A stretch of 61,846 nucleotides of DNA, the filler included, from Globobulimina sp. (lineage: Eukaryota): assembly GCA_003354225.1 (NCBI GenBank). It is 18 parts of 18 records of this genome, joined end to end, with 100 filler letters (N's around TTAATTAATTAA, not from the genome) between each part and the next. Parts side by side here need not be neighbours in the genome. Positions count along the whole stretch, not along the records: positions 13,776 to 17,117 come from PIVH01003022.1; 17 more parts are not named here. One strand, 5' to 3'. Below the pieces are notes generated by a model. It worked only from the letters and a program-made list of their open reading frames with translations. It was not told the origin of the DNA and did not search any database. Below are positions 1-61,846 of this stretch, one piece after another. The position numbers and the translations under genes were made by a program. How positions within the stretch are numbered: position 1 is the first letter of the stretch; the number at the start of each line of letters is the position of its first letter.

Positions 1-523
1 AATCCACATAAATAAATGTGACACATATATATACGCTCTGTTGAATGATTGTGATTTGTTTTTGACAGCATTGAAAGCAGCTGCCATTTTCAAAAAACGT
101 TAACTATGATTATGCAAAAACGTTAAGTATGAATTAAGCGGCGATGCGATTTTCAAAGACAAACTGTAAAGAGACATGATGTTTGTTCTATATTGATTGA
201 ATGTTCATACTCAGCAACGTCTCATCATGTTCCTTCATTACAGCTTGCAAAACCTTAAGCTAGAATTTGCAATTAAATGTCAGACCATTCCGCCAGAAAA
301 ACAAACGAGAAAGAATACATTGTATGTTTTGTGTCTGTTGTACGTCAATTATATTACATATTTATATATAATGTTTCAATACAGCCACCATATTCTTCTA
401 ACCGTAACACGCGATTAGTTAAGCACTTCCAGATTGTTTTTTTATAAGGGGGTGACCGGTCAGTGAGTGACTGACTGTTTCTGAAAACGTTAGTACTTAT
501 CCTGGCACACACGATATATTTAG

Positions 524-2833
524 ATGCAAAATAATGAAAATAATACAACACGCACAAAACAAATTAAATCAACAAAAGAAATGCTTGAATATGATTCAGA
601 ACAAACTGAATCAGAGACTGATTATAGCAGTGATGATAGCGATGATAGCCATTATAGCGATGATGACATTGATGTTGTTTCCAATACGTCGCAAACAAAA
701 ATAACTCCTTTAGAATTAATCAAAAGCAGAGGCCTTACAACTACTCCAATGTTAAATCCATGGCAAACCAAAACAACCCAAATTGCGCCTGCTGTCGACA
801 CAAAAAACAACACAAATTCCCATGATATTGTCACCAATCCACGTTTGCGTCCAATACAAAATAAAACACAATCCACAATTCCACCAGCTCTCAGTACACA
901 AAATAATCCCAATAACATTAATGCCAATAATATTTGTAAAATATCACAACAAAAACCTGATATTTTGCCTAATTTACAGGCAAACAAAACAGATATATGT
1001 AATAATAATAATATTAATATGTCGCAACAGACTGACATTCGCGAAATGGTATCGCGTGAATGTATTGAATCATTTACAAGTTTCTCTATGTTTATATAAA
1101 TAAAAATATTGCTTCTTATATTGAATTGTTTGAAATAATATACTTTTAAATACAGAGTTTTACGCCGCAACCCATTGGGATATTGATTTTGATTTATTGA
1201 GTAATAATACATTGTGGGCTTTAAAGAGTTTGATCGATCCAAATAACGAAAGGACTGAGGAACTGTGTAAAGTATCCGTCGACGCTGCCAAGGAGGCATT
1301 AGAGAGCAAATACACAGTTGGACCTTTTAGACTTGCAAGCGAGGATTGTTGCGTGCCATTTAATGTTGAAGCTAGTGTAGAAAAGTTAGTCACAAAGTTG
1401 AGTACTGAAAAAAAGTGGCCTGATTTCATTCGACAAAGCTCAATTTTGGTGAAACAAAGTAAGCTTATAAATGATTTGGTGGATTTCATTATTAATATGT
1501 TTCAAGTTCAGTTTGAAAAGAAACGTTTTCATAATCGCAATTTTTTTACATATCCAGTTTGTGTGTTGTGTGAAAACATAAAATAAAACACAAATAAAAA
1601 CAAAACGCAGAAACCAAAATGAGATTACAAATACAATATATACAGCAACATTCATTTGGTATTAATGGTGATTTAGAATCCTTTGCAAACGCAATACGCC
1701 AAATATTAATTTTGCAATTCACAGCGCCAGTCAATTTTTGTTTAATTATACCAAAAGATAATTTAAAATGTAAAAAATCAATTGCAATCAATATCGGATC
1801 ATATATTCATTTATTTATTGGCAATGGGAAATATTCGATCACCAAAGAACTTATAACCTTTATTCATGGCAATATATCCAAAGAAATTGATATTGAATTG
1901 ACGTTAGGCTCATATGTAACAGGCGTTGGTTTAATTGATACTGTACTTGGCATTGGCACACATTATAAATATCTCGATAATGATTCATTGTGTAATATCT
2001 GCCCAAAATTAAAATTATATCCATGGTATAATATCCTGTATGATTTGGTGATTGCCATAGGTATTTATTTAATATTATTGTGTTTTGTAAAATATTTATT
2101 TTTTACCCAAAACCTATATAGAATTACCATCCATTGTTTTAACAAATACTGGTTCACCGACAGCAATTGCTTTTAATAATCAAGAAATAAATCAAACACA
2201 ACAACAATTTGACAATTATTTGCGTGATAAATGTCCATATTACAATAAAATTTGTGCTGAAGCAGGTTCGTCAATATCCATATTAAATCTATAAAATATA
2301 CAAAATAATATATGCTTCTGCATAGGCAATAACAAGAAATTATTATTGGATATTTTGCAGCGTATTTGGGTTACCTCCAAAGATAAAAATAATTCCAAAA
2401 TTAAAGCAATTAAACCTAAAATATTTGATATTTTATGTTGGTGGGCATATTATTATATTTTCAGCCATCAAACTCCGCCCAAAGGAGTGTTCCTTACAAA
2501 GGAAGATAAATTTGTTGCTGCAGATTTTCAGCAAATTGGACAGCAACATCTAACAATCTTGGTGTATTTAGCAAATAATGATACAGACTTTGCATGTTCA
2601 TGTTTTGGTGAAGAGACAGCAAAAACTGTGAAGAAATTTACAGCTTCACATTTTACCAAGCAAATTCTCAGCAAACTTGTCGGTGATTATGTCGTTGATG
2701 ATAAAAGTAATCAGTGCAAGGTTTATCATACCAAACCGACAAATTTATATCCACCAGCAAGCGGTGCGAGGCATTATTTTAAAACTCATGGATTTCTCAT
2801 TGGTTTATATTGTATGCCTTGCTTAGCGCCATG
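524..2833 (+). CDS. Multi-exon eukaryotic hypothetical protein with acidic/Asn-rich N-terminus, 3' end interrupted
   Basis: ORFs at 524, 1197, 1619 and 2346 join in frame through phase-compatible GT-AG introns at 1080-1155, 1557-1645, 2061-2121 and 2266-2325; probable further donor at 2834. No family recognised. Confidence 0.6.
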
Positions 2834-2920
2834 GTATTATGTATTAAATATTAATATTAAAAACAATTTATCATCCACCAAACATTTACAATTACTTAAA
2901 AGCAATTCCGTCGAACAATG

Positions 2921-3130
2921 TAAATTAACCAAAGCAATTTCTGTTGGATTGAGATTATAGCGAAGGGCAATCAAAATGAGTGTATCGCCGGGTTGAACGA
3001 TGTAAACAAGGTTCTCATCTTTTTGATTTTGGCTTACCTGAAGAGAACCGGCTGCCACCGGGCTAAGCATCAAAAGAAAGAAAAAAATTAGAGAAGTCGA
3101 TAACCTTAGAATTTTTGTTGAGTAAATCAT
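2921..3130 (-). CDS. Bacterial-type secreted LysM-domain protein, N-terminal fragment
   Basis: Signal-peptide-like segment (LIFFFLLMLSPVAA) then LysM pattern YIVQPGDTLILIALRYNLNPTEIALVN; similarity breaks near 2921. Confidence 0.8.
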
Positions 3131-3192
3131 ATACGTATCCACATTTGCTTAACTCTATTTTAAGCGTAACTGAAAAATTAGGCCAATAGAGA

Positions 3193-3217
3193 ATAAAAAA
3201 CCGCCTGGAAAGGCGGT
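3193..3217 (-). terminator. Rho-independent terminator upstream of the LysM gene
   Basis: Minus strand reads ACCGCCT-TTCC-AGGCGGT (7-bp GC-rich stem) followed by a T-tract. Confidence 0.75.
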
Positions 3218-3538
3218 ATGTTCTCAAAACTCTAATTTGGCTAAGGAATGTTAAACAACTACACCGAGATAATGACAGGTTTTATACCTTTGTATACTTT
3301 ATGTCTACCAATAGTTCTTAAAATCAGTTCGGGTGTTTTTTTAANNNNNNNNNNNNNNNNNNNNNNNNNNNNNNNNNNNNNNNNNNNNTTAATTAATTAA
3401 NNNNNNNNNNNNNNNNNNNNNNNNNNNNNNNNNNNNNNNNNNNNGCATAAAAAAAAAGAATCATGAAATAAATAAAATCAATAATAATGAAAAAAAGAAA
3501 GGGAAAGAAGGAGAAAAAAAAGAAGAAAAGGAATAAAT

Positions 3539-3680
3539 TTTGTACGAGAATGGTTAACAAAGACAGTGGGATTGGACAATATTTTAATAATTTTATAGAG
3601 GATGGCTATGATGATATCATTACAATTACAAAATGTACCAATGAACAGGATTTAATCTGATATGGGAATCATAAGTGTTC
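3539..3680 (+). pseudogene. Frameshifted SAM-domain fragment
   Basis: FVREWLTKTVGL / QYFNNFIEDGYDDIITITKCTNEQDL / DMGI is recovered only with two frameshifts. Confidence 0.55.
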
Positions 3681-4103
3681 CTGGCGGTGGTGTTATAAAC
3701 GGAGGAGGTGGTGACGATCCACCCGGGTTGTTGGTGGTGTTGTTGAAAGCGGCATTGTTGGTGATATTGTTAAAGGTATGGTTGTCGGTAATGTTGTTGG
3801 TGATGGTGATGTTGTTGGTGATGTTGTTGTTGGATGTCTATATTTTCTACAATCCCTCATTTTTTGATAATTGTTTAGTTTTTTTTAAAACCGGTTATGC
3901 CACGTGTTAGTATCATCAGTGCAGGCAACATAGGCATTTTGTAATTGTTCACGTGTAACTTTTTTATTTTCCAACACCTTGAACAATTCATTCTTATTTT
4001 TCTGTCCTAGTTTAAATACCAAGTCTACCGTCCTATCGTCATCAGGATATTCTAAACACACACTCAGCAACTCACCAATTTTTAACTTTCTTAGTTTCGA
4101 CAT
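3680..4103 (-). CDS. Hypothetical protein with Asn/Thr/Pro-rich tail, disrupted
   Basis: ORF 3885..4103 followed downstream by low-complexity NNIT repeats and PPPP; no family recognised. Confidence 0.3.
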
Positions 4104-4789
4104 TTTTGAAGTGGGAAAACTGATACAAAGATTTTCTGAAGTGACTAAAATTCATCCAATCCTATGAACAGCAACACTGCAGGTAACCATACACATATTT
4201 GTTGATGTATTAAAAACGGCAACTGTTGAAGAAAAGGACATCCAAGTGGACGAGAATAATAATATGTTGATTACTATTGTTGATGTAGGCCATGTACAAG
4301 TGACATTTAAAACTGATAGTTTATGTAATGATGCATATATAAATATTAATAAGATATTACCAAAGGGATGAATAGAAATATTGGATGAATAGTGACGGAA
4401 AGTTGAATAATAAGAAAAAGAAAAAGAAAATTGATTATGCAAGTATTAATAAATCTATTCGTTAGTAAGTAGTAACGAATAACATTTTTTTTGTATTTTC
4501 TGGGAAATTTCTTGTATTTAATTTCAAATAACATTTAATTTACCATTTTTGTAATGTGGATCCGGTGAATGTTTTTGCGACTTCGCGAAAATCTTAATAT
4601 CCACAGACCACTGGATCTTTTAATATCCACTATGGATATATAGTCTTTATGCGCACAGTTGCATCAGCATCAGTGGTGATAACTGATATTATCGAGACAA
4701 GTGTGAGTTTAAAGCATTACATCAACCGCATATTTAAATTTCAAAACTAATAATAGATGGATACGGGCACAATGATCATACACAAAACG

Positions 4790-5270
4790 ATAATGGATCC
4801 AATAATTTTGAGAACAATGTTGAGATGGTACTGAATGCAATGAAAATAAGCAATATATCATCAACCATCAAATGGGTCACCACCGCACCAGTCACAAATA
4901 TTAATCTCAATATTACACATTCTGTGTTCAAGTGTATTTATTAAATTTTATATTTCCATTTTAAATTCAAACTTTTCGCAAATTGACGCAAATTCCATCT
5001 TTTCTATCATTGATACGTCGAATAGAAGTGTGGCTAATATGTATTTTGAGAATAATACATTTAGCAATAATATTGGCAGTATTCAGGCATTGCTTTCCAT
5101 GGATTTGATCAGCAAACATAATAAACTCAGATTTTATGACAATATATTTGTCAATAATGATTTGTCGCAGTTAGTTTACAGCAAACATGTCAATTTATAT
5201 TTATTTTACAATCAGTTTCTCGATAATAATATATTGGATTCCATGGTGAACACAATACACCAAACTCTCA
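4790..5270 (+). pseudogene. Parallel beta-helix (pectin-lyase-like) repeat protein fragment
   Basis: Repeating FENNTFSNN, FYDNIFVNN and FYNQFLDNN motifs; surrounding frames broken. Confidence 0.4.
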
Positions 5271-6888
5271 AATATTATAATAAGTACAATGTTACCGATG
5301 GGATATCATCTCAGCAACTATATGTGCTATTCCTTTTGGGAGAAATAACGCTTCGCTGCCAATTGAAAATATGGTCTGCTTTTGGCAAATTCAATCGAAT
5401 TCAAAGCTGGTAAATCTTCAAAAAACAATGAAGATTTAATAACATTCTGCGGTACCAAACAATGGAATAAAATCAACAATACATATTATTGTATGTAAAG
5501 GAACTCAAATTAATAAACATGTATGCGTTATCATCTAAATATCCAGTGAGTGCAACAATCATTGTCTGTGATATAATCTTATGAATTATGATGTACAGAT
5601 TGTCATGAATATAATTGGATGCATCATATAATAAAATTAATGTCTTTTTCTTCATAAGTAAGACTCCCAACAATAGGGTCCTAAATTCAAATCACAAATT
5701 CAAATTTACAAGCACTAAATGTTTTTTTCGTAATTGCAGATTTTAAAATTCTGCTAAATTAATAGCTAAAAACAACTAAATAAACAGCATAGTTAAGTTT
5801 ATTTTGCTTGCAATTTGTATGCGCGCATATGAATATTGACCTTCAATTTATACATGGCACATAGCATTAATCCGGAATGTGATGTTAAATCAACAATCGA
5901 CAAACACGGTATGCATCGCAAATATCATTACTAACAAACGGATAGATGGCAAATAACTTATCCATCTATAAAACAGTTGCAATCCTCACTGCCATTTGAA
6001 CACTTTGTCCAAATTGAACGTAGTAATATATAGCATCAGGAAGTCGTGTGGAGAATATTGGAATGGATTAAAATAAGAATTAAAAAAAAAAAATCAACAA
6101 CAACAATATAAACAGTAATCACGCATCCATTAAAACCAAATATTCACCATTGATAATCCTAGCAACGAAATTAAAACACATATCTATTATCTCATACAAA
6201 CATCATTAAATTCAAGGATACAACAATTATATAGTGAATTGAAGCGAATTAGATTCAACGCGATATACGTATTCTGTCAAGCATTGCCATTTAAAACATT
6301 AATTTGCGCATTCCAAGAAGAAAAAGTGAATTCATCAGAGACAATTTAATGATTCAAGATCAACGGCTATTAATCTTTCGTCAAACATTCGCCTATTTTT
6401 ATTTATTAGCATTGGTTGTTCTCGCCGACGTAGTATTATCGACGCAGCAGTATATACATACTGTCAAGTTGAATTTTTTTTGAGTTTATAATTCAATTTT
6501 ATCCATATTTTATCGGACCAGAACGAGAGTCACAAAGAGAGACATTTACTGTAAATACATACCACGTAATTGAACAATTCACAACAGACGCAATACAAAC
6601 ACCAGAAATTATTAGTATCATACATACATATTTATTCCCAGAAATAGAGTCTTCGACAATTATATTATATTTTTGAGGCCATCAAATCTGAGACGCAAAC
6701 CCATTTTAATCGTAACAGAAATATCATATTATCAATAGTCAGGAGGTAATAAGGCAAAATAATGAAATCACTCAACAATGTCGCAAATNNNNNNNNNNNN
6801 NNNNNNNNNNNNNNNNNNNNNNNNNNNNNNNNTTAATTAATTAANNNNNNNNNNNNNNNNNNNNNNNNNNNNNNNNNNNNNNNNNNNN

Positions 6889-7367
6889 GAGATGAACCAG
6901 AAATGCAGGTGGGAAAACTGCTTTGCTGATGTGATAATTCCGGTGTGAAATGACAAAGCACTGTTCAGGTTGTTTGTAAAACAGGTCCATAGATCAGAAT
7001 GGATCAGGCGGGAGAAATTAAAAATAAACATCCGAACCGGACCCATCAAGAGCACACCGAGGACCCAGGGAATGCCCAGGCGGATAACTTTCTTTTTAAT
7101 AAATCCCAATGTCTGATAGTTTTGTTGTTCAAGGGAAGGCAGGGCAAAATACCCTGAAATAAAAAAAAGGCCTGGCATCAGAAAAATACCCAGGCTCCGG
7201 AGTATGAAATTACATATTTCAGAATTAGTGTCATTCACCGGCCACCAGGGTGTATAGTATGAATAACTGCAGGCAGCATGCAGAACAACTACCAAAAGCA
7301 CCAGAAGGTAACGTATATTGTCCAGAAAAAAAATTCGATCAGAAGCCAATTTCTCCGTTTGCGCCAT
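6889..7367 (-). CDS. Bacterial acyltransferase family 3 membrane protein (OpgC/MdoC-like), 3'-truncated at contig edge
   Basis: RIFFLDNIR..LVVVLH, FLMPGLFFISGYF, RLGIP and HLHFWF motifs; no introns; Shine-Dalgarno before ATG 7367. Confidence 0.9.
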
Positions 7368-7373
7368 GATTGT

Positions 7374-7379
7374 CTCCTT
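7374..7379 (-). promoter_or_regulatory. Shine-Dalgarno sequence AAGGAG
   Basis: Minus strand AAAAAGGAGACAATCATG; 6-nt spacer to ATG. Confidence 0.75.
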
Positions 7380-7861
7380 TTTAAGATATGATATTGAGAC
7401 AGACAGAAATATTCTTGTAATGAGCAATTACACAGATGCAGATACTTATTTTCTTACACAACGGGCATGTTTATTCAAGAAGTTTTTCTGTGTAGTGCAT
7501 TACTATAAACTCAATGAATTGCATAACTTGAACTTTTAGTTTATAATCACTTTTTGTAGAAATACATTTTGCAAACATATAATATTTCTGTGGTTTATTA
7601 TTGAATATAAATACCAACCTTCATTTGCAGTCTCTTGTTTTATTTCCATCACAGCTTCGATCCTAGAAATCAAAGCGTCAATCTCGGTGATACAAGAAGT
7701 CATTTGTAACTTTGAATTATTTTAAAAAAAAAACACTTTACTCAATCTTTTCCGGTTAGTCTCATGTACGCGCAGTTTCCCTGTCTATATACATTTATTG
7801 TAACAAAACCTGAATAATATATTAATAAACAGCAAGTCGATTATCATTTTGTAGATAAACA

Positions 7862-9034
7862 ATGGCAGATGAAAAAAAACAAGAAGCCGGTCCACCATCA
7901 TGCTTTGCAGCCAATCCATTCGAATCCGAAATGCGAGCCACCGCCAAAGCCATTGGTACGCGCGGAAAAGGTATATTAGCAGCCGATGAATCCACCGGTA
8001 CCATCGGCAAAAGATTAGCTATGATCAATGTGAAAAATGAGGAACCAAACCGCCAAAGATATCGAGAATTATTATTTACGACTCCCAACATCGGCAAATA
8101 TATTTGCGGTGTCATATTATTCGAAGAAACGTTATTCCAAACAGCCAAAGATGGCACTCCCTTCGCCGATGTATTGACTAAACAGGGCGTAATCCCCGGT
8201 ATCAAAGTGGACAAAGTTGAGTGCAAATTTCTGGATATTTCTGATAATCCGCATAATATATTAATATATACAAAGGGTACGCGCGATTTACAGGGCTTTC
8301 CCGGCGAGAAATGGACGCAAGGCTTGACCGATTTGGATTTACGAGCACAGAAATATTACAAAGCCGGTGCCCGTTTTGCGAAATGGCGGTCGGTGTTGGT
8401 GATACAGAATGGTTATATGTCGGAGACGGCCATCAAAGAGAATGCGTGGGGATTGGCTCGGTATGCCGCCATCTGTCAGGCCAATGGTTTAGTGCCCATC
8501 GTCGAGCCAGAAATATTAATGGACGGCGCGCATTCACTCCAAATCAACCAATATTGGACAGAAAGAGTGATCGCGGCCTGTTATAAGGCGCTGTCGGACT
8601 GCAATGTTATTTTAGAATGCAGCTTATTAAAACCAAACATGTGTTTACCGGGCAAGCAATATAAAGGCAAGAAATCTATGGAGATGAATGCCGCGGCCAC
8701 GGTGACCGCATTAAGACGCTCTGTGCCGGCCGCGGTGCCCGGCATTATGTTCTTATCCGGCGGACAATCGGAAGAAGAGGCCACTATGAATTTGCAGGCC
8801 ATTAATAAAGGTTTCGATGATTTGCCGTGGAGCGCGTCATTTAGTTATGGTCGCGCCTTACAACAGTCGTGTTTGAAAGCGTGGAAGGGGGAGGATGCAA
8901 ATCTCAAAGCTGGACAAGATGCGCTTTTGGTGCGAGCTAAAGCAAATAGTGAGGCGCAATTGGGTAAGTATGCCGGTGATGCGGCTACCGATGACTCAAA
9001 GAAAACCTTGTATGAGGCTGGATATACTTATTAA
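7862..9034 (+). CDS. FBA: Fructose-bisphosphate aldolase class I; intron 8216-8275
   Basis: [43 protein letters not shown] and C-terminal Tyr; removing the 60-nt GT-AG intron restores GIKVDKG. Confidence 0.97.
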
Positions 9035-9198
9035 GAAACATGTAAATGCATTTTAATTTTATACACTTTTTGATTCTTTTGATGTGTGTTTTTTGACGGA
9101 TAATTTTATACATTCATTATATCGAAAAGTAGTTTTTTAATTGAAGTGAGGTTTTTGGTTTTGACTAGGATCGCCTTTATATTTAGAATAGCATCCAA

Positions 9199-10232
9199 AT
9201 GACTCTAGATTATTGCGATTTCGATGAACCATTTCCTGTTGCATTTACCGAGATTGCTATTCCCCTCGGAATATTTATGACATTGCAAATATTATTATTT
9301 TATGATACATTGCATTCTGAATACAAACGTTCCAAAGCAATCCACACAACGAGGAGGCGAACCAAATTATCACTCAGAGTGACATATGTCGCCTTACAAC
9401 TTTGTGGGTTTTGTTTTACCTTTCTTGATATGTTAAGATTCGTTATTGATCCATATACAAAGTTCATTCAACATAATGATTTTGGCTGCGCGTTCGTCGC
9501 TTATTCACCAAAAGTAATCACAATCATCTATGTTCTCCTTTATTTATCTCAAGTTTTATTAAGATTACAGCTCTCATTTAAGGGCTCATTTGTAGCAATA
9601 AGTAAAAGGACATTCCTTTTTCTAGGATCGCTTATATTGATTCCCGGCATATTTGTGCCAATATTATTTTTTATATTTCTCGAAGAAGCTTGCATTTGGA
9701 AATGGAATCCAATGGATATGGTTGATAAACATGATGGTGACTTCGCATTTTGTGATTGGCATTCTCAGGGCATAGCAAATACTGTCATTGCTACGGCAAT
9801 AATATGGATTACTATTACAAACATAATTTATGCCGTTTTATTTGGTACCAAATTGTATGCAGTGTTAAGGAACAAAAAGAATAATAATGTCAAGCTTTCC
9901 TTTCAATTGAAATCATTAATCATTAAAAATACAATATTGACATTAGTTGTGTCTATATCAACATTGATTAATTGGTTTATGTGGTTATCTGGTGCCGGAA
10001 TCGTGTTTTTGTACTTTGATATTTGGTTCAATTGTTTCATTATCGGAATGATGTTCTCCCGCAATGACAAATATTATAAAAAACTATGTAAAGTATGTAT
10101 TGTTTGCTGTTTCATGGATTGTGATAAAACATTTAATAAAAATAATGAATATGAAACTGATGCGCAACGGAAGAGAACTAATAAATATTTACATATGACA
10201 CAAATGCCAAGCATGTCATCAGGAACAGCACA
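9199..10232 (+). CDS. Seven-transmembrane (GPCR-like) protein, 3'-truncated
   Basis: About seven hydrophobic segments, Cys ahead of TM3, Cys-rich tail (KKLCKVCIVCC) after the last helix. Confidence 0.65.
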
Positions 10233-10332
10233 NNNNNNNNNNNNNNNNNNNNNNNNNNNNNNNNNNNNNNNNNNNNTTAATTAATTAANNNNNNNNNNNN
10301 NNNNNNNNNNNNNNNNNNNNNNNNNNNNNNNN

Positions 10333-10478
10333 ATTATAATTGAGCGCGGTTTACGGTGAGAAAAAATGGTATCATAATTATGAATATTTTGCCGAAAATA
10401 AATTCACAGAATTTAAAAAAATGCGAAAATCGACGCGTTCATTATCATACAATTTAAGCTCTTCCGACACAATTTGAT
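10333..10478 (+). pseudogene. 3' end of a tandem paralog of the rhodanese/Cdc25-like gene
   Basis: Translates L*LSAVYGEKKWYHNYEYFAENKF versus LEIAALHGGKKWYHKNEYFAETKF in the 10955 ORF; TAA replaces GAA. Confidence 0.7.
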
Positions 10479-10954
10479 GCCTTTGAGAAAATTTTATATA
10501 AATATTGTTTATTAATTTGTAGTATTTACAGCTAGCTATTTTTGTTGTGTTGTTATAATATTTGCAAGCTAGCTATAAATACATTTTTTCATTTCTTTTT
10601 TCATATTTTACACTGTTTGATTTGTCCAGAAAGTTCTAAATATCTGACCAGTAAACGTTTAATTTACTGAAATGGTGGGATTTTACACAATTTCTGGACA
10701 AAAAGATGTTTTAATTTTATATATTTATAATTATATATACGTGAAGTTTATGGCTGCACAGAAAATAAATCTGACAGCTCAAAACGAAGTCAGTTGCAAT
10801 TTGCAAACTTATACGCATTAACCTCTCGCATTGTTATTACCTCACAAACGAGAAATATGTGTCGCTAAATATTTTTCTAGATCACAGAATATCAAAAGCT
10901 AAAAAAACTTTCTCAGCTTATTAAAAAACTTTCAAACTAACCACTATCATTGTA

Positions 10955-11707
10955 ATGGGTTGTGCGTGCAGCATACAACTCGTTCCTGGAATAACATCAT
11001 CTCCGCAATACATTTCGCATCCAGAATTACATAACTTGCTGGAAACACAGCGCACAAAAAATAATTATATTATTATTGACCTTCGAGATGAATGCATGGA
11101 TTATGATGGCGGCCATATTGATGGATCCATCCCAATCTCTCATGAAATATTTCATAATAAAATACCTGAAATCGTTAAGAATTATAATACGAGAACAAAA
11201 TTAATATTTTGCGATATGTACGGATCAATTTCAGGGCGATCCAATTTATGTTCACAACATTATTATAATTATAAAAGAGAAATTGTATCGAATTACTCAC
11301 GAAAAGAAGCAAAATCGTATTATTACGATAACGAAACAAGGATCGAAATCAATTGCGATTCAGAAACAATTTCAAATTTACCAAAACAGGAAATATTTGT
11401 ATTACAAGGCGGTGTTTTTGAATTAGTAAATAGTTCATTTGCTAATATTATCCATAATTTTGATGAATCGAAGTGGGAACAATTAGAAATAGCGGCGCTT
11501 CATGGTGGGAAAAAATGGTATCATAAAAACGAATATTTTGCTGAAACTAAATTCGCGGAATTCGCGGAATTAAAACAACAAACAAAATCTACAAGTTTCA
11601 AAGCCGTGGCTTCGACCATAAAATCCATTCGCTATGATTATCATACTTCGAATGCTATAATCCATGAATTTGATGAATTTGAAATTGAGAAAATATTAAA
11701 AAAATAA
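10955..11707 (+). CDS. Rhodanese/Cdc25-Acr2-like protein with N-terminal acylation motif
   Basis: IIDLRD..DYDGGHIDGS and FVLQGG motifs; divergent loop IFCDMYGSISGRS; starts MGCACS. Confidence 0.75.
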   Translation: MGCACSIQLVPGITSSPQYISHPELHNLLETQRTKNNYIIIDLRDECMDYDGGHIDGSIPISHEIFHNKIPEIVKNYNTRTKLIFCDMYGSISGRSNLCSQHYYNYKREIVSNYSRKEAKSYYYDNETRIEINCDSETISNLPKQEIFVLQGGVFELVNSSFANIIHNFDESKWEQLEIAALHGGKKWYHKNEYFAETKFAEFAELKQQTKSTSFKAVASTIKSIRYDYHTSNAIIHEFDEFEIEKILKK

Positions 11708-12964
11708 TAATCCATAAATTTAATTAAGAAAAACACAGTTTTAATCAATATTGTTTATTTTTTTTATGCTTTTTATATTTTTTGTTTGCATATTATTTGT
11801 ATTTTTATATTTTTATATATGCAGCAATAGATATTTATATGCAGCAATTATTCATATTTTTTTTTTGCATATTTTACATATTATTTGTCCAGAAATGGTT
11901 AGATTTTACATAATATCTGCTTGGATTTTACACTATTTCTGCACAAAAAGATTTTCTAACTTAAAATATATTATTTTTATATATGAACGTTACTCCGGTA
12001 TTTTTTTATCACTTTGCATTAGTTTGCATATTCGCAACAAACGACCTCTTAGTAAGTTTTTGAATTGTTGTAGTAATTTTAATTTTGACCCTAAGACTTA
12101 TCATGTCTTTATTCACTGCGCGAAGCAAAAAGAAAAAGAATGCAAAGTATGTGAATGCCCATCAAGAAAGTCATAAGGATGATTGGGTGCAGGATTATAA
12201 ATTCCCTGTATTAAAAAATCAATATAATTATGATCATAATCCACAACAACCTGCCAAAAAAAAAGCAAAATTCGTGGTGATTATAAAGAAATTAAAACCG
12301 AAAAAGAAAAAAAAAAGTACTAAATATTAAATAAATGACACAAACATGTAATGGTGATTTAAATGCATCTGTGAAGAAATAGAATTAAGTAAAAGTATAA
12401 TATTGAAAGTGTTTCAAATCAAACTATTTCTCACAAATTATAAGATATATATTTTGTCATTGTCTTTTGTTGATATAATTTTATTTTTGAGAATTTCATT
12501 GTGTTCAATTTAATTAAACCAATTGTTTTTTGTTTGTTTGTATTTCAAGTATTATTAGATCGTATAGTTAAAATCCTATGGACAGGACATCAGATATTTG
12601 GATATGCTAAAGAGCAAAAACGAATATGTGCACATTCAACTATCCTTGCACTTGCGAAACGTTGTGATTTTGCTACACTATCTCCGTTTATTCATGTTCA
12701 AAATTACCAAACATTTACTGAAAAATGGCTACAGGTTACAAAAGGATAAAAAAAAATAATTGTTTTATATTTAATTCTCAATATCCTGCGGAATAAAAAA
12801 GATACGATATGGCATGCTGACATGGTTAACGTTAATTTCTCATATACAGCATTTATATATCACATTTTCTTTATTATCGGATGCAATTATATAATTATTA
12901 ATATTTATTGAATGTTTTTGAACTTATAATTATATTAATTTATATATTGTCACACTTACGACAG

Positions 12965-13675
12965 TCAATGATGCTCAGTTGCAATATCACCTTCATTCGT
13001 ATCCAATTTTTTAAAATATTTTGCTAAACATTTTCTATCTTTAAAATTATCAATGCCCATTGTATACAAATCATTAGCTTCAATCTCTGGTAAATCACCT
13101 CCACAAATTTGTTGCTTCTGCAATGCGGCGGAGAATGCATCCATATATTTCGCAAATCGTTGATTTTCCAAAGATAAAACATAACGACAAATCTGCTCAA
13201 CTTTCCATGACTAATTATCGACACATAACTGGCTTAAATATTATGTGTAAGGATAAATATATTAACACATAACTTTATATGTCTTTGTGTCAGGATTCAT
13301 TTCACTATTTATTTTCTCATCTAATGATTGAATATCTTTTTTTATATTTTCCACATTTTGCTCAAACTCTTTCCATTCATCTAAAACAGCAGAAGTTTGC
13401 TGTTTCATTCTAACCAATTCCTTCATTGTAAATCTTTTAAGTTTCTTATTTGAGTTTTTTATGGATTGCTTTATTGACAACAGCGCTTTTGATGTATTCT
13501 CCAATGAAATGTTGAACACAGGATCTGATTTCAAAATTGTATATTTATCATCTGTACCATCACCATCAACAAACAGACGATACTTTACATCATAACCGGT
13601 TGGAAAGTTATTCACAGAAAAGATTTCTTTGTTATATTGATCATAAAAAGCAACCGTTTTTCCATCATAATCCAG
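12965..13675 (-). CDS. Coiled-coil plus C-terminal SAM-domain protein, 5'-truncated; intron 13211-13273
   Basis: Splicing gives YK|SWKVEQICRYV...ICGGDLPEIEANDLYTMGIDNFKDRKCL, a SAM pattern. Confidence 0.7.
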
Positions 13676-13775
13676 NNNNNNNNNNNNNNNNNNNNNNNNN
13701 NNNNNNNNNNNNNNNNNNNTTAATTAATTAANNNNNNNNNNNNNNNNNNNNNNNNNNNNNNNNNNNNNNNNNNNN

Positions 13776-16700
13776 AATGTTGACATGAATGTTGCTGAAA
13801 TTGTGGGCATCCCACACAAGAAAATCAATGAACAGTTGATCAGCGACCTGAAATCAATGATATTCGATGAACATAATGTTTTGACACTATCCATGACTGA
13901 ACATGGTACCATTTGCGTGGATTTCCAATATGACAAAACCGATTCAGACATTCAAGCGTTTCAACAGGAAATCCGCGAATTATTCGAGAGTACCAAATAT
14001 GGCCAAAATGTGCAGTTTTTACGTCCCAATGACCCGTATTTAGTCAAAATGAAATCGAGTGGCTCCAGCGATGAAATCGAAAAGTTACAACTGACGATCG
14101 AGTCTGCCAACCCTTCAAATAATAATATTATGATATTTGTCAACAAAGAACGCATTCGATATAATCCAAAGGAATTACACCATGGCGACCACATTTTATT
14201 CGGTACGCGGCATATATTCCAATTCATAAATCCGTTGGAATCGTCGTCCTTTGCTAATGCCGCTGACGAAGACGAGAAAAAAGAAGCAAATCAACAGGAG
14301 CATATTCAGAAAATATTAGATGAAGAAACCGTAAAACACAAGCACGTGAACAGTATATTTGATATGAAAAATCTTATCGTGAACAGAATGCAAACGAATG
14401 AGTTTAGAATCGGCAATGCAGAGTTAAGTAAACTACGCAATCTTAAATCGAATCAAATCGGCCATATATTTTGGAGGCACTCCATATTTCTGCAATTCCT
14501 TAATTTTGTCTTGCTTAATCACCAATAATTGCTGCTGTTGCATATCTTGTTGACGCTTTACATTATTTTCTTTATTTTGCAGTTCATTTTGAATTTGTAA
14601 CTCTTTCGTTTCCGTCATTTGTTTTTGTAACATTTGTCGATAATCTTTTTTATTTTGCTGCTGGATTTGCTGCAATTTCTCAGTCTCTTTTTGTTGCGCA
14701 TGGAAGGCTGCCACATTCTTCTCAAACTCCACGCGTTCAGTCATGGCCTGCTGTGCTAAACGCACTTCTTTTTCCGACCGTTGCCGTTCCCGAGCTGCGG
14801 CTAACATTTTTTTGGTGGCTTGTTTTTTTAACTCTTTCTCGCGTTGTTGTTGCCGCCATTGTCGCTCTGCATTTTCCTGAGATCTCCGTATCCGAATATC
14901 TTCCAATTTTTTCTCCTGCGCTTGTTTTTGGCCTTGTTTTGCCGAGATTTTATTTTTTTGCGTTTCCTTGGCGGCTTCGATGGCTTCTTGTTCTTTTTGA
15001 TATTGCTGTTCTCGCAAATCTTTATCCAATAAATATTTTGCGATTTTCTCGTCTTCCAACCGCTGTTTCTCTTTTTCTTTGGCTCGCAATTGTGCCAAAT
15101 CAGTATTTGATTTCTTGATCGCTTCCAATAATTTCTTGCCTTCCACATATTTTTTCTGCTGTTTTCGTTGTTCTTTTTGGTCCAAAACTTCCATTCTTTT
15201 CAATAATTCCGCGCCTTCTAACATTTTTTGCTCTTTTTCGATCATTCTTTTTTTTTCATTCTGCTGCAATTGTTGTACAATAATCTGAGCGGCTGCTTTG
15301 GTGCATTGCTGTCGTTTTTTTTCACGCGAATCCATTTTTTGTATCGCATTTATACGATCAATTTCCATCAAATCATCCATTCCCTTTTCCATGACTTTCT
15401 CTTTTTGTTTGATTTGCTGCTTTTCGACCAATTGCCGGTCGCGAATCGCTGCACATTTCGCATATAACACCAACGAATTCATTTGTTTTACGCATTCATA
15501 ATTTTCCAACATTTTATCGTTTGCTTGGTTTAACGTAGCTTGCCGTTGTCGCAATTTTTCTTGTTCCAAATCAGATAACATTGGTTTCGCATTTCTTGCT
15601 TTTTTCTCCAATGCCAACATTTTCCGTTTTCGTGCTTGTGCTTTTTCGTTTCGTGCCCGCAATTTTTCTTGTTTTATTCGGTGTACTTCTGCCGCAGATA
15701 CATACTTTGCATTTTTTCGAATGGATTGCAATTCGTTGGCTGCAATCACCACCGAATCCGCAGTGGGAAATTGCACATCGATTCCTTTGCGGATTTGTTG
15801 TAATATTTTCTCCGAAATAATGGCCGTATCTTTATTTACTCTCATAATATATTATTGTATTTCGTGGTGTTTTTAATAATTATTTGTCTACGTCAAATAT
15901 CATAATATTCAGTATCACCAATATCCAAAAGGAGCTATTAAAGCAAAAACAGGAAAGTGTGTCGCATGACGCGACCGGCGGGGACGCCTCACGTAAATTG
16001 GTGGACGCCTTCATGGAGGACTACCAAGTCATAACTCATAAATGTAACAGCGCCAATCAAATGAGTCTGTCCTTGGACAAAAACGTATTATTTGATGTAG
16101 GCACATTGTCCTATTTCGACAATGTGTTAAATGCAAAGCATGACCGAATTATAGTGACTCGAACCTGTCATTATAGCGACCCTGAATTGCAGCTGCAAAT
16201 GAAAACGAGTGAGTTCGAGTCGTTATTGAAGCAAATGACATATTATCATGAATTGGCGGAGGCGGATGGCGAGAACGTCGCTGCCGAGACGTTGGACGAC
16301 GACCCCTTTGTACCGCAGCACACCGAGACTTTGTTAGGCGAAGCAAAGCTCAAATTATCCGGACGCAAAATGCCCAAAAAAATCACGACATTGCCCATTC
16401 AGACCGCCAGCGGCGATCAGATCGGCACAATGTACGTCGAGTTGACCTTTAAGTTATTGTCGAAGAATGAGACCAATTGCTATGATATGAAGAAAATGGA
16501 AAATAAACAAGTGGCGCTGATCATTGGTTTCGAGAAGATCGAGACTGAGATGGAATTATCGTACGTTACGTTTACGTTTTGTGGCGTGGGAAAGGACATT
16601 GTTGCCATTTCAAATCGGCATGATATGGATATGGATGATGAGAAACGAGATGAGGCACACGATGTAACTAAGTCGTTTGTGCATGAATTCGAGGACAGTT

Positions 16701-16906
16701 ATCAAGTGCCAATGATCCAAATCACGTCGGCTTTTCGTAATTATCTAAGTGCGCCGGGCATAGTGTTCAAAATATGGGCTCCCGTCTTCGATGACGTCGG
16801 CCAAATGCCACCCATTATATCGTATAAGATACGCTCGAAAAAGATCACGTTACGCATACAGTTACCGGATGGGGAGACATCACAGTGCAGCAAAAACTTG
16901 TTATGA
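13776..16906 (+). CDS. Kinesin-3-like (KIF1/KIF13/KIF28 type) FHA and stalk/tail region, partial; predicted intron 14331-15931
   Basis: FHA-type VNKERI..PKELHHGDHILFGTRHIFQFINP; downstream exon has SANQMSLSLDKNVLF and DDDPF...LLGEA as in kinesin-3 stalks. No motor domain in the contig. Confidence 0.7.
14433..15845 (-). CDS. CFAP45: Cilia- and flagella-associated protein 45 (CCDC19, TPH-domain coiled coil)
   Basis: VKQMNSLVLYAKCAAIRDRQLVEK and C-terminal KIKELQKYGVPPKY; intact intronless 470-aa ORF. Confidence 0.88.
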   Translation of the reverse strand: MRVNKDTAIISEKILQQIRKGIDVQFPTADSVVIAANELQSIRKNAKYVSAAEVHRIKQEKLRARNEKAQARKRKMLALEKKARNAKPMLSDLEQEKLRQRQATLNQANDKMLENYECVKQMNSLVLYAKCAAIRDRQLVEKQQIKQKEKVMEKGMDDLMEIDRINAIQKMDSREKKRQQCTKAAAQIIVQQLQQNEKKRMIEKEQKMLEGAELLKRMEVLDQKEQRKQQKKYVEGKKLLEAIKKSNTDLAQLRAKEKEKQRLEDEKIAKYLLDKDLREQQYQKEQEAIEAAKETQKNKISAKQGQKQAQEKKLEDIRIRRSQENAERQWRQQQREKELKKQATKKMLAAARERQRSEKEVRLAQQAMTERVEFEKNVAAFHAQQKETEKLQQIQQQNKKDYRQMLQKQMTETKELQIQNELQNKENNVKRQQDMQQQQLLVIKQDKIKELQKYGVPPKYMADLIRFKIA

Positions 16907-17217
16907 GGCTCAAAATTGTGTCCGTTCAGAAATGCCAGCCAGTTTTCAAAATGCCAGCCAAATGTTGTTTTTCTAACTTTAGGTTCACCACTCTGCTATC
17001 TCGTCATTTCTCTTGCTGTCTTTTATGTTGTACAGGTTTAAATAGATACAGATCAATTTATTAAATGGAAATAATTACAAACTGCAATCGATATCATGAA
17101 ATATTAAAGACTTATGGNNNNNNNNNNNNNNNNNNNNNNNNNNNNNNNNNNNNNNNNNNNNTTAATTAATTAANNNNNNNNNNNNNNNNNNNNNNNNNNN
17201 NNNNNNNNNNNNNNNNN

Positions 17218-17526
17218 CATGGGATCACATTGGTTATTAAATCACAAGCACAATCCAACGTATTTAATGGCACAACAAAACAATGGATTTGTCAACATAT
17301 TATTGGTCAAACAAAAGGTAATTGATGTATTAAAACATTTTTCTTGCAATTATTGCAATATTCCTCATGTAATATAGAATATTCCTTGTATTAGTACATA
17401 AAATAAGCTATTACCTGTAATAAAACGAACCACGCCACGAATAATATGTTGACAAATCCATTGTTTTGTTGTGCCATTAAATACGTTGGATTGTGCTTGT
17501 GATTTAATAACCAATGTCATCCCATG
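17218..17526. repeat. 87-bp inverted repeat (17218-17304 / 17440-17526) at contig start
   Basis: Arms are reverse complements with one mismatch by eye; 135-nt spacer. Confidence 0.92.
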
Positions 17527-17730
17527 ACTGTGCGTGTTTGTTTGTTTGTGTATTATTGATTTAAAAGTGAGATCAGCAACGTTTCTGTACTTATTTATAT
17601 GTTGTCGGAGCTTTTAATGCAAGTCAAGGACAAAATCATTCATTTAAGCTGGTTTTAATCTTACGAACAGTCATTTATCAAGATTATAAATCAAAATTAA
17701 TTAATGCAAATAATTTATTTAAGTTGCAAA

Positions 17731-20244
17731 CTAAATCAAAGAGTCAATGATGGACAAATTTAGCAATAGTTTATCCACACGTTTTAAATGTCGGCTTGTA
17801 TATGCCATTAACGCACTATTTAATTGAGCGAAATTTTGTTTTTTATCCGAAAGTAATATTTCCGGCACATTTAAATCAATAATCCCTTGTTTTTCATTGA
17901 TTAATGTTCTATTTAATTGTAAGTTTAATAAATCATTAATATCAAACCTCGAATAAATAATATTTAATAATGATTGACATAAGAAGCAATATCTGCTGCT
18001 ACCGGTATTGAAATCGATTAAATATGTTATTAACGACGACAATTCCGCAGCATCTAAAGCACAAATTATATCTTCAATATTCACCATATTCTGATACTCT
18101 CTCAACAATAAACCAAATAATTTCTGCGGTTCATCCAACTGTAAACATAATTTGACCGCATATTTATATTGTTTATTATGTATAAAATTATTGATCTTTG
18201 TTTTATTTATCTCGATTTTATGCACCTTCTTCAATTTATTCCTCTCATTTTCGCCCGTTTTATCAGACCAAATATTTATAATCGAATCGCAACCAATCGA
18301 CAAATATTTATTCTGCTCTTTCAATTGAACAATTTTCCATATTTTATCATAATGATTTTTATATTCTTTAATGGTTTGATCCTCTTTCAACGACCAAACA
18401 GATACAACGCCACCACTCGAGCTCGACATAATTTGTGTCGAATAATTGATGAATAAAAAGGACAAAATGGGAGAATTATTGATGGACTGCAACACTTTCA
18501 CACATCGCAAGCCCTGATTTCGGCAATCATTCATATTCCATAACCGAATCTGTCCGTTGTTGTGCGAGCTCGCAATCAATTTGTCATCTTTACTGAACCG
18601 CACACAATAAACTATCTTCCCCTTCTTATAATGCACCGACTGTACATGGCTCAAACTGATATCATCGCTCTTGGCACTGTGCAGAAACTCAAACAAATTT
18701 ATTTTCGAATCACTGCCACCCGATACAATGTACTCTTTGTTGCCCGATATATCCAAATCGTTCACCTCGCCGTTATGCTCTGTCACTGTCATTAGAGCGC
18801 GATTCATTTGTTTGTTTTTTACATTGTTAATATTCCATACTGTGATGTCGCCATCGGCCGCGCCAGAAATAAATACATTTTCCATCACATTCTCAATCAC
18901 ATTGATGGCGCAGCCATTATGTGCGTCGGCAATGACAGCCATACATTTAAGCTCTGGCCAGCGCCAAAAACGAATGCTTTTATCCTTCGAGGCAGAGGCA
19001 ATGATTTTCTTTTTATAATCCACTGCCACGGACATTATAATGTCACTATGGCCGAGCAATAATTTGTAATGAAATGTTTTGTGATTGAATACTTTTAAAT
19101 TAATACTATTCGAGGCCAACACGAATGTATTCTCCTTTTCGTCCAACACGGCGATATCTAACATCTCGTCATTATAACCGACCAATATACGTTCAATAGC
19201 ACCATTTGCCACATTCGTGACATAGAAATTGCAATCTTCACTGGTTATCATTATCTCATTCTCCTTCATACGACACATATTGGTCAAGGGACTGCGACAA
19301 ATTTGTTTGTCTTTACTTTTGATGCGATGTAAAGCAAATTTGTCATTCATTTCATAGTAATGGATGGCGCCACTTTCATCGCCTAATAATACCATGTCGG
19401 CATTTAAGGATAACATGTTTGAAAAACTATAATTGGTATGAATAATATTCAATTTTTCATACGTATCGCTGCTGCCGCTCACATCCCAAATCACCACACA
19501 ATCATTGGTAGCAATGGAGACCATCAAGTCGCGCTTGTTATGACTGATAAATCCGATGTCCGCAACAGGCGATGCATGCATATTGGAGAGTGTTTTGATG
19601 TTATCGTCTCCGCGGACTTTGGTACGTAAATTGTAACATTTTATTCTCGTATCAGAGGCACCCGATACGAGTTCATAATGTTTATTGGGATTGGTTTTGA
19701 GCACAGTAATGGGTAAAAAGTGCGCTTTGTCAAACTTGGATAACACAAAACCATTTATGACATTCCAAACAATGACCGAACCGTCGCCAGTGCCGCCTAT
19801 TATTAGTTCGCTGTTTAAATTGAAGATTAAGACTCGAACTACGGACTTAATGTTGGTTTTGAATTCATTCTGTAACTGTAAGTTAACAATTTCCTTTTCG
19901 TTGTTATAAATGAGTTTAATTATTCTGATAAAATGATGTCGAGTAGAAATTGCAATAAATTTATCATTTAATGACACATCAAATGTAAGAATATTATCCA
20001 TTTCGTGTGAATTTGAGATTGTTTTGTTTAATGGCGATAATCTTTGAACACAGTCACCGATGGCAGTGCAATTAACGATGATCTCACCATTGATGGTTGA
20101 TAAAAAGGTCACTTCTGAATTGTTTAGACATGCGATCCAATTGTTACCTAAACGGCTATAAATGGCTTTGCCTCCAGTATAAGAACAACGGTGTTGTTTT
20201 TCTAAAACGAGATCACGACAAAGTAAACTTTGGTGTGCTGACAT
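17731..20244 (-). CDS. UTP13: U3 snoRNP WD40 protein Utp13/TBL3
   Basis: Many WD40 repeats, LVGYNDEMLDI, and C-terminal DFNTGSSRYCFLCQSLL and AYTSRHLKRVDKLL. Confidence 0.85.
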   Translation of the reverse strand: MSAHQSLLCRDLVLEKQHRCSYTGGKAIYSRLGNNWIACLNNSEVTFLSTINGEIIVNCTAIGDCVQRLSPLNKTISNSHEMDNILTFDVSLNDKFIAISTRHHFIRIIKLIYNNEKEIVNLQLQNEFKTNIKSVVRVLIFNLNSELIIGGTGDGSVIVWNVINGFVLSKFDKAHFLPITVLKTNPNKHYELVSGASDTRIKCYNLRTKVRGDDNIKTLSNMHASPVADIGFISHNKRDLMVSIATNDCVVIWDVSGSSDTYEKLNIIHTNYSFSNMLSLNADMVLLGDESGAIHYYEMNDKFALHRIKSKDKQICRSPLTNMCRMKENEIMITSEDCNFYVTNVANGAIERILVGYNDEMLDIAVLDEKENTFVLASNSINLKVFNHKTFHYKLLLGHSDIIMSVAVDYKKKIIASASKDKSIRFWRWPELKCMAVIADAHNGCAINVIENVMENVFISGAADGDITVWNINNVKNKQMNRALMTVTEHNGEVNDLDISGNKEYIVSGGSDSKINLFEFLHSAKSDDISLSHVQSVHYKKGKIVYCVRFSKDDKLIASSHNNGQIRLWNMNDCRNQGLRCVKVLQSINNSPILSFLFINYSTQIMSSSSGGVVSVWSLKEDQTIKEYKNHYDKIWKIVQLKEQNKYLSIGCDSIINIWSDKTGENERNKLKKVHKIEINKTKINNFIHNKQYKYAVKLCLQLDEPQKLFGLLLREYQNMVNIEDIICALDAAELSSLITYLIDFNTGSSRYCFLCQSLLNIIYSRFDINDLLNLQLNRTLINEKQGIIDLNVPEILLSDKKQNFAQLNSALMAYTSRHLKRVDKLLLNLSIIDSLI

Positions 20245-20382
20245 GATAAATAGAGGGTTTTTAGCAGTTTAAGTTAAAGATGTTTTGGTGCAGATGATCG
20301 AAATCGTCGGGATCGGAATATCTAGTATTATCTACACGATCAAAAGTAAGCCAAACACTGGAGTTAATCGCTCACCACAATA

Positions 20383-20529
20383 AAGAGCATCCGGTTTTCA
20401 ACGTCAGATTATTACTGTTTCTGAGAAACGAAGGCAAACCTATATAATTTTTGCCTTTGTCAGTCACCAGAAATGGTTTGCATCTACCTTACCCCAATAA
20501 AAATCTGACGCTGAAAACCGGATTCTCTT
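20383..20529. mobile_element. MITE-like element with 28-bp terminal inverted repeats
   Basis: AAGAGCATCCGGTTTTCAACGTCAGATT ... AATCTGACGCTGAAAACCGGATTCTCTT (2 mismatches); non-coding interior. Confidence 0.7.
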
Positions 20530-20659
20530 AGCTCAATAGTTGTGTCTGCAGTGGTGGTCNNNNNNNNNNNNNNNNNNNNNNNNNNNNNNNNNNNNNNNNN
20601 NNNTTAATTAATTAANNNNNNNNNNNNNNNNNNNNNNNNNNNNNNNNNNNNNNNNNNNN

Positions 20660-20868
20660 TCATATTGGTTCAATATCTCTGATATCACTGCATCTTCCAT
20701 TGAACTGAATAACCATTTTGTATACGTAGTAGATATTGCTTCACTATACGCATCTTTATAATGTTTGACAAGGCTTGCATCAAAGTTGGTTGTACAAAAA
20801 TTTCTTTCAGCAGAAAAACATAGTTGCACTGGCAAACGCGTGCCAGATATTACCATTTTAGAAAGCAT
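20660..20868 (-). CDS. 5' part of a hypothetical protein, possibly mitochondrion-targeted
   Basis: ATG 87 nt downstream of the previous stop; presequence-like N-terminus; runs into the linker. Confidence 0.35.
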
Positions 20869-20955
20869 TTACTTTACTTGAAGTTAAAAATTTTACTTGT
20901 TACAGAACAGCTCATGCGCCAATACAAAAAAACAAAATAAAAACATTACAATGCG

Positions 20956-23926
20956 TTAATTTATTGAAGTATCAAAATCAAGTCGAATCTCTTTCTCATT
21001 GTCATTATCAATGCATTTTAAATCAACAAATACTCGGATTGTTGAATCGCCAAAGAAAAATCTCACCGGAATTGAATCATTTTGCTCTTGCCATCCTTTT
21101 GGTAAATTATATTCCTTTTTAGCACATAATTTTGAATTTTTACCATCATCATACGTAAAAACTGGATTAATTTCATCAGATTCATACAATTTAATTATCA
21201 TTTTATCAGCATTTTTATCCGAAGGTTCAAAATAAAATACTTTGGGTTCATCCTCTAATCTTATAACATCATTTTTTCTTACAAATGGAAGAAAACAATT
21301 ATTCACCCATTGATTATTGTCGATAGTAATAATTTGATCATCCTTAATTTTAATATTTGGGTAAGATCTCATAAATTGATATAATGATTTTTGTATTGAT
21401 AATCCATACGTTTTTGATACGGTTCTACTTGAAATATAATCCGGTCGTTCTCCATACCGAGCTGCGCCATCCACGACGCATAAAATGGGTCTTTTGGGGG
21501 TTAATATTTTCACTTTGAACCGCGAAGATGGGCCAAATTCATAAAATATTTTCGATTGTAAATATTTTGATTCACTAAAACCACCAACTAAACAAATGTA
21601 TTTTATATCTTTAATTTGGGATAATAAATATTTGCAATGTTCAATTATTTTATCAATTATCAAATCAAATAAATATCGAAATATTGATTCTTCAAAATAT
21701 AACTTATCTTTATCGGATTTTATTAAATGTGCAAACTGGCCAAATAATTTAAAATTTTCTAAATATAATTGTATCCATTCATGCTCCTTCATATCATTGT
21801 CACTGTCACTATCATCATTTCCTTGCATTCCTTTTTTTAACACGCGTCGGGTATCCCTTTCAATGCATTTTCCAATTTCTTCCACAAACTCAAACGGCAG
21901 CGATACGTCATGGAATTTTCTTTCTTTTTTGCTTTTGTTTTGCGACGCATATTGTATAAAAGCCATTGAATTCATGGTAAATATCTCCACATTATTTCTA
22001 TAAAAATTGTCATCAAATCGTCGCGAATCCACATCGACACCAAATTTAAATCTCTCTTTTCTAAATCTAAAACTTCGTAACAACTTTACATATTTGTCGG
22101 GATATTTCTTTTCAAAGTTATCGATCCATTTTGCTTTAAAGATTTTGCGTATTAATTTCTCAAACTCTTTATCAATATACGCGGAACCCCATGGTCCACC
22201 GCCTAAATATATGCATTGGATAAACAGTGAAAAGCAAATGAATAAACAATGAAAAATAAAACCAAACTGGGCGCACGGATCTGTTTTACATGGAAGGCAT
22301 CCAGAATTTCATGGGATGCACAATCTGCTGTACCACCGCCTAAATCTAACAATAAATACCGATCACTCACATTGAATATAGTGCCATGCGTCTTATTCTT
22401 CTTATTATATTTCGTACTCATATCTGAATAGGAGTTACGGATCGATATGGAAGCACAATCGGGTTCATACGCAATTAATAAATGATTTTCAATGTTCTTT
22501 TTTTTATTGATCATGCCTGCGTTTTCTGCACATCTTTCCATTATATATTTTGCTTTATTGCTCCATATTGCTGGCACACTGACAATCCATTGAATTTCCT
22601 CGATATCTGTAATAAAATATGGCTTCTTTTTCACAATACTCATTACTTTATCTTTCATGAATCGCAATGCGGCAATCAATATCTTTGATGATGAATAGGT
22701 TCGGCCACCAACAGCACGAATACTTTCTGCAATGTCACATTTATTATCATCCTCATTCTCTTTGTCTTCCTCTTTACTGTCTGCAGCTGCTGCATTGACA
22801 TTCGATTGATTAATATGCGAACTATGTTTATATAACAACATTTTAAAATGTTCAAAAAACATTGGAGCATTGTTAGCCTTTTCCTCATCATAATCACTGT
22901 CATCACCACTGCTTTCCACAGCATTTTCAGCTATATTTGAATATAGATCGGCAGCATCACTCCCAAAAGCTAACACCTTGCCATCTTTTGGAGATATTAA
23001 TATATTTGTTTTTGTTTTTGTATTTTGTTTGTTTGAGCCCCATTGATGGATTAACACTTTGTTTGTCTGGGGGTTAAGGAGTGAAATCGCTGAACCATCC
23101 GTACCAAAATCAATACCGCAATGAACTTTAAAATTTCCTTTGCGATTAATTTTGAAAGGTCTATACACTTTTTCTTCCTTTTCGTCTTTTTCTTCTTTGA
23201 TACGTAATGCGCATTCAATGGATCTCAACACGGACGGAAATAATGCAGCGATATCTGGTATTTCCATTTGATTCACTTTTAAATCGATTGCAAGTCCGTC
23301 CGAGATCATAATTTTTATAAATTTATCGACATGCGATGTTTTTGCACCGATACAATATTCAATTCCTTTATTTTTAATTAATTTCAATATATCATTATGA
23401 TCGGCGTCATTGACATGTTTATCTGGATATCGATCCAATTTTATTCTTTCTTTATCCGATAATTTATATTCCATTTTACTTTGAATAAATGAGTTATTAT
23501 AATCGTCTATATCATCATCACTCGATTCGTCCTTATCATCGTCTTCTTCTTCCATTGACATCATTTTACTCAATGTAGATAGCATAGAATCAATTTGTTG
23601 TATTTTTGTATCAAACAAATCATGATACATTGTACCATGGGGTGGTGCATCACAGATATGATATAATATTTTTATTGGCGCAGTCCATTTGAGATTAATT
23701 GCGGTTTCTAATCCGCCCAAAACATCCTCTGCTGCGTCATCGCCGCCTTCCTCTTTTAAATTGGATACAAATCTTTCAAATAATGGAATGTCTGTGGTAA
23801 AGGGTAAAGTTTCTAATCGTTCACCGTCGCCAATCCAATCTCTATATGCTACAAATGCAACACGAAACGCATCAATACCAAATTGATAACGCGATTGACT
23901 GATTATTTTACCAATATCTTCCTTTA
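20956..23926 (-). CDS. vWA domain fused to HSPA12-like (atypical Hsp70) domain, 5'-truncated; intron 22203-22267
   Basis: vWA: FVAYRDW, GGDDAAEDVLGGL, ICDAPPHG. Hsp70-like: GIDFGTDGS, WIVSVPAIW, AYEPDCAS, LDLGGGTAD, spliced PSGGPWGS, LVGGFSESKYL, VVDGAA. Confidence 0.85.
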
Positions 23927-24101
23927 CTGTTTTGTTATGTGACATGCGTTGTGTGCTGATTGTTTTGTCATTGTGTCAGCACAGAACAGAAAGTCAGAAA
24001 CNNNNNNNNNNNNNNNNNNNNNNNNNNNNNNNNNNNNNNNNNNNNTTAATTAATTAANNNNNNNNNNNNNNNNNNNNNNNNNNNNNNNNNNNNNNNNNNN
24101 N

Positions 24102-24368
24102 AATGTCAGCTTCCGTCTCACTCGATTCGCTGTTATCTATAAAGGTGTCATAATTAATAATTATTTCATCATCAAAATCACATTGAAGGCGTTCCAATAA
24201 ATGCGAGACATCCAACCAAATATCGTTTGTTTTGATGTTTTGAGGGTCCACTGCTAATAATTCACATTCGTCATTGTCATTATACCCGGTGAGTTGCAGT
24301 AAATTTTGTGTCATTAATAAGTGTCTTAAACGTGCATTTTCTGCATTGTTCAAACCATTTTTAGCCAT
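24102..24368 (-). CDS. Hypothetical protein fragment
   Basis: ORF with plausible composition running into the linker. Confidence 0.3.
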
Positions 24369-24535
24369 ATTATCCGTTATAAATAAGGAAGGATTTGTGT
24401 TTTGAAAATCATTGTTTTGTTTTATTTTTTATTGCTTTGTCCATCTCTGCTTTTGGGTCCAATTTGTGATATTTATCAAATTCAAATTGCTTTCCATAAA
24501 GTTCCATTGTGAGGATCCTTTACATAATGATTTGC

Positions 24536-24596
24536 TGTCGCCACAGGATTCGAACCTGTATCTTCTGGATCAATCCAGTGCTTGAGCTATGCGACT
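24536..24596 (-). pseudogene. Degenerate tRNA-like sequence
   Basis: Intact T-arm ACAGG-TTCGAAT-CCTGT, 5-bp acceptor stem GTCGC/GCGAC, TAGCTCA start of D-arm; D-loop missing and anticodon loop only 4 nt. Confidence 0.75.
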
Positions 24597-25078
24597 ATTT
24601 TTGTTGCATTTACCATACTTTATCAAGCTGAGCGTGCTCGTGATGCCCTGAATCTATTTTCGCCTCGCTACCATCGAATATAACGTCCAATGTCGTTATT
24701 GCTGTAATAATAACGTTGGTTTGTGTTGAACTGTTGAGTTTGCTGAGTTTGGTCGGTTTGTGTTTGGTTTGCGTAGTTTTGTAGTTGTTATCCATCCATA
24801 CCTTTTCAGAGATGGTAATTGCTTCGTTTGTCAGTGTTGTGAAGGTGGATACGGTATGCTGCTAATATTATAGATTTATAGTACAATGATACGGTTGTTA
24901 TTGATGGGTACGGGGTTGTTTTGAGTTTATTATTGATTATTGATTGTCTTCATTGTATTCAATGTATTCATTGTAGTTCGTATCGATTGTATGGATTGGA
25001 TTCATTATAGTTATCGGCATAATGTGGCTGGCGCGCGGAGTTCAGACGTGGGTTTGTAAACCACGAATTGTAATGTAA

Positions 25079-25710
25079 CTATTTATTTAAAAGTACATAA
25101 TTTGTAGGATTAGTTTGGATTAATAAATGTGACAATGGATCTATCGGACATAATAAAGTTCCATTTTTATTCCTGTGACACATAAATTGTTTGTCTTTGC
25201 TCCACACATTCTTATAAAAATTGCTTCTATTTAAAAACATTTCATAATAGCAATATGCCAATGTATGGTATGGAACATATCACAATTCAATACAATCGGA
25301 AATATCATTTCTTGCCACATGTTGTTGTGATTTGGTGACAGATTGATACATTCCTTAAATGGGATAAATTATGTGCGACAGCATCAGCAATCATAATATT
25401 TGCATGTGTGCCAATCATGAAATTTGTGTATTCATTGCCCAGTGGCCATCTAGGTAAATCTCCTCCTTCTTCGAACATATAAACCAGAGATTGTATGATA
25501 TCTGCCATTATATTGTGTTGAATCAGTGCAAGCCATTGAAATTCTGATCGAAATACATCCCATCCGAACTGTATTTATATATTTATTTATTTTTATATAT
25601 TAGTCGTATTTATGAATAACATACTATGTCTGTGTAATATCCACGATTTGGATCAGTTAATAATTACCACCAGCTTCACTGAATTTTGTTGGCGCTAAAA
25701 ATGTATGATT
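25079..25710 (-). pseudogene. GH92 alpha-1,2-mannosidase remnants
   Basis: FLAPTKFSEAGG, GWDVFRS, GGDLPRWPL...MIGTHA.IMIADA and FLNRSNFYKNVW in correct order but with large gaps and frame breaks; an AT-rich intron-like stretch. Confidence 0.75.
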
Positions 25711-25811
25711 CAAAGTTAAATTATTATTTCCACTAAATTTAAATGCTTCTTCCACATTGTTTGCGTTTGATAATATCCAGGTTGACTCGTTTCCATTTCA
25801 TGAGAAAATGA

Positions 25812-26324
25812 TTGCATCCATATGGGAAACGATTAAAATCAGTCTTTCCAATGTTTGCTGGCAACTCACTGATTGCTAATAAAACAGGAATATGTATACA
25901 ATTTGAGGAATGTTTATGTAAAGGAGAATTATTACCGGATGAAATATCCACAAATGTTACATTTTACTCTGCCCAATTATGGAAACAGTATAAAATAAAG
26001 GATATAAATTATGTGATTCATTTATCAATGGATTATAACATATTGCTTCAAAAATGCATGAGAAGATTAACATGTTCAAATATAAAATGTAATGCAATTT
26101 ATAATAACTTTCATATTCAAACTAATCATTGCAATTTAATTGCCTTAAAACCACTCAATGATAATATTTGCGATTTATTCGGATCAATATTAGAGAAAAT
26201 GAGTGATGATAACATAAATGTGTTACTACATAGAATTAACTCACATTATCATGGAATACAATCAATTTTACAATTCTACAAAGAAGAAAATGTGTCGGTA
26301 TTCGAGTTTCAAGTAAAATGCTGA
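25812..26324 (+). CDS. Hypothetical protein fragment
   Basis: 170-codon ORF in AT-rich DNA; no motif recognised. Confidence 0.3.
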   Translation: MHPYGKRLKSVFPMFAGNSLIANKTGICIQFEECLCKGELLPDEISTNVTFYSAQLWKQYKIKDINYVIHLSMDYNILLQKCMRRLTCSNIKCNAIYNNFHIQTNHCNLIALKPLNDNICDLFGSILEKMSDDNINVLLHRINSHYHGIQSILQFYKEENVSVFEFQVKC

Positions 26325-26675
26325 CTAACTATGCAATTCGCAATGTAAATTGTATGATACTGGTTCTTAAATCATGCAATAAGGTATAATCTTATATATG
26401 CGTTTGCTGCACCTGACTTTTTCATATTTTACAAAAACAACACTTAAGGTAGTTGTGTACTTAGTGTTGAGTGATTTTCAGTAAACATTTGTGTTGACTC
26501 ATTGTATGATTGTCGTATGTGCGTATTGGTTATCGTATTTGAGTTTGAGAAAATAATAAAATGTCGACATTCGTTGATAAAGCAGCTAATAATCGTTAAG
26601 ACACTGTTTGGCAATATAATTAACTTTTTTGGCTTAGTTTCGTTTCGTTTCGTTTCATTTCAACGATTAGAAAAG

Positions 26676-26764
26676 TTTTTGGTTAGCTAGAGTGGTTTTC
26701 AACCTAGATTTCGAAGTTGACCTAGGTCATCGAATACTAGGTCAACTTCGAATACAGGGTTAAC
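26676..26764. repeat. Partial copy of the palindromic GGTTAGCTAG/GAATACTAGG element
   Basis: Shares GGTTAGCTAGAGTGGTTTTCAACCTAG and TCGAATACTAGG with 37867-37966. Confidence 0.8.
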
Positions 26765-26888
26765 TCCTATAAGACGCAGAATCATATATATTATGACTAT
26801 AATATGACTATAAAGTATGGAGGAACTTTTCCACCAAATTATAGTCATATATTGCAACTATGTACAAGTCGATATGATTTTTTTGGAG

Positions 26889-27443
26889 GTATGATCAAAT
26901 GTATGATCACGGTACGATCACGGCGGTATATATGATCAAATTTTTTTTTGCTCACGGCGGTATATATGATCAAATTAAGTCTATTTCATTTTAGTGAAAA
27001 CATAAATATTTCGAAAAAAGAAATTTTTATAAAATATGTTTTGATTTTTTTTTTGCTCATGCAGGCGACCGGTGTGGTTGTCCATGTGATCATACATTGA
27101 TGTATGATCACGAGACTCGAACTCGAGTAACCCACACTAAAAAAAATGTGTTTTTCAATGTGTTTCTGGAGCACTGACGATCCCAACTTTTTTTTAGGAG
27201 TAGCTAGAGAGATCAAGATCTTTTTTATGCAATCAATTTGGCGCCACCTGTCGAAGCAGACGATCGTTGAAAAAAAGTAGTGACCAGACAACCAGCCAGG
27301 CCGATAGACAACCACACAGCCAGCATGCCAGCCAGTCAGACAGAAAAGTTGCGATCTCTCGTGTCACGCGAATTTTCAAGTGTTTGCTAAATAGAAAAAA
27401 AAACAAAAAATATTTTATAAAATTTTATTTTTTAGGAAATATT
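26889..27443. repeat. Structured non-coding region with GATCA-rich direct repeats and a ~48-bp inverted repeat
   Basis: TCACGGCGGTATATATGATCAAATT at 26918-26942 and 26952-26976; imperfect inverted arms 27005-27054 and 27395-27443. Confidence 0.65.
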
Positions 27444-27766
27444 NNNNNNNNNNNNNNNNNNNNNNNNNNNNNNNNNNNNNNNNNNNNTTAATTAATTAAN
27501 NNNNNNNNNNNNNNNNNNNNNNNNNNNNNNNNNNNNNNNNNNNATATGTTTTTAACCACACTTTTACTTATGGTTTCAGAAAGCGTTTTTAAGTTTGCTT
27601 AGTGAGGCACCTCAAAAACATTAGTAATGGTGACTAGCTCACTTCAGGAAAACTTGTAATATCTAAAAAAGAGTACATCTAATGGATGGATAACTGTACA
27701 TCTATATGTATCAGCGAGATTTATATATATAAAATACATATCGGTACATCTAAAATACATGTCTGT

Positions 27767-28972
27767 TCATTTAAAATACAAAATCTCTTTGCTTTTACTT
27801 GAATGAAACCAAATAATTGATCATCTCCACCGTTGTTTTTATCCTGAATTAATTTCCCATCTTTAATTTTCCAAAATAATTCATGATCAGAACAAACGCA
27901 TTTAACTGTATAATATCCTGAAGATCATTGTTTGAGATAAAATTGTTGATTTGAACCACTATGAGAGTGCCATAGATGTAATATCCCACCAACAGAGGAT
28001 GAAGAACCTGCAACATCAATACATCTGGACGTTTTTACTGATTTCAATTTATACTTTCCATCTTTCAGTAAACTGCGATAATCAGGCTTCAATGTCCAGA
28101 ACTTTTCAATTTCTTCATATTTCACAGAAAAATACAAATTAATCGCCCTCTCAAATTCGACTTTTTTAAATTGAGCAGTGATTTTTTCCGGCATTTTAAG
28201 TCGATTTCCAATGGATTTATAATGATTGTAATTTGGTTCTTTCTCATCATCTTTATTTTCAATATTAATTGCCAATAATTGCTCCATTTTTTCTTCTTTT
28301 TGTTGGGTTGTTAATTGTGTGTTTACTGCAATTTGCTGAAATTGTGCTTTACTGTTTTGGCATTGCACATTCATTTTTTGTAATTTTTTTAATATTTGAT
28401 TGAATTTTTCTTTACTTTGCATTATTCCAACATGGTTCAATAGCTTTGTCTTTTCGGTTTCGATGCATTGTATCATTTCAGTTGCGTAGTTATTTATGTC
28501 TTCTTTACATTTAACTGTCAATCTATTAAATTCTATATTTTTTTTAATCAAAATTGTGTAATACAATATATACGTTATATATAATATATATTATAGTACC
28601 ATTACATCCGGTTTGCACAATATCAATATCATCAGATAAATTTTTATATCGTTGCGTTAATTTATGTAAAATTCTGTTTGCATCATCATCCAAGAAATGA
28701 ACTTTGGGTTCTTCTTTTTTTGGGGATGGAACAATTGTTAACCATGCATCTTCTAATTTTAATGTATCCATAAAAGACATGTCATCACCTAATCTTTCCA
28801 CCAATTTATCAAAATGTTGTTTGGTTTTAACGAATAGAAAATCATTTGGTTTCTTAATACCATTTTTGTGCAATAACTTCTGATATTGCTGCAATTCCCA
28901 TTGTTGTAGCCATTCACCTAATTGTATTGGTGAATCACATTCCTTCTCATCAGTTATATTTGTGGCACTCAT
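27767..28972 (-). CDS. SAM-like, coiled-coil and ricin-B lectin protein; intron 28533-28599; in-frame TGA at 27925-27927
   Basis: LGEWLQQWELQQYQKLLHKNGI (SAM-like); GKYKLKSVKTSRCIDVAG...GSNQQF (ricin-type); lectin-like sequence continues after the TGA. Confidence 0.7.
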
Positions 28973-29075
28973 GAGTTTGCAATTTTATTCTGTTGAAATG
29001 TCGGTATGTTTGCAATTTTTAGAGTGTACTTAGGTTAGCAATTGGAAAATATTGTACATGTTTGTACTCTTCATT

Positions 29076-30884
29076 CTACATTAAAAGTGTTTTTAGTTGG
29101 TTATATAATTCATGTCCTTTCGGAGTTAATGTCTCTAATGATCTGTGCAATGCCATTACTTCAAAATGTCGAATACTGCTAAATCTTGATTGAAAAGGTA
29201 AAGCATCGTTTTCTAACATGACATAAATTTGCATGCAATTTGTGGTATATTCATTTTCCATTTCAGCACAATACATTGCTAATAAATGCAATCCAATTTG
29301 AAAAATTTGCAGTTGTTGCAAAATCATTTGCTCTGAATTATCCACAACAGATACCATATTCAAAAATGTAGACTCATCAAATGTCATAAGAAATGATGGA
29401 ATTTGTAAAAATAAGCGTTGAAATACATCTGACATTTTTAGGGTACAAACTGGATGATGTTTTTGAGTATATTTTATGATCGGAATTAAATATTCATTGT
29501 ATACTTTATCCAGTGCATCATTCCAATCGTCTGTCTTATCAAACCAATAGTTGTCAGCAACCCCATCATATCCTAATTCATTTTTCCATTCACACATAAT
29601 GCGATAGACCTAACCAGAACGATTTAGTGAATATAAAGAATTAAAAACATTACTTCGATAACTCCACAACTTATGCATTTGTCGAAATGCATTTCTCCAC
29701 CAAATATCTTGATGCTCCATTTTTTGTATTAAATCAATAGCGACGCGTTCGGATTTATTTTGTATTGCTATCAAGTCTGTTAACACTGCACGTGGCAGCA
29801 CATATTGTCCATATCTACCTAATAAATCTAATTGCATTGCTCTTGTTGCATAAATGTCATTCGCTTTAGCAATATCCCAATATTTACTGATATCACCCAA
29901 CATGTCTGATTTGTTTCGAATGGATTTCGCCATTAATTGCCATCCCAAAGGACTGAAAAATTGGAAAGTTCCGCAAAAATCATCACATAGATTATGATCC
30001 ATATTGTGTGCCTTACCCCAATCAATTACATAAAATTGCTTTGTTTTTTTATTGTATAATACATTGGGGAATGATAAATCGTTGTGATAAATACTAACGT
30101 TGTTGTCTTCCATTGTGTTGATTATCTGAATAACAGTGTTTCCAAAATCTGTTATAAATCCCATCAATCCGTTTGGATGCACTGTAATTACAGAGCGTGG
30201 AACGTGCGATAATTGTATGCCATCAATAAAATCAAACAACAAAAAGGGGTTAGCTTTACAATTAAATAAATTTGTATGTTGAATATGAGCAATTGATGCG
30301 GTGTGATTTTCTAATTTCTTTAATTCAATCAAGATACTTTTCTCATGAAAGCAATCTACGGATCTATCAAACCATTTTAATGCATACAATTTGGAGTTGT
30401 ATTGAACAGCATAAACTGTGGCAAATGATCCTTTTCCAAGTTGTTTTTTAATACTAATTCCAAGGCCAAATGCATCTAATTTAAATTGAGAGGATACCAC
30501 ATTGTGCTCAAGCATAAGAAATATCTCTTCAAACATGTCATCATTTTGTTGAAACCATTGCTGAGTATGGTAAGCGACATAAAACGAATGTGTTTGCGCT
30601 CCCACTTCGGATCTATCATTGTGGAATGCAGCACAAAGCAGGTTTTGTATTTCCACTTTGGATGGAATATCATCGTCATCGTCCATGTGAAAGTTAATGT
30701 AATCATACATTGCATACAATGCATTCGTTCCGATGAATTTATAATTGTTTGTTTTCATTATCCACGAAAACATAAATTTTTGGATAATTCCGCAGGCACC
30801 GTTAAATTCATTATCTTGAGTGTGATTACTCCATTCAAATGTTAATTCTTTTGCTAATGAATATGTGTCTATAATATCATTGAT
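29076..30884 (-). CDS. Divergent protein kinase with helical C-terminal extension, probably 5'-truncated
   Basis: LGKGSFATVY, ALK, HNDLSFPNV, IDWG and GTFQFFSP; the two ORFs share a frame and are split by a TAG, removable as a 39-nt GT-AG intron 29610-29648. Confidence 0.8.
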
Positions 30885-30984
30885 NNNNNNNNNNNNNNNN
30901 NNNNNNNNNNNNNNNNNNNNNNNNNNNNTTAATTAATTAANNNNNNNNNNNNNNNNNNNNNNNNNNNNNNNNNNNNNNNNNNNN

Positions 30985-31716
30985 CGCAATCGACGCATAT
31001 TCCACGTCAGGCTGCATGCTGTTATATGAGGTGTTATACGACGTATTATTGGAATCCTGCGCGTCTAACGGCGGTGGAAACCGATCGAGGCCGTCGTCAG
31101 CTAACAAGCCAATGTCGCCCAAGTCCAAATGCAAGGAGTTGCCCGATCGAAAGGAGCCCATTCGCCAAGAGGGCGACTCTTGCATCGCTGTGTAATGCCC
31201 AAAAGCACGCTGCGAGAATGAGTTGGAATTGGCGGCATATTGGTGTTGGTTTTCTAAGGTCAATTTGTGGAAAGCTGAGGGCGACAGTGGAGGCGAGGTA
31301 GATTCCGCTGGAGAATGAACATTTTGATAATCCGCAAATGAGACATTGCTGTGGTTGCTGTGGTTGCTGTGGTTGCTGTGGTTGCTGTGGTTGCTGTGGT
31401 TGCTGATATTGGGGATGTCTTTACTGGTAAAACCAGAATGGGATTTGGATAGATTTGGTTGGTTCGCAGGCATTACTTGGTTGAAACCGGTATTTATACG
31501 GTTTGCTAAGGCTTCTGCTAATTTGGGCGGTAAGTATGTGGATATGGTGATGGATGTTGTTGCGTCGCCTTTTGATTTGGTTGGGACTGATATGGCGCGT
31601 TTGTGCTTAGGTTTTGATTTGATTTTACCATTGGTTTGATTTAATTTTTGTGATAGTAATTGTCCAACTACACATAAATAATTTTGGATTGCGGTAAGTA
31701 GATGATGGTGAGACAC
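30985..31716 (-). CDS. Low-complexity Ser/Asn/Pro-rich hypothetical protein, partial
   Basis: Long ORF running into the linker; contains (SNH)6. Confidence 0.5.
31346..31405. repeat. Tandem 9-mer (TTGCTGTGG)x6+ encoding SNH repeats
   Basis: Directly visible. Confidence 0.95.
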
Positions 31717-32090
31717 AGTTTGTACGTAGACGTACCTCCTTCCAGTGATCGCAGATCATCCATTTTCTCTGTTCAATTGGTGAGTTATTTTGCACTTTTC
31801 AAAGTATTTTCAATGGCCCATGCGACTCGCACTGAAACAAGTTTTTTTTTTATTTTTGTCAACTTACCATATACATATAGTACATTGTTAGGTTGTTCTT
31901 ATATTGCGCAATATAAATTGCGACCTAGGACCTAGGCCATTCTTAATTGCAATAAGACATTGTGCATTTAGGTGAATTGAAAGTAAAGTGACTAATTCAG
32001 TTGATTTTTTCCGTCTATATATATACAATCATTGAAAGAAATGCATTGAGAGGTTGAGAGGTTTGAGAGGTTCGGAAGTTGAATAAACAT

Positions 32091-34325
32091 TCATAAATAC
32101 CATTGCTCCTTTTCTACTTTACTGACAAACCAATTATCATTTCCATCTCTTTTAGAGAATGCAGTGACTTCTTGTTGTTTAAATCCATAATCAGGATAAT
32201 TATGTCCTTCATTTGAGTGTAAGGTATGATTCGTTCCACAATGAATTAATTTAATGACTTGTAATTTCCAATTATTATTTCTGTCCCGTTTATTCCAATA
32301 ACATGTCACTTCTTGTTGTTGTTTAGAAAGTGCTGAAGGATATCCATTGTGTGAATGTAAATAGTTCCCAGTACAAAAATGTTGTAATGATATAATATCA
32401 CCATTTTTCACTTCTTTTTGCCATAATTGCAACGACTCTTTCTGTTGATAATGAGGTTTAACAACCCACCAATCATTCACATCTTCTCTACTAAAACAGG
32501 TAACTTGTTGTTGCTTTGAGCCGTTTGGATAGTTTGCTTTATGAGAGTGCAATCGATATTGAGTTTCAAAATGTTCTAATTTAATACGACTCCCATAGCT
32601 TACTGTAACTCTCTTATTCATATCAATTAAATCATTCTCAGATAACCAGGAGCTGCCACCACTATCATTTAGTCCCCATGAGAATGAATTATTTGCTGAT
32701 GTCTTGGTCGTTTCTTCTTTGTCAGCATTTTGTTTTGAATCACCACCATCAGAAAATGACCACGCTGTGCCCCACCAAAATGCGTCGCCATTGTCATTGT
32801 TATTATCATTCTCGTTATTGTTGGTTATATTGCCTGAAAAATTAAATGCTGTCGCATTGCCACTATTATTGCGACCAAAGAGATTTGTTCCTGGATTATT
32901 ATTTGATTTGTTATTAGAGTCAGAACCAAATATATTGGATTCATTATTATTGTTATTAGTGACAAAATTCCAAGCAAATACAAATGCATTATCGTCATTA
33001 TCGTCATTATCGTCATTTTCTTCATTGTTGTTATTATTATTTTGTACAATAACATCCCCATTCTCATCAAATTGCATTTGTTCAATCTCCTGAATCGATA
33101 CAAACGGTTTGATATCATTTTGATCCACTTTATATTTCGTAATTAATTTCTCATACAAGCGTTGTAACTGTGCGTAGGAGGAACTATATTTTTGCATTAA
33201 TTTCGCAATTTTGCCTATTGCCTGGGGCGCATATTTCAGATATAACTGCTTAAAATATCCGCAGTATAATTTCTTATATTTATCAAGAATATGGATTGGC
33301 ACTTCTTCATTTGGCACATTATGGTCAAATATGGCCGCACTTAATGCAGCTTTTTCCTTCTTTTTACTCACTGGTTTTGACACAATATTTGCTGATTGTT
33401 TATTATCAGTATCAGTATCATCCGGTGTCTGTACTGCCGGCGCATCATTCTCATCATCGGCAAATGTTAATATTGCGCTGATATCGGCAATAGAATCATC
33501 GTCGTTGTTACCACAGAATAATTTCTTATATTTATCAAGAATATGCATTAGCATTTCATCATTATCAATCGGAATGGATGTACGCATAATGGCTAATAAC
33601 TGCTTGTCGTTATAATTAGTATCATATGGTATGATATTAAAACAGCCAATGTTTAGTTTATTGGTTAAAATATATACAATGGGTACGGGCGGCAACGTAT
33701 TTTGATCAGTCTCCAAATCCATACATGCGACGGTATTCGTATAATCAATGCCGACATCACATACGTTGCCATTATCTCGATCCTCGTCGTAGTCGTACTT
33801 CACCACAAATCCTTTGGTGTCCAACACGTTGCGGTTCGCATCATAGACACTTAGCATATAATCATATCGACAGCAAAATATTAAATAATCCAATTCACCG
33901 CCGATGTACAGCGATTTGATACCCTTGAAATCGTTATTTATCTCATTCAAACCGGTGTGCTCACATAAGACACATTGCACTGCTTTGAAATCCAACGAAT
34001 CGTATTTGAAAATGCAAAAATAAGGGAGGTATTTATCAGCGGTTTGCGCCGATTGTACGCCATAATGGACACAAATGGAATTACAGCCTTTCATATCAGT
34101 GATTAAATAAGGAATGGTTTTGTTGCTGGATTTGCTGTGTTGTTTGTTGATATTAACGGAGTGGATGGCGTGGTATTCGCCGCTTATGCTGTATTTATAA
34201 ATAATGACGAAACCATTGGCGAGACAGACTGCGAATATATCCTTGGACAATACTTTAATTTCTGTGATTATATCATGTGGAATGTTTGGAATTGGACTGT
34301 ATAATGTTTCAATATAATCATTATT
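32091..34325 (-). CDS. Nup214/Nup159-like propeller end, Asn-rich FG-like linker and C-terminal MIR domains; 5'-truncated
   Basis: GIDYT...LPPVPIVYILTN..GCF resembles the end of the Nup214 N-terminal domain; IFG/LFG/FSWG in N-rich spacers; three LHS(H)...QQ(Q/E)VT...W MIR repeats. Confidence 0.7.
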   Translation of the reverse strand, partial: NNDYIETLYSPIPNIPHDIITEIKVLSKDIFAVCLANGFVIIYKYSISGEYHAIHSVNINKQHSKSSNKTIPYLITDMKGCNSICVHYGVQSAQTADKYLPYFCIFKYDSLDFKAVQCVLCEHTGLNEINNDFKGIKSLYIGGELDYLIFCCRYDYMLSVYDANRNVLDTKGFVVKYDYDEDRDNGNVCDVGIDYTNTVACMDLETDQNTLPPVPIVYILTNKLNIGCFNIIPYDTNYNDKQLLAIMRTSIPIDNDEMLMHILDKYKKLFCGNNDDDSIADISAILTFADDENDAPAVQTPDDTDTDNKQSANIVSKPVSKKKEKAALSAAIFDHNVPNEEVPIHILDKYKKLYCGYFKQLYLKYAPQAIGKIAKLMQKYSSSYAQLQRLYEKLITKYKVDQNDIKPFVSIQEIEQMQFDENGDVIVQNNNNNNEENDDNDDNDDNAFVFAWNFVTNNNNNESNIFGSDSNNKSNNNPGTNLFGRNNSGNATAFNFSGNITNNNENDNNNDNGDAFWWGTAWSFSDGGDSKQNADKEETTKTSANNSFSWGLNDSGGSSWLSENDLIDMNKRVTVSYGSRIKLEHFETQYRLHSHKANYPNGSKQQQVTCFSREDVNDWWVVKPHYQQKESLQLWQKEVKNGDIISLQHFCTGNYLHSHNGYPSALSKQQQEVTCYWNKRDRNNNWKLQVIKLIHCGTNHTLHSNEGHNYPDYGFKQQEVTAFSKRDGNDNWFVSKVEKEQWYL

Positions 34326-34425
34326 NNNNNNNNNNNNNNNNNNNNNNNNNNNNNNNNNNNNNNNNNNNNTTAATTAATTAANNNNNNNNNNNNNNNNNNN
34401 NNNNNNNNNNNNNNNNNNNNNNNNN

Positions 34426-36289
34426 CGGCACACTGTTTCTAATTGATTTTGGTAGTTTGTGTGCAGGAATTTTGTACCTTTGCTCTATTTCCGTTTTTGT
34501 GAATAAATGTTGAATCATTTTCCATTTATGGTTTTTATCCACGGCCACATCTTGCGGCTCCACCACACAATACAAGGTCTCATGCGTTTGCTTATCCGTA
34601 AAATCAAAATTAAGTACACCAACATCGGCATTCTGCGTCACAAATTTATTTGGTTGCAAAGCTAGTGACTTATTCATAAACCAATATACTCCTTCAATAT
34701 GCTCATTAATTTGGCGCGGCACCATGTTTGTGCTGAAGGTCCATGATATTGAGACGCTTCCTGGGCCCATACAGTCTCCTTCTTCGATGGGGTCCAACGT
34801 GGAAAGCCTCACAGGCATTGGTGTAAAGGAGGATGCGTGCACATTGAGTTTAGTGTCAGACTTCACAGTTTTTTCTTCATCTTCTTCATCTTCATCCTCC
34901 TCCTCGTTTTTCGCATTGTTTTTATCATATTTCTTTTTATTACGATCGTCATTGTGCTTATCATCATCCCCTCCTCCAGTGCCTCCACACGACCCTCCAC
35001 TGCCACTGAATGCACCACCACCAGCCCCTTCGTCGTCATTTTCTGAGTGGTTCTTGCTTTGCCTGTTTTGTTCGGTTCCATGTGTAGGCTTCGCTGACTT
35101 TGCAGAGTTCGATCCACCACTTTTCCCAGATGGCTGACTGATTATTCCATCTATATATAATATTTATAATTACATTCCACATGTTCAATAATGCTGCGCA
35201 GCACATGCTTTAATACCACAATAATTCCTCAACAACTGTACAAATTTTAACCTGTGTCCATTCACTTTCTGTTCAAAGTAACAACAATCAATGTCATGTG
35301 CAATAAAACAGCCAATAACACTCTGTGTATCCAACGCAATATCGTTTGCAGTGTTTTTTAAACCATTCAACAAAACCGGACACATAAACGGGTTGATTCC
35401 ATCCAAAGCACAGCCACTAAAATGCTCGAAAAACATTGATAACTTTGCCATTAAATTATGCGCATATATTTCCGCATGATATTGTCCATGTTCATGGCCA
35501 CAGCCATACGTATAAAACATATCTATTTTGGAAGCTGTGACATGAAACGAAACAGTCAACATTCCGCTGTCTGAGCTGCTGAATCCCAACACTTTTCCTT
35601 TGGTGTTATCTAAACAGAATGCGGTCACTTGTGCACTGCTCAGATGTGCTATGCTATGTTGCTTGGAAGCGGTATATTTATATATAATATCTTTAGTATA
35701 ATCTGTATTCTTTTTTATAATGAAAACATCGCGTTGATATCCATGGTGGTCTTGGAATGTGAGGCCATTCGTGTGCTGTAAGACGACATCGTTGATGTGT
35801 TGCTGTTTGTTGCTGCGTCGAGTCGCATGATCCGAAATGGTGAGGTTATTGACAGATAAATCGCATTGTATTGTCTTTAAGAACCTGTACATTTACACAA
35901 GTAATGTTTTGTATGTACACTTTGTTACACAACGCAAACAATTTAAATGGGGAAGTTATACTCAACGGGGTTATAAATGATTCATTGGATGCATTCTTTC
36001 GGAGTATGGATGCGGGAATGAAGTATGCATCACATTGGTATGTGCATTTATTATGGATTTGGGTGGTTTGTAGTGCTTGCAAAATTTGCTCGATATCGTG
36101 TATGTATTGCGATGGGTTGCCATTTATTAATGGGATTTGGTTTCGAACATTTGAATGAAGACTACATTCAAGTCGATGTTTATTTGAATTGGTATCACAT
36201 ATCTGTGTGTTTCTAATGTGCTGGGAAAGGGAATCTTCATTGAGATAATCATGATTGTCTCCATCAGATAAGATCTGCATCAGTTTCAA
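34426..36289 (-). CDS. Probable multi-exon hypothetical protein with Gly/acidic linker and PAM2-like motif
   Basis: Successive same-strand ORFs separated by intron-like AT stretches; KLNVHASSFTP resembles the PAM2 consensus LNxxAxEFxP. Exon joining not fully resolved. Confidence 0.45.
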
Positions 36290-36591
36290 TGCTACAAATT
36301 ATAAAAATATTTGGTGAGGTGAAAGTTTTTTTTACTTTGGACAGAATGTTATCATCCATTTTTATAGTTGAATTATTTGACTTTTAACACCAAATAAATA
36401 ACCCACAGAAAATATCTCGTTATGCGTCTGAATGTATTACCACAGCGCCATCGTAATCTGCATATTCAAATTCATAATCTGTGAGAACCTACATATATTA
36501 TTATCATTTTTATAATCTATTATTATCCATATAGCGCAAAAATAGTCATTAACAAAACCCGACAGTCGCAGCACTCTCAAAATCTGAACAA

Positions 36592-37421
36592 ATGGATTTC
36601 AAACAGGAATTCTCTAAATACGTATGTTTCTATCAAACCACTGAAAAACAAATATATTTTTTTAAAACTCACAGAAAATATCCCGTTATGCGTCTGAATT
36701 TGTAGGCACATTCATTTTAGTGTGCTCCGTGAAAATGTCCGTGGCTTCAGACTCCGCATTGGCGCCACTTATCATTGGCATTACACTGATGATGGTGGTG
36801 TATAATTATGGCTATAATTCATTAGCAATGTTCAATCCGTCGGTGACAATCGGTCAAATCATTCGTAACTCGGCGACTTTCAAAGCAAAGGATTATGTTC
36901 AATGGAGCATGTACTTTGCAGTGCAATTCTTAGGCGGGATCTTAGGCGGTTTCTTCGCGGCGGCGGCTGGCGGACAAAAAGCGTGCGAAGTGTATACAAC
37001 TGTCAATTATCCGCAGTACGAAGTACATCACGCATTTCTCAGTGAATTGTTATTTTGCACCATTTTAGTTTCGGTAAATCTTCACGTTGCTACAGATCAA
37101 AGAATCGCTGGCAATCAGATGTACGGAGTTGCCATTGGTGCGGTGTTAATGATCAGTGCCACGGCTATTGGTCCCATCAGTGGCAGTGCTGTGAATCCAG
37201 CGGTGTGGCTTGGCACTGTTGTAAGTGCGGCAAACTGCGTTGATGAGTTACGCAATATGCAGTATTCGTGGATATATTGGCTGGCACATATTTTATCTGG
37301 TTTTATTGCCGGGTTTTGGTTCAATTTTATTTATGGTGGAGATGAATGTGATGGAAAGAGGGAAGTTGCTGCTGCTCAATCCATTGAACTTGAAGTTGAA
37401 GCATATGGCGATGATAATTAA
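36592..37421 (+). CDS. Aquaporin (MIP family); intron 36622-36674
   Basis: SEFVGTFILV, FNPSVT, ELLFCTILV and SGSAVNPAV; phase-0 intron joins MDFKQEFSKY|KISRY. Confidence 0.93.
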
Positions 37422-37489
37422 TTGTCGATAAATTATAGTCAATCAAATGTTTTTGTTTTTGTTTTTTACTCACACTCAAAAACTTCTTT

Positions 37490-37766
37490 TCTAGGATACC
37501 GTCGTTGTTTCTCTCTTTCTCTCCCAATCGTCCATAAAACGCAATGGCTGCCAAAGCTAATATTGTATATGCTGTTGGTAGTAATATCGAAGGTGAATTC
37601 GGTGTTGGTAATTCACGCCAATTTAAAGAATTAAGTGATTTAACATGGAGTCATCAGATCAATGTAACTCAAATATTTAATGGTGGTTGATTTACAATTT
37701 ACAGAGATGATAAAGATACGTTTTATGCAGCTGGAAATAATGAATATGGCACTTGTTTAGAGCAGA
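37490..37766 (+). pseudogene. RCC1-repeat gene fragment with in-frame TGA
   Basis: YAVGSNIEGEFGVG...GG*FTI...FYAAGNNEYG parallels the N-terminal repeats of the 48585 protein. Confidence 0.65.
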
Positions 37767-37866
37767 NNNNNNNNNNNNNNNNNNNNNNNNNNNNNNNNNN
37801 NNNNNNNNNNTTAATTAATTAANNNNNNNNNNNNNNNNNNNNNNNNNNNNNNNNNNNNNNNNNNNN

Positions 37867-37966
37867 TTTTGGGTTAGCTAGAATGGTTTTCAACTTTGAA
37901 TACTAGGATTCGAATACTAGGACAACTTCGAATACTAGGTTGAAAACCACTCTAGCTAACCCAAAA
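37867..37966. mobile_element. 100-bp palindromic MITE-like element with internal tandem GAATACTAGG units
   Basis: 28-bp arms 37867-37894 and 37939-37966 (1 mismatch); three internal GAATACTAGG copies; related copy at 26676. Confidence 0.8.
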
Positions 37967-37978
37967 ACCTTGCCAACC

Positions 37979-38025
37979 ACAAAAGAAGTGTTTAGAAGTT
38001 TAAGCCTAAAAAGTCAGTTGTATTT
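37979..38025. repeat. 47-nt dispersed repeat shared with 54473-54519
   Basis: 42 of 47 positions identical by manual alignment, on different contigs. Confidence 0.85.
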
Positions 38026-38089
38026 TACGTGAAATTATTTTTCGATACAGAGGCGATAGATAAAAATTATGACATAAAACAATTTACTC

Positions 38090-40403
38090 TCAAACACCAA
38101 CAATGTCATTAGATGTACTCATTTCACTTTGTATTCTAGTATTGGTTTTACCTTTGTTTCTTTGTGGTTGATCATCCTCATCATCACTATCCATATGTTG
38201 ATAACTTTCATGTGCCATCGCAGCCATTTGTGTTAACCTTTAAATATAGCACAATCCAAATAATATTGTACAGTTTGTAGCCAATATTTTAACTTATCTA
38301 TGTATCCATGACAAACTGTACAATATTATCTGGATTGAGTCATAACTTTGGCGAAGCAAATCTTGGGGAATCATGTACTGTTTCATCAATTAAAAAACAT
38401 AAAAAAATTGCATCCACAGCGACTTGTAATACCATCATAAAAAAAGAAGCAATCATCCATGAAATAACAAATATGATAACTGCAGGAAATATAAATGAGG
38501 ACACATTTGTTTTATAATATGGCAAATAAAACATAATAAGCACAGCAAGGCCAGTATTTAACGAAGCAATCGCGATCCTGCCAAACAACTCTGTGTAATG
38601 ACTGACGCCTTCAACCAACACTGTGCGACCAATGTTATGTGTCAATAATTTTAATGCTTGCCAAGACGAATAACAATATGCTGTGCCATAAACAGTTGTA
38701 AATATAAATCCTTCCTTCGATATCCTATCAAATATACATTGACAACATCTTAAACAACATTGAACACAACAAAATAAACATTTTATCACTGGATTTTGCC
38801 CTTTTTTGGTTTTTGCTTCAATGTATGTTACACACGCACGGATTATACGTATTATTGTTATAATTAAAGCACCCAATGCCAATGAGCCTAAATGGAACCT
38901 CAAAACTCTGAAAAAAGATTCTAAAATCGGCGAATATGACAATTCAGCGGTTTGATATCCGCGCACTTTTGCATTCTTCTCCATATTCCAGTCACTAAAA
39001 TACCAATCAGCTATGACGCCGCTTAAAACCATAAAACCAAAATATATGATAACCTGAACCATATAAAATAAACACATAAAATGATAAACAATACAATTCT
39101 TCATCGCAGTGTCCCACGTATAATAAACAAATGTCTTTGTTTGCGAGTAAATATGAACTAAGTCTGATGGTACCTCGCCATGTTGTTTTATTTGAACAGA
39201 ATAAATATAAATCAATACAAATATCCAAAATACAAAATATGCCAATCCAACCAATGAATAAATACAGGGAAATAATAACGTAGTCTTCATATCGCGGATA
39301 GCATTACTTGCTTCATCCAACATTTCAATGGCATTCCGAATGCGTTTTCTGTGGCATCCGGTGTAGTACATTTAATATATCCTCGCACAATGCACATACC
39401 TTATAAACCACAATGATAACCATATCATAATTAATATAAACGACAATATGCAGCCCAATATAACTTCCACTTTTCCAATGTCTTCAGTTTCAGCATCTTT
39501 CATGTCTTTGATGCCGCGTTGTATCATCAATACACTTAACATCACACCACCAATACCAATAACTAATATGGTTAACCATATCAATAATCGGCCAATACAT
39601 GCCACTGCTCGTAAATACATGAATGCTAAGATTATTCCAACAAAAGAACTGATTAATATCAACCTGTATATTAATGCGAATGTGCGGTTATATGATAAGA
39701 GCAATTTATTCGATTATTGCAACGGATACAAACCATTTTGTAGTCATAACATCAGCCACTGCCCGATCGTATTCTTGAGTGCTACTTGCGAATGATGCGT
39801 ATGATGAGAAATTCTGTGGGTATTTTGGAACACAATATGATGCTAAAAATGTTGTAGCTGTATAATAATCACCACCTAACATCAACGACGAATTTGCAGC
39901 TTTTGATGTGTCTTCACATGATTGCACACAAATCATTAATTTTGACGCGGATGGTTGTATATTATGTGCCAATGCTAATAAAACGTAGAAATAAGAGTAA
40001 TATTCAAACAGTTATAGATTACGAATTAAACACGGTATACCTGGCCATGCTGTATATGAACCATATTCATAACCGGGTTTACAAACATTTCCTTTGTAAT
40101 CATATCCTCGTAATAATAACTCCGGTTTTGCACCTTCACCCATTGCATAGCCAATTAATATAAATTGCGATATAAACACTGCTAATAAACCTAAACAACA
40201 CGGAATACTTCACAAATATTGTAGTTATTGTTGCTTATTGCGCTTATTTTCAAAAAGTACGAAGTAACACTGAACTCAGTGCATTGACGATCACTATTTT
40301 GCACCACTTCAGCCAATGGTTTATGTTTAAATGCATTTTCATCCATAAAGCAACAAATACCAATTCTATTCGAATTTTTCTCGCAACAACCTTGTGCCGC
40401 CAT
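38090..40403 (-). CDS. Choline transporter-like protein (CTL/SLC44), multi-exon
   Basis: Spliced RQCTDIPCC, GYDYKGNVC, RFHLGSLALGALII, CCVQCCLRCC and VDAIFLCFLID. Confidence 0.92.
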
Positions 40404-40550
40404 TAGTCGTTTTCTGAGTTTTTTTAAGATGGTAAAAAACCTGATGCTGAGCGAAATTCTTTGTTTAAAAGTTAAAAAAAAAAGGACATTACAATTGAAA
40501 GTTGTACAAATGACTAATATAAACCTATCACCGTTCAATAAACAACAAAG

Positions 40551-41207
40551 TTATCTCCTCCTCGTATCCAACGTAATATCTTTCAAAACTTTAGCATATT
40601 GCTGTATTTTATCTTTGTCCAACGACGCAATCAATCCATTTTTAAACTTTGCATGTCCTTTTCTGTATCTTAGCGGTTTTCCATCTTTATCCGTAATATC
40701 GCCACCAACAGATTTTAATAACGCATGTCCAGCGCATAAGTCCCATGTTTTAATGGCAGTGACATGAATATATGCGTCAACCTGGCCAGTTAATACCAAA
40801 AATGATTTAAACCCGGCACCGCCAGCCGGTAAAGACTCTTTCCCCAAATTATCCTTTACAATGTCTTTGCCTTTGCCAGTGTGCGACCTTGACACCGTTA
40901 CAAGTTTTTGAGCAGTCAGATCTGGCCTTTTCTCCTGAATTCCATGTAATTGATGTTCTTCACTGGTAGCAACCCCCCAAAATATAGGCTCATTCTCAAC
41001 AAAGGGTCGGCCAATAATTCCAGCAATGGGTTTTTCGTCAGACACAATACAGATTAATGTAGTAACAAAGGGCAACATATCCGAGCCATCCACATCTCTT
41101 TCTTCTGTAAACTCTTTCGTAGCATCCAATGGATCGATGATGATGGATATTTGCGATGGATCTAATAACTTATCACCACCCCTCACACCGTCAATATATT
41201 CTAATGT
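40551..41207 (-). CDS. IMPAD1: Inositol monophosphatase family PAP phosphatase (IMPAD1/gPAPP-like), 5'-truncated
   Basis: IDPLDATKEFTE, VSRSH, AGGAGFK and AYIHVTAIKTWDLCAGHALL. Confidence 0.85.
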   Translation of the reverse strand, partial: TLEYIDGVRGGDKLLDPSQISIIIDPLDATKEFTEERDVDGSDMLPFVTTLICIVSDEKPIAGIIGRPFVENEPIFWGVATSEEHQLHGIQEKRPDLTAQKLVTVSRSHTGKGKDIVKDNLGKESLPAGGAGFKSFLVLTGQVDAYIHVTAIKTWDLCAGHALLKSVGGDITDKDGKPLRYRKGHAKFKNGLIASLDKDKIQQYAKVLKDITLDTRRR

Positions 41208-41307
41208 NNNNNNNNNNNNNNNNNNNNNNNNNNNNNNNNNNNNNNNNNNNNTTAATTAATTAANNNNNNNNNNNNNNNNNNNNNNNNNNNNNNNNNNNNN
41301 NNNNNNN

Positions 41308-43150
41308 TTTGTTTTTCTCAAATTGCTCCATTATGGATAAGTTACCTGTGTTAAGTGCAAGACTTCCAAGTTACTAAAGTTTAATACAAAGGACAATGTC
41401 GAGTACCTAGTCGATGTTTATGCCAATACTCCACACAACTCGTCATATGTTGATAAGAGGCAAAAAAGACCAGCATCCCATACGGTATTCGCCGCGTAAT
41501 ATTAATCAATGCATTGCCTAATTCGCCCACATATTCAGTGGTATTTCTCACCGTATATTCAGACGACAATATCTTATGACAAGGTCCTTTCTCCAACACC
41601 CCGACATATATCTGCTTGTCACAAATCAAATGTTTATTTTCTAATCTAATGGGAAAAGCAACCTCCAATTCATGCGAGAACGACTCCAACGGTGCTAAGG
41701 TGCCGCTGGTTAATATCATAGCATGTACTTCATTTTTCAAACTCGATATGGCAATGCCTGGATTGAAGCACCATAACGACAACGTGCGCTGACTCGCATT
41801 GCCCACAAAATATTGTGTTTTCTTTTTATTTACCTTTTTGATGGCTAAATGTGTCCGAAATGAGTCAGATTTAAACGTTTTATTGAAAATAGTCTGCAAT
41901 GCACTGACAAACGTTTCTAATCCATATTTGCTGGAATTTGAGTTTTTATTTGATTTCAATGAGTTTGCCACGTTTTCCTCTGCTTCCGGGCTCGCTAATT
42001 CACGCAACACATCTTGCGCAACATCAATAATTGTCTCATAGTCAGCAGTTGTTATCTCTGCTTTTTTTAATATCTCAAATATAAATTTCCCCTCTTTTAC
42101 CAACGATGCTTCTTCGTTTTTGCCCCTCATTGGAATATCAATACTTTCGATCACTTTTTCCAAGTTTAATAATATCTTTTTTAAGCCGGCCAAATCCTCC
42201 TCAGATGTCAGAGCATTCTCTGCGTTGCTTTTATTTAACTCCAACACCGATTGTATCTCCGATATACATTGTGCCAATGTGTCAGCAGCCAACTCAAACG
42301 AGGCAGACTCGCAACACACTGATTGAATGTTATGTGCTTCATCAAAGATAACAATGCTTCCCGCTATTTTGACAGAAGAGGGCCGCATCGAAGTGGATAT
42401 TAAATAGTTATATGGCATGAATATAATATCGGCCTCGTTACACGCGGAGATACTATGATAATACGGACAAAAACCTGCATCTTTTCCGATTAAATGCAAG
42501 TCCTCCACATCTAAAATGTGTGTGGAGAGGATGTTCTTCGTCATATTATCCATATGTTTGCTGCCTTGTTTGTAGTAGCATTTCTTAGTGGAAGTTGGGC
42601 TGTTTATGCTGCGGCATTTTGTATTCAGTTTGCTGCCTCTTTCCTTGGATATTTTCGGATGAACACATAGTTGATCTCTCGAGCCCAATATTGCGATTTT
42701 TATCTTTGGTGCATATGCGGTGCATTTCAGTTCTTGCACGACTTGATTTAACTGGGTATGGGTGCGAGTGGAGTAGATCACATTTGGTATTCCAATGCGT
42801 TTATGTAACGAGTCAATACCATCCATTTCAAATTTTTTTAATTTAACAGGGTCGCTTTTTAAATTCTCTCGCCAGCCCAATATGGAACATAGCAATGATA
42901 AGGTCTTGCCGGTACCAGTTGGACTTTCTAATAAGGCGGATTGCCCGGTTTCTAACGTTTCAATCACTTTCGACATGTATGTGTGTTGACAATCGTAGGG
43001 TTCAAATGGAAATAAGATTTTTATTCCATTGATGTCGATTTCGTTCTGGCCTTCGGTGCAAAGGGATTGTGCTCTGCATTTAGTGGATGTGTTGTTGTTT
43101 TGGTTGGAGAGACGTTGCTTCTCCTCTGTTAGTTTTTGTTTAGCTTTCAT
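41308..43150 (-). CDS. RTEL1: Fe-S DEAH helicase, RTEL1-like (FANCJ not excluded), 3'-truncated
   Basis: LLESPTGTGKT, STRTHTQL, LGSRDQLC, CPYY, MPYNYL, DEAHN, WCFNPG, LTSGTL and GMLVFFASY. Confidence 0.85.
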
Positions 43151-43238
43151 GGTGTCACCGACTCACCGTCTCACTCTCATTATAAAAAATGAAAAAAGAA
43201 CGGAAAAGTGTTCAGTTACTAACTGTTAATTTCAAAAA

Positions 43239-43505
43239 ATGTCCAAACCAAAATCCAAATCGAAATCCAAACAAAGAGGACCACAATTTGATCCACAGAC
43301 ATTCAAAAAGTTATTTGATGCATTATGGACAGAGCACGCAAAAATAAAACCAGAAGTGCTAGATTTATGTGCTGAATATATTCGGTTAATGACAAACACT
43401 TGTATTGAAAGAGCAATTGTTCAATCAGAGTCAGATCAAACCAATGAGTTAAATGAAACACATATACGTAAAATTTTAATTCAAGCATTGATGGATTTTA
43501 GATGA
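43239..43505 (+). CDS. CENPX: Centromere protein X / MHF2 histone-fold protein
   Basis: 88 aa; AEYIRL....IERA and C-terminal HIRKILIQALMDF. Confidence 0.85.
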   Translation: MSKPKSKSKSKQRGPQFDPQTFKKLFDALWTEHAKIKPEVLDLCAEYIRLMTNTCIERAIVQSESDQTNELNETHIRKILIQALMDFR

Positions 43506-43567
43506 AATTTTAAATATATAATAATTAAACTCAATGTGCGTTGTGCAAGGATCATGGTGTATAAATA

Positions 43568-44458
43568 TTATGTTTTTTTGGTTTTGTTGCCATATTTTGC
43601 ATCAAATGACGCTTTTTGATCTTGTCTCCGTTTATCAAATTCTAATTTTTCACCAGGTTTTTCAAACGCATTTGTTTTCCCGTGTTTCCAAACTTTAATT
43701 GCTTTATTCACAATTAATCGAAACCAATGTAAATTTAGACAATGAAATGCTAAATTTATTGCAACTGCAGTCCAATATTTGTATGGCGGAACACAATTCC
43801 ATTGAATACGCGATGATTTTAATACGTATGCATCCAATAATTGCATAGTGATATATGATCCAAATACAATTCGAACCATAAAAAACAAGAAAGCAAACAC
43901 AAATCTCATTATTGATGCTAGAAAATTATAATGTGCGTAATGTAAAAATGCATACAAATGAAGGAATATTGTGGATGATTCATACAATAATACAGAAAGT
44001 CCAATTGCTTGACCAGCTGCGGTATGTATTACAATTCCATAAATGAGTATAGATAATGTTCCATGAGCAATGAAATCCAGTCCCGGCTCTTCGGTGATTG
44101 TTTTAAATAAATCATAACAAAAATATCCAAATGATACGCAACAGACAAGATCTGCATATTCTATTGGTTTACAAGTGCTTGTTGCATAGCTAAACATTGA
44201 ATAATAATTCAATAACACATAAAGCGATGACGGTACTGCAATGCATGAATGTGTGAATGAGACTGCTTTAAATGCTCTTCTTTTTTGAACGCAGAATAAA
44301 TGAACAAACATCAGTTGAATACATTTAAAAAATATACCAGAGATTACAATAATGATAAGGCGGCGCAATGTTAATGCTGGATATTGTGGGTATAAAGTGT
44401 TTGATTCAACCCATGGAAGAATATTTGAATCCAAATCGCCAAACAGCGACAGTGACAT
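43568..44458 (-). CDS. TLC (TRAM/LAG1/CLN8) domain membrane protein
   Basis: VSFTHS, SFGYFCYDL, LLYESSTIFL, FAFLFFMVRI and LNLHWF. Confidence 0.85.
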   Translation of the reverse strand: MSLSLFGDLDSNILPWVESNTLYPQYPALTLRRLIIIVISGIFFKCIQLMFVHLFCVQKRRAFKAVSFTHSCIAVPSSLYVLLNYYSMFSYATSTCKPIEYADLVCCVSFGYFCYDLFKTITEEPGLDFIAHGTLSILIYGIVIHTAAGQAIGLSVLLYESSTIFLHLYAFLHYAHYNFLASIMRFVFAFLFFMVRIVFGSYITMQLLDAYVLKSSRIQWNCVPPYKYWTAVAINLAFHCLNLHWFRLIVNKAIKVWKHGKTNAFEKPGEKLEFDKRRQDQKASFDAKYGNKTKKT

Positions 44459-45199
44459 TGTCTGAGTTGGGGCAAAGTTTCTAGAACTTTCTGCTTGGGT
44501 CACGCTCGAAATCCGACCAACAAAAACACGTGGTGTTATATCTCGGAACTCATCGTTCAAGTACTAATTGTATAAGAATTAAACAAATCTGTTCGAGGAA
44601 AAAAAAATAAAATAAAACAAACATGCAACAAAAAAACAAACAAACAAANNNNNNNNNNNNNNNNNNNNNNNNNNNNNNNNNNNNNNNNNNNNTTAATTAA
44701 TTAANNNNNNNNNNNNNNNNNNNNNNNNNNNNNNNNNNNNNNNNNNNNGTATCGCTGTCATTGTTTCCATCATGATTATCATTGTTGTCATCAGACGTAT
44801 TGTTATCATCGTTGTCATCGTTATCATGGTTGTGATTATCATCTTCTGCCTCGCTGTAAAATTGGATAATTACATTATTATCTCCGACGATATTGTAATC
44901 GCCACAGATATACATATTGCCATCACCGCGAACATTGTAAGCACCAAATACAGCATTTTCGCCTAATAAACTCGGCAAAGATAACTTTTTGCCCATTGAT
45001 GCGTTGGGAACTTTTAATAAATGTTTTCGAGACTAAAAAAAGTATCACAGTAATCTGTCATTTGGTTAATCAATTGATGCAATTAATTTATATTGCCAAA
45101 AAAGTTTAGGAACTGATGAACGTGGAGATTTAGGGAGTATTTCATTGCTAAAGTTTGTACATTGTAAATTATAAATCAATTTATAATTCATTGGTAAAC

Positions 45200-46107
45200 A
45201 AAAAGGAGATGCGAGTGTATATAATTAATATTGTATGGATTATCCGCTGCGTTTAACGACTTCTGTGGAATTACCGGCGGTTACACAAGCACGGGCGTCT
45301 AATGACTATCATCCTGGCAATAACCAATGGTATGCATGCATTTTGTAGTGAATGTGTATTGTGTTTGTTTTGTAAATATAGCCATTGATATTGCTCCATC
45401 TAAAGACAGTTATTGGTCGCAGCCAGACCCCCAAACTGGTCATTATAGTGCTGGCACACATGAACCATATAACAGATTGCAGTCAGCTATTTTGTCCTTA
45501 TCCAATGGGCCATGGACGTTTGCGGATAGAATTGGTATGTTTTAAAGAAATGCTGTGCTGTTTTTGACATGATATAACGGTATATATTATAGGTTATAGT
45601 GATGCTAAATTAATTATGAGATGTTGCTCCAGTGATGGCTTGTTGCTACGGCCCGATACATCGGGAACAATGATTGATGCATATTTTCGATATAGATCAG
45701 GTTTGCAGAATTCCACTCAAATGCGTAGTGGCGAAATATGGAGCACCTATTCAGTGATTGGTGCATATAAATATTGGTATGTTTTAGGGGTTTTGTTGGA
45801 TAATTCATTGGATATATATCCAATCGATGTTAGTTATGATTTGGCAGATGATACAAGTGATAAATGGTTGTATTATGAGTCAAATAAAACAGATAGTTTT
45901 AAGCAATTTGATTCCAAAACGGCATTGCAAGTCCGAAGTGGGAGGGAATTCGATTTTCAGTTATATACATTGATACCGATTGGTACTGTTTATGGACAGA
46001 ATGAGTGGTATTTGAGCGGTGAGGTAAATAAATGGATAACAGTGAGCGCACAGAGATTTTTAGATATATCAAGAGCTTCAAATAATATTCCATATTTTCA
46101 AACCTGA
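45200..46107 (+). CDS. GH36 raffinose-synthase/Sip1-like glycoside hydrolase fragment, intron-containing, possibly degenerate
   Basis: YCM...ARASNDYHP, LSNGPWTFADRIG and LIMRCCSSDGLLLRP follow the order of Sip1-type motifs. Confidence 0.55.
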
Positions 46108-46286
46108 GAAGAAGATCTGTTTATTTTGAGTTTGTAATATTGTGTGTATTTAAATGAAGTGAAAAACTCTGTGTGTTTGAAACTTCATCAACTTTTTTAC
46201 CTTCCATTACGACCATTCCAACTTGCTGACGGTAGGAAAACTAAACATTCCACCAACTAACCTGTCGCGCCACAACAATTTTGAAT

Positions 46287-47954
46287 ATGGCAGTATATGG
46301 TCTATCCGATGCAGTCAACCACGCGCTCGCAAATCTCACAAAAAATGATAAAAAAGTATTACGCAAGCAATGGAAATTCAGCTTTTCGAAAGCAAATTTA
46401 AAAAAATCGTCCAAAGGCAATGCAGATGATTATTACAATACGGCCGAGATTTCCTTTCTCGTCACGTTAATCCAGCAAAATAAGTTTGATCTCTTTTTTG
46501 TGCCTACAACAAATCGTACATCTCTTCAATCCTTCAAATTATTTCTGCAAATTGTGAAGAAACGTGCAAAAATTGGCACAGAAATTGGCAGTGTGCATGA
46601 TTTATTATTATTGTGCTGCTCTGAATTTACTGATGAAGAATATGAAATATTTGAGGGGTCCTCAGATTTTGCAAATTATGAGGAGGTAATGGAGGTTAAA
46701 GCCTTTGATTTCCTCAACAGCGATGCTGCAACGTTCACCGATGACGATGACGAAAATTCGGATATTGATTTATTAATATCACACACTCAAAATGAAATTA
46801 CTGACGCTGAGGAATCCCCTGACAATGCTTTGTTTGATGGATTGAGTTATTCACTCTCCGCTTCCTCGCAGTCCTCCGCAACAACGTCAGATGCACAAAC
46901 GTCAGAGGTGCAAACCCAACAAACCTCGCAAACCCAACAAACCTCGTTGTCGTTATCGCAGCAAACCAACAGTCTCATTCAATTAATAAATTCCCAGCAT
47001 GTCGATGTCGTTGATCCCATCAAAGAGGCCATGGACTTAAATTATGCAAATTTTTTGGATTCCATCCAATCCGAAATCGACGAATTAACGGTGTTCACAG
47101 GTAACAGTGATCTGAAAAGATCTACAATTTTGTCGGCAATGGTCGCAAATATCATTATTTTCAATTTTACCGTCGATTTTTCACTTTTAGAGAGTGTTAA
47201 ATATATCGCTCAAACCGATGGGGATCGCCAATCCCAGAAATTCATTTTCCACATCACCCCGAGTATCACAAATAGGTTAATCAAACGTGGCGTGATGGAC
47301 AAAAAGAAGAATATCGTCAATTTAAGTAAATTCCCGCAAATTTTGAAAAATAAGCAAATTCCACCAGTATTGGTTGACAAATATTCCCCAAATACTGCAA
47401 ATCCCAAGAAACGCCCGAGATCGCTCACAAATACACCTCCGCGGTCATCAAAAAGGAACAAAGAGGCGGTGGCAGAACATAAAGCGCAGCCAACTACGCG
47501 TCCTCGTTTCCGCTTTCCTACCTTTATCAAACCTGCAACGCGCCCTTCTGAATCAACGCCAGTCACAAAAGAAGACTTGGCCTCATTCCGTGCCTCCATT
47601 ACGGATCAAGTAACTCAGCAACATTCCCAATTTCGCCGTGAAATGGACCGCAAAAATTATAAAAATAAGCCGGTGTACCAATTCAATCCCAACACCACTA
47701 ATTTACAGCGCCTTATTAAAATGGATAAGTATTTATTGACGGCCCCCGGCGTTGATAAAAAGAAAAAGCAGGATTGTGTCCTGACGATGGTTGATCTGTC
47801 GATAAATCAAATTATTGACACTGAAGTCTCGTTAATTAACAAATTGATCAATTCGAAATTGACTGAAAACGGTCGTAAAATCACAGGCCGTGACATCGTC
47901 CAAGATTTAGAAGGTACCTTTGTTGCATCTCTCCTCTCTGTTTATATTAAGTAG
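46287..47954 (+). CDS. Intronless hypothetical protein with acidic, Q/S/T-rich and basic Pro-rich segments
   Basis: Open for ~555 codons; no recognised domain. Confidence 0.6.
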   Translation: MAVYGLSDAVNHALANLTKNDKKVLRKQWKFSFSKANLKKSSKGNADDYYNTAEISFLVTLIQQNKFDLFFVPTTNRTSLQSFKLFLQIVKKRAKIGTEIGSVHDLLLLCCSEFTDEEYEIFEGSSDFANYEEVMEVKAFDFLNSDAATFTDDDDENSDIDLLISHTQNEITDAEESPDNALFDGLSYSLSASSQSSATTSDAQTSEVQTQQTSQTQQTSLSLSQQTNSLIQLINSQHVDVVDPIKEAMDLNYANFLDSIQSEIDELTVFTGNSDLKRSTILSAMVANIIIFNFTVDFSLLESVKYIAQTDGDRQSQKFIFHITPSITNRLIKRGVMDKKKNIVNLSKFPQILKNKQIPPVLVDKYSPNTANPKKRPRSLTNTPPRSSKRNKEAVAEHKAQPTTRPRFRFPTFIKPATRPSESTPVTKEDLASFRASITDQVTQQHSQFRREMDRKNYKNKPVYQFNPNTTNLQRLIKMDKYLLTAPGVDKKKKQDCVLTMVDLSINQIIDTEVSLINKLINSKLTENGRKITGRDIVQDLEGTFVASLLSVYIK

Positions 47955-48188
47955 TGATAATTTCTGCTGTAATCTGTTGTTTTCTTCTTTGAGGTGTTAG
48001 GATTGACCCCTTCACGTCTTTGATTTCATGAAATCAGCAGTGACCTTTGGTATTCTCTCTGCTTTTATGATGAATAAATGGAGCTGCANNNNNNNNNNNN
48101 NNNNNNNNNNNNNNNNNNNNNNNNNNNNNNNNTTAATTAATTAANNNNNNNNNNNNNNNNNNNNNNNNNNNNNNNNNNNNNNNNNNNN

Positions 48189-48428
48189 GATATCAATGGT
48201 GCCATTGATATCCAATTTTTCGCAATTACTACAGGTTATGGATTCACATCGACAACATGCTAAATTATCACATTTTACTTGTCCTGATGCAGATATACTA
48301 TCTGCTGTGGCAACACATTGAACATTGTTGGCTGATCCTGAACAATCCTGTCCTGCTGCACCGGTATGGCCGCGTGATTGTGGTAACGTATACATTACAA
48401 ATAATGTGAATAATGCAATTTTAATCAT
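48189..48428 (-). CDS. Secreted Cys-rich protein, N-terminal part
   Basis: Signal-peptide-like start and eight Cys in about 60 aa; runs into the linker. Confidence 0.55.
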
Positions 48429-48584
48429 TTTGTATGATATTATTTTATATAGTTTTCTATGGTAGTTTGCTTTGTCGATAGGTTAACGTTTTTAGCTAAT
48501 TGCGAATGTAATGACTAGACTGCAAATGAAGTTAATGAAGCACGTATTACTCAAACGATTGTGCAGAACTAGGTTTTATTTTTA

Positions 48585-49943
48585 ATGTCCGTAGTAATGT
48601 CGTTTGCATTTCATTTGTTACTGATTGACGGCTATATTGGCGAAATTGAGCGCCAATCGTCTCTTCAAATGCCCAGCAGCATATGCAAATTGATCAAAAC
48701 ATTTTATCCTCTGTTTAAAGTATATGCAATTGGTAGGAATGATAATGGTCAATTTGGTTTAGGACATGGTCAATGTCGTCCTCTACATAAATTCAAGCAA
48801 TTACACAAATTCTCTCAACTAGTCACAAATGTAGAGGATATATACTGCAACAAAGGAAGATTTATCATTAAAACAATGAACAATGGATTATATGCTGCAG
48901 GCACAAATATTTTAGGACAATGTGGCTTGTCATTAGAACGCCGACGTTACACAAAATTCCACAAATTAAAATTTGCTCCAAATTGTACACCAGATGTTGT
49001 CAGCTGTGGTGCATTTAACAGACACTCATTCATTACCACTCTCAGTAAAAACAGTAGCAATCCCTATATGTTATTTGCTTGCGGTGGCAACGCCTCTGCC
49101 CAATTTGGTAATGGTTGTAAAACAACGGAATATCAAAGAAGTACTTGGACATTGATCAAACATAATTTCACAGCTCCCATCCGAAAGATTGTGTGTTCTG
49201 ATCAACATTCTCTGTTTTTGTGCACCGATGGCCGACTGTACAGTTGCGGCGATAACGAATATGGCACACTTGGTTTAGCTGAACATATCTCAGAAACGTT
49301 TGTGCCAACACAAATTATAAAGCAACAACGCATTATCGATATGGACTGTGGCATGTGGCATAATCTTTGTGTTGATGCACTGCATAAAGTATGGGTTTTT
49401 GGCGCTAATTTCTTTGGCCAAATTGGGTATTATGTGACGGAGAATATGAGTGAAGGATATTTATGCTTTAATCCGAGAATGAATGAGTTCCTCAAAGATA
49501 AAGACATATATCGTGTATTGTGTGGAAGCACTCATTCTTTGTGTATGGCCTTGGATGGAAATGTATATTTATTCGGACACTCGAGTCTGGGACAGATTGG
49601 TGATGGTGTTGCGAGGGAGAGAAATAGCACCGATGGGCATGGCGTGTTTATGCCATATTCGTTTCATTCAAATGATAAGTTTAAGCATGTAAATATTATT
49701 GACGCCTCTTGCGGAGCAAACCATAATGTCTTATTGTCGACAGGTAACAAAGTGATTACGTTTGGCGATAACAAATATCGTCAATGTTCAGCGGTGCTGT
49801 TTGAAAAAAATATTGAAATAGTTACTCGTCCATATGTGCTATTGCTGAAAGATATTGGTATGGAGAATAATATGGTGATTGAAAAAGTGTTGGCTGAAAC
49901 AAATTCGACATTGGTCGTAGTGAGTGCCTTCAAAAAGTGTTAA
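48585..49943 (+). CDS. RCC1-repeat beta-propeller protein with N-terminal helical module
   Basis: Repeated G.N..GQ.GLG and CG..H.L motifs. Confidence 0.9.
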   Translation: MSVVMSFAFHLLLIDGYIGEIERQSSLQMPSSICKLIKTFYPLFKVYAIGRNDNGQFGLGHGQCRPLHKFKQLHKFSQLVTNVEDIYCNKGRFIIKTMNNGLYAAGTNILGQCGLSLERRRYTKFHKLKFAPNCTPDVVSCGAFNRHSFITTLSKNSSNPYMLFACGGNASAQFGNGCKTTEYQRSTWTLIKHNFTAPIRKIVCSDQHSLFLCTDGRLYSCGDNEYGTLGLAEHISETFVPTQIIKQQRIIDMDCGMWHNLCVDALHKVWVFGANFFGQIGYYVTENMSEGYLCFNPRMNEFLKDKDIYRVLCGSTHSLCMALDGNVYLFGHSSLGQIGDGVARERNSTDGHGVFMPYSFHSNDKFKHVNIIDASCGANHNVLLSTGNKVITFGDNKYRQCSAVLFEKNIEIVTRPYVLLLKDIGMENNMVIEKVLAETNSTLVVVSAFKKC

Positions 49944-49973
49944 TATTTAAGTTATTTATAAATTATAATAGAG

Positions 49974-50825
49974 TTACACAGTATTGTCCACTTTCAAAAA
50001 TATGAACTGACGCGTCCAAGGCGTCCTTCTCGATTCGATGAAATCGAAATGAGTGTCTGGATAATATGCGCAAATTGATTTTATTAAAGCAAGTTTTTCT
50101 TTGCGATCTTTGGCTCCTTCACATTGTAAATATAATACGCCACCTTTTTTTAATCCATGGCCAAGAACAGTAGTTCGAACATTTGCATTTGGCACAGTTT
50201 CGTCATATTTTAATAGCGGCATCTCATCAAATATAACATCAAATGTTTGCATTTCGTTGGCGTTTAATTTGAATGATTCTATTTCTCTTTGTTCAATCTT
50301 TAAATCGCCATCTTCAATCAATGTAACATCAATTTCTTTTCCTTCAAATGTATCTTTTTCCTGTGTAATGTTTGCATTTCTCATTTTAAATCTGCTCTCA
50401 ATGAATTGCTCCGATGATTGAGGCACAGCAATACCGCGAATGCTATAATTTTGTTTTAATAATTCGTCAATTAAATAGGATGAGGTTGCTTGCTGAACAC
50501 AGGGTGTTACAATGGCTTTGCGTTGGTAAGCAAGAGATTTCTGCCCTTGTATATATGGCACTGCATCAAAATCATAATCACCTTCATGGTCAGTCATATG
50601 TGCAGTAATTTGTTCATCGAGCCATTGAAGGGTCCGTTCTCCCCAAACATTGGAAAAATTACATTTCGATATTGGAAATAATAATGCCTTTGGACTTTGA
50701 AAACGAATGGAAGATTTTCCTCTGTTTTGGAAATGGCAAAAGGAAGATGAACAACGAATCGTTTGTAACGAAGAGGATTTGATTATTCTTGAGAATGCAT
50801 TCAATATAATGCTCTTTTGCAACAT
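49974..50825 (-). CDS. Probable mitochondrion-targeted protein with methyltransferase-like C-terminal strands
   Basis: Arg/Ser-rich acid-free N-terminus; TFDVIF and LKKGGVLYL. Confidence 0.5.
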   Translation of the reverse strand: MLQKSIILNAFSRIIKSSSLQTIRCSSSFCHFQNRGKSSIRFQSPKALLFPISKCNFSNVWGERTLQWLDEQITAHMTDHEGDYDFDAVPYIQGQKSLAYQRKAIVTPCVQQATSSYLIDELLKQNYSIRGIAVPQSSEQFIESRFKMRNANITQEKDTFEGKEIDVTLIEDGDLKIEQREIESFKLNANEMQTFDVIFDEMPLLKYDETVPNANVRTTVLGHGLKKGGVLYLQCEGAKDRKEKLALIKSICAYYPDTHFDFIESRRTPWTRQFIFLKVDNTV

Positions 50826-50893
50826 GATGAATTTGAACGAGGTTTTTAACTTTTAAGCAAAAAACTATGTTAAAAGAAACAAGGAAACATTTA

Positions 50894-51528
50894 TCATTTT
50901 GTTAGGTTCAATTTTGGTAAATGAACATTTGTTTGTGATTGTGCTGCTTTACAGATCGGCAATGAATGTGATTTATATATTTTTGGAGGTTGACTAAGTC
51001 TTATTTGAGCTGATTGATTGGTTGCATTATTAGATTTTTTTTCAAGCAATTTGCAATATCGTGTGGTATAAATAATATTTGGGCAATTCGAGGTTTGCTT
51101 ATTTCTTTGCCTATTTTTCCTTATGTTTGAATGTAGTGTCCAATGTTTTTGTATTGTATTTAAATAATTTGATTGAATTCCAGACAATCTTCTTTTCAAT
51201 TTTTCATTTTCTGCATCAATTATTTTTTGTTTTTGTACGATTGAACCGGATCTTTTTTTATGTCGATTCGAATTCTTGTAAGTATTATTTCTTTTGTTTT
51301 TATTTTGCTGTCTGATGCCATTCCATGAAGCAACAGAATGTGTATTTATACTCGAACTATGTGTTGGTGATAACGAATGCGATGTAGTTTTTGCACTGTG
51401 GTTTTTAGCGGAATCAAAATCTAATATGATTTGATTGGTTTTAATATTGGTTTGCAATGATTTTTGAAAATGATGCAGAGAAGAAACAGATGCTGATCTT
51501 GTCCGTAAATGTTTGGCATATGGCGATA
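50894..51528 (-). CDS. Basic low-complexity protein C-terminus, possible CFAP97/Hemingway-like helix
   Basis: QKQKIIDAENEKLKRRLSGIQS; 5'-truncated. Confidence 0.4.
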
Positions 51529-51644
51529 NNNNNNNNNNNNNNNNNNNNNNNNNNNNNNNNNNNNNNNNNNNNTTAATTAATTAANNNNNNNNNNNNNNNN
51601 NNNNNNNNNNNNNNNNNNNNNNNNNNNNTGTCCAAAAAAAAAAA

Positions 51645-52661
51645 ATGTTATTATCTATAGCTTTCAATATGATATTATGTATATTAATCACTACACTTTT
51701 TATAAATGCAATGAATACCGGAATGTACCCAGTTTGGATGAGTCCATTAACTGGTTTCTTATGGAGTTGTTCTAAGATGGCATTATTTTATATGTTTCAT
51801 GGAAAATTATATTATTCCTTTACAGGATCTTCGTTCAAATATAAATCGGATCGATTTAAAGCTTGCAACTTTGTTTTAACAGTGACCTTTTTATTTTGTC
51901 TTTGTTATGAATTTTTAATACAAATATTTGGTGCAAATATCGATATTATTTCATTGTTTATTGGTTACAATATATTCCGATTAATATTTTTGATTTCAAT
52001 CATTTATATTTTGGTTCTATTTAATCAGAGATTGTATGGTATCGCAAAAATAAACGCTTCGACAAAAGATATGGAATTAACAGCAACAATCGCAACAGGA
52101 CCGAGTTCAGAGTGTGACTGTGAACAGCAACAAAATGGAAACGATGTTTTCATGGAGCTATTAATCAGAAACAGCATATTATGGTTTTTTGTGTTAATAT
52201 CAAATTTGTTGAATGGTTTGATTTGGATTATTGGAGCAAACATATTCGATGAACAATTTATATATTTATCCATAGCGTATTGTTTCACCGCAATTGATGC
52301 CGCAATAAATACCTCCTGCATTCTGTTGGGATGCCCCATTTGTTGGTATTATTATAATTTATGCTGTAAAAAGAAAGAGCAACATACTTTCGGTGATAAA
52401 TACTGCCAATTGTGCTGTTTGGCGATTTCTGAAAAAATACAAAATATACAAAAAAAACCAACTACGGAGCAACATAAAACAAAAACAAAACATAGTGAAA
52501 TAAATATTGTTTTGCAATTGGAAAATGCGATAAAAACTAATCAGCAAAATAATGACGTTGTTATTGGCGGTGTACATGAAGCAATGGAACTGGACTTGAA
52601 TTCAAAGAGTGTGAGTTTGATTGGAAGTTTCAATGAAGAACATGCAGCTGAAAACATTTAA
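51645..52661 (+). CDS. Multi-pass 7TM/GPCR-like protein, probably 5'-truncated
   Basis: Six or more hydrophobic helices, IDAAINTSCI in the last helix, YYNLCC tail; same style as the 9199 protein. Confidence 0.65.
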   Translation: MLLSIAFNMILCILITTLFINAMNTGMYPVWMSPLTGFLWSCSKMALFYMFHGKLYYSFTGSSFKYKSDRFKACNFVLTVTFLFCLCYEFLIQIFGANIDIISLFIGYNIFRLIFLISIIYILVLFNQRLYGIAKINASTKDMELTATIATGPSSECDCEQQQNGNDVFMELLIRNSILWFFVLISNLLNGLIWIIGANIFDEQFIYLSIAYCFTAIDAAINTSCILLGCPICWYYYNLCCKKKEQHTFGDKYCQLCCLAISEKIQNIQKKPTTEQHKTKTKHSEINIVLQLENAIKTNQQNNDVVIGGVHEAMELDLNSKSVSLIGSFNEEHAAENI

Positions 52662-53022
52662 TTTTATGAATCTGTTTTATTTTGTGTTTTTGTGAGAAAT
52701 ATTTACAAATATATTTACAATATAATTTATAACTTATTATTATGACGTTATAATATAATTAAAATGATATAAATACTGCTTTCGTATACGGTATACCATA
52801 TGCAATAATTACAAGCAGTGTTCATTGTGAATTTTATTTTTGCCTAGTTTGGTTTGGTTGTGAAGACTAAAGGACAATAATCCGATTTTGCGTAAACATT
52901 CTGAGCTGTTTGTATGAAATACGTTCTAGTCTAATAGTTTTTGAAACAAAATTGTTTTTGTGTCCCCCTAAAAAATCTTCAAAACTTTAAGAAATGCTTT
53001 CTACAAGTTTCTAGTTAAAAAA

Positions 53023-54022
53023 TTATTGTGGTAAAATAGGAGTTAATGTATTCACATCACATTGCGCGAGCATCATAATATTCCATGCAACCGCATATTC
53101 CTCCAACCATAATGTTTGATTATTAACATATGATTCAATTTGTTTTTGTGTCTCAGTACGTATCGGACACTCAGAATAAGCACATGACACTTTACCATCA
53201 GCTTGATTCACATCAAGCAAATTCCTATAAATACAAACATCAGAATTAAACATAAAAAATCCATTACTTTCCCATTCATACATACTATTCGCTGCCGCTG
53301 CTTTCTGTGCCCATGGTAAGCTAATGATGAATGAATAAAATTGATTGTCTAAACGCGTTGGGTTTGCAGTCCATGGCAAAGTATCAAAGCCAGAGGCCGT
53401 GGAATGTGCAAAACCCAAAGTATGACCACCTATCAATGCGATATATTGCGGCTGAGTTAAATTGAACACTGTGCCAAAAAACTCAGACTGAGCGGATAAA
53501 CCTTTAATTGCGTCGGGAAACGGCATCTGTTTTTGTAGCAATCTGTTTGTGAGTCGTATAGCGTATATAATATAATATAAATACCACAATTGTTTGATTT
53601 GGCGATGTGGGGCACGCTTTGCGCCCGGTCCAGAATCTAAATTGCGGCACAAATGAACCATCGGGAATAGCTATCATATTTCCCACCGTACTGGCTATTG
53701 TCCAAAAATCTGCTAAATTGGCAATCTTTGTGGACCAAACAATGCCCGACGGTAAATTTTTATCGCTGAATAAACCAATGGTTGCATTGTATGTTGGTGC
53801 AAGACCTGCATTTGGAGGATTGTATAAATTGATACAGCCATCGCAGCCAGTCACACATGTATGGAATCCATATCGCACTAAATTGCCCACAGTGAATGGG
53901 TCTGCAATATTTGCTAAATAATATTCGATGTCTTTTCGTAAATCCACTGTAATTTCTTTATAGGTTACAGCAGCATTTATTGACGAGAAATAGAGCGTAA
54001 AGGATAGGAATTGTGCTAACAT
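53023..54022 (-). CDS. Secreted non-animal heme peroxidase (APX-related); intron 53527-53584
   Basis: Signal peptide, distal LVRYGFHTC..GCDG, ADFW, proximal ALIGGHTLG and LDNQFY. Confidence 0.9.
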
Positions 54023-54074
54023 TATGTCTAGTTACTAGTAGTGGGTCAAAATTTAGTCAGAAACTCACAGACTG

Positions 54075-54356
54075 ATGACTGCAAAGGAGGATTCATTTGA
54101 AAAATGTCACATGACATTTCAAGAACTATATCCTCCGTGTACACATCCCTCAAAATTAAAACAAGATATATACGCTTTTAAAATACAGCTGAACCTCAGC
54201 AAACTGTGGAAAGAATTGGGATTATTAAAATGTTACGAATTGTTGATTTATGGATATATGAGACATGAAGCACAAAATTATCATAGATTCAATGACATAC
54301 TGTGCATTCTATACAATTTTTATCCTTCGTACATAATTTATTCAAATCGCAAATAA
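54075..54356 (+). CDS. Small ORF carrying the LLIxGY...FY module
   Basis: LLIYGYMR...DILCILYNFY; may be a first exon or remnant. Confidence 0.45.
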   Translation: MTAKEDSFEKCHMTFQELYPPCTHPSKLKQDIYAFKIQLNLSKLWKELGLLKCYELLIYGYMRHEAQNYHRFNDILCILYNFYPSYIIYSNRK

Positions 54357-54429
54357 ATAGAATATCATTTTATATTCACCATCTATTTTATAAGTTCTGA
54401 TGTTGATCAATTCTTAAAAGGATTTTTAG

Positions 54430-54519
54430 TTACATTTGACTTTTTAGTCAAGAATACTAAATAACATTCTTGACAAAAGAAGTGTTTAGAAGTGTGAACC
54501 TAAAAAGTCATTTGTAATT
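54430..54519. repeat. Fold-back element containing the 47-nt dispersed repeat
   Basis: TTACATTTGACTTTTTAG / CTAAAAAGTCATTTGTAA outer arms (2 mismatches) and GTCAAGAAT / ATTCTTGAC inner arms. Confidence 0.7.
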
Positions 54520-54577
54520 TAATTAAGCAAAAAAAGCAATCAAACATTGTTGGGATTGCAGATGGTGCGATCAACAC

Positions 54578-54968
54578 TTAACATTCGTACATAATAAAGT
54601 ACAGAGCTACTGCAATAGTGATCGCTTCAAAAAAAATTGTCTCGCATACAACCAACAATATAGATTTTCTGGTGACTTGTTTAGGATTATCTGATGGAAC
54701 GTTCACGATCTTGTTGTACAAGATCCCGGAAACGGTTTTAAATACAACAAAAATTGCAATTAAACCATAAGAAATCCAGACATGTTTACCACATTCAATT
54801 CTTTGTAATAGAAATCCAATTAACGAGCAAACACACATTGCACAACCAACACCATGTACACTTAGCATTTTCTGTGAAAACTCATCCCCATAAAATGAGC
54901 TAAGTGTAACCAAACCAAATGCAGCAACGAGTTGTAGTATTAAATGAATTGCAATGTTAAAATTATTT
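54578..54968 (-). CDS. Multi-pass membrane protein, C-terminal part
   Basis: Three to four hydrophobic helices; open to the contig edge. Confidence 0.5.
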
Positions 54969-55415
54969 NNNNNNNNNNNNNNNNNNNNNNNNNNNNNNNN
55001 NNNNNNNNNNNNTTAATTAATTAANNNNNNNNNNNNNNNNNNNNNNNNNNNNNNNNNNNNNNNNNNNNATTTGATGCTATTTGGTTGATATCCAACTTTA
55101 GATGTCCATAAATTGCCCTTTGTGTTTATAATCGATAGAGTGTAGAATATTTATACTCAAACATATTAAACATATACCTATGGGAAATGTTTTATTGAAT
55201 AATTTTTGTTATAACTTATATGGAAACTATATAAAATTATGAAATTATACAAAGTTTAAAATTGAAAATGAGCAGAAATTAACAAAATAATTATAATTTT
55301 GCTGAATATAAACTACCTTTTAAAGCAACGGTATCTATACGAAACCATATGAAGGGATGAGCTCTGACCCCAAAGATAGTGTGAAAAACCTTGCTTAATT
55401 TGTTAAGTCTGTTGC

Positions 55416-58407
55416 ATGGCATCTGACAAACAAAACAGCCCTGAACACATAGAAGTTATAGCACCGTTATTGTCCAGCACTGTACCAATGAATGAACCAT
55501 ATGAACTACTCAATGGAAACGATGTTGACAACAACAATAACAACAACAACCAGAACATAGAACAAACCACGCATGTAATCCACAACAAATTAGGCACAAT
55601 CAACGGCTGCTACGTGCCATGTTTGTTGAACATTATGGGTATAATCCTATTCGAGCGTTTAGGATGGGGCATCGGCCAAGTTGGTGTAAGTGGAGTGTTG
55701 TTAAGTAACCAATGCATAAACCTCTGCTCAAAACCAATCGCAAAATCGCAAAATCAACACAAACACAGTGCAATCTTTCTAATCGCCGAATTCCAGGCAA
55801 TAATCACTGTGCTCTCTCTCTCCGCCATTGTCACCAATGGCAATATGCGTGGCGGGGGTTCATATTATATGATATCACGTACATTAGGCCCTGAATTCGG
55901 TGGCTCGGTTGGTTTATTATTTTATGCGGCGTACTGTGTGGGAGTGGCCTTTTACTGTACTGGCTTTGCAGAGGAATTCGTCGAGACTTGGTATCCCGAC
56001 TACAGTGGCTACCGCAGGAAATGGTTCACCATCCTCTATGCCAGCATTGTGTGCGGTGCCTGCTTAGCCATTGCCATGGCGGGAGCCCGCTACTTCACTA
56101 AGATCAATGTCTTGCTATTTTTCTGGCAGTTTTTAGGAATATTCATCGCGTTGTTGGCAGTTTTTTTTCGTGGAACTTTCCAGCTCGGAAATCAAGATGC
56201 GGTTTGCAACGAGGCCACGGGCGAATTGTTTAAACATTATTCCTGGAAATGGCCGCAATTCAGTGAGATGTGGTCCTTTTCGTGCGAAAACTGCAAGAAT
56301 TTCCCAAGTTAGGTCGTATTTGCTGGTTTTCAATGATGTGGCGAGTCCATCTAATTCCGTAAATAGTGGATAACATTTCCAGTCCATATCGGATGTTTTT
56401 AGTGTAAATAAATCACAAAATGCGAAGCATTTTGATCAACAGCAATGTCCATACAAACAGCTACAGCTCATTCTAATGCAACTTTTGTGATTCATTTATC
56501 TAACCAACATAACGTATAACATCACGTCGTCAATACTTATGCATGCACTATACAGCCACTTTCGGCGTACTGTTCCCCGCAGCAACGGGCATAATGGAAG
56601 GAGCCAACCTCAGCGGGGATTTGGCCAATCCGACCTATTCCATCCCAGTGGGCACGCTGTCGGCAGTGGGCACCGCCATATTTTTCTATGTCTTATTGAT
56701 AATTGCCATGGCTGGCTCCTTCAACCAATGCACATTGCGCGAAGATACCACCATAATGCAAGAGTCCGCCTGGGGCGACGTGGGCACATATTTGGTGGTG
56801 GCGGGCGTGATGATATCCGCCTCGTCCTCTGCTTTGGGCTCACTGTTTGGTGGCAGCCGCGTGTTGCAAGCAATCGCGAGGGATAAGTTATTTCCGTACA
56901 CCAGATGGTTTGAGTATGGCTCGTCCAAAGGCGATGAACCTCGCACAGCAGTGCTGTTTACATGGATCATTGCGCAGTCGCTAATATTCATAGGTTCCAT
57001 CAATGCCATCGCGCCCATTTCAACCTCGTTCTTTTGCTTATCATATTGCACGGTGAATTTCAGCTGCTTTCTATTGGAAATCTCGGGCACGCCCAATTTT
57101 CGACCGTCCTTCACTTATTATACGTGGCATACAGCTTTGTTGGGCACTGTGTCCAATTTGGCGGTGATGTTTTTCGTGGATTATAGGTTTGGTTTCGCGG
57201 CGTTGATCTGTGAGATTGCAGTCTTTGTGTATTTGGCGTACAGAGCTCCGCAGAATGTATGGGGCGATGTGACGCAATCGATAATATTCCACCAAGTGCG
57301 CAAATATTTGTTGCGTTTGGATTCGCGCAAAGCGCATAGCAAGACCTGGAGACCGAGCATATTGTTGTTGGCAGATTGCGAGTTGGAACATATTGCTTTG
57401 ATTGACTTTTGTAACAATTTGAAAAAAGGCGGTTTGTATATCATTGGCAGTACAATTCTCGGCGATTTTAATGACAATGTGTTGAGGTTGAAGAAGATCA
57501 AAGATGATTGGCTCGAGTTTGTGGACAGGAACTCATTGAAAGCGTTCCCGCAAATTGCTGTTTCCAATGCGTTGCGCAGTGGTTATGAAAATTTGATATT
57601 GTTGTCGGGTTTAGGTGCGATGGAGCCAAATACCATTGTTTTGCCAATGCTGCGCTTGCGAAGACACAAAGAGGAGCATCACAAAGCCGCAGAAGAGGAG
57701 AAACACGAAAAAAGCGACTCGTTTGATATGTCGATACCGGAAATGGACCGTTCCGGACCCTTTTTAGAAGCATTTAAAAACTTAGTAATGTATGTTTGTT
57801 ATATTCCTATTTTTTAATAATATTTGTGTGATGTAACAATTTTAAGGTCAAGTCCGGCTGAAATGGACCCGGTGGAATACGTGAAACTGTGTGGCAACAT
57901 CTTGAAATTCAACAGAAACATTGTGATGACCGCAAATATGTATGCCTTGGATTTCGAGCTGGTTGTCTCGCAAAGCATTGCCCAGGTCATTGAGGAAAAA
58001 AACAAAAAGAGAAACCCGGCATCGATTAATATCGTAAACAAAGGCAGTTTGCAAGTGAATGCTTCCGCAGTCGACGATGCGTTGGAAAGCAATGCGAATG
58101 ACTCCAATTCCCGGTCGTCAGTGATTGCGAGAGCGCACGCGTCCACATCGACCATTACCTCTGTCAGTAAGTTGAATTCGCGATATTGGACCTTTGCGTC
58201 GCAGAGTGCCGCTGGTCTGAGGAACCAGTGGGTGGACATCTGGCTGTTTGCGGACGATTATACGTTTAATGTGGTGGACAGTGTCAGTATGAAAGATGAA
58301 GGCTTTCCAATGCTGATCATGCAATTGGCGCATATATTGCTGCAGAATAAGGTGTGGGACAAAGCAGCGGGTTTGAGGGTGTTTTTGTTGGTGAATAGCA
58401 AATGGAG
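55416..58407 (+). CDS. Cation-chloride cotransporter (SLC12, SLC12A9-like), 3'-truncated; introns 55700-55768, 56308-56555, 57790-57846
   Basis: KLGTINGCYVPCLLNIMG, GGGSYYMISRTLGPEFGGSVG, FPAATGIMEGANLSGDL, PNFRPSF and HQVRKYLL. Confidence 0.95.
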
Positions 58408-58507
58408 NNNNNNNNNNNNNNNNNNNNNNNNNNNNNNNNNNNNNNNNNNNNTTAATTAATTAANNNNNNNNNNNNNNNNNNNNNNNNNNNNNNNNNNNNN
58501 NNNNNNN

Positions 58508-59556
58508 ATTCAAGCAACAAATATGGAGCATTCAGCATATTTTTCACATCAAATATGGTTGATGTTCATATCAATTCATTCATTAATTCCATTCAATTTG
58601 TTGAGTCATACAGTAACCAACAGGCAAATGGAAAGTTATTGTATTTATTATTTTTGTTGGCTGTTATATTTATTGTACTGTTATCTGTATATATTTATTG
58701 GAAGAAACAATATTCGCATGCTTTCATAGTGGATAACGCCTTGGTACTATTAATTGGCATTTCACAATTTGATAATAAGGAAGCTCATCTGCCCGGAGTC
58801 AAAGCATGCATCGATACTTTAATTGATTTATGGAGAAACAGCTATAATTATGATGTATTTGTATGCAATGAAAGCTCGTTATACGCAAAGAAGAAAGCAA
58901 TAATTAAATTTGTGGATACCAGTATAAAAAGAATGAGAAATTGCGCGTATAATTGTGTTATTGTACATGTCATATCGCATGGCTGCAAAGGTGTATTCTA
59001 TGGATCAGATTTGCGATATCCCATTGATTTGAGTTTTATTATACATGAGTTGGAGAGTAAAGCAGCAGAGTCTAAGAATATACAGTTATTGAAATTGATA
59101 TTCCACCATGGATGTCAGGGGAATGCTGATTATAGTTTCTCACCAACAAAAAAAACAATTCGTAATGGATTATTGAATATGTATCAATCAAAAGGAAACC
59201 TTAAGTATAATACTGAGAATATGTCATATGAATCAAATTTTGGAATCATTGCTGGGAATATTGAAGGTCGTGCAATGTCGGATAGTGGTCGGTTTACACA
59301 ATGTATATTTGATTCATTCAAAGCCAATTTGAATAGAATGATAAAATGGAGTTTGGATGCACTCATAAAAGAAATTCGTCGCAATTTAGAATCTGTAACC
59401 AATCATTCTGAATTGGTTACAGTGGAAGAGAATATTTGTTATGACACTATCAGATTCGAAAAGGCACATTCAATGCTTTATAATCCTGTTGAAATGGTTC
59501 AAGTGACAAATTTTGCAGAAGACACCCAAGACAGCTCCGATTCGGAAATACCATAA
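58508..59556 (+). CDS. Single-pass membrane protein with C-terminal caspase-like (peptidase C14) domain, 5'-truncated
   Basis: TM helix LLYLLFLLAVIFIVLLSVYIYW then KK; NALVLLIGI, ISHG and KLIFHHGCQG; frame open to the contig edge. Confidence 0.8.
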
Positions 59557-59773
59557 TAAATTGACTTCGACAATGATATATTACTACAATCTTGCCGTAT
59601 TTTTATTACATTTAAATAATATATTACTATATATTTTTTGCTGACTTAGTTCAACAATATGTTTCTAAATAATCCAAGTACAGACACTAATTTCAGAATA
59701 GAATTTGAAACACCTTCCGTTTCTGCATTGCGAGATGTTTCGACTATGCATTACAAAAAACACCAAACATAGT

Positions 59774-61756
59774 TCATCTGTCCGTATTTAACATTGGCAT
59801 GCCACCATCTGTCATTCCACTATATATCTGAGAAATAAATGGTATCCATATAGTTTCCAGCTCCTTTCTCTTAGAATCAAATTCTTCCATTCCAGCATTT
59901 GGATTTGCATCAACCCAATCTATGCTATCTTTCACTGCATCAAACATTCTCCGACACTCTTTATCATTGATTGCATTCCTAATTCGTTCCTCATTCATTG
60001 AGTTTCGCATTTTATAAACAAAATTTTCCAATTCATTTTTAGCAGACATTTTCCTCCTTTGAACTGCTTCTTTTTTCTCCCAAATCATAACCTCATCAAC
60101 CATTTCTTGAATTTGTTTCTCAGTCAAGCCAACAGTTTTAGATTCAAGTTTTATTGCAGAAATGCCAAAATCTGACAATATTTTACGAAGTGCACCCATC
60201 TCAATAATAATACATTTAATACTTTCCGGTATGTACAGCAAAGATTTCATCTTTCGAACATACCCATCCATAACCATCGAACTTAAAATAGCATCACAAT
60301 TTGCAGAAATAGATAACATTCCACTGTCATCAATACAAAACACAACATCCACCACAGAACCTTTAGGTGCTGCAGGTATCTCACTCAGTCGATATTCACC
60401 AAACAGATGTTCATCATTATTTGTCTGGTCCTCACTTGCAAAAACCTTAAAGGGAGCAAAAAAACTTTGATTATCTCTCATCGTTTTAAATGGTTTGATC
60501 ACAGTACAAGGAATGTGCATTCTGCGGCTGATAACCTCTTGTGTTGCTACATCAGCAGTCATCATAGAAACAGGAGTCACTGTAATGTCATTTATGGTAT
60601 GTTTATGCGTATGTCGTAGTGCTGCACCTCGTGCCACACCTTCATCCACATTAATGCTCCGATTTATATCTGTGATTTTCGTGCCAACAAAATATCTCCC
60701 AACTAGCTGTTGAAAAAATGCGGCTCTGCACAATCCACCAACCACTAAAACATCATCAATCTCAGATTTCAATATTCCTGCTTCATCCAATGCTGTTTGA
60801 ATGTAATTAACACAGATTTCAAATGTTTCCCCACATAATGCCTCATATTTGGCCTTGCTCAGAAACCAACAAACATCGATATTGTTGTATAAAGAATCAA
60901 TTTCCACACAAGCTCTGACAGTATGAGACAATGTGCGTTTTACTCGCTCGCAGGCGGTCTTTAATCGTCTCATTGCTCTGTCGGAAACTCTTAAATCCAT
61001 TTTGTGTTTTCTTTGGAATGTATCGGCAAAATAATTCACCAAAATAGTCTCAATATCATCCGATCCCAGATCTGTGTTACCTGCAGTCGCAATTGCTGTG
61101 ATGGCAGTTTTGTCGATTTGAATTACAGAAACATTGCACATTCCGGCACCGAAATCTATGACAACTACAATGCCGACAAAGCTATAGTTTGTATCATGTG
61201 CATAGGTCATTGCAACAGCTGTTGTTGAATTGATAAGTTGGACTGCAGTCAATCCTGATATTTGTGCTGCGTCCATAATGGATTGACGTTGTGAGTAATT
61301 GAAATTGGGTGGAACTGCAATGACACAAAGCAGTGGTTTATGACCAACATATTGATAAGCCATAGTTTGTAGATATGATAGTATCATCGCTGCGATTTGT
61401 TCCGGATAAAATGTTTTTATTTCTTGGTTTATTGTAAGTTGATATAATGGAGTATTTTGTGGTGATTTGATTATATTAATTGGCACTGATTTAATGTGTT
61501 TTTGCACGGCTGGATCGCTATATTTTCTACCCATTATTCTTTTGGTGTTAAATGGTGTATTTTTTGCATTTCGTGAGGACATTGCTTTCGCGGCAGAGCC
61601 AACCAATCGCTCATTATCACAAAACGAAACGAATGATGGTGTTGTCCTTTCTCCCATGTCGTTTGCTATGATTTCAACAAATTGATCAATTACACGTACA
61701 CTTCCAACGCAACAATATGCGGTCCCGAAATCGATTGCAAAAGATCTAGACGACAT
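59774..61756 (-). CDS. Highly divergent cytosolic-type Hsp70
   Basis: IDFGT, IIANDMGERTTPS, RRLKTACERVKRTLS and AKNELENF; catalytic motifs altered; no EEVD. Confidence 0.92.
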   Translation of the reverse strand: MSSRSFAIDFGTAYCCVGSVRVIDQFVEIIANDMGERTTPSFVSFCDNERLVGSAAKAMSSRNAKNTPFNTKRIMGRKYSDPAVQKHIKSVPINIIKSPQNTPLYQLTINQEIKTFYPEQIAAMILSYLQTMAYQYVGHKPLLCVIAVPPNFNYSQRQSIMDAAQISGLTAVQLINSTTAVAMTYAHDTNYSFVGIVVVIDFGAGMCNVSVIQIDKTAITAIATAGNTDLGSDDIETILVNYFADTFQRKHKMDLRVSDRAMRRLKTACERVKRTLSHTVRACVEIDSLYNNIDVCWFLSKAKYEALCGETFEICVNYIQTALDEAGILKSEIDDVLVVGGLCRAAFFQQLVGRYFVGTKITDINRSINVDEGVARGAALRHTHKHTINDITVTPVSMMTADVATQEVISRRMHIPCTVIKPFKTMRDNQSFFAPFKVFASEDQTNNDEHLFGEYRLSEIPAAPKGSVVDVVFCIDDSGMLSISANCDAILSSMVMDGYVRKMKSLLYIPESIKCIIIEMGALRKILSDFGISAIKLESKTVGLTEKQIQEMVDEVMIWEKKEAVQRRKMSAKNELENFVYKMRNSMNEERIRNAINDKECRRMFDAVKDSIDWVDANPNAGMEEFDSKRKELETIWIPFISQIYSGMTDGGMPMLNTDR

Positions 61757-61846
61757 TGCAATTTTACTTTCAAAATCTCAGTGACCTCACAAAATGGCAC
61801 GAATCCTTGCACAAATGTTATTTATGAAGATCGAGAATTTTAAATC

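Follow-up and report, generated by a model that had tools for sequence, protein, structure and literature searches.

A complete antisense CFAP45 gene very probably nested in a 1490-nt intron of a kinesin-3-like gene of Globobulimina sp.

A single contig of Globobulimina sp. carries two plus-strand kinesin reading frames with a long minus-strand frame between them, an arrangement that raises the question of whether one gene lies entirely within an intron of another. Our analysis indicates that this is a genuine host and nested pair with high probability, in which an intronless CFAP45 gene stands antisense in a phase-2 intron of a kinesin-3-like gene (Table 1). The window, by which we mean the whole stretch of DNA analysed (61,846 nt), consists of 18 contigs of 3339-3344 bp each with 100-nt N/TTAATTAATTAA linkers between them, and the kinesin exons and CFAP45 are all contained in the one contig at 13776..17117. 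We compared this contig with the contigs of four public runs, X1, X5, X6 and X8, the last three of which come from three studies. These run contigs carry no strand information, and their depths are a poor measure. X5, X6 and X8 are labelled '?' or 'RNA? (a guess)', none being on record as RNA, and we read them as RNA from their depth and contig structure.

Table 1. Coordinates of the features of the nested locus, counted along the window
Feature	Position	Strand	Description and basis
Kinesin upstream exon (exon 1)	13776..14422	+	truncated by contig start; probable FHA C-terminal end, acidic linker, conserved helix; ends with GA of Asp
Kinesin intron	14423..15912	+	1490 nt, GTTAAGT...TTCAG, phase 2; run contigs and homologs
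Spacer, kinesin donor to CFAP45 stop	14423..14432		10 nt; read from sequence
Complete intronless CFAP45 gene	14433..15845	-	470 codons and TAG; Pfam TPH, PDB matches, alignment with relatives
AT-rich spacer 5' of CFAP45 ATG	15846..15912		67 nt; read from sequence
Kinesin downstream exon (exon 2)	15913..16880	+	end of CC2, MBS domain, MATH-like beta-sandwich; tblastn and predicted fold
Contig end left by transcript contigs	16881..17117		high-copy repeat or chimeric join

The identity of the host gene is indicated by its relatives. Two transcript-derived proteins from the 'eukprot' source, P0001 and P0002, show 72-81% identity to the window and cross both exons with no missing residue; tblastn places residues 153-~369 of P0001 in exon 1 and ~370-693 in exon 2, and residues 599-~800 and 802-1115 of P0002 in the same two exons. 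P0002, the full-length protein at 72% identity, has a motor domain (PF00225, 9.5e-111) that finds its best PDB matches in KIF13B, KIF1A and KIF14, with KIF13B and KIF1A at 3e-96, and the kinesin-3-like nature of the host put forward in the original prediction is supported by these matches. The contig starts 3' of the motor, and tblastn found no further part of the kinesin in the window. The upstream frame had also been taken for an FHA exon. It appears to hold the C-terminal part of an FHA domain of the kinesin-3 type, but the match is weak: only the last 24-35 FHA residues match, with a Pfam score of 19.6 bits against a cut-off of 20.7, and the comparisons with the FHA domains of KIF13B (3fm8, E 0.0043) and KIF1B (E 0.24) are likewise weak. 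Because 29 of the 36 listed run-contig differences in exon 1 fall at third codon positions, the host reading frame is probably under selection.

The run contigs fix the position of the splice joint. One contig each in X5, X6 and X8, and none in X1, passes directly from 14422 to 15913, skipping 1490 nt bounded by GT and AG, and this is the sole joint listed for the contigs of the four runs. The intron splits an Asp codon (GA-T), and the homologs read RIGN(V/A)-D-I(T/N)NIQ across the joint. The joined contig of X5 spans 3185 nt, has one mismatch with the window on either side of the joint, and reaches 1757 nt upstream of 13776, approximately the length of the 598 P0002 residues that precede that point; since this extent fits P0002 and the depth of the contig is 76, against 0-2.8 across the intron, it behaves as mRNA. 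The 1490-nt intron is removed from host transcripts and, given this joint and the continuity of the homologs, the two plus-strand frames are exons of one spliced gene, as had been proposed. The boundaries proposed for the intron have to be revised. The original prediction joined a donor at 14331 to an acceptor at 15931, giving a 1601-nt, phase-0 intron and the junction peptide ILDEET joined to ELLKQK; the GT at 14331 and the AG at 15930-15931 exist, but no contig in the four runs joins there, and such a joint would remove about 37 conserved codons, relatives aligning through both 14331..14422 and 15913..15931.

Exon 2 had to be characterized by predicted fold. Against Pfam it matched no family at E <= 0.1, and the best of its six matches to PDB sequences had an E of 1.2, which is chance level. 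An AlphaFold model built from a 15-sequence alignment (pLDDT 74.4, pTM 0.69) replaced one built from 3 sequences, which was unusable (pLDDT 33.1). Foldseek searches with this model returned only two matches at E <= 0.001, both of them chains of 7wrg, the Caenorhabditis elegans kinesin-3 KLP-6 (E 1.5e-10). By structural alignment (VIA), residues 30-294 of the model align with 590-841 of 7wrg_A (Z 13.4, rmsd 4.9, 235 aligned), and the model also aligns with the MBS of KIF13B (5b64_B; Z 9.7, rmsd 3.0, 107 aligned); its second domain reaches a Z of only ~5 against MATH and C2 folds. The exon 2 tail is accordingly predicted to fold as an MBS followed by a MATH-type beta-sandwich. The window kinesin would thus share with KLP-6 the domain order FHA - CC2 - MBS - MATH, and the passages on kinesin-3 domain order in a report on KLP-6 agree with that of the host (PMC9314371). 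Sequence identity is only 14-15%, and relatives of the window protein, unlike KLP-6, carry two further elements past the MATH-like domain, a ubiquitin-like domain and a coiled coil. Matches to the kinesin tail number only 12 among 1.84 billion representative proteins. As a lead, PF12423 (KIF1B) occurs in 27-29% of the members of the nearest ESM Atlas clusters (score 0.90). A metagenome scan with exon 2 matched 32 stretches, none of them confirmed by tblastn.

Downstream of exon 2 the contig departs from the transcripts. At 16880 the contigs of X5, X6 and X8 part from the window and run on into other sequence, and X1 depth, ~2-6 before 16800, climbs to 645 at 16912-17023; no second copy of this end segment was found within the window. 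The kinesin does not truly end at the TGA at 16904-16906, and the kinesin proteins of relatives run on into the ubiquitin-like domain past this point.

The gene on the opposite strand is a complete CFAP45, in keeping with the original prediction, whose ORF coordinates also prove correct from the start and stop codons: the ATG lies at 15845-15843 and the TAG at 14435-14433, with an in-frame stop two codons 5' of the ATG and no frameshift or internal stop between. The product matches the Pfam TPH family (PF13868) at E 7.1e-52 and 176.5 bits, against a gathering cut-off of 27, over positions 2-351 of a 352-position profile. All 10 of its PDB sequence matches at E <= 0.001 are named CFAP45 or FAP45, and the best, 8g2z, aligns residues 2-469 of the query with 24-492 of a 494-residue chain (E 2.4e-42). 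The window protein is like the CFAP45 proteins of Tetrahymena, Chlamydomonas and mammals (8g2z, 6u42, 7rro and others) in its TPH coiled-coil domain, its length and its end-to-end alignment, and differs from these named proteins in that identity is modest, at 27-34%. An alignment of eight sequences, 71 of whose columns are invariant, shows it running colinear over its full length with seven relatives at 59-31% identity. Given that stops account for 0.054 of all codons in the six frames of the window, a 470-codon open frame would arise with P ~4e-12; this frame is not a product of chance. CFAP45 is a microtubule inner protein found inside axonemal doublet microtubules. It is a coiled-coil protein that has been seen in solved structures of axonemes, and the product of the window gene may likewise be axonemal. 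Because the gene is intronless we considered a retrogene origin and looked for a poly(A) remnant 3' of its stop; none was found, and such an origin is neither supported nor opposed. On the CFAP45 strand, a single AATAAA occurs within 300 nt past the stop, 233 nt downstream. In a metagenome scan with CFAP45, 276 stretches matched and none was confirmed by tblastn.

The fit of guest to host is very tight. CFAP45 lies wholly inside the intron and occupies 1413 of its 1490 nt (95%), leaving 77 nt rather than the ~190 nt originally proposed. Next to the CFAP45 stop, the kinesin donor consensus faces the beginning of the CFAP45 3' UTR on the other strand. The spacer at the other end presumably serves both strands: the branch point and 3' splice site of the kinesin must fall within it on the plus strand, and on the minus strand no other part of the intron would be available to the 5' UTR and core promoter of CFAP45. 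With 10 nt past the CFAP45 stop and 67 nt before the ATG, the ends of the CFAP45 transcript would therefore overlap kinesin exons in antisense.

Several other explanations of the locus deserve consideration. That the sites at 14331 and 15931 serve at least an alternative isoform is extremely improbable: a GT and an AG are present there and would join in frame, but that joint is absent from the contigs of all four runs, among which only 14422 to 15913 is listed, and the ~37 codons it would cost are conserved in P0001 and P0002. We consider it highly improbable that the joined form is DNA, such as a retrocopy or allele of the kinesin gene that lacks the intron, rather than spliced RNA. No run showing the joint is on record as RNA, as this reading would have it, but single-copy DNA would be covered equally, whereas the X5 joined contig, nearly identical to the window, stands at depth 76 and the intron with CFAP45 at 0-2.8; the GT..AG ends and the match to the transcript-derived P0001 and P0002 fit splicing. 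An assembly chimera, in which CFAP45 does not truly lie between the kinesin exons, might be suspected from the high fragmentation of the assembly into 3.3-kb contigs, the X1 depth of only ~2-6, and the contig 3' end at 16881-17117, which no transcript contig follows. Against a chimera, two separately built X1 contigs, 14022-15748 and 15780-16000, bridge the donor/CFAP45 and CFAP45/acceptor boundaries with 0 differences (15749-15779 is uncovered by the listed X1 contigs), although they are not independent support, because X1 may be the window's own source. The skipped piece is also bounded exactly by GT and AG in kinesin orientation, which is unexpected of a random mis-join, and we regard a chimera as very unlikely.

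Two further readings concern what CFAP45 does in its intron. It could be a silent passenger, a recent insertion or a copy being lost, without a transcript of its own, the intronic contigs then coming from unspliced kinesin pre-mRNA. Intron depth in X5 and X6 is indeed 0-4, against 76-270 on the exons, in contigs without strand information, and although kinesin relatives come from 'eukprot', no 'eukprot' CFAP45 is among the 32 hits, the best of which is only 59% identical. Short X5 contigs on the CFAP45 body, one of them at 15171-15321 with 0 differences, are identical to the window and are compatible with low-level CFAP45 RNA and equally with unspliced kinesin pre-mRNA. However, a decaying copy would be expected to lose such features as an ORF intact over 470 codons, colinearity with relatives and 71 invariant columns, and this reading seems improbable to us. 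The opposite proposal makes the locus a functional switch: as both ends of the CFAP45 transcript must extend over kinesin exons, transcription of the two genes would be mutually exclusive, through collision or double-stranded RNA, with the choice between flagellated and non-flagellated states made at one locus and the intron kept or created by its guest, along the lines put forward for Giardia introns (PMC6545626). We hold this to be unlikely, though conceivable. The original prediction had suggested that CFAP45 is perhaps expressed in a flagellated stage only.

In the genuine nested pair that we favor, the plus strand would carry the host, namely the tail portion of a kinesin-3-like gene, with an intron that separates the FHA/CC2 region from the MBS-MATH tail. 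CFAP45 would be transcribed from its own promoter, which, perhaps together with the 5' UTR, would overlap kinesin exon 2, while its 3' UTR and poly(A) site would extend antisense into kinesin exon 1. The two transcription units would collide and their RNAs would be partly complementary, so that either gene, when strongly expressed, would probably reduce expression of its partner. The long intron has probably been retained on account of the selected gene inside it. It lies in a genome that appears to have short introns; for the range of 39-248 nt first given for other introns, the analysis covered the SLC12-like gene at 55407..57817, where Pfam coordinates leave a non-coding gap of at most ~275 nt.

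The organism uses the standard genetic code. A ciliate origin with a variant code, suggested by the Tetrahymena protein as best PDB match, was considered and rejected, as long ORFs stay open when read with the standard code and the CFAP45 stop is TAG. Elsewhere in the window, an HSP70-like ORF at 59777..61777 is a divergent paralog, with 45% identity to its best match and 34-38% to ordinary HSP70s.

Nesting is a well-known, textbook arrangement, and the window pair is a further example that opens no new question. Animal nested genes usually lie in long introns with space to spare. Like the window pair, they comprise a complete gene in an intron of an unrelated host, on the opposite strand and presumably with its own promoter; unlike them, the window guest fills 95% of its intron and has no room there for untranslated ends. 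One report counts roughly 800 nested intronic protein-coding genes in Drosophila and 158 in human (PMC3325483), and another describes 2mit as lying antisense within timeless2, inside one of its introns (PMC3786989). A protist parallel is described in a study of Giardia lamblia, whose introns are few and short: sense-antisense gene pairs there overlap introns, and the overlapping gene was proposed as a reason for intron retention (PMC6545626). As in the window, a gene on one strand lies across from an intron on the other; the window differs in that its antisense ORF is contained entirely in the intron and in that the partner is known from sequence, the Giardia partners having been verified by strand-specific RT-PCR.

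For annotation, this locus illustrates two hazards, since a gene finder that allows only short introns would split the kinesin in two, and choosing in-frame GT/AG pairs by eye would, as here, delete 37 conserved codons. For the biology of nested genes, so tightly filled an intron offers a clean natural case of host-guest transcription interference at overlapping ends, and the pair is well suited to asking whether opposite-strand content keeps an intron long.

We show that a plus-strand kinesin-3-like gene of Globobulimina sp. has an intron occupied by a minus-strand reading frame that is a complete CFAP45 gene. The original prediction had recognized this nested frame, and was right to call the guest a complete CFAP45; its splice sites, a phase-0 donor at 14331 and acceptor at 15931, did not hold up. 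Among 2171 candidates, two were longer relatives of the downstream plus-strand ORF, namely P0001 (873 aa, 81% identity) and P0002 (1296 aa, 72%). By tblastn, residues 153 to about 369 of P0001 fall on 13776..14422 and residues from about 370 to 693 on 15913..16879, and P0002 is placed likewise, with no residues missing between the two pieces. The relatives align uninterrupted through the proposed donor: 14331..14422 consists of 31 conserved coding codons, and the six codons preceding the proposed acceptor are likewise conserved. Splice signals are present at the revised borders (GA/GTTAAGT at 14422/14423 and TTCAG/T at 15912/15913), and joining 14422 to 15913 yields an Asp codon (GA+T) within the motif RIGNA-D-ITNIQ, which reads RIGNV-D-ITNIQ and RIGNV-D-INNIQ in the relatives.

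Coordinates of the host kinesin and its antisense guest
Feature	Position	Strand	Details
Kinesin exon 1	13776..14422	+	
Kinesin intron	14423..15912	+	1490 nt, phase 2, GT..AG
Kinesin exon 2	15913..16880	+	
CFAP45 ORF	ATG 15845-15843 to TAG 14435-14433	-	470 codons

Eight public sequencing runs contain part of the stretch, none of them on record as RNA, and the contigs of four (X1, X5, X6 and X8) were compared with the window. The sole joint in these runs leads from 14422 to 15913, skipping 1490 nt with GT..AG ends; X5, X6 and X8, which represent three studies, each have a single contig with it, and it was not found in the X1 contigs. The joined X5 contig (3185 nt) matches the window but for a single letter either side of the joint and reaches 1757 nt further upstream than the window's own contig, in keeping with the 598 residues of P0002 before that point; its depth is 76, compared with 0-2.8 over the intron in that run, contig depths being a poor measure. 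We read it as mRNA from the same strain, in a run of unrecorded kind. In X6 and X8 the same joint is found in sequence 3-9% different, and third codon positions hold 29 of the 36 differences listed for exon 1, which shows purifying selection on the kinesin frame. X8 shares its organism label with X1, yet its contigs are about 9% off the window (for example, 32 of 342 letters), mainly at third codon positions, an indication that one name covers a diverged strain, a cryptic species or a paralog. The X1 contigs, which are of low depth and may come from the source of the window itself, span 14022-15748 and 15780-16000 with no differences (15749-15779 being open among the listed pieces), and thus a second assembler rebuilt the order of exon 1, donor, CFAP45, acceptor and exon 2.

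CFAP45 is located within axonemal doublet microtubules. According to PMC7606486, its loss is tied to a motile ciliopathy. The ORF described here, with a stop codon two codons 5' of its ATG, covers the whole Pfam TPH profile (PF13868, E 7.1e-52), and the ten PDB sequences that it hits at E <= 0.001 all bear the name CFAP45 or FAP45, with 8g2z at the top (2.4e-42; query 2-469 against 24-492 of a 494-residue chain). A search of 5.8 billion proteins returned 7999 scored candidates, 32 of which passed as relatives; the five closest are 467-474 aa long, with 56-59% identity and 99-100% coverage, and the ORF aligned with seven of the 32 is colinear from the first through the last residue. The chance probability of so long an open frame is about 4e-12 at the stop-codon frequency of the window. 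The TPH match, the restriction of PDB matches to CFAP45, the colinear relatives and the length of the open frame collectively identify this as a complete, intronless CFAP45 gene under selection. Contigs over it are only short, low-depth and strandless, such as an identical 151-nt piece in X5 (15171-15321), and unspliced host pre-mRNA could be their source. CFAP45 may be transcribed separately, perhaps only in a flagellated stage as the original prediction suggested.

The CFAP45 ORF takes up 1413 of the 1490 intron nt. The 10 nt left past its stop are the donor consensus itself, and 67 AT-rich nt are left before its ATG, a spacer that on one strand must accommodate the branch point and 3' splice site of the kinesin and on the other is the sole intronic room for a CFAP45 5' leader. 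The CFAP45 3' UTR and poly(A) site would fall within kinesin exon 1, in antisense, and its promoter over kinesin exon 2; the sole AATAAA on the CFAP45 strand within 300 nt of the stop, 233 nt downstream in exon 1, is a candidate only. That the two genes exclude each other through this forced overlap, coupling motor expression to flagellar assembly, strikes us as quite improbable. Two metagenome scans for related loci, in which conservation of the nest could be followed, found none.

As for the host, P0002 combines a complete kinesin motor (PF00225, 9.5e-111) with a ubiquitin-like domain (PF00240, 4.5e-08) and a weakly matching FHA end, and its top PDB matches are kinesin-3 proteins (KIF13B 3.4e-96, KIF1A 4e-93, KIF14 3e-87), kinesin-2 proteins scoring about 6e-72 or weaker. 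Exon 1 resembles FHA domains only over their last 24-35 residues (Pfam 19.6 bits, under the 20.7 cut-off; KIF13B FHA, E 0.0043). At the sequence level exon 2 matches neither a Pfam family nor a PDB entry, and only 12 proteins among 1.84 billion representatives match it; in the nine subjected to a domain scan, which left out three short ones (P0037, P0039, P0042), a ubiquitin-like domain follows right after the matched part in three and a weak FHA end stands right before it in one. Fold prediction of exon 2 reached pLDDT 74.4 and pTM 0.69 with a 15-sequence alignment, and pLDDT 33 with a 3-sequence alignment. Foldseek of the model against the PDB gave just two matches at E <= 0.001, both chains of 7wrg, the full-length C. 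elegans kinesin-3 KLP-6 (E 1.5e-10, TM 0.50 on the query, 284 columns). A second structural comparison aligned 235 residues with 7wrg_A (Z 13.4, rmsd 4.9; model 30-294 against chain 590-841) and 107 with the KIF13B MBS domain 5b64_B (Z 9.7, rmsd 3.0; model 27-137), the second domain of the model matching MATH and C2 sandwiches with a Z of only about 5. Vertebrate KIF28 is the counterpart of KLP-6. PMC9314371, which does not mention KIF28, gives the KLP-6 domain order as motor - neck - CC1 - FHA - CC2 - MBS - MATH, residues near 597-651 belonging to MBS and those near 838-839 to MATH. Given this order, the matches to KLP-6 and to the KIF13B MBS domain bear out, at the level of fold, the earlier description of exon 2 as a kinesin-3 stalk exon. 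The intron separates FHA/CC2 from MBS.

In this kinesin-3-like family (P0001, P0002, P0035, P0038 and P0041) the MATH-like domain is followed by a ubiquitin-like domain (PF00240) and a coiled coil at the C terminus, an unusual, lineage-restricted architecture for a kinesin. KLP-6 (7wrg) aligned to P0002 as far as residue 504 (chain 503); its residues 512-569 weakly match exon 1 residues 112-170 (E 0.76), about 200 residues further along P0002, and in the intervening stretch an EF-hand motif matches weakly (P0002 524-546, E 0.0031). The FHA domain of the family seems interrupted, possibly by a large insertion inside the fold. At the contig end, the X5, X6 and X8 transcript contigs all depart from the window at 16880, and their letters past this point keep the kinesin frame (ET-LDLLCKTGNK by-eye, versus ET-LDLVCKTGNT in P0002). 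At this point the window has no GT but runs on into a high-copy repeat, with X1 depth up to 645, and many contigs with unlike flanks start at 16881-16893. Either 16881..17117 is a repeat insertion in one allele or the contig end is chimeric; the TGA at 16904 is not the true kinesin stop.

The 61,846 bases of the window are 18 contigs of 3339-3344 bp each, ordered by length and belonging to more than one molecule, with 100-nt linkers (44 N, TTAATTAATTAA, 44 N) between them. Since the nest is wholly inside contig 13776..17117, its placement within one contig was correct. The linkers carry six-frame stops, and anything spanning 3345-3444, 6789-6888 or other linkers is a concatenation artefact. 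GC content is 35%, long ORFs stay open under the standard genetic code, and further contigs hold ordinary eukaryotic genes, including an aldolase, a Utp13-like WD40 protein, an RTEL1-like helicase and an SLC12-type transporter. A long ORF of 261 aa at 34378..35163 (-), with no Pfam match at E <= 1e-5, is overlapped on the other strand by one of 207 aa (+, 34514..35137). An HSP70-family ORF of 667 aa at 59777..61777 (-) shares only 45% identity with its best match and 34-38% with ordinary cytosolic HSP70s; it is a highly divergent paralog of the family.

For protein-coding genes nested in introns of other genes, a review (PMC3325483) counts 158 in human and almost 800 in Drosophila, most of which have promoters and expression patterns of their own; PMC3786989 puts them at about 6% of Drosophila genes. 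Intronic genes in protists are also discussed, for instance in PMC12584245, and PMC6545626 proposes overlap with antisense genes as the cause of retention of some Giardia introns. A full-text literature search on CFAP45 and nesting, a narrow basis, returned two papers, apparently neither about nested genes, and no earlier report of this pair. The kinesin-3/CFAP45 pair is a further example of a long-known arrangement, unusual in its quantitative features: CFAP45 takes up 95% of the intron, which forces overlap onto host exons at both ends.

Follow-up and report, generated by a model that had tools for sequence, protein, structure and literature searches.

A short conserved module, predicted to form a helix-loop-helix, is joined to RCC1, SPRY, TLDc and Hsp70-type domains

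Is a motif of some 35 residues that recurs on unrelated proteins a genuine protein module, and if so, what might it do for the domains that carry it? The question is raised by a 61,846-nucleotide stretch of DNA from Globobulimina sp. (the window), in which 18 contigs of ~3.34 kb each are joined via N spacers, giving 60,350 non-N bases of AT-rich composition (~35% GC). A sequence-only reading had placed three copies of such a motif in the window, one ahead of an RCC1 propeller, one in a small open reading frame (ORF) and one inside an Hsp70, and all three were confirmed at those places, each within an ORF (Table 1). It had also pointed to weaker traces near 6600 and 37490, which did not hold up: neither place gave an HMM match, and 37538-37687 holds the beginning of another RCC1 gene, one without the module.

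Table 1. Position of the module copies, their host reading frames and the associated repeat. Module E values are domain E values of the window-free HMM in the six-frame window.
Feature	Position	Strand	Remarks
RCC1 gene, 452 aa	48585..49943	+	N-terminal module, then RCC1 propeller directly
Module copy 1 (LLLIDGYIGE...KTFYP)	48615..48710	+	residues 11-42 = LLLIDGYIGEIERQSSLQMPSSICKLIKTFYP; E 3.6e-11
93-aa ORF	54075..54356	+	stops 9 residues past module
Module copy 2	54240..54326	+	residues 56-84 = LLIYGYMRHEAQNYHRFNDILCILYNFYP; E 5.3e-9
Cytosolic-type Hsp70, 660 aa	59774..61756	-	module inside as insertion; Pfam HSP70 E 3.1e-124
Hsp70 insertion, residues 487-542	60131..60298	-	phmmer: domain 1 ends 486/491, domain 2 starts 543/509
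Module copy 3	60203..60280	-	residues 493-518 = SMVMDGYVRKMKSLLYIPESIKCIII (494-518 = MVMDGYVRKMKSLLYIPESIKCIII); E 7.4e-5
10-nt perfect direct repeat, first copy	60154..60163		TTGCAGAAAT (+ strand reading); brackets Hsp70 insertion
10-nt perfect direct repeat, second copy	60301..60310		same TTGCAGAAAT

The similarity of the three copies was assessed with an HMM made from 37 copies of the module in database proteins; neither the window sequences nor any RCC1-linked copy contributed to it. This window-free HMM recovers all three window copies from the six-frame window, its next-best match lying at E 2.1, values to be read with the caveat that the 37 database copies were originally found with a profile containing the three window copies. 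The resemblance exceeds what is expected by chance. DNA identity between the copies is only 46-58% in global alignment, and they do not represent a recent DNA repeat.

Within the RCC1 gene, Pfam models recognise an RCC1-like domain (E 4.1e-51) and RCC1 repeats (E 1.2e-34), and an AlphaFold2 model of the protein (mean pLDDT 88.2) begins its beta-propeller at residue 44. The module is likewise kept ahead of the propellers of three relatives (P0001, P0003 and P0020). The 93-residue ORF that carries the second copy matches no Pfam family and is followed on its contig by no continuing frame; it may be a small protein in its own right, or else a copy that has decayed or been truncated. Inspection of the module in this ORF shows that it is without the I-P pair that is near-invariant in the family alignment (I in 43/45, P in 44/45).

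The third host is a full Hsp70, with complete nucleotide-binding and substrate-binding domains by profile (PF00012), which phmmer aligns with human HSPA1A (E 1.6e-124) over residues 5-486 and 543-649. The insertion that separates these two segments takes the place of 17 residues (human HSPA1A 492-508), for a net gain of ~39 residues; it follows the last strands of the substrate-binding beta domain and precedes the lid. Its copy of the module covers HMM positions 7-32 of 37 and lacks the terminal FYP. Because the I-P pair and the FYP, respectively, are absent, the small-ORF and Hsp70 copies may be decaying rather than working. The direct repeat that brackets the insertion is the only one of at least 9 nt within 60050-60420, with a spacing of 147 nt, or 49 codons; at the other two module copies, flanking direct repeats were limited to an 8-mer at chance level or were not found. 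The C-terminus of the chaperone reads ...NTDR, without the C-terminal EEVD, the motif that the ligase CHIP normally uses as its handle. A word-index search with Hsp70 residues 450-600 returned 270 candidates, none of them significant. Three sequencing runs, guessed to be RNA, contain roughly a tenth of the words in the contig; most of their cover falls on the adjacent gene at 58541-59613, and their patchy cover of the Hsp70 is probative of nothing.

Beyond the window, a profile of six sequences matched 43 proteins at E<=0.001 among 1,835,955,588 representatives, a library in which a 38-position profile needs ~35 bits to reach that threshold. The same motif is evident in 42 of these proteins, the one false match (P0027) being a bacterial Cna_B repeat protein. 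The consensus of ~35 residues consists of LLIxGYIRExEK, 4-9 variable residues and IPxxIxxIIxxFYP; across 46 aligned copies the G is invariant, the Y is present in 44, the R in 40 and the I in 41, and the F/Y-Y pair is strongly kept. The window copies fit a family defined by a G-Y-[IVM]-R core, I-P, I..II..FY, a length of ~35 residues and a match to the HMM, copies 2 and 3 incompletely. The module is a genuine, conserved family joined to unrelated domains, as the sequence-only reading had proposed. The copies in databases come from metagenome and transcriptome proteins, many of them fragmentary, and a total of 43 matches is small for a supposedly expanded family, a point that counts against the interpretation we prefer below. 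A word-index search with the module profile found four proteins only. Peptide-pattern scans, each run with one pattern from the six-sequence alignment, gave 61 pattern matches in metagenome contigs, 93 in viral contigs and 13 in genome contigs, none of which was confirmed; these nulls are weak evidence of absence.

The module begins within the first 30 residues of 39 of the 42 true matches, N-terminal to variable domains of a kind that bind substrates (RCC1, SPRY, TLDc), an arrangement shared with F-box proteins; an Hsp70-like ATPase completes the list of partners. When the sequences after the module were clustered by BLASTP for 43 family proteins (the 42 matches and P0019), the tails formed an RCC1 group of seven, a group of six with P0050 (SPRY by Pfam) among its members, a TLDc group of five and a further group of four, together with a pair (P0019 and P0034), 11 singletons and eight tails too short to class. 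Pfam supports the RCC1 assignment, SPRY in P0050 and TLDc in P0049 and P0052, and the model of P0019 matches SPRY structures (TRIM67, E 1.1e-8). The junction between module and partner is tight, for example FYP, two or three residues and then the first strand. Two different Hsp70-superfamily proteins hold the module internally, namely the window Hsp70 and P0047, a homologue of the window's HSPA12-like gene (E 7e-15) with the module at residues 106-137. Tandem forms also occur (P0021 and P0025, each with two copies and acidic linkers between them), as do apparent stand-alone forms, some of which may be truncated genes, because many database records are short and fragmentary.

AlphaFold2 predicts a helix-loop-helix for the module at modest confidence, in keeping with the two-helix character read from the sequence. 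In the window RCC1 protein the helices span residues 14-25 and 31-40 (block means of pLDDT 51-66), and in P0019 they span 4-23, 25-28 and 31-40. The fold is uncertain because module pLDDT is low to moderate, only ~50-66 as against mostly >85 for the RCC1 propeller; such values would suit a segment to which its own partner domain lends no stability. Conserved hydrophobic residues are spaced i, i+3/4, i+7 on both helices, 12-13 in all, which would be more than a two-helix hairpin buries on its own. For insertion into a loop, the module would need to have its two ends near one another, as in a helical hairpin.

No named family accounts for these features. At E<=10, with the reservation that HMMER filters drop most matches above E ~0.1, none of the 46 copies matched the F-box models (PF00646 and the F-box-like PF12937, which were also without a match on the full-length proteins), SOCS_box (PF07525), LisH (PF08513), RIIa or Dpy-30 (PF02197, PF05186), or any other relevant Pfam model. 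A search of PDB sequences with the module gave no meaningful match, and an atlas feature search with the module alone gave no usable one. No description of the module was evident among the papers listed in literature searches.

We consider it probable that the module is a self-contained docking or oligomerisation hairpin, dispersed by domain shuffling within a single lineage of protists. The ~35 residues are predicted to fold as a self-contained antiparallel helix-loop-helix hairpin, which would serve as a protein-protein docking handle, and through it the RCC1 propeller, the SPRY and TLDc domains and the client-binding part of Hsp70 could become linked to one another or to a partner in common; the docking function is an inference, as is the identity of any partner. 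One form of such attachment, which we regard as possible though unlikely, is homo-oligomerisation, whereby two or more hairpins would form a four-helix bundle, as in LisH or RIIa/DPY-30, and render the attached domains bivalent. The excess of conserved hydrophobics over what an isolated hairpin buries would suit a bundle of this kind, as would the tandem two-copy proteins and the small proteins made up largely of the module. LisH and RIIa/DPY-30 units resemble the module further in having two helices in ~30-40 residues with dense hydrophobic faces, and they often stand N-terminal to propellers or SPRY domains; the LLxGY...P.d.I..F/I..FY pattern may be reminiscent of the RIIa docking helix pair. 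The conserved motif of those families is nevertheless a different one, their Pfam models found no copy of the module, and their inter-helix loop is shorter and less variable. A special case of docking, put forward in the sequence-only reading and given a low probability here, would be a lineage-specific substrate-receptor box that links binding domains, and even Hsp70 with its clients, to a cullin-type ubiquitin ligase, in the manner of the F-box, BTB, the SOCS/BC box or the DCAF helix-loop-helix. Consistent with this proposal is the placement of a short helical unit directly and tightly ahead of RCC1, SPRY and similar binding domains. The F-box, through which SCF substrate receptors bind Skp1, is likewise short, helical, N-terminal to variable binding domains that include SPRY and RCC1-type propellers, and dispersed through domain shuffling; the module's second helix, IPxxIxxIIxxFY, is reminiscent of the first F-box helix (LPxEIL..I). 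By extrapolation, three copies in the window's non-N bases would imply that the family is much expanded, as receptor families commonly are, and the absence of EEVD would leave the Hsp70 without CHIP's usual handle. Feature-based look-alikes of the whole of P0019 include F-box+SPRY (0.91) and SPRY+SOCS-box (0.88) clusters, scores that are driven by SPRY and serve as a lead only. The F-box, however, has three helices and ~45 residues as against two predicted helices, and the LLIxGYIRE helix precedes the proline helix instead of following it. The Elongin B/C- and Cul5-binding SOCS box or BC box is a helical adaptor of ~40 residues joined to SPRY and other domains, but it is C-terminal, whereas the module is N-terminal or in loops. 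The H-box of DCAF/DDB2-type receptors, which binds DDB1, is a helix-loop-helix directly ahead of a beta-propeller, as in the window RCC1 protein; the DCAF unit shows little conservation of sequence and goes with WD40 propellers, whereas the module is sharply conserved and occurs also on SPRY, TLDc and Hsp70. The Pfam search found no F-box or SOCS-box match and the PDB search no relative, and the architecture on which the proposal is based would also fit other docking or dimerisation modules.

Two further explanations depart from docking altogether. The module could act as a targeting signal, delivering the domains fused to it to a membrane, an organelle or some structure of the cytoskeleton instead of to a defined protein machine, a role suggested by its almost constant N-terminal position and by the MGxxxS start, the usual N-myristoylation context, of four relatives (P0003, P0018, P0028 and P0037). 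We judge this very unlikely: that start is found in only 4 of ~45 proteins, the module also occupies loops within Hsp70-type proteins, an unusual site for an N-terminal targeting peptide, and the conserved charged R and E suggest a specific protein contact. That the motif is no functional module at all, being instead the product of chance, low complexity or a DNA repeat, with the Hsp70 copy an unspliced in-frame intron, appears barely credible. The AT-rich base composition would favour such an origin, and an in-frame GT...AG pair, 126 nt apart, can indeed be drawn around most of the Hsp70 insertion. The HMM, on the other hand, returned the copies at E 3.6e-11 to 7.4e-5 with nothing else in the window below E 1, 42 related proteins exist elsewhere, and the copies have diverged too far in DNA identity for a recent repeat. 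The intron itself was judged unlikely, because the insertion stays open across ~42 codons (a chance of about 4%, estimated from base composition) and a 212-nt contig of sequencing run X6 runs unbroken over 60034-60245, spanning the candidate 3' splice site, which is a hint only, as X6 is guessed to be RNA. A bolder version of the docking hairpin, and an improbable one as a whole, would make the module the receptor box of an as yet undescribed adaptor system of an uncultured protist lineage, a functional F-box analogue without detectable homology, carried by a few per cent of genes and built into Hsp70-type chaperones, whose clients would pass directly to that same machine, be it a ubiquitin ligase or some other hub, with the 10-nt repeat marking the pasting of the module at the DNA level.

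The F-box, the SOCS box and BTB are short adaptor boxes that wire many eukaryotic binding domains to one machine, and each known adaptor box opened a field. The module resembles such a box in its sharp conservation, its portability and its fusion to RCC1, SPRY, TLDc and Hsp70-type domains, and by sequence it matches no Pfam model and no solved structure. Should it be only a dimerisation hairpin, it would still constitute a clean new domain family that merits a database entry, though of modest wider interest. If its partner were found, the module would establish a novel wiring system in a little-known group of protists, and would also exemplify a chaperone with a built-in adaptor.

All three strings that a sequence-only reading had picked out as copies of one module were recovered where it had placed them, on proteins of different kinds (table below); for copy 2, no frame continuing the 93-aa ORF downstream lies on the same contig. 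A second HMM, built from 37 database copies with all window sequences and all RCC1-linked proteins excluded, was run unfiltered against the window translated in all six frames, and returned copies 1-3 at E 3.6e-11 (RCC1), 5.3e-9 (small ORF) and 7.4e-5 (Hsp70), with the next match at E 2.1; its independence is imperfect, as its database copies, which are sharply conserved among themselves, were recruited with a profile containing the window copies. Weaker traces suspected near 6600 and 37490 gained no support, there being no HMM match at either place. DNA identity among the three window copies is 46-58%, which rules out a recent DNA repeat as their origin. Extrapolated from 60,350 bases of what look like arbitrary contigs, three copies would correspond to tens per megabase, an estimate whose interval, at n=3, is very wide.

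Module copies and other features along the window
Feature	Coordinates (strand)	Content
Copy 1	48615-48707	Residues 11-42 of 452-aa protein; rest is RCC1 propeller (Pfam E 4.1e-51)
Copy 2	54240-54323	Residues 56-84 of 93-aa ORF; stop 9 residues after module
Copy 3	about 60200-60280	Residues 494-518 of 660-aa Hsp70
Direct repeat	60154-60163 and 60301-60310	Perfect, 10 nt; spacing 147 nt (49 codons); flanks Hsp70 insertion
vWA-plus-HSPA12-like gene	20956-23975 (-)	Two overlapping frames
760-aa ORF	32091-34373 (-)	Low-complexity runs; C-terminal repeats
Second RCC1-type gene	37538-37687 (+)	Start of gene, at contig end
Haem-peroxidase-like gene	53023-54022 (-)	Two overlapping frames
333-aa ORF	58555-59556 (+)	Adjoins Hsp70

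The window (61,846 bases, ~35% GC; 18 contigs of ~3.34 kb each, with N spacers between) encodes eukaryote-type proteins in long open frames with standard stops, namely RCC1, Hsp70, class I aldolase, WD40 and SLC12-like transporter proteins, and the closest relatives of its proteins are ENA, Logan and EukProt records only. The SLC12-like gene is likely interrupted by introns; the haem-peroxidase-like gene, which by eye resembles the plant/fungal/bacterial class (motifs GFHTCVTGCDGC and IGGHTLGFAHS), is probably intron-split. Also by eye, the 333-aa ORF carries a caspase-like H...C pattern (HVISHG...HHGCQG), and it is the best-covered part of its contig in three runs guessed to be RNA. The 760-aa ORF contains long runs rich in Asn/Asp, and its repeats (..YRLHSH..YP..) resemble MIR domains by eye.

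A first profile, window copies included, matched 43 of 1.84 billion representative proteins at E<=0.001. One of these (P0027; P numbers denote recovered database relatives) is a false member, a bacterial Cna_B repeat protein matched via a short LMPESIKVLIK stretch. The 42 true matches and P0019, which came from a word search, make up a database family of 43 proteins with several partner domains, bearing out the earlier proposal that the module recurs on unrelated proteins. The shared motif consists of LLIxGYIRExEK and IPxxIxxIIxxFYP, joined by a loop that varies in sequence and spans 4-9 residues. Across 46 aligned copies, G is invariant, followed by Y (44/46) and R (40/46); of the I-P pair, I is kept in 43/45 and P in 44/45 copies, and the downstream I (41/46) precedes II and F-Y-P. 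The module starts at or before residue 30 in 39 of the 42 true matches, the internal cases being P0024, P0026 and P0047; P0021 and P0025 carry two copies each, with acidic linkers between. Four module proteins (P0003, P0018, P0028 and P0037) begin with MGxxxS, the usual N-myristoylation context; judging from these starts, some family members may be membrane-anchored.

BLASTP clustering of the post-module sequence in the 43 family proteins gave groups of seven (RCC1), six (including P0050, above the Pfam SPRY cut-off), five (TLDc; P0049 and P0052 pass Pfam) and four proteins, the pair P0019 and P0034, and 11 singletons; eight tails were too short for classing. An AlphaFold2 model of P0019 (mean pLDDT 65.4) matches the solved SPRY domains of TRIM67 (E 1.1e-8), TRIM9, HERC1, Ash2L and SPSB. 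The second RCC1-type gene of the window (MAAKANIVYAVGSN / MAAKANIVYAVGSNIEGEFGVGN) is propeller from the outset and lacks the module, indicating that RCC1 proteins in this genome can occur with or without it. In P0010, an RCC1 relative, SILTDELIVLICEYYAVYAIG lies ahead of the propeller and resembles the module's second helix only, without the GYIR helix; this N-terminus may represent a module that has diverged or one that is only half present.

Alignment of the window Hsp70 with human HSPA1A breaks at 486/491 and restarts at 543/509, such that 56 residues stand in place of 17 where the substrate-binding beta domain ends, immediately before the lid. P0047, a 686-aa Hsp70-superfamily ATPase, bears the module at 106-137, inside the N-terminal lobe; the module has thus been placed in Hsp70-type proteins at two different sites. 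P0047 is related (E 7e-15) to the window's large vWA-plus-HSPA12-like gene, which lacks the module. This gene has a vWA-like N-terminal part, by eye, followed by an HSPA12-like ATPase of the Hsp70 superfamily, and its overlapping frames imply an intron or frameshift.

In principle, copy 3 could instead be a retained in-frame intron, as a GT...AG pair separated by 126 nt fits around it. The insertion, however, is an open frame from end to end and copy 3 matches the second HMM (E 7.4e-5); an unbroken 212-nt contig of sequencing run X6 also spans the candidate acceptor, a hint only, since the RNA nature of X6 is guessed. The direct repeat around the insertion may be a trace of DNA-level insertion or duplication, or an effect of the repeated peptide I-S-A. 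Against a background of 33 repeats of at least 10 nt with spacing 100-200 in 60,350 bases, the chance that such a repeat would bound a particular element on both sides is about 1 in 100-200 by a rough, post-hoc estimate; copies 1 and 2 have no flanking direct repeats of this kind.

The module region of the full-length proteins has no match in Pfam-A (2025 copy), the 46 isolated copies at E<=10 gave only a few scattered single matches to unrelated Pfam-A models, and searching every PDB chain sequence with the profile returned two meaningless matches at E<=10, in agreement with the initial reading, which could not assign the module to a named family. No relative was confirmed when JGI metagenome contigs, IMG/VR viral contigs and GTDB prokaryote genomes were each scanned with a single pattern, and the papers listed by literature searches included no description of the module. 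The family is apparently undescribed so far; kinship with a known helical box too distant for these sequence searches is possible.

AlphaFold2 predicts a helix-loop-helix in the window RCC1 protein (helices 14-25 and 31-40; mean pLDDT 88.2 for the whole protein), in line with the two helices anticipated from sequence, and helices 4-23, 25-28 and 31-40 in P0019; module pLDDT is ~50-66, far under that of the RCC1 propeller. Conserved hydrophobics in both helices are spaced i, i+3/4, i+7, and these 12-13 positions would exceed what two short helices bury between them. From its sequence contexts, the module appears to function N-terminally, in tandem, in surface loops of two Hsp70-type proteins and possibly almost alone, a variety of placements from which we infer that its ends must lie close, as in an antiparallel hairpin.

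We therefore lean toward a self-contained docking or oligomerization hairpin. Within that reading, self-association and the ubiquitin-ligase receptor box originally proposed, a reasonable analogy, would both be rather unlikely, the former slightly less so. A docking or oligomerization hairpin would link binding domains to a common partner or to one another, and the module itself represents a real, shuffled family of domains from a eukaryote lineage that has been poorly sampled.
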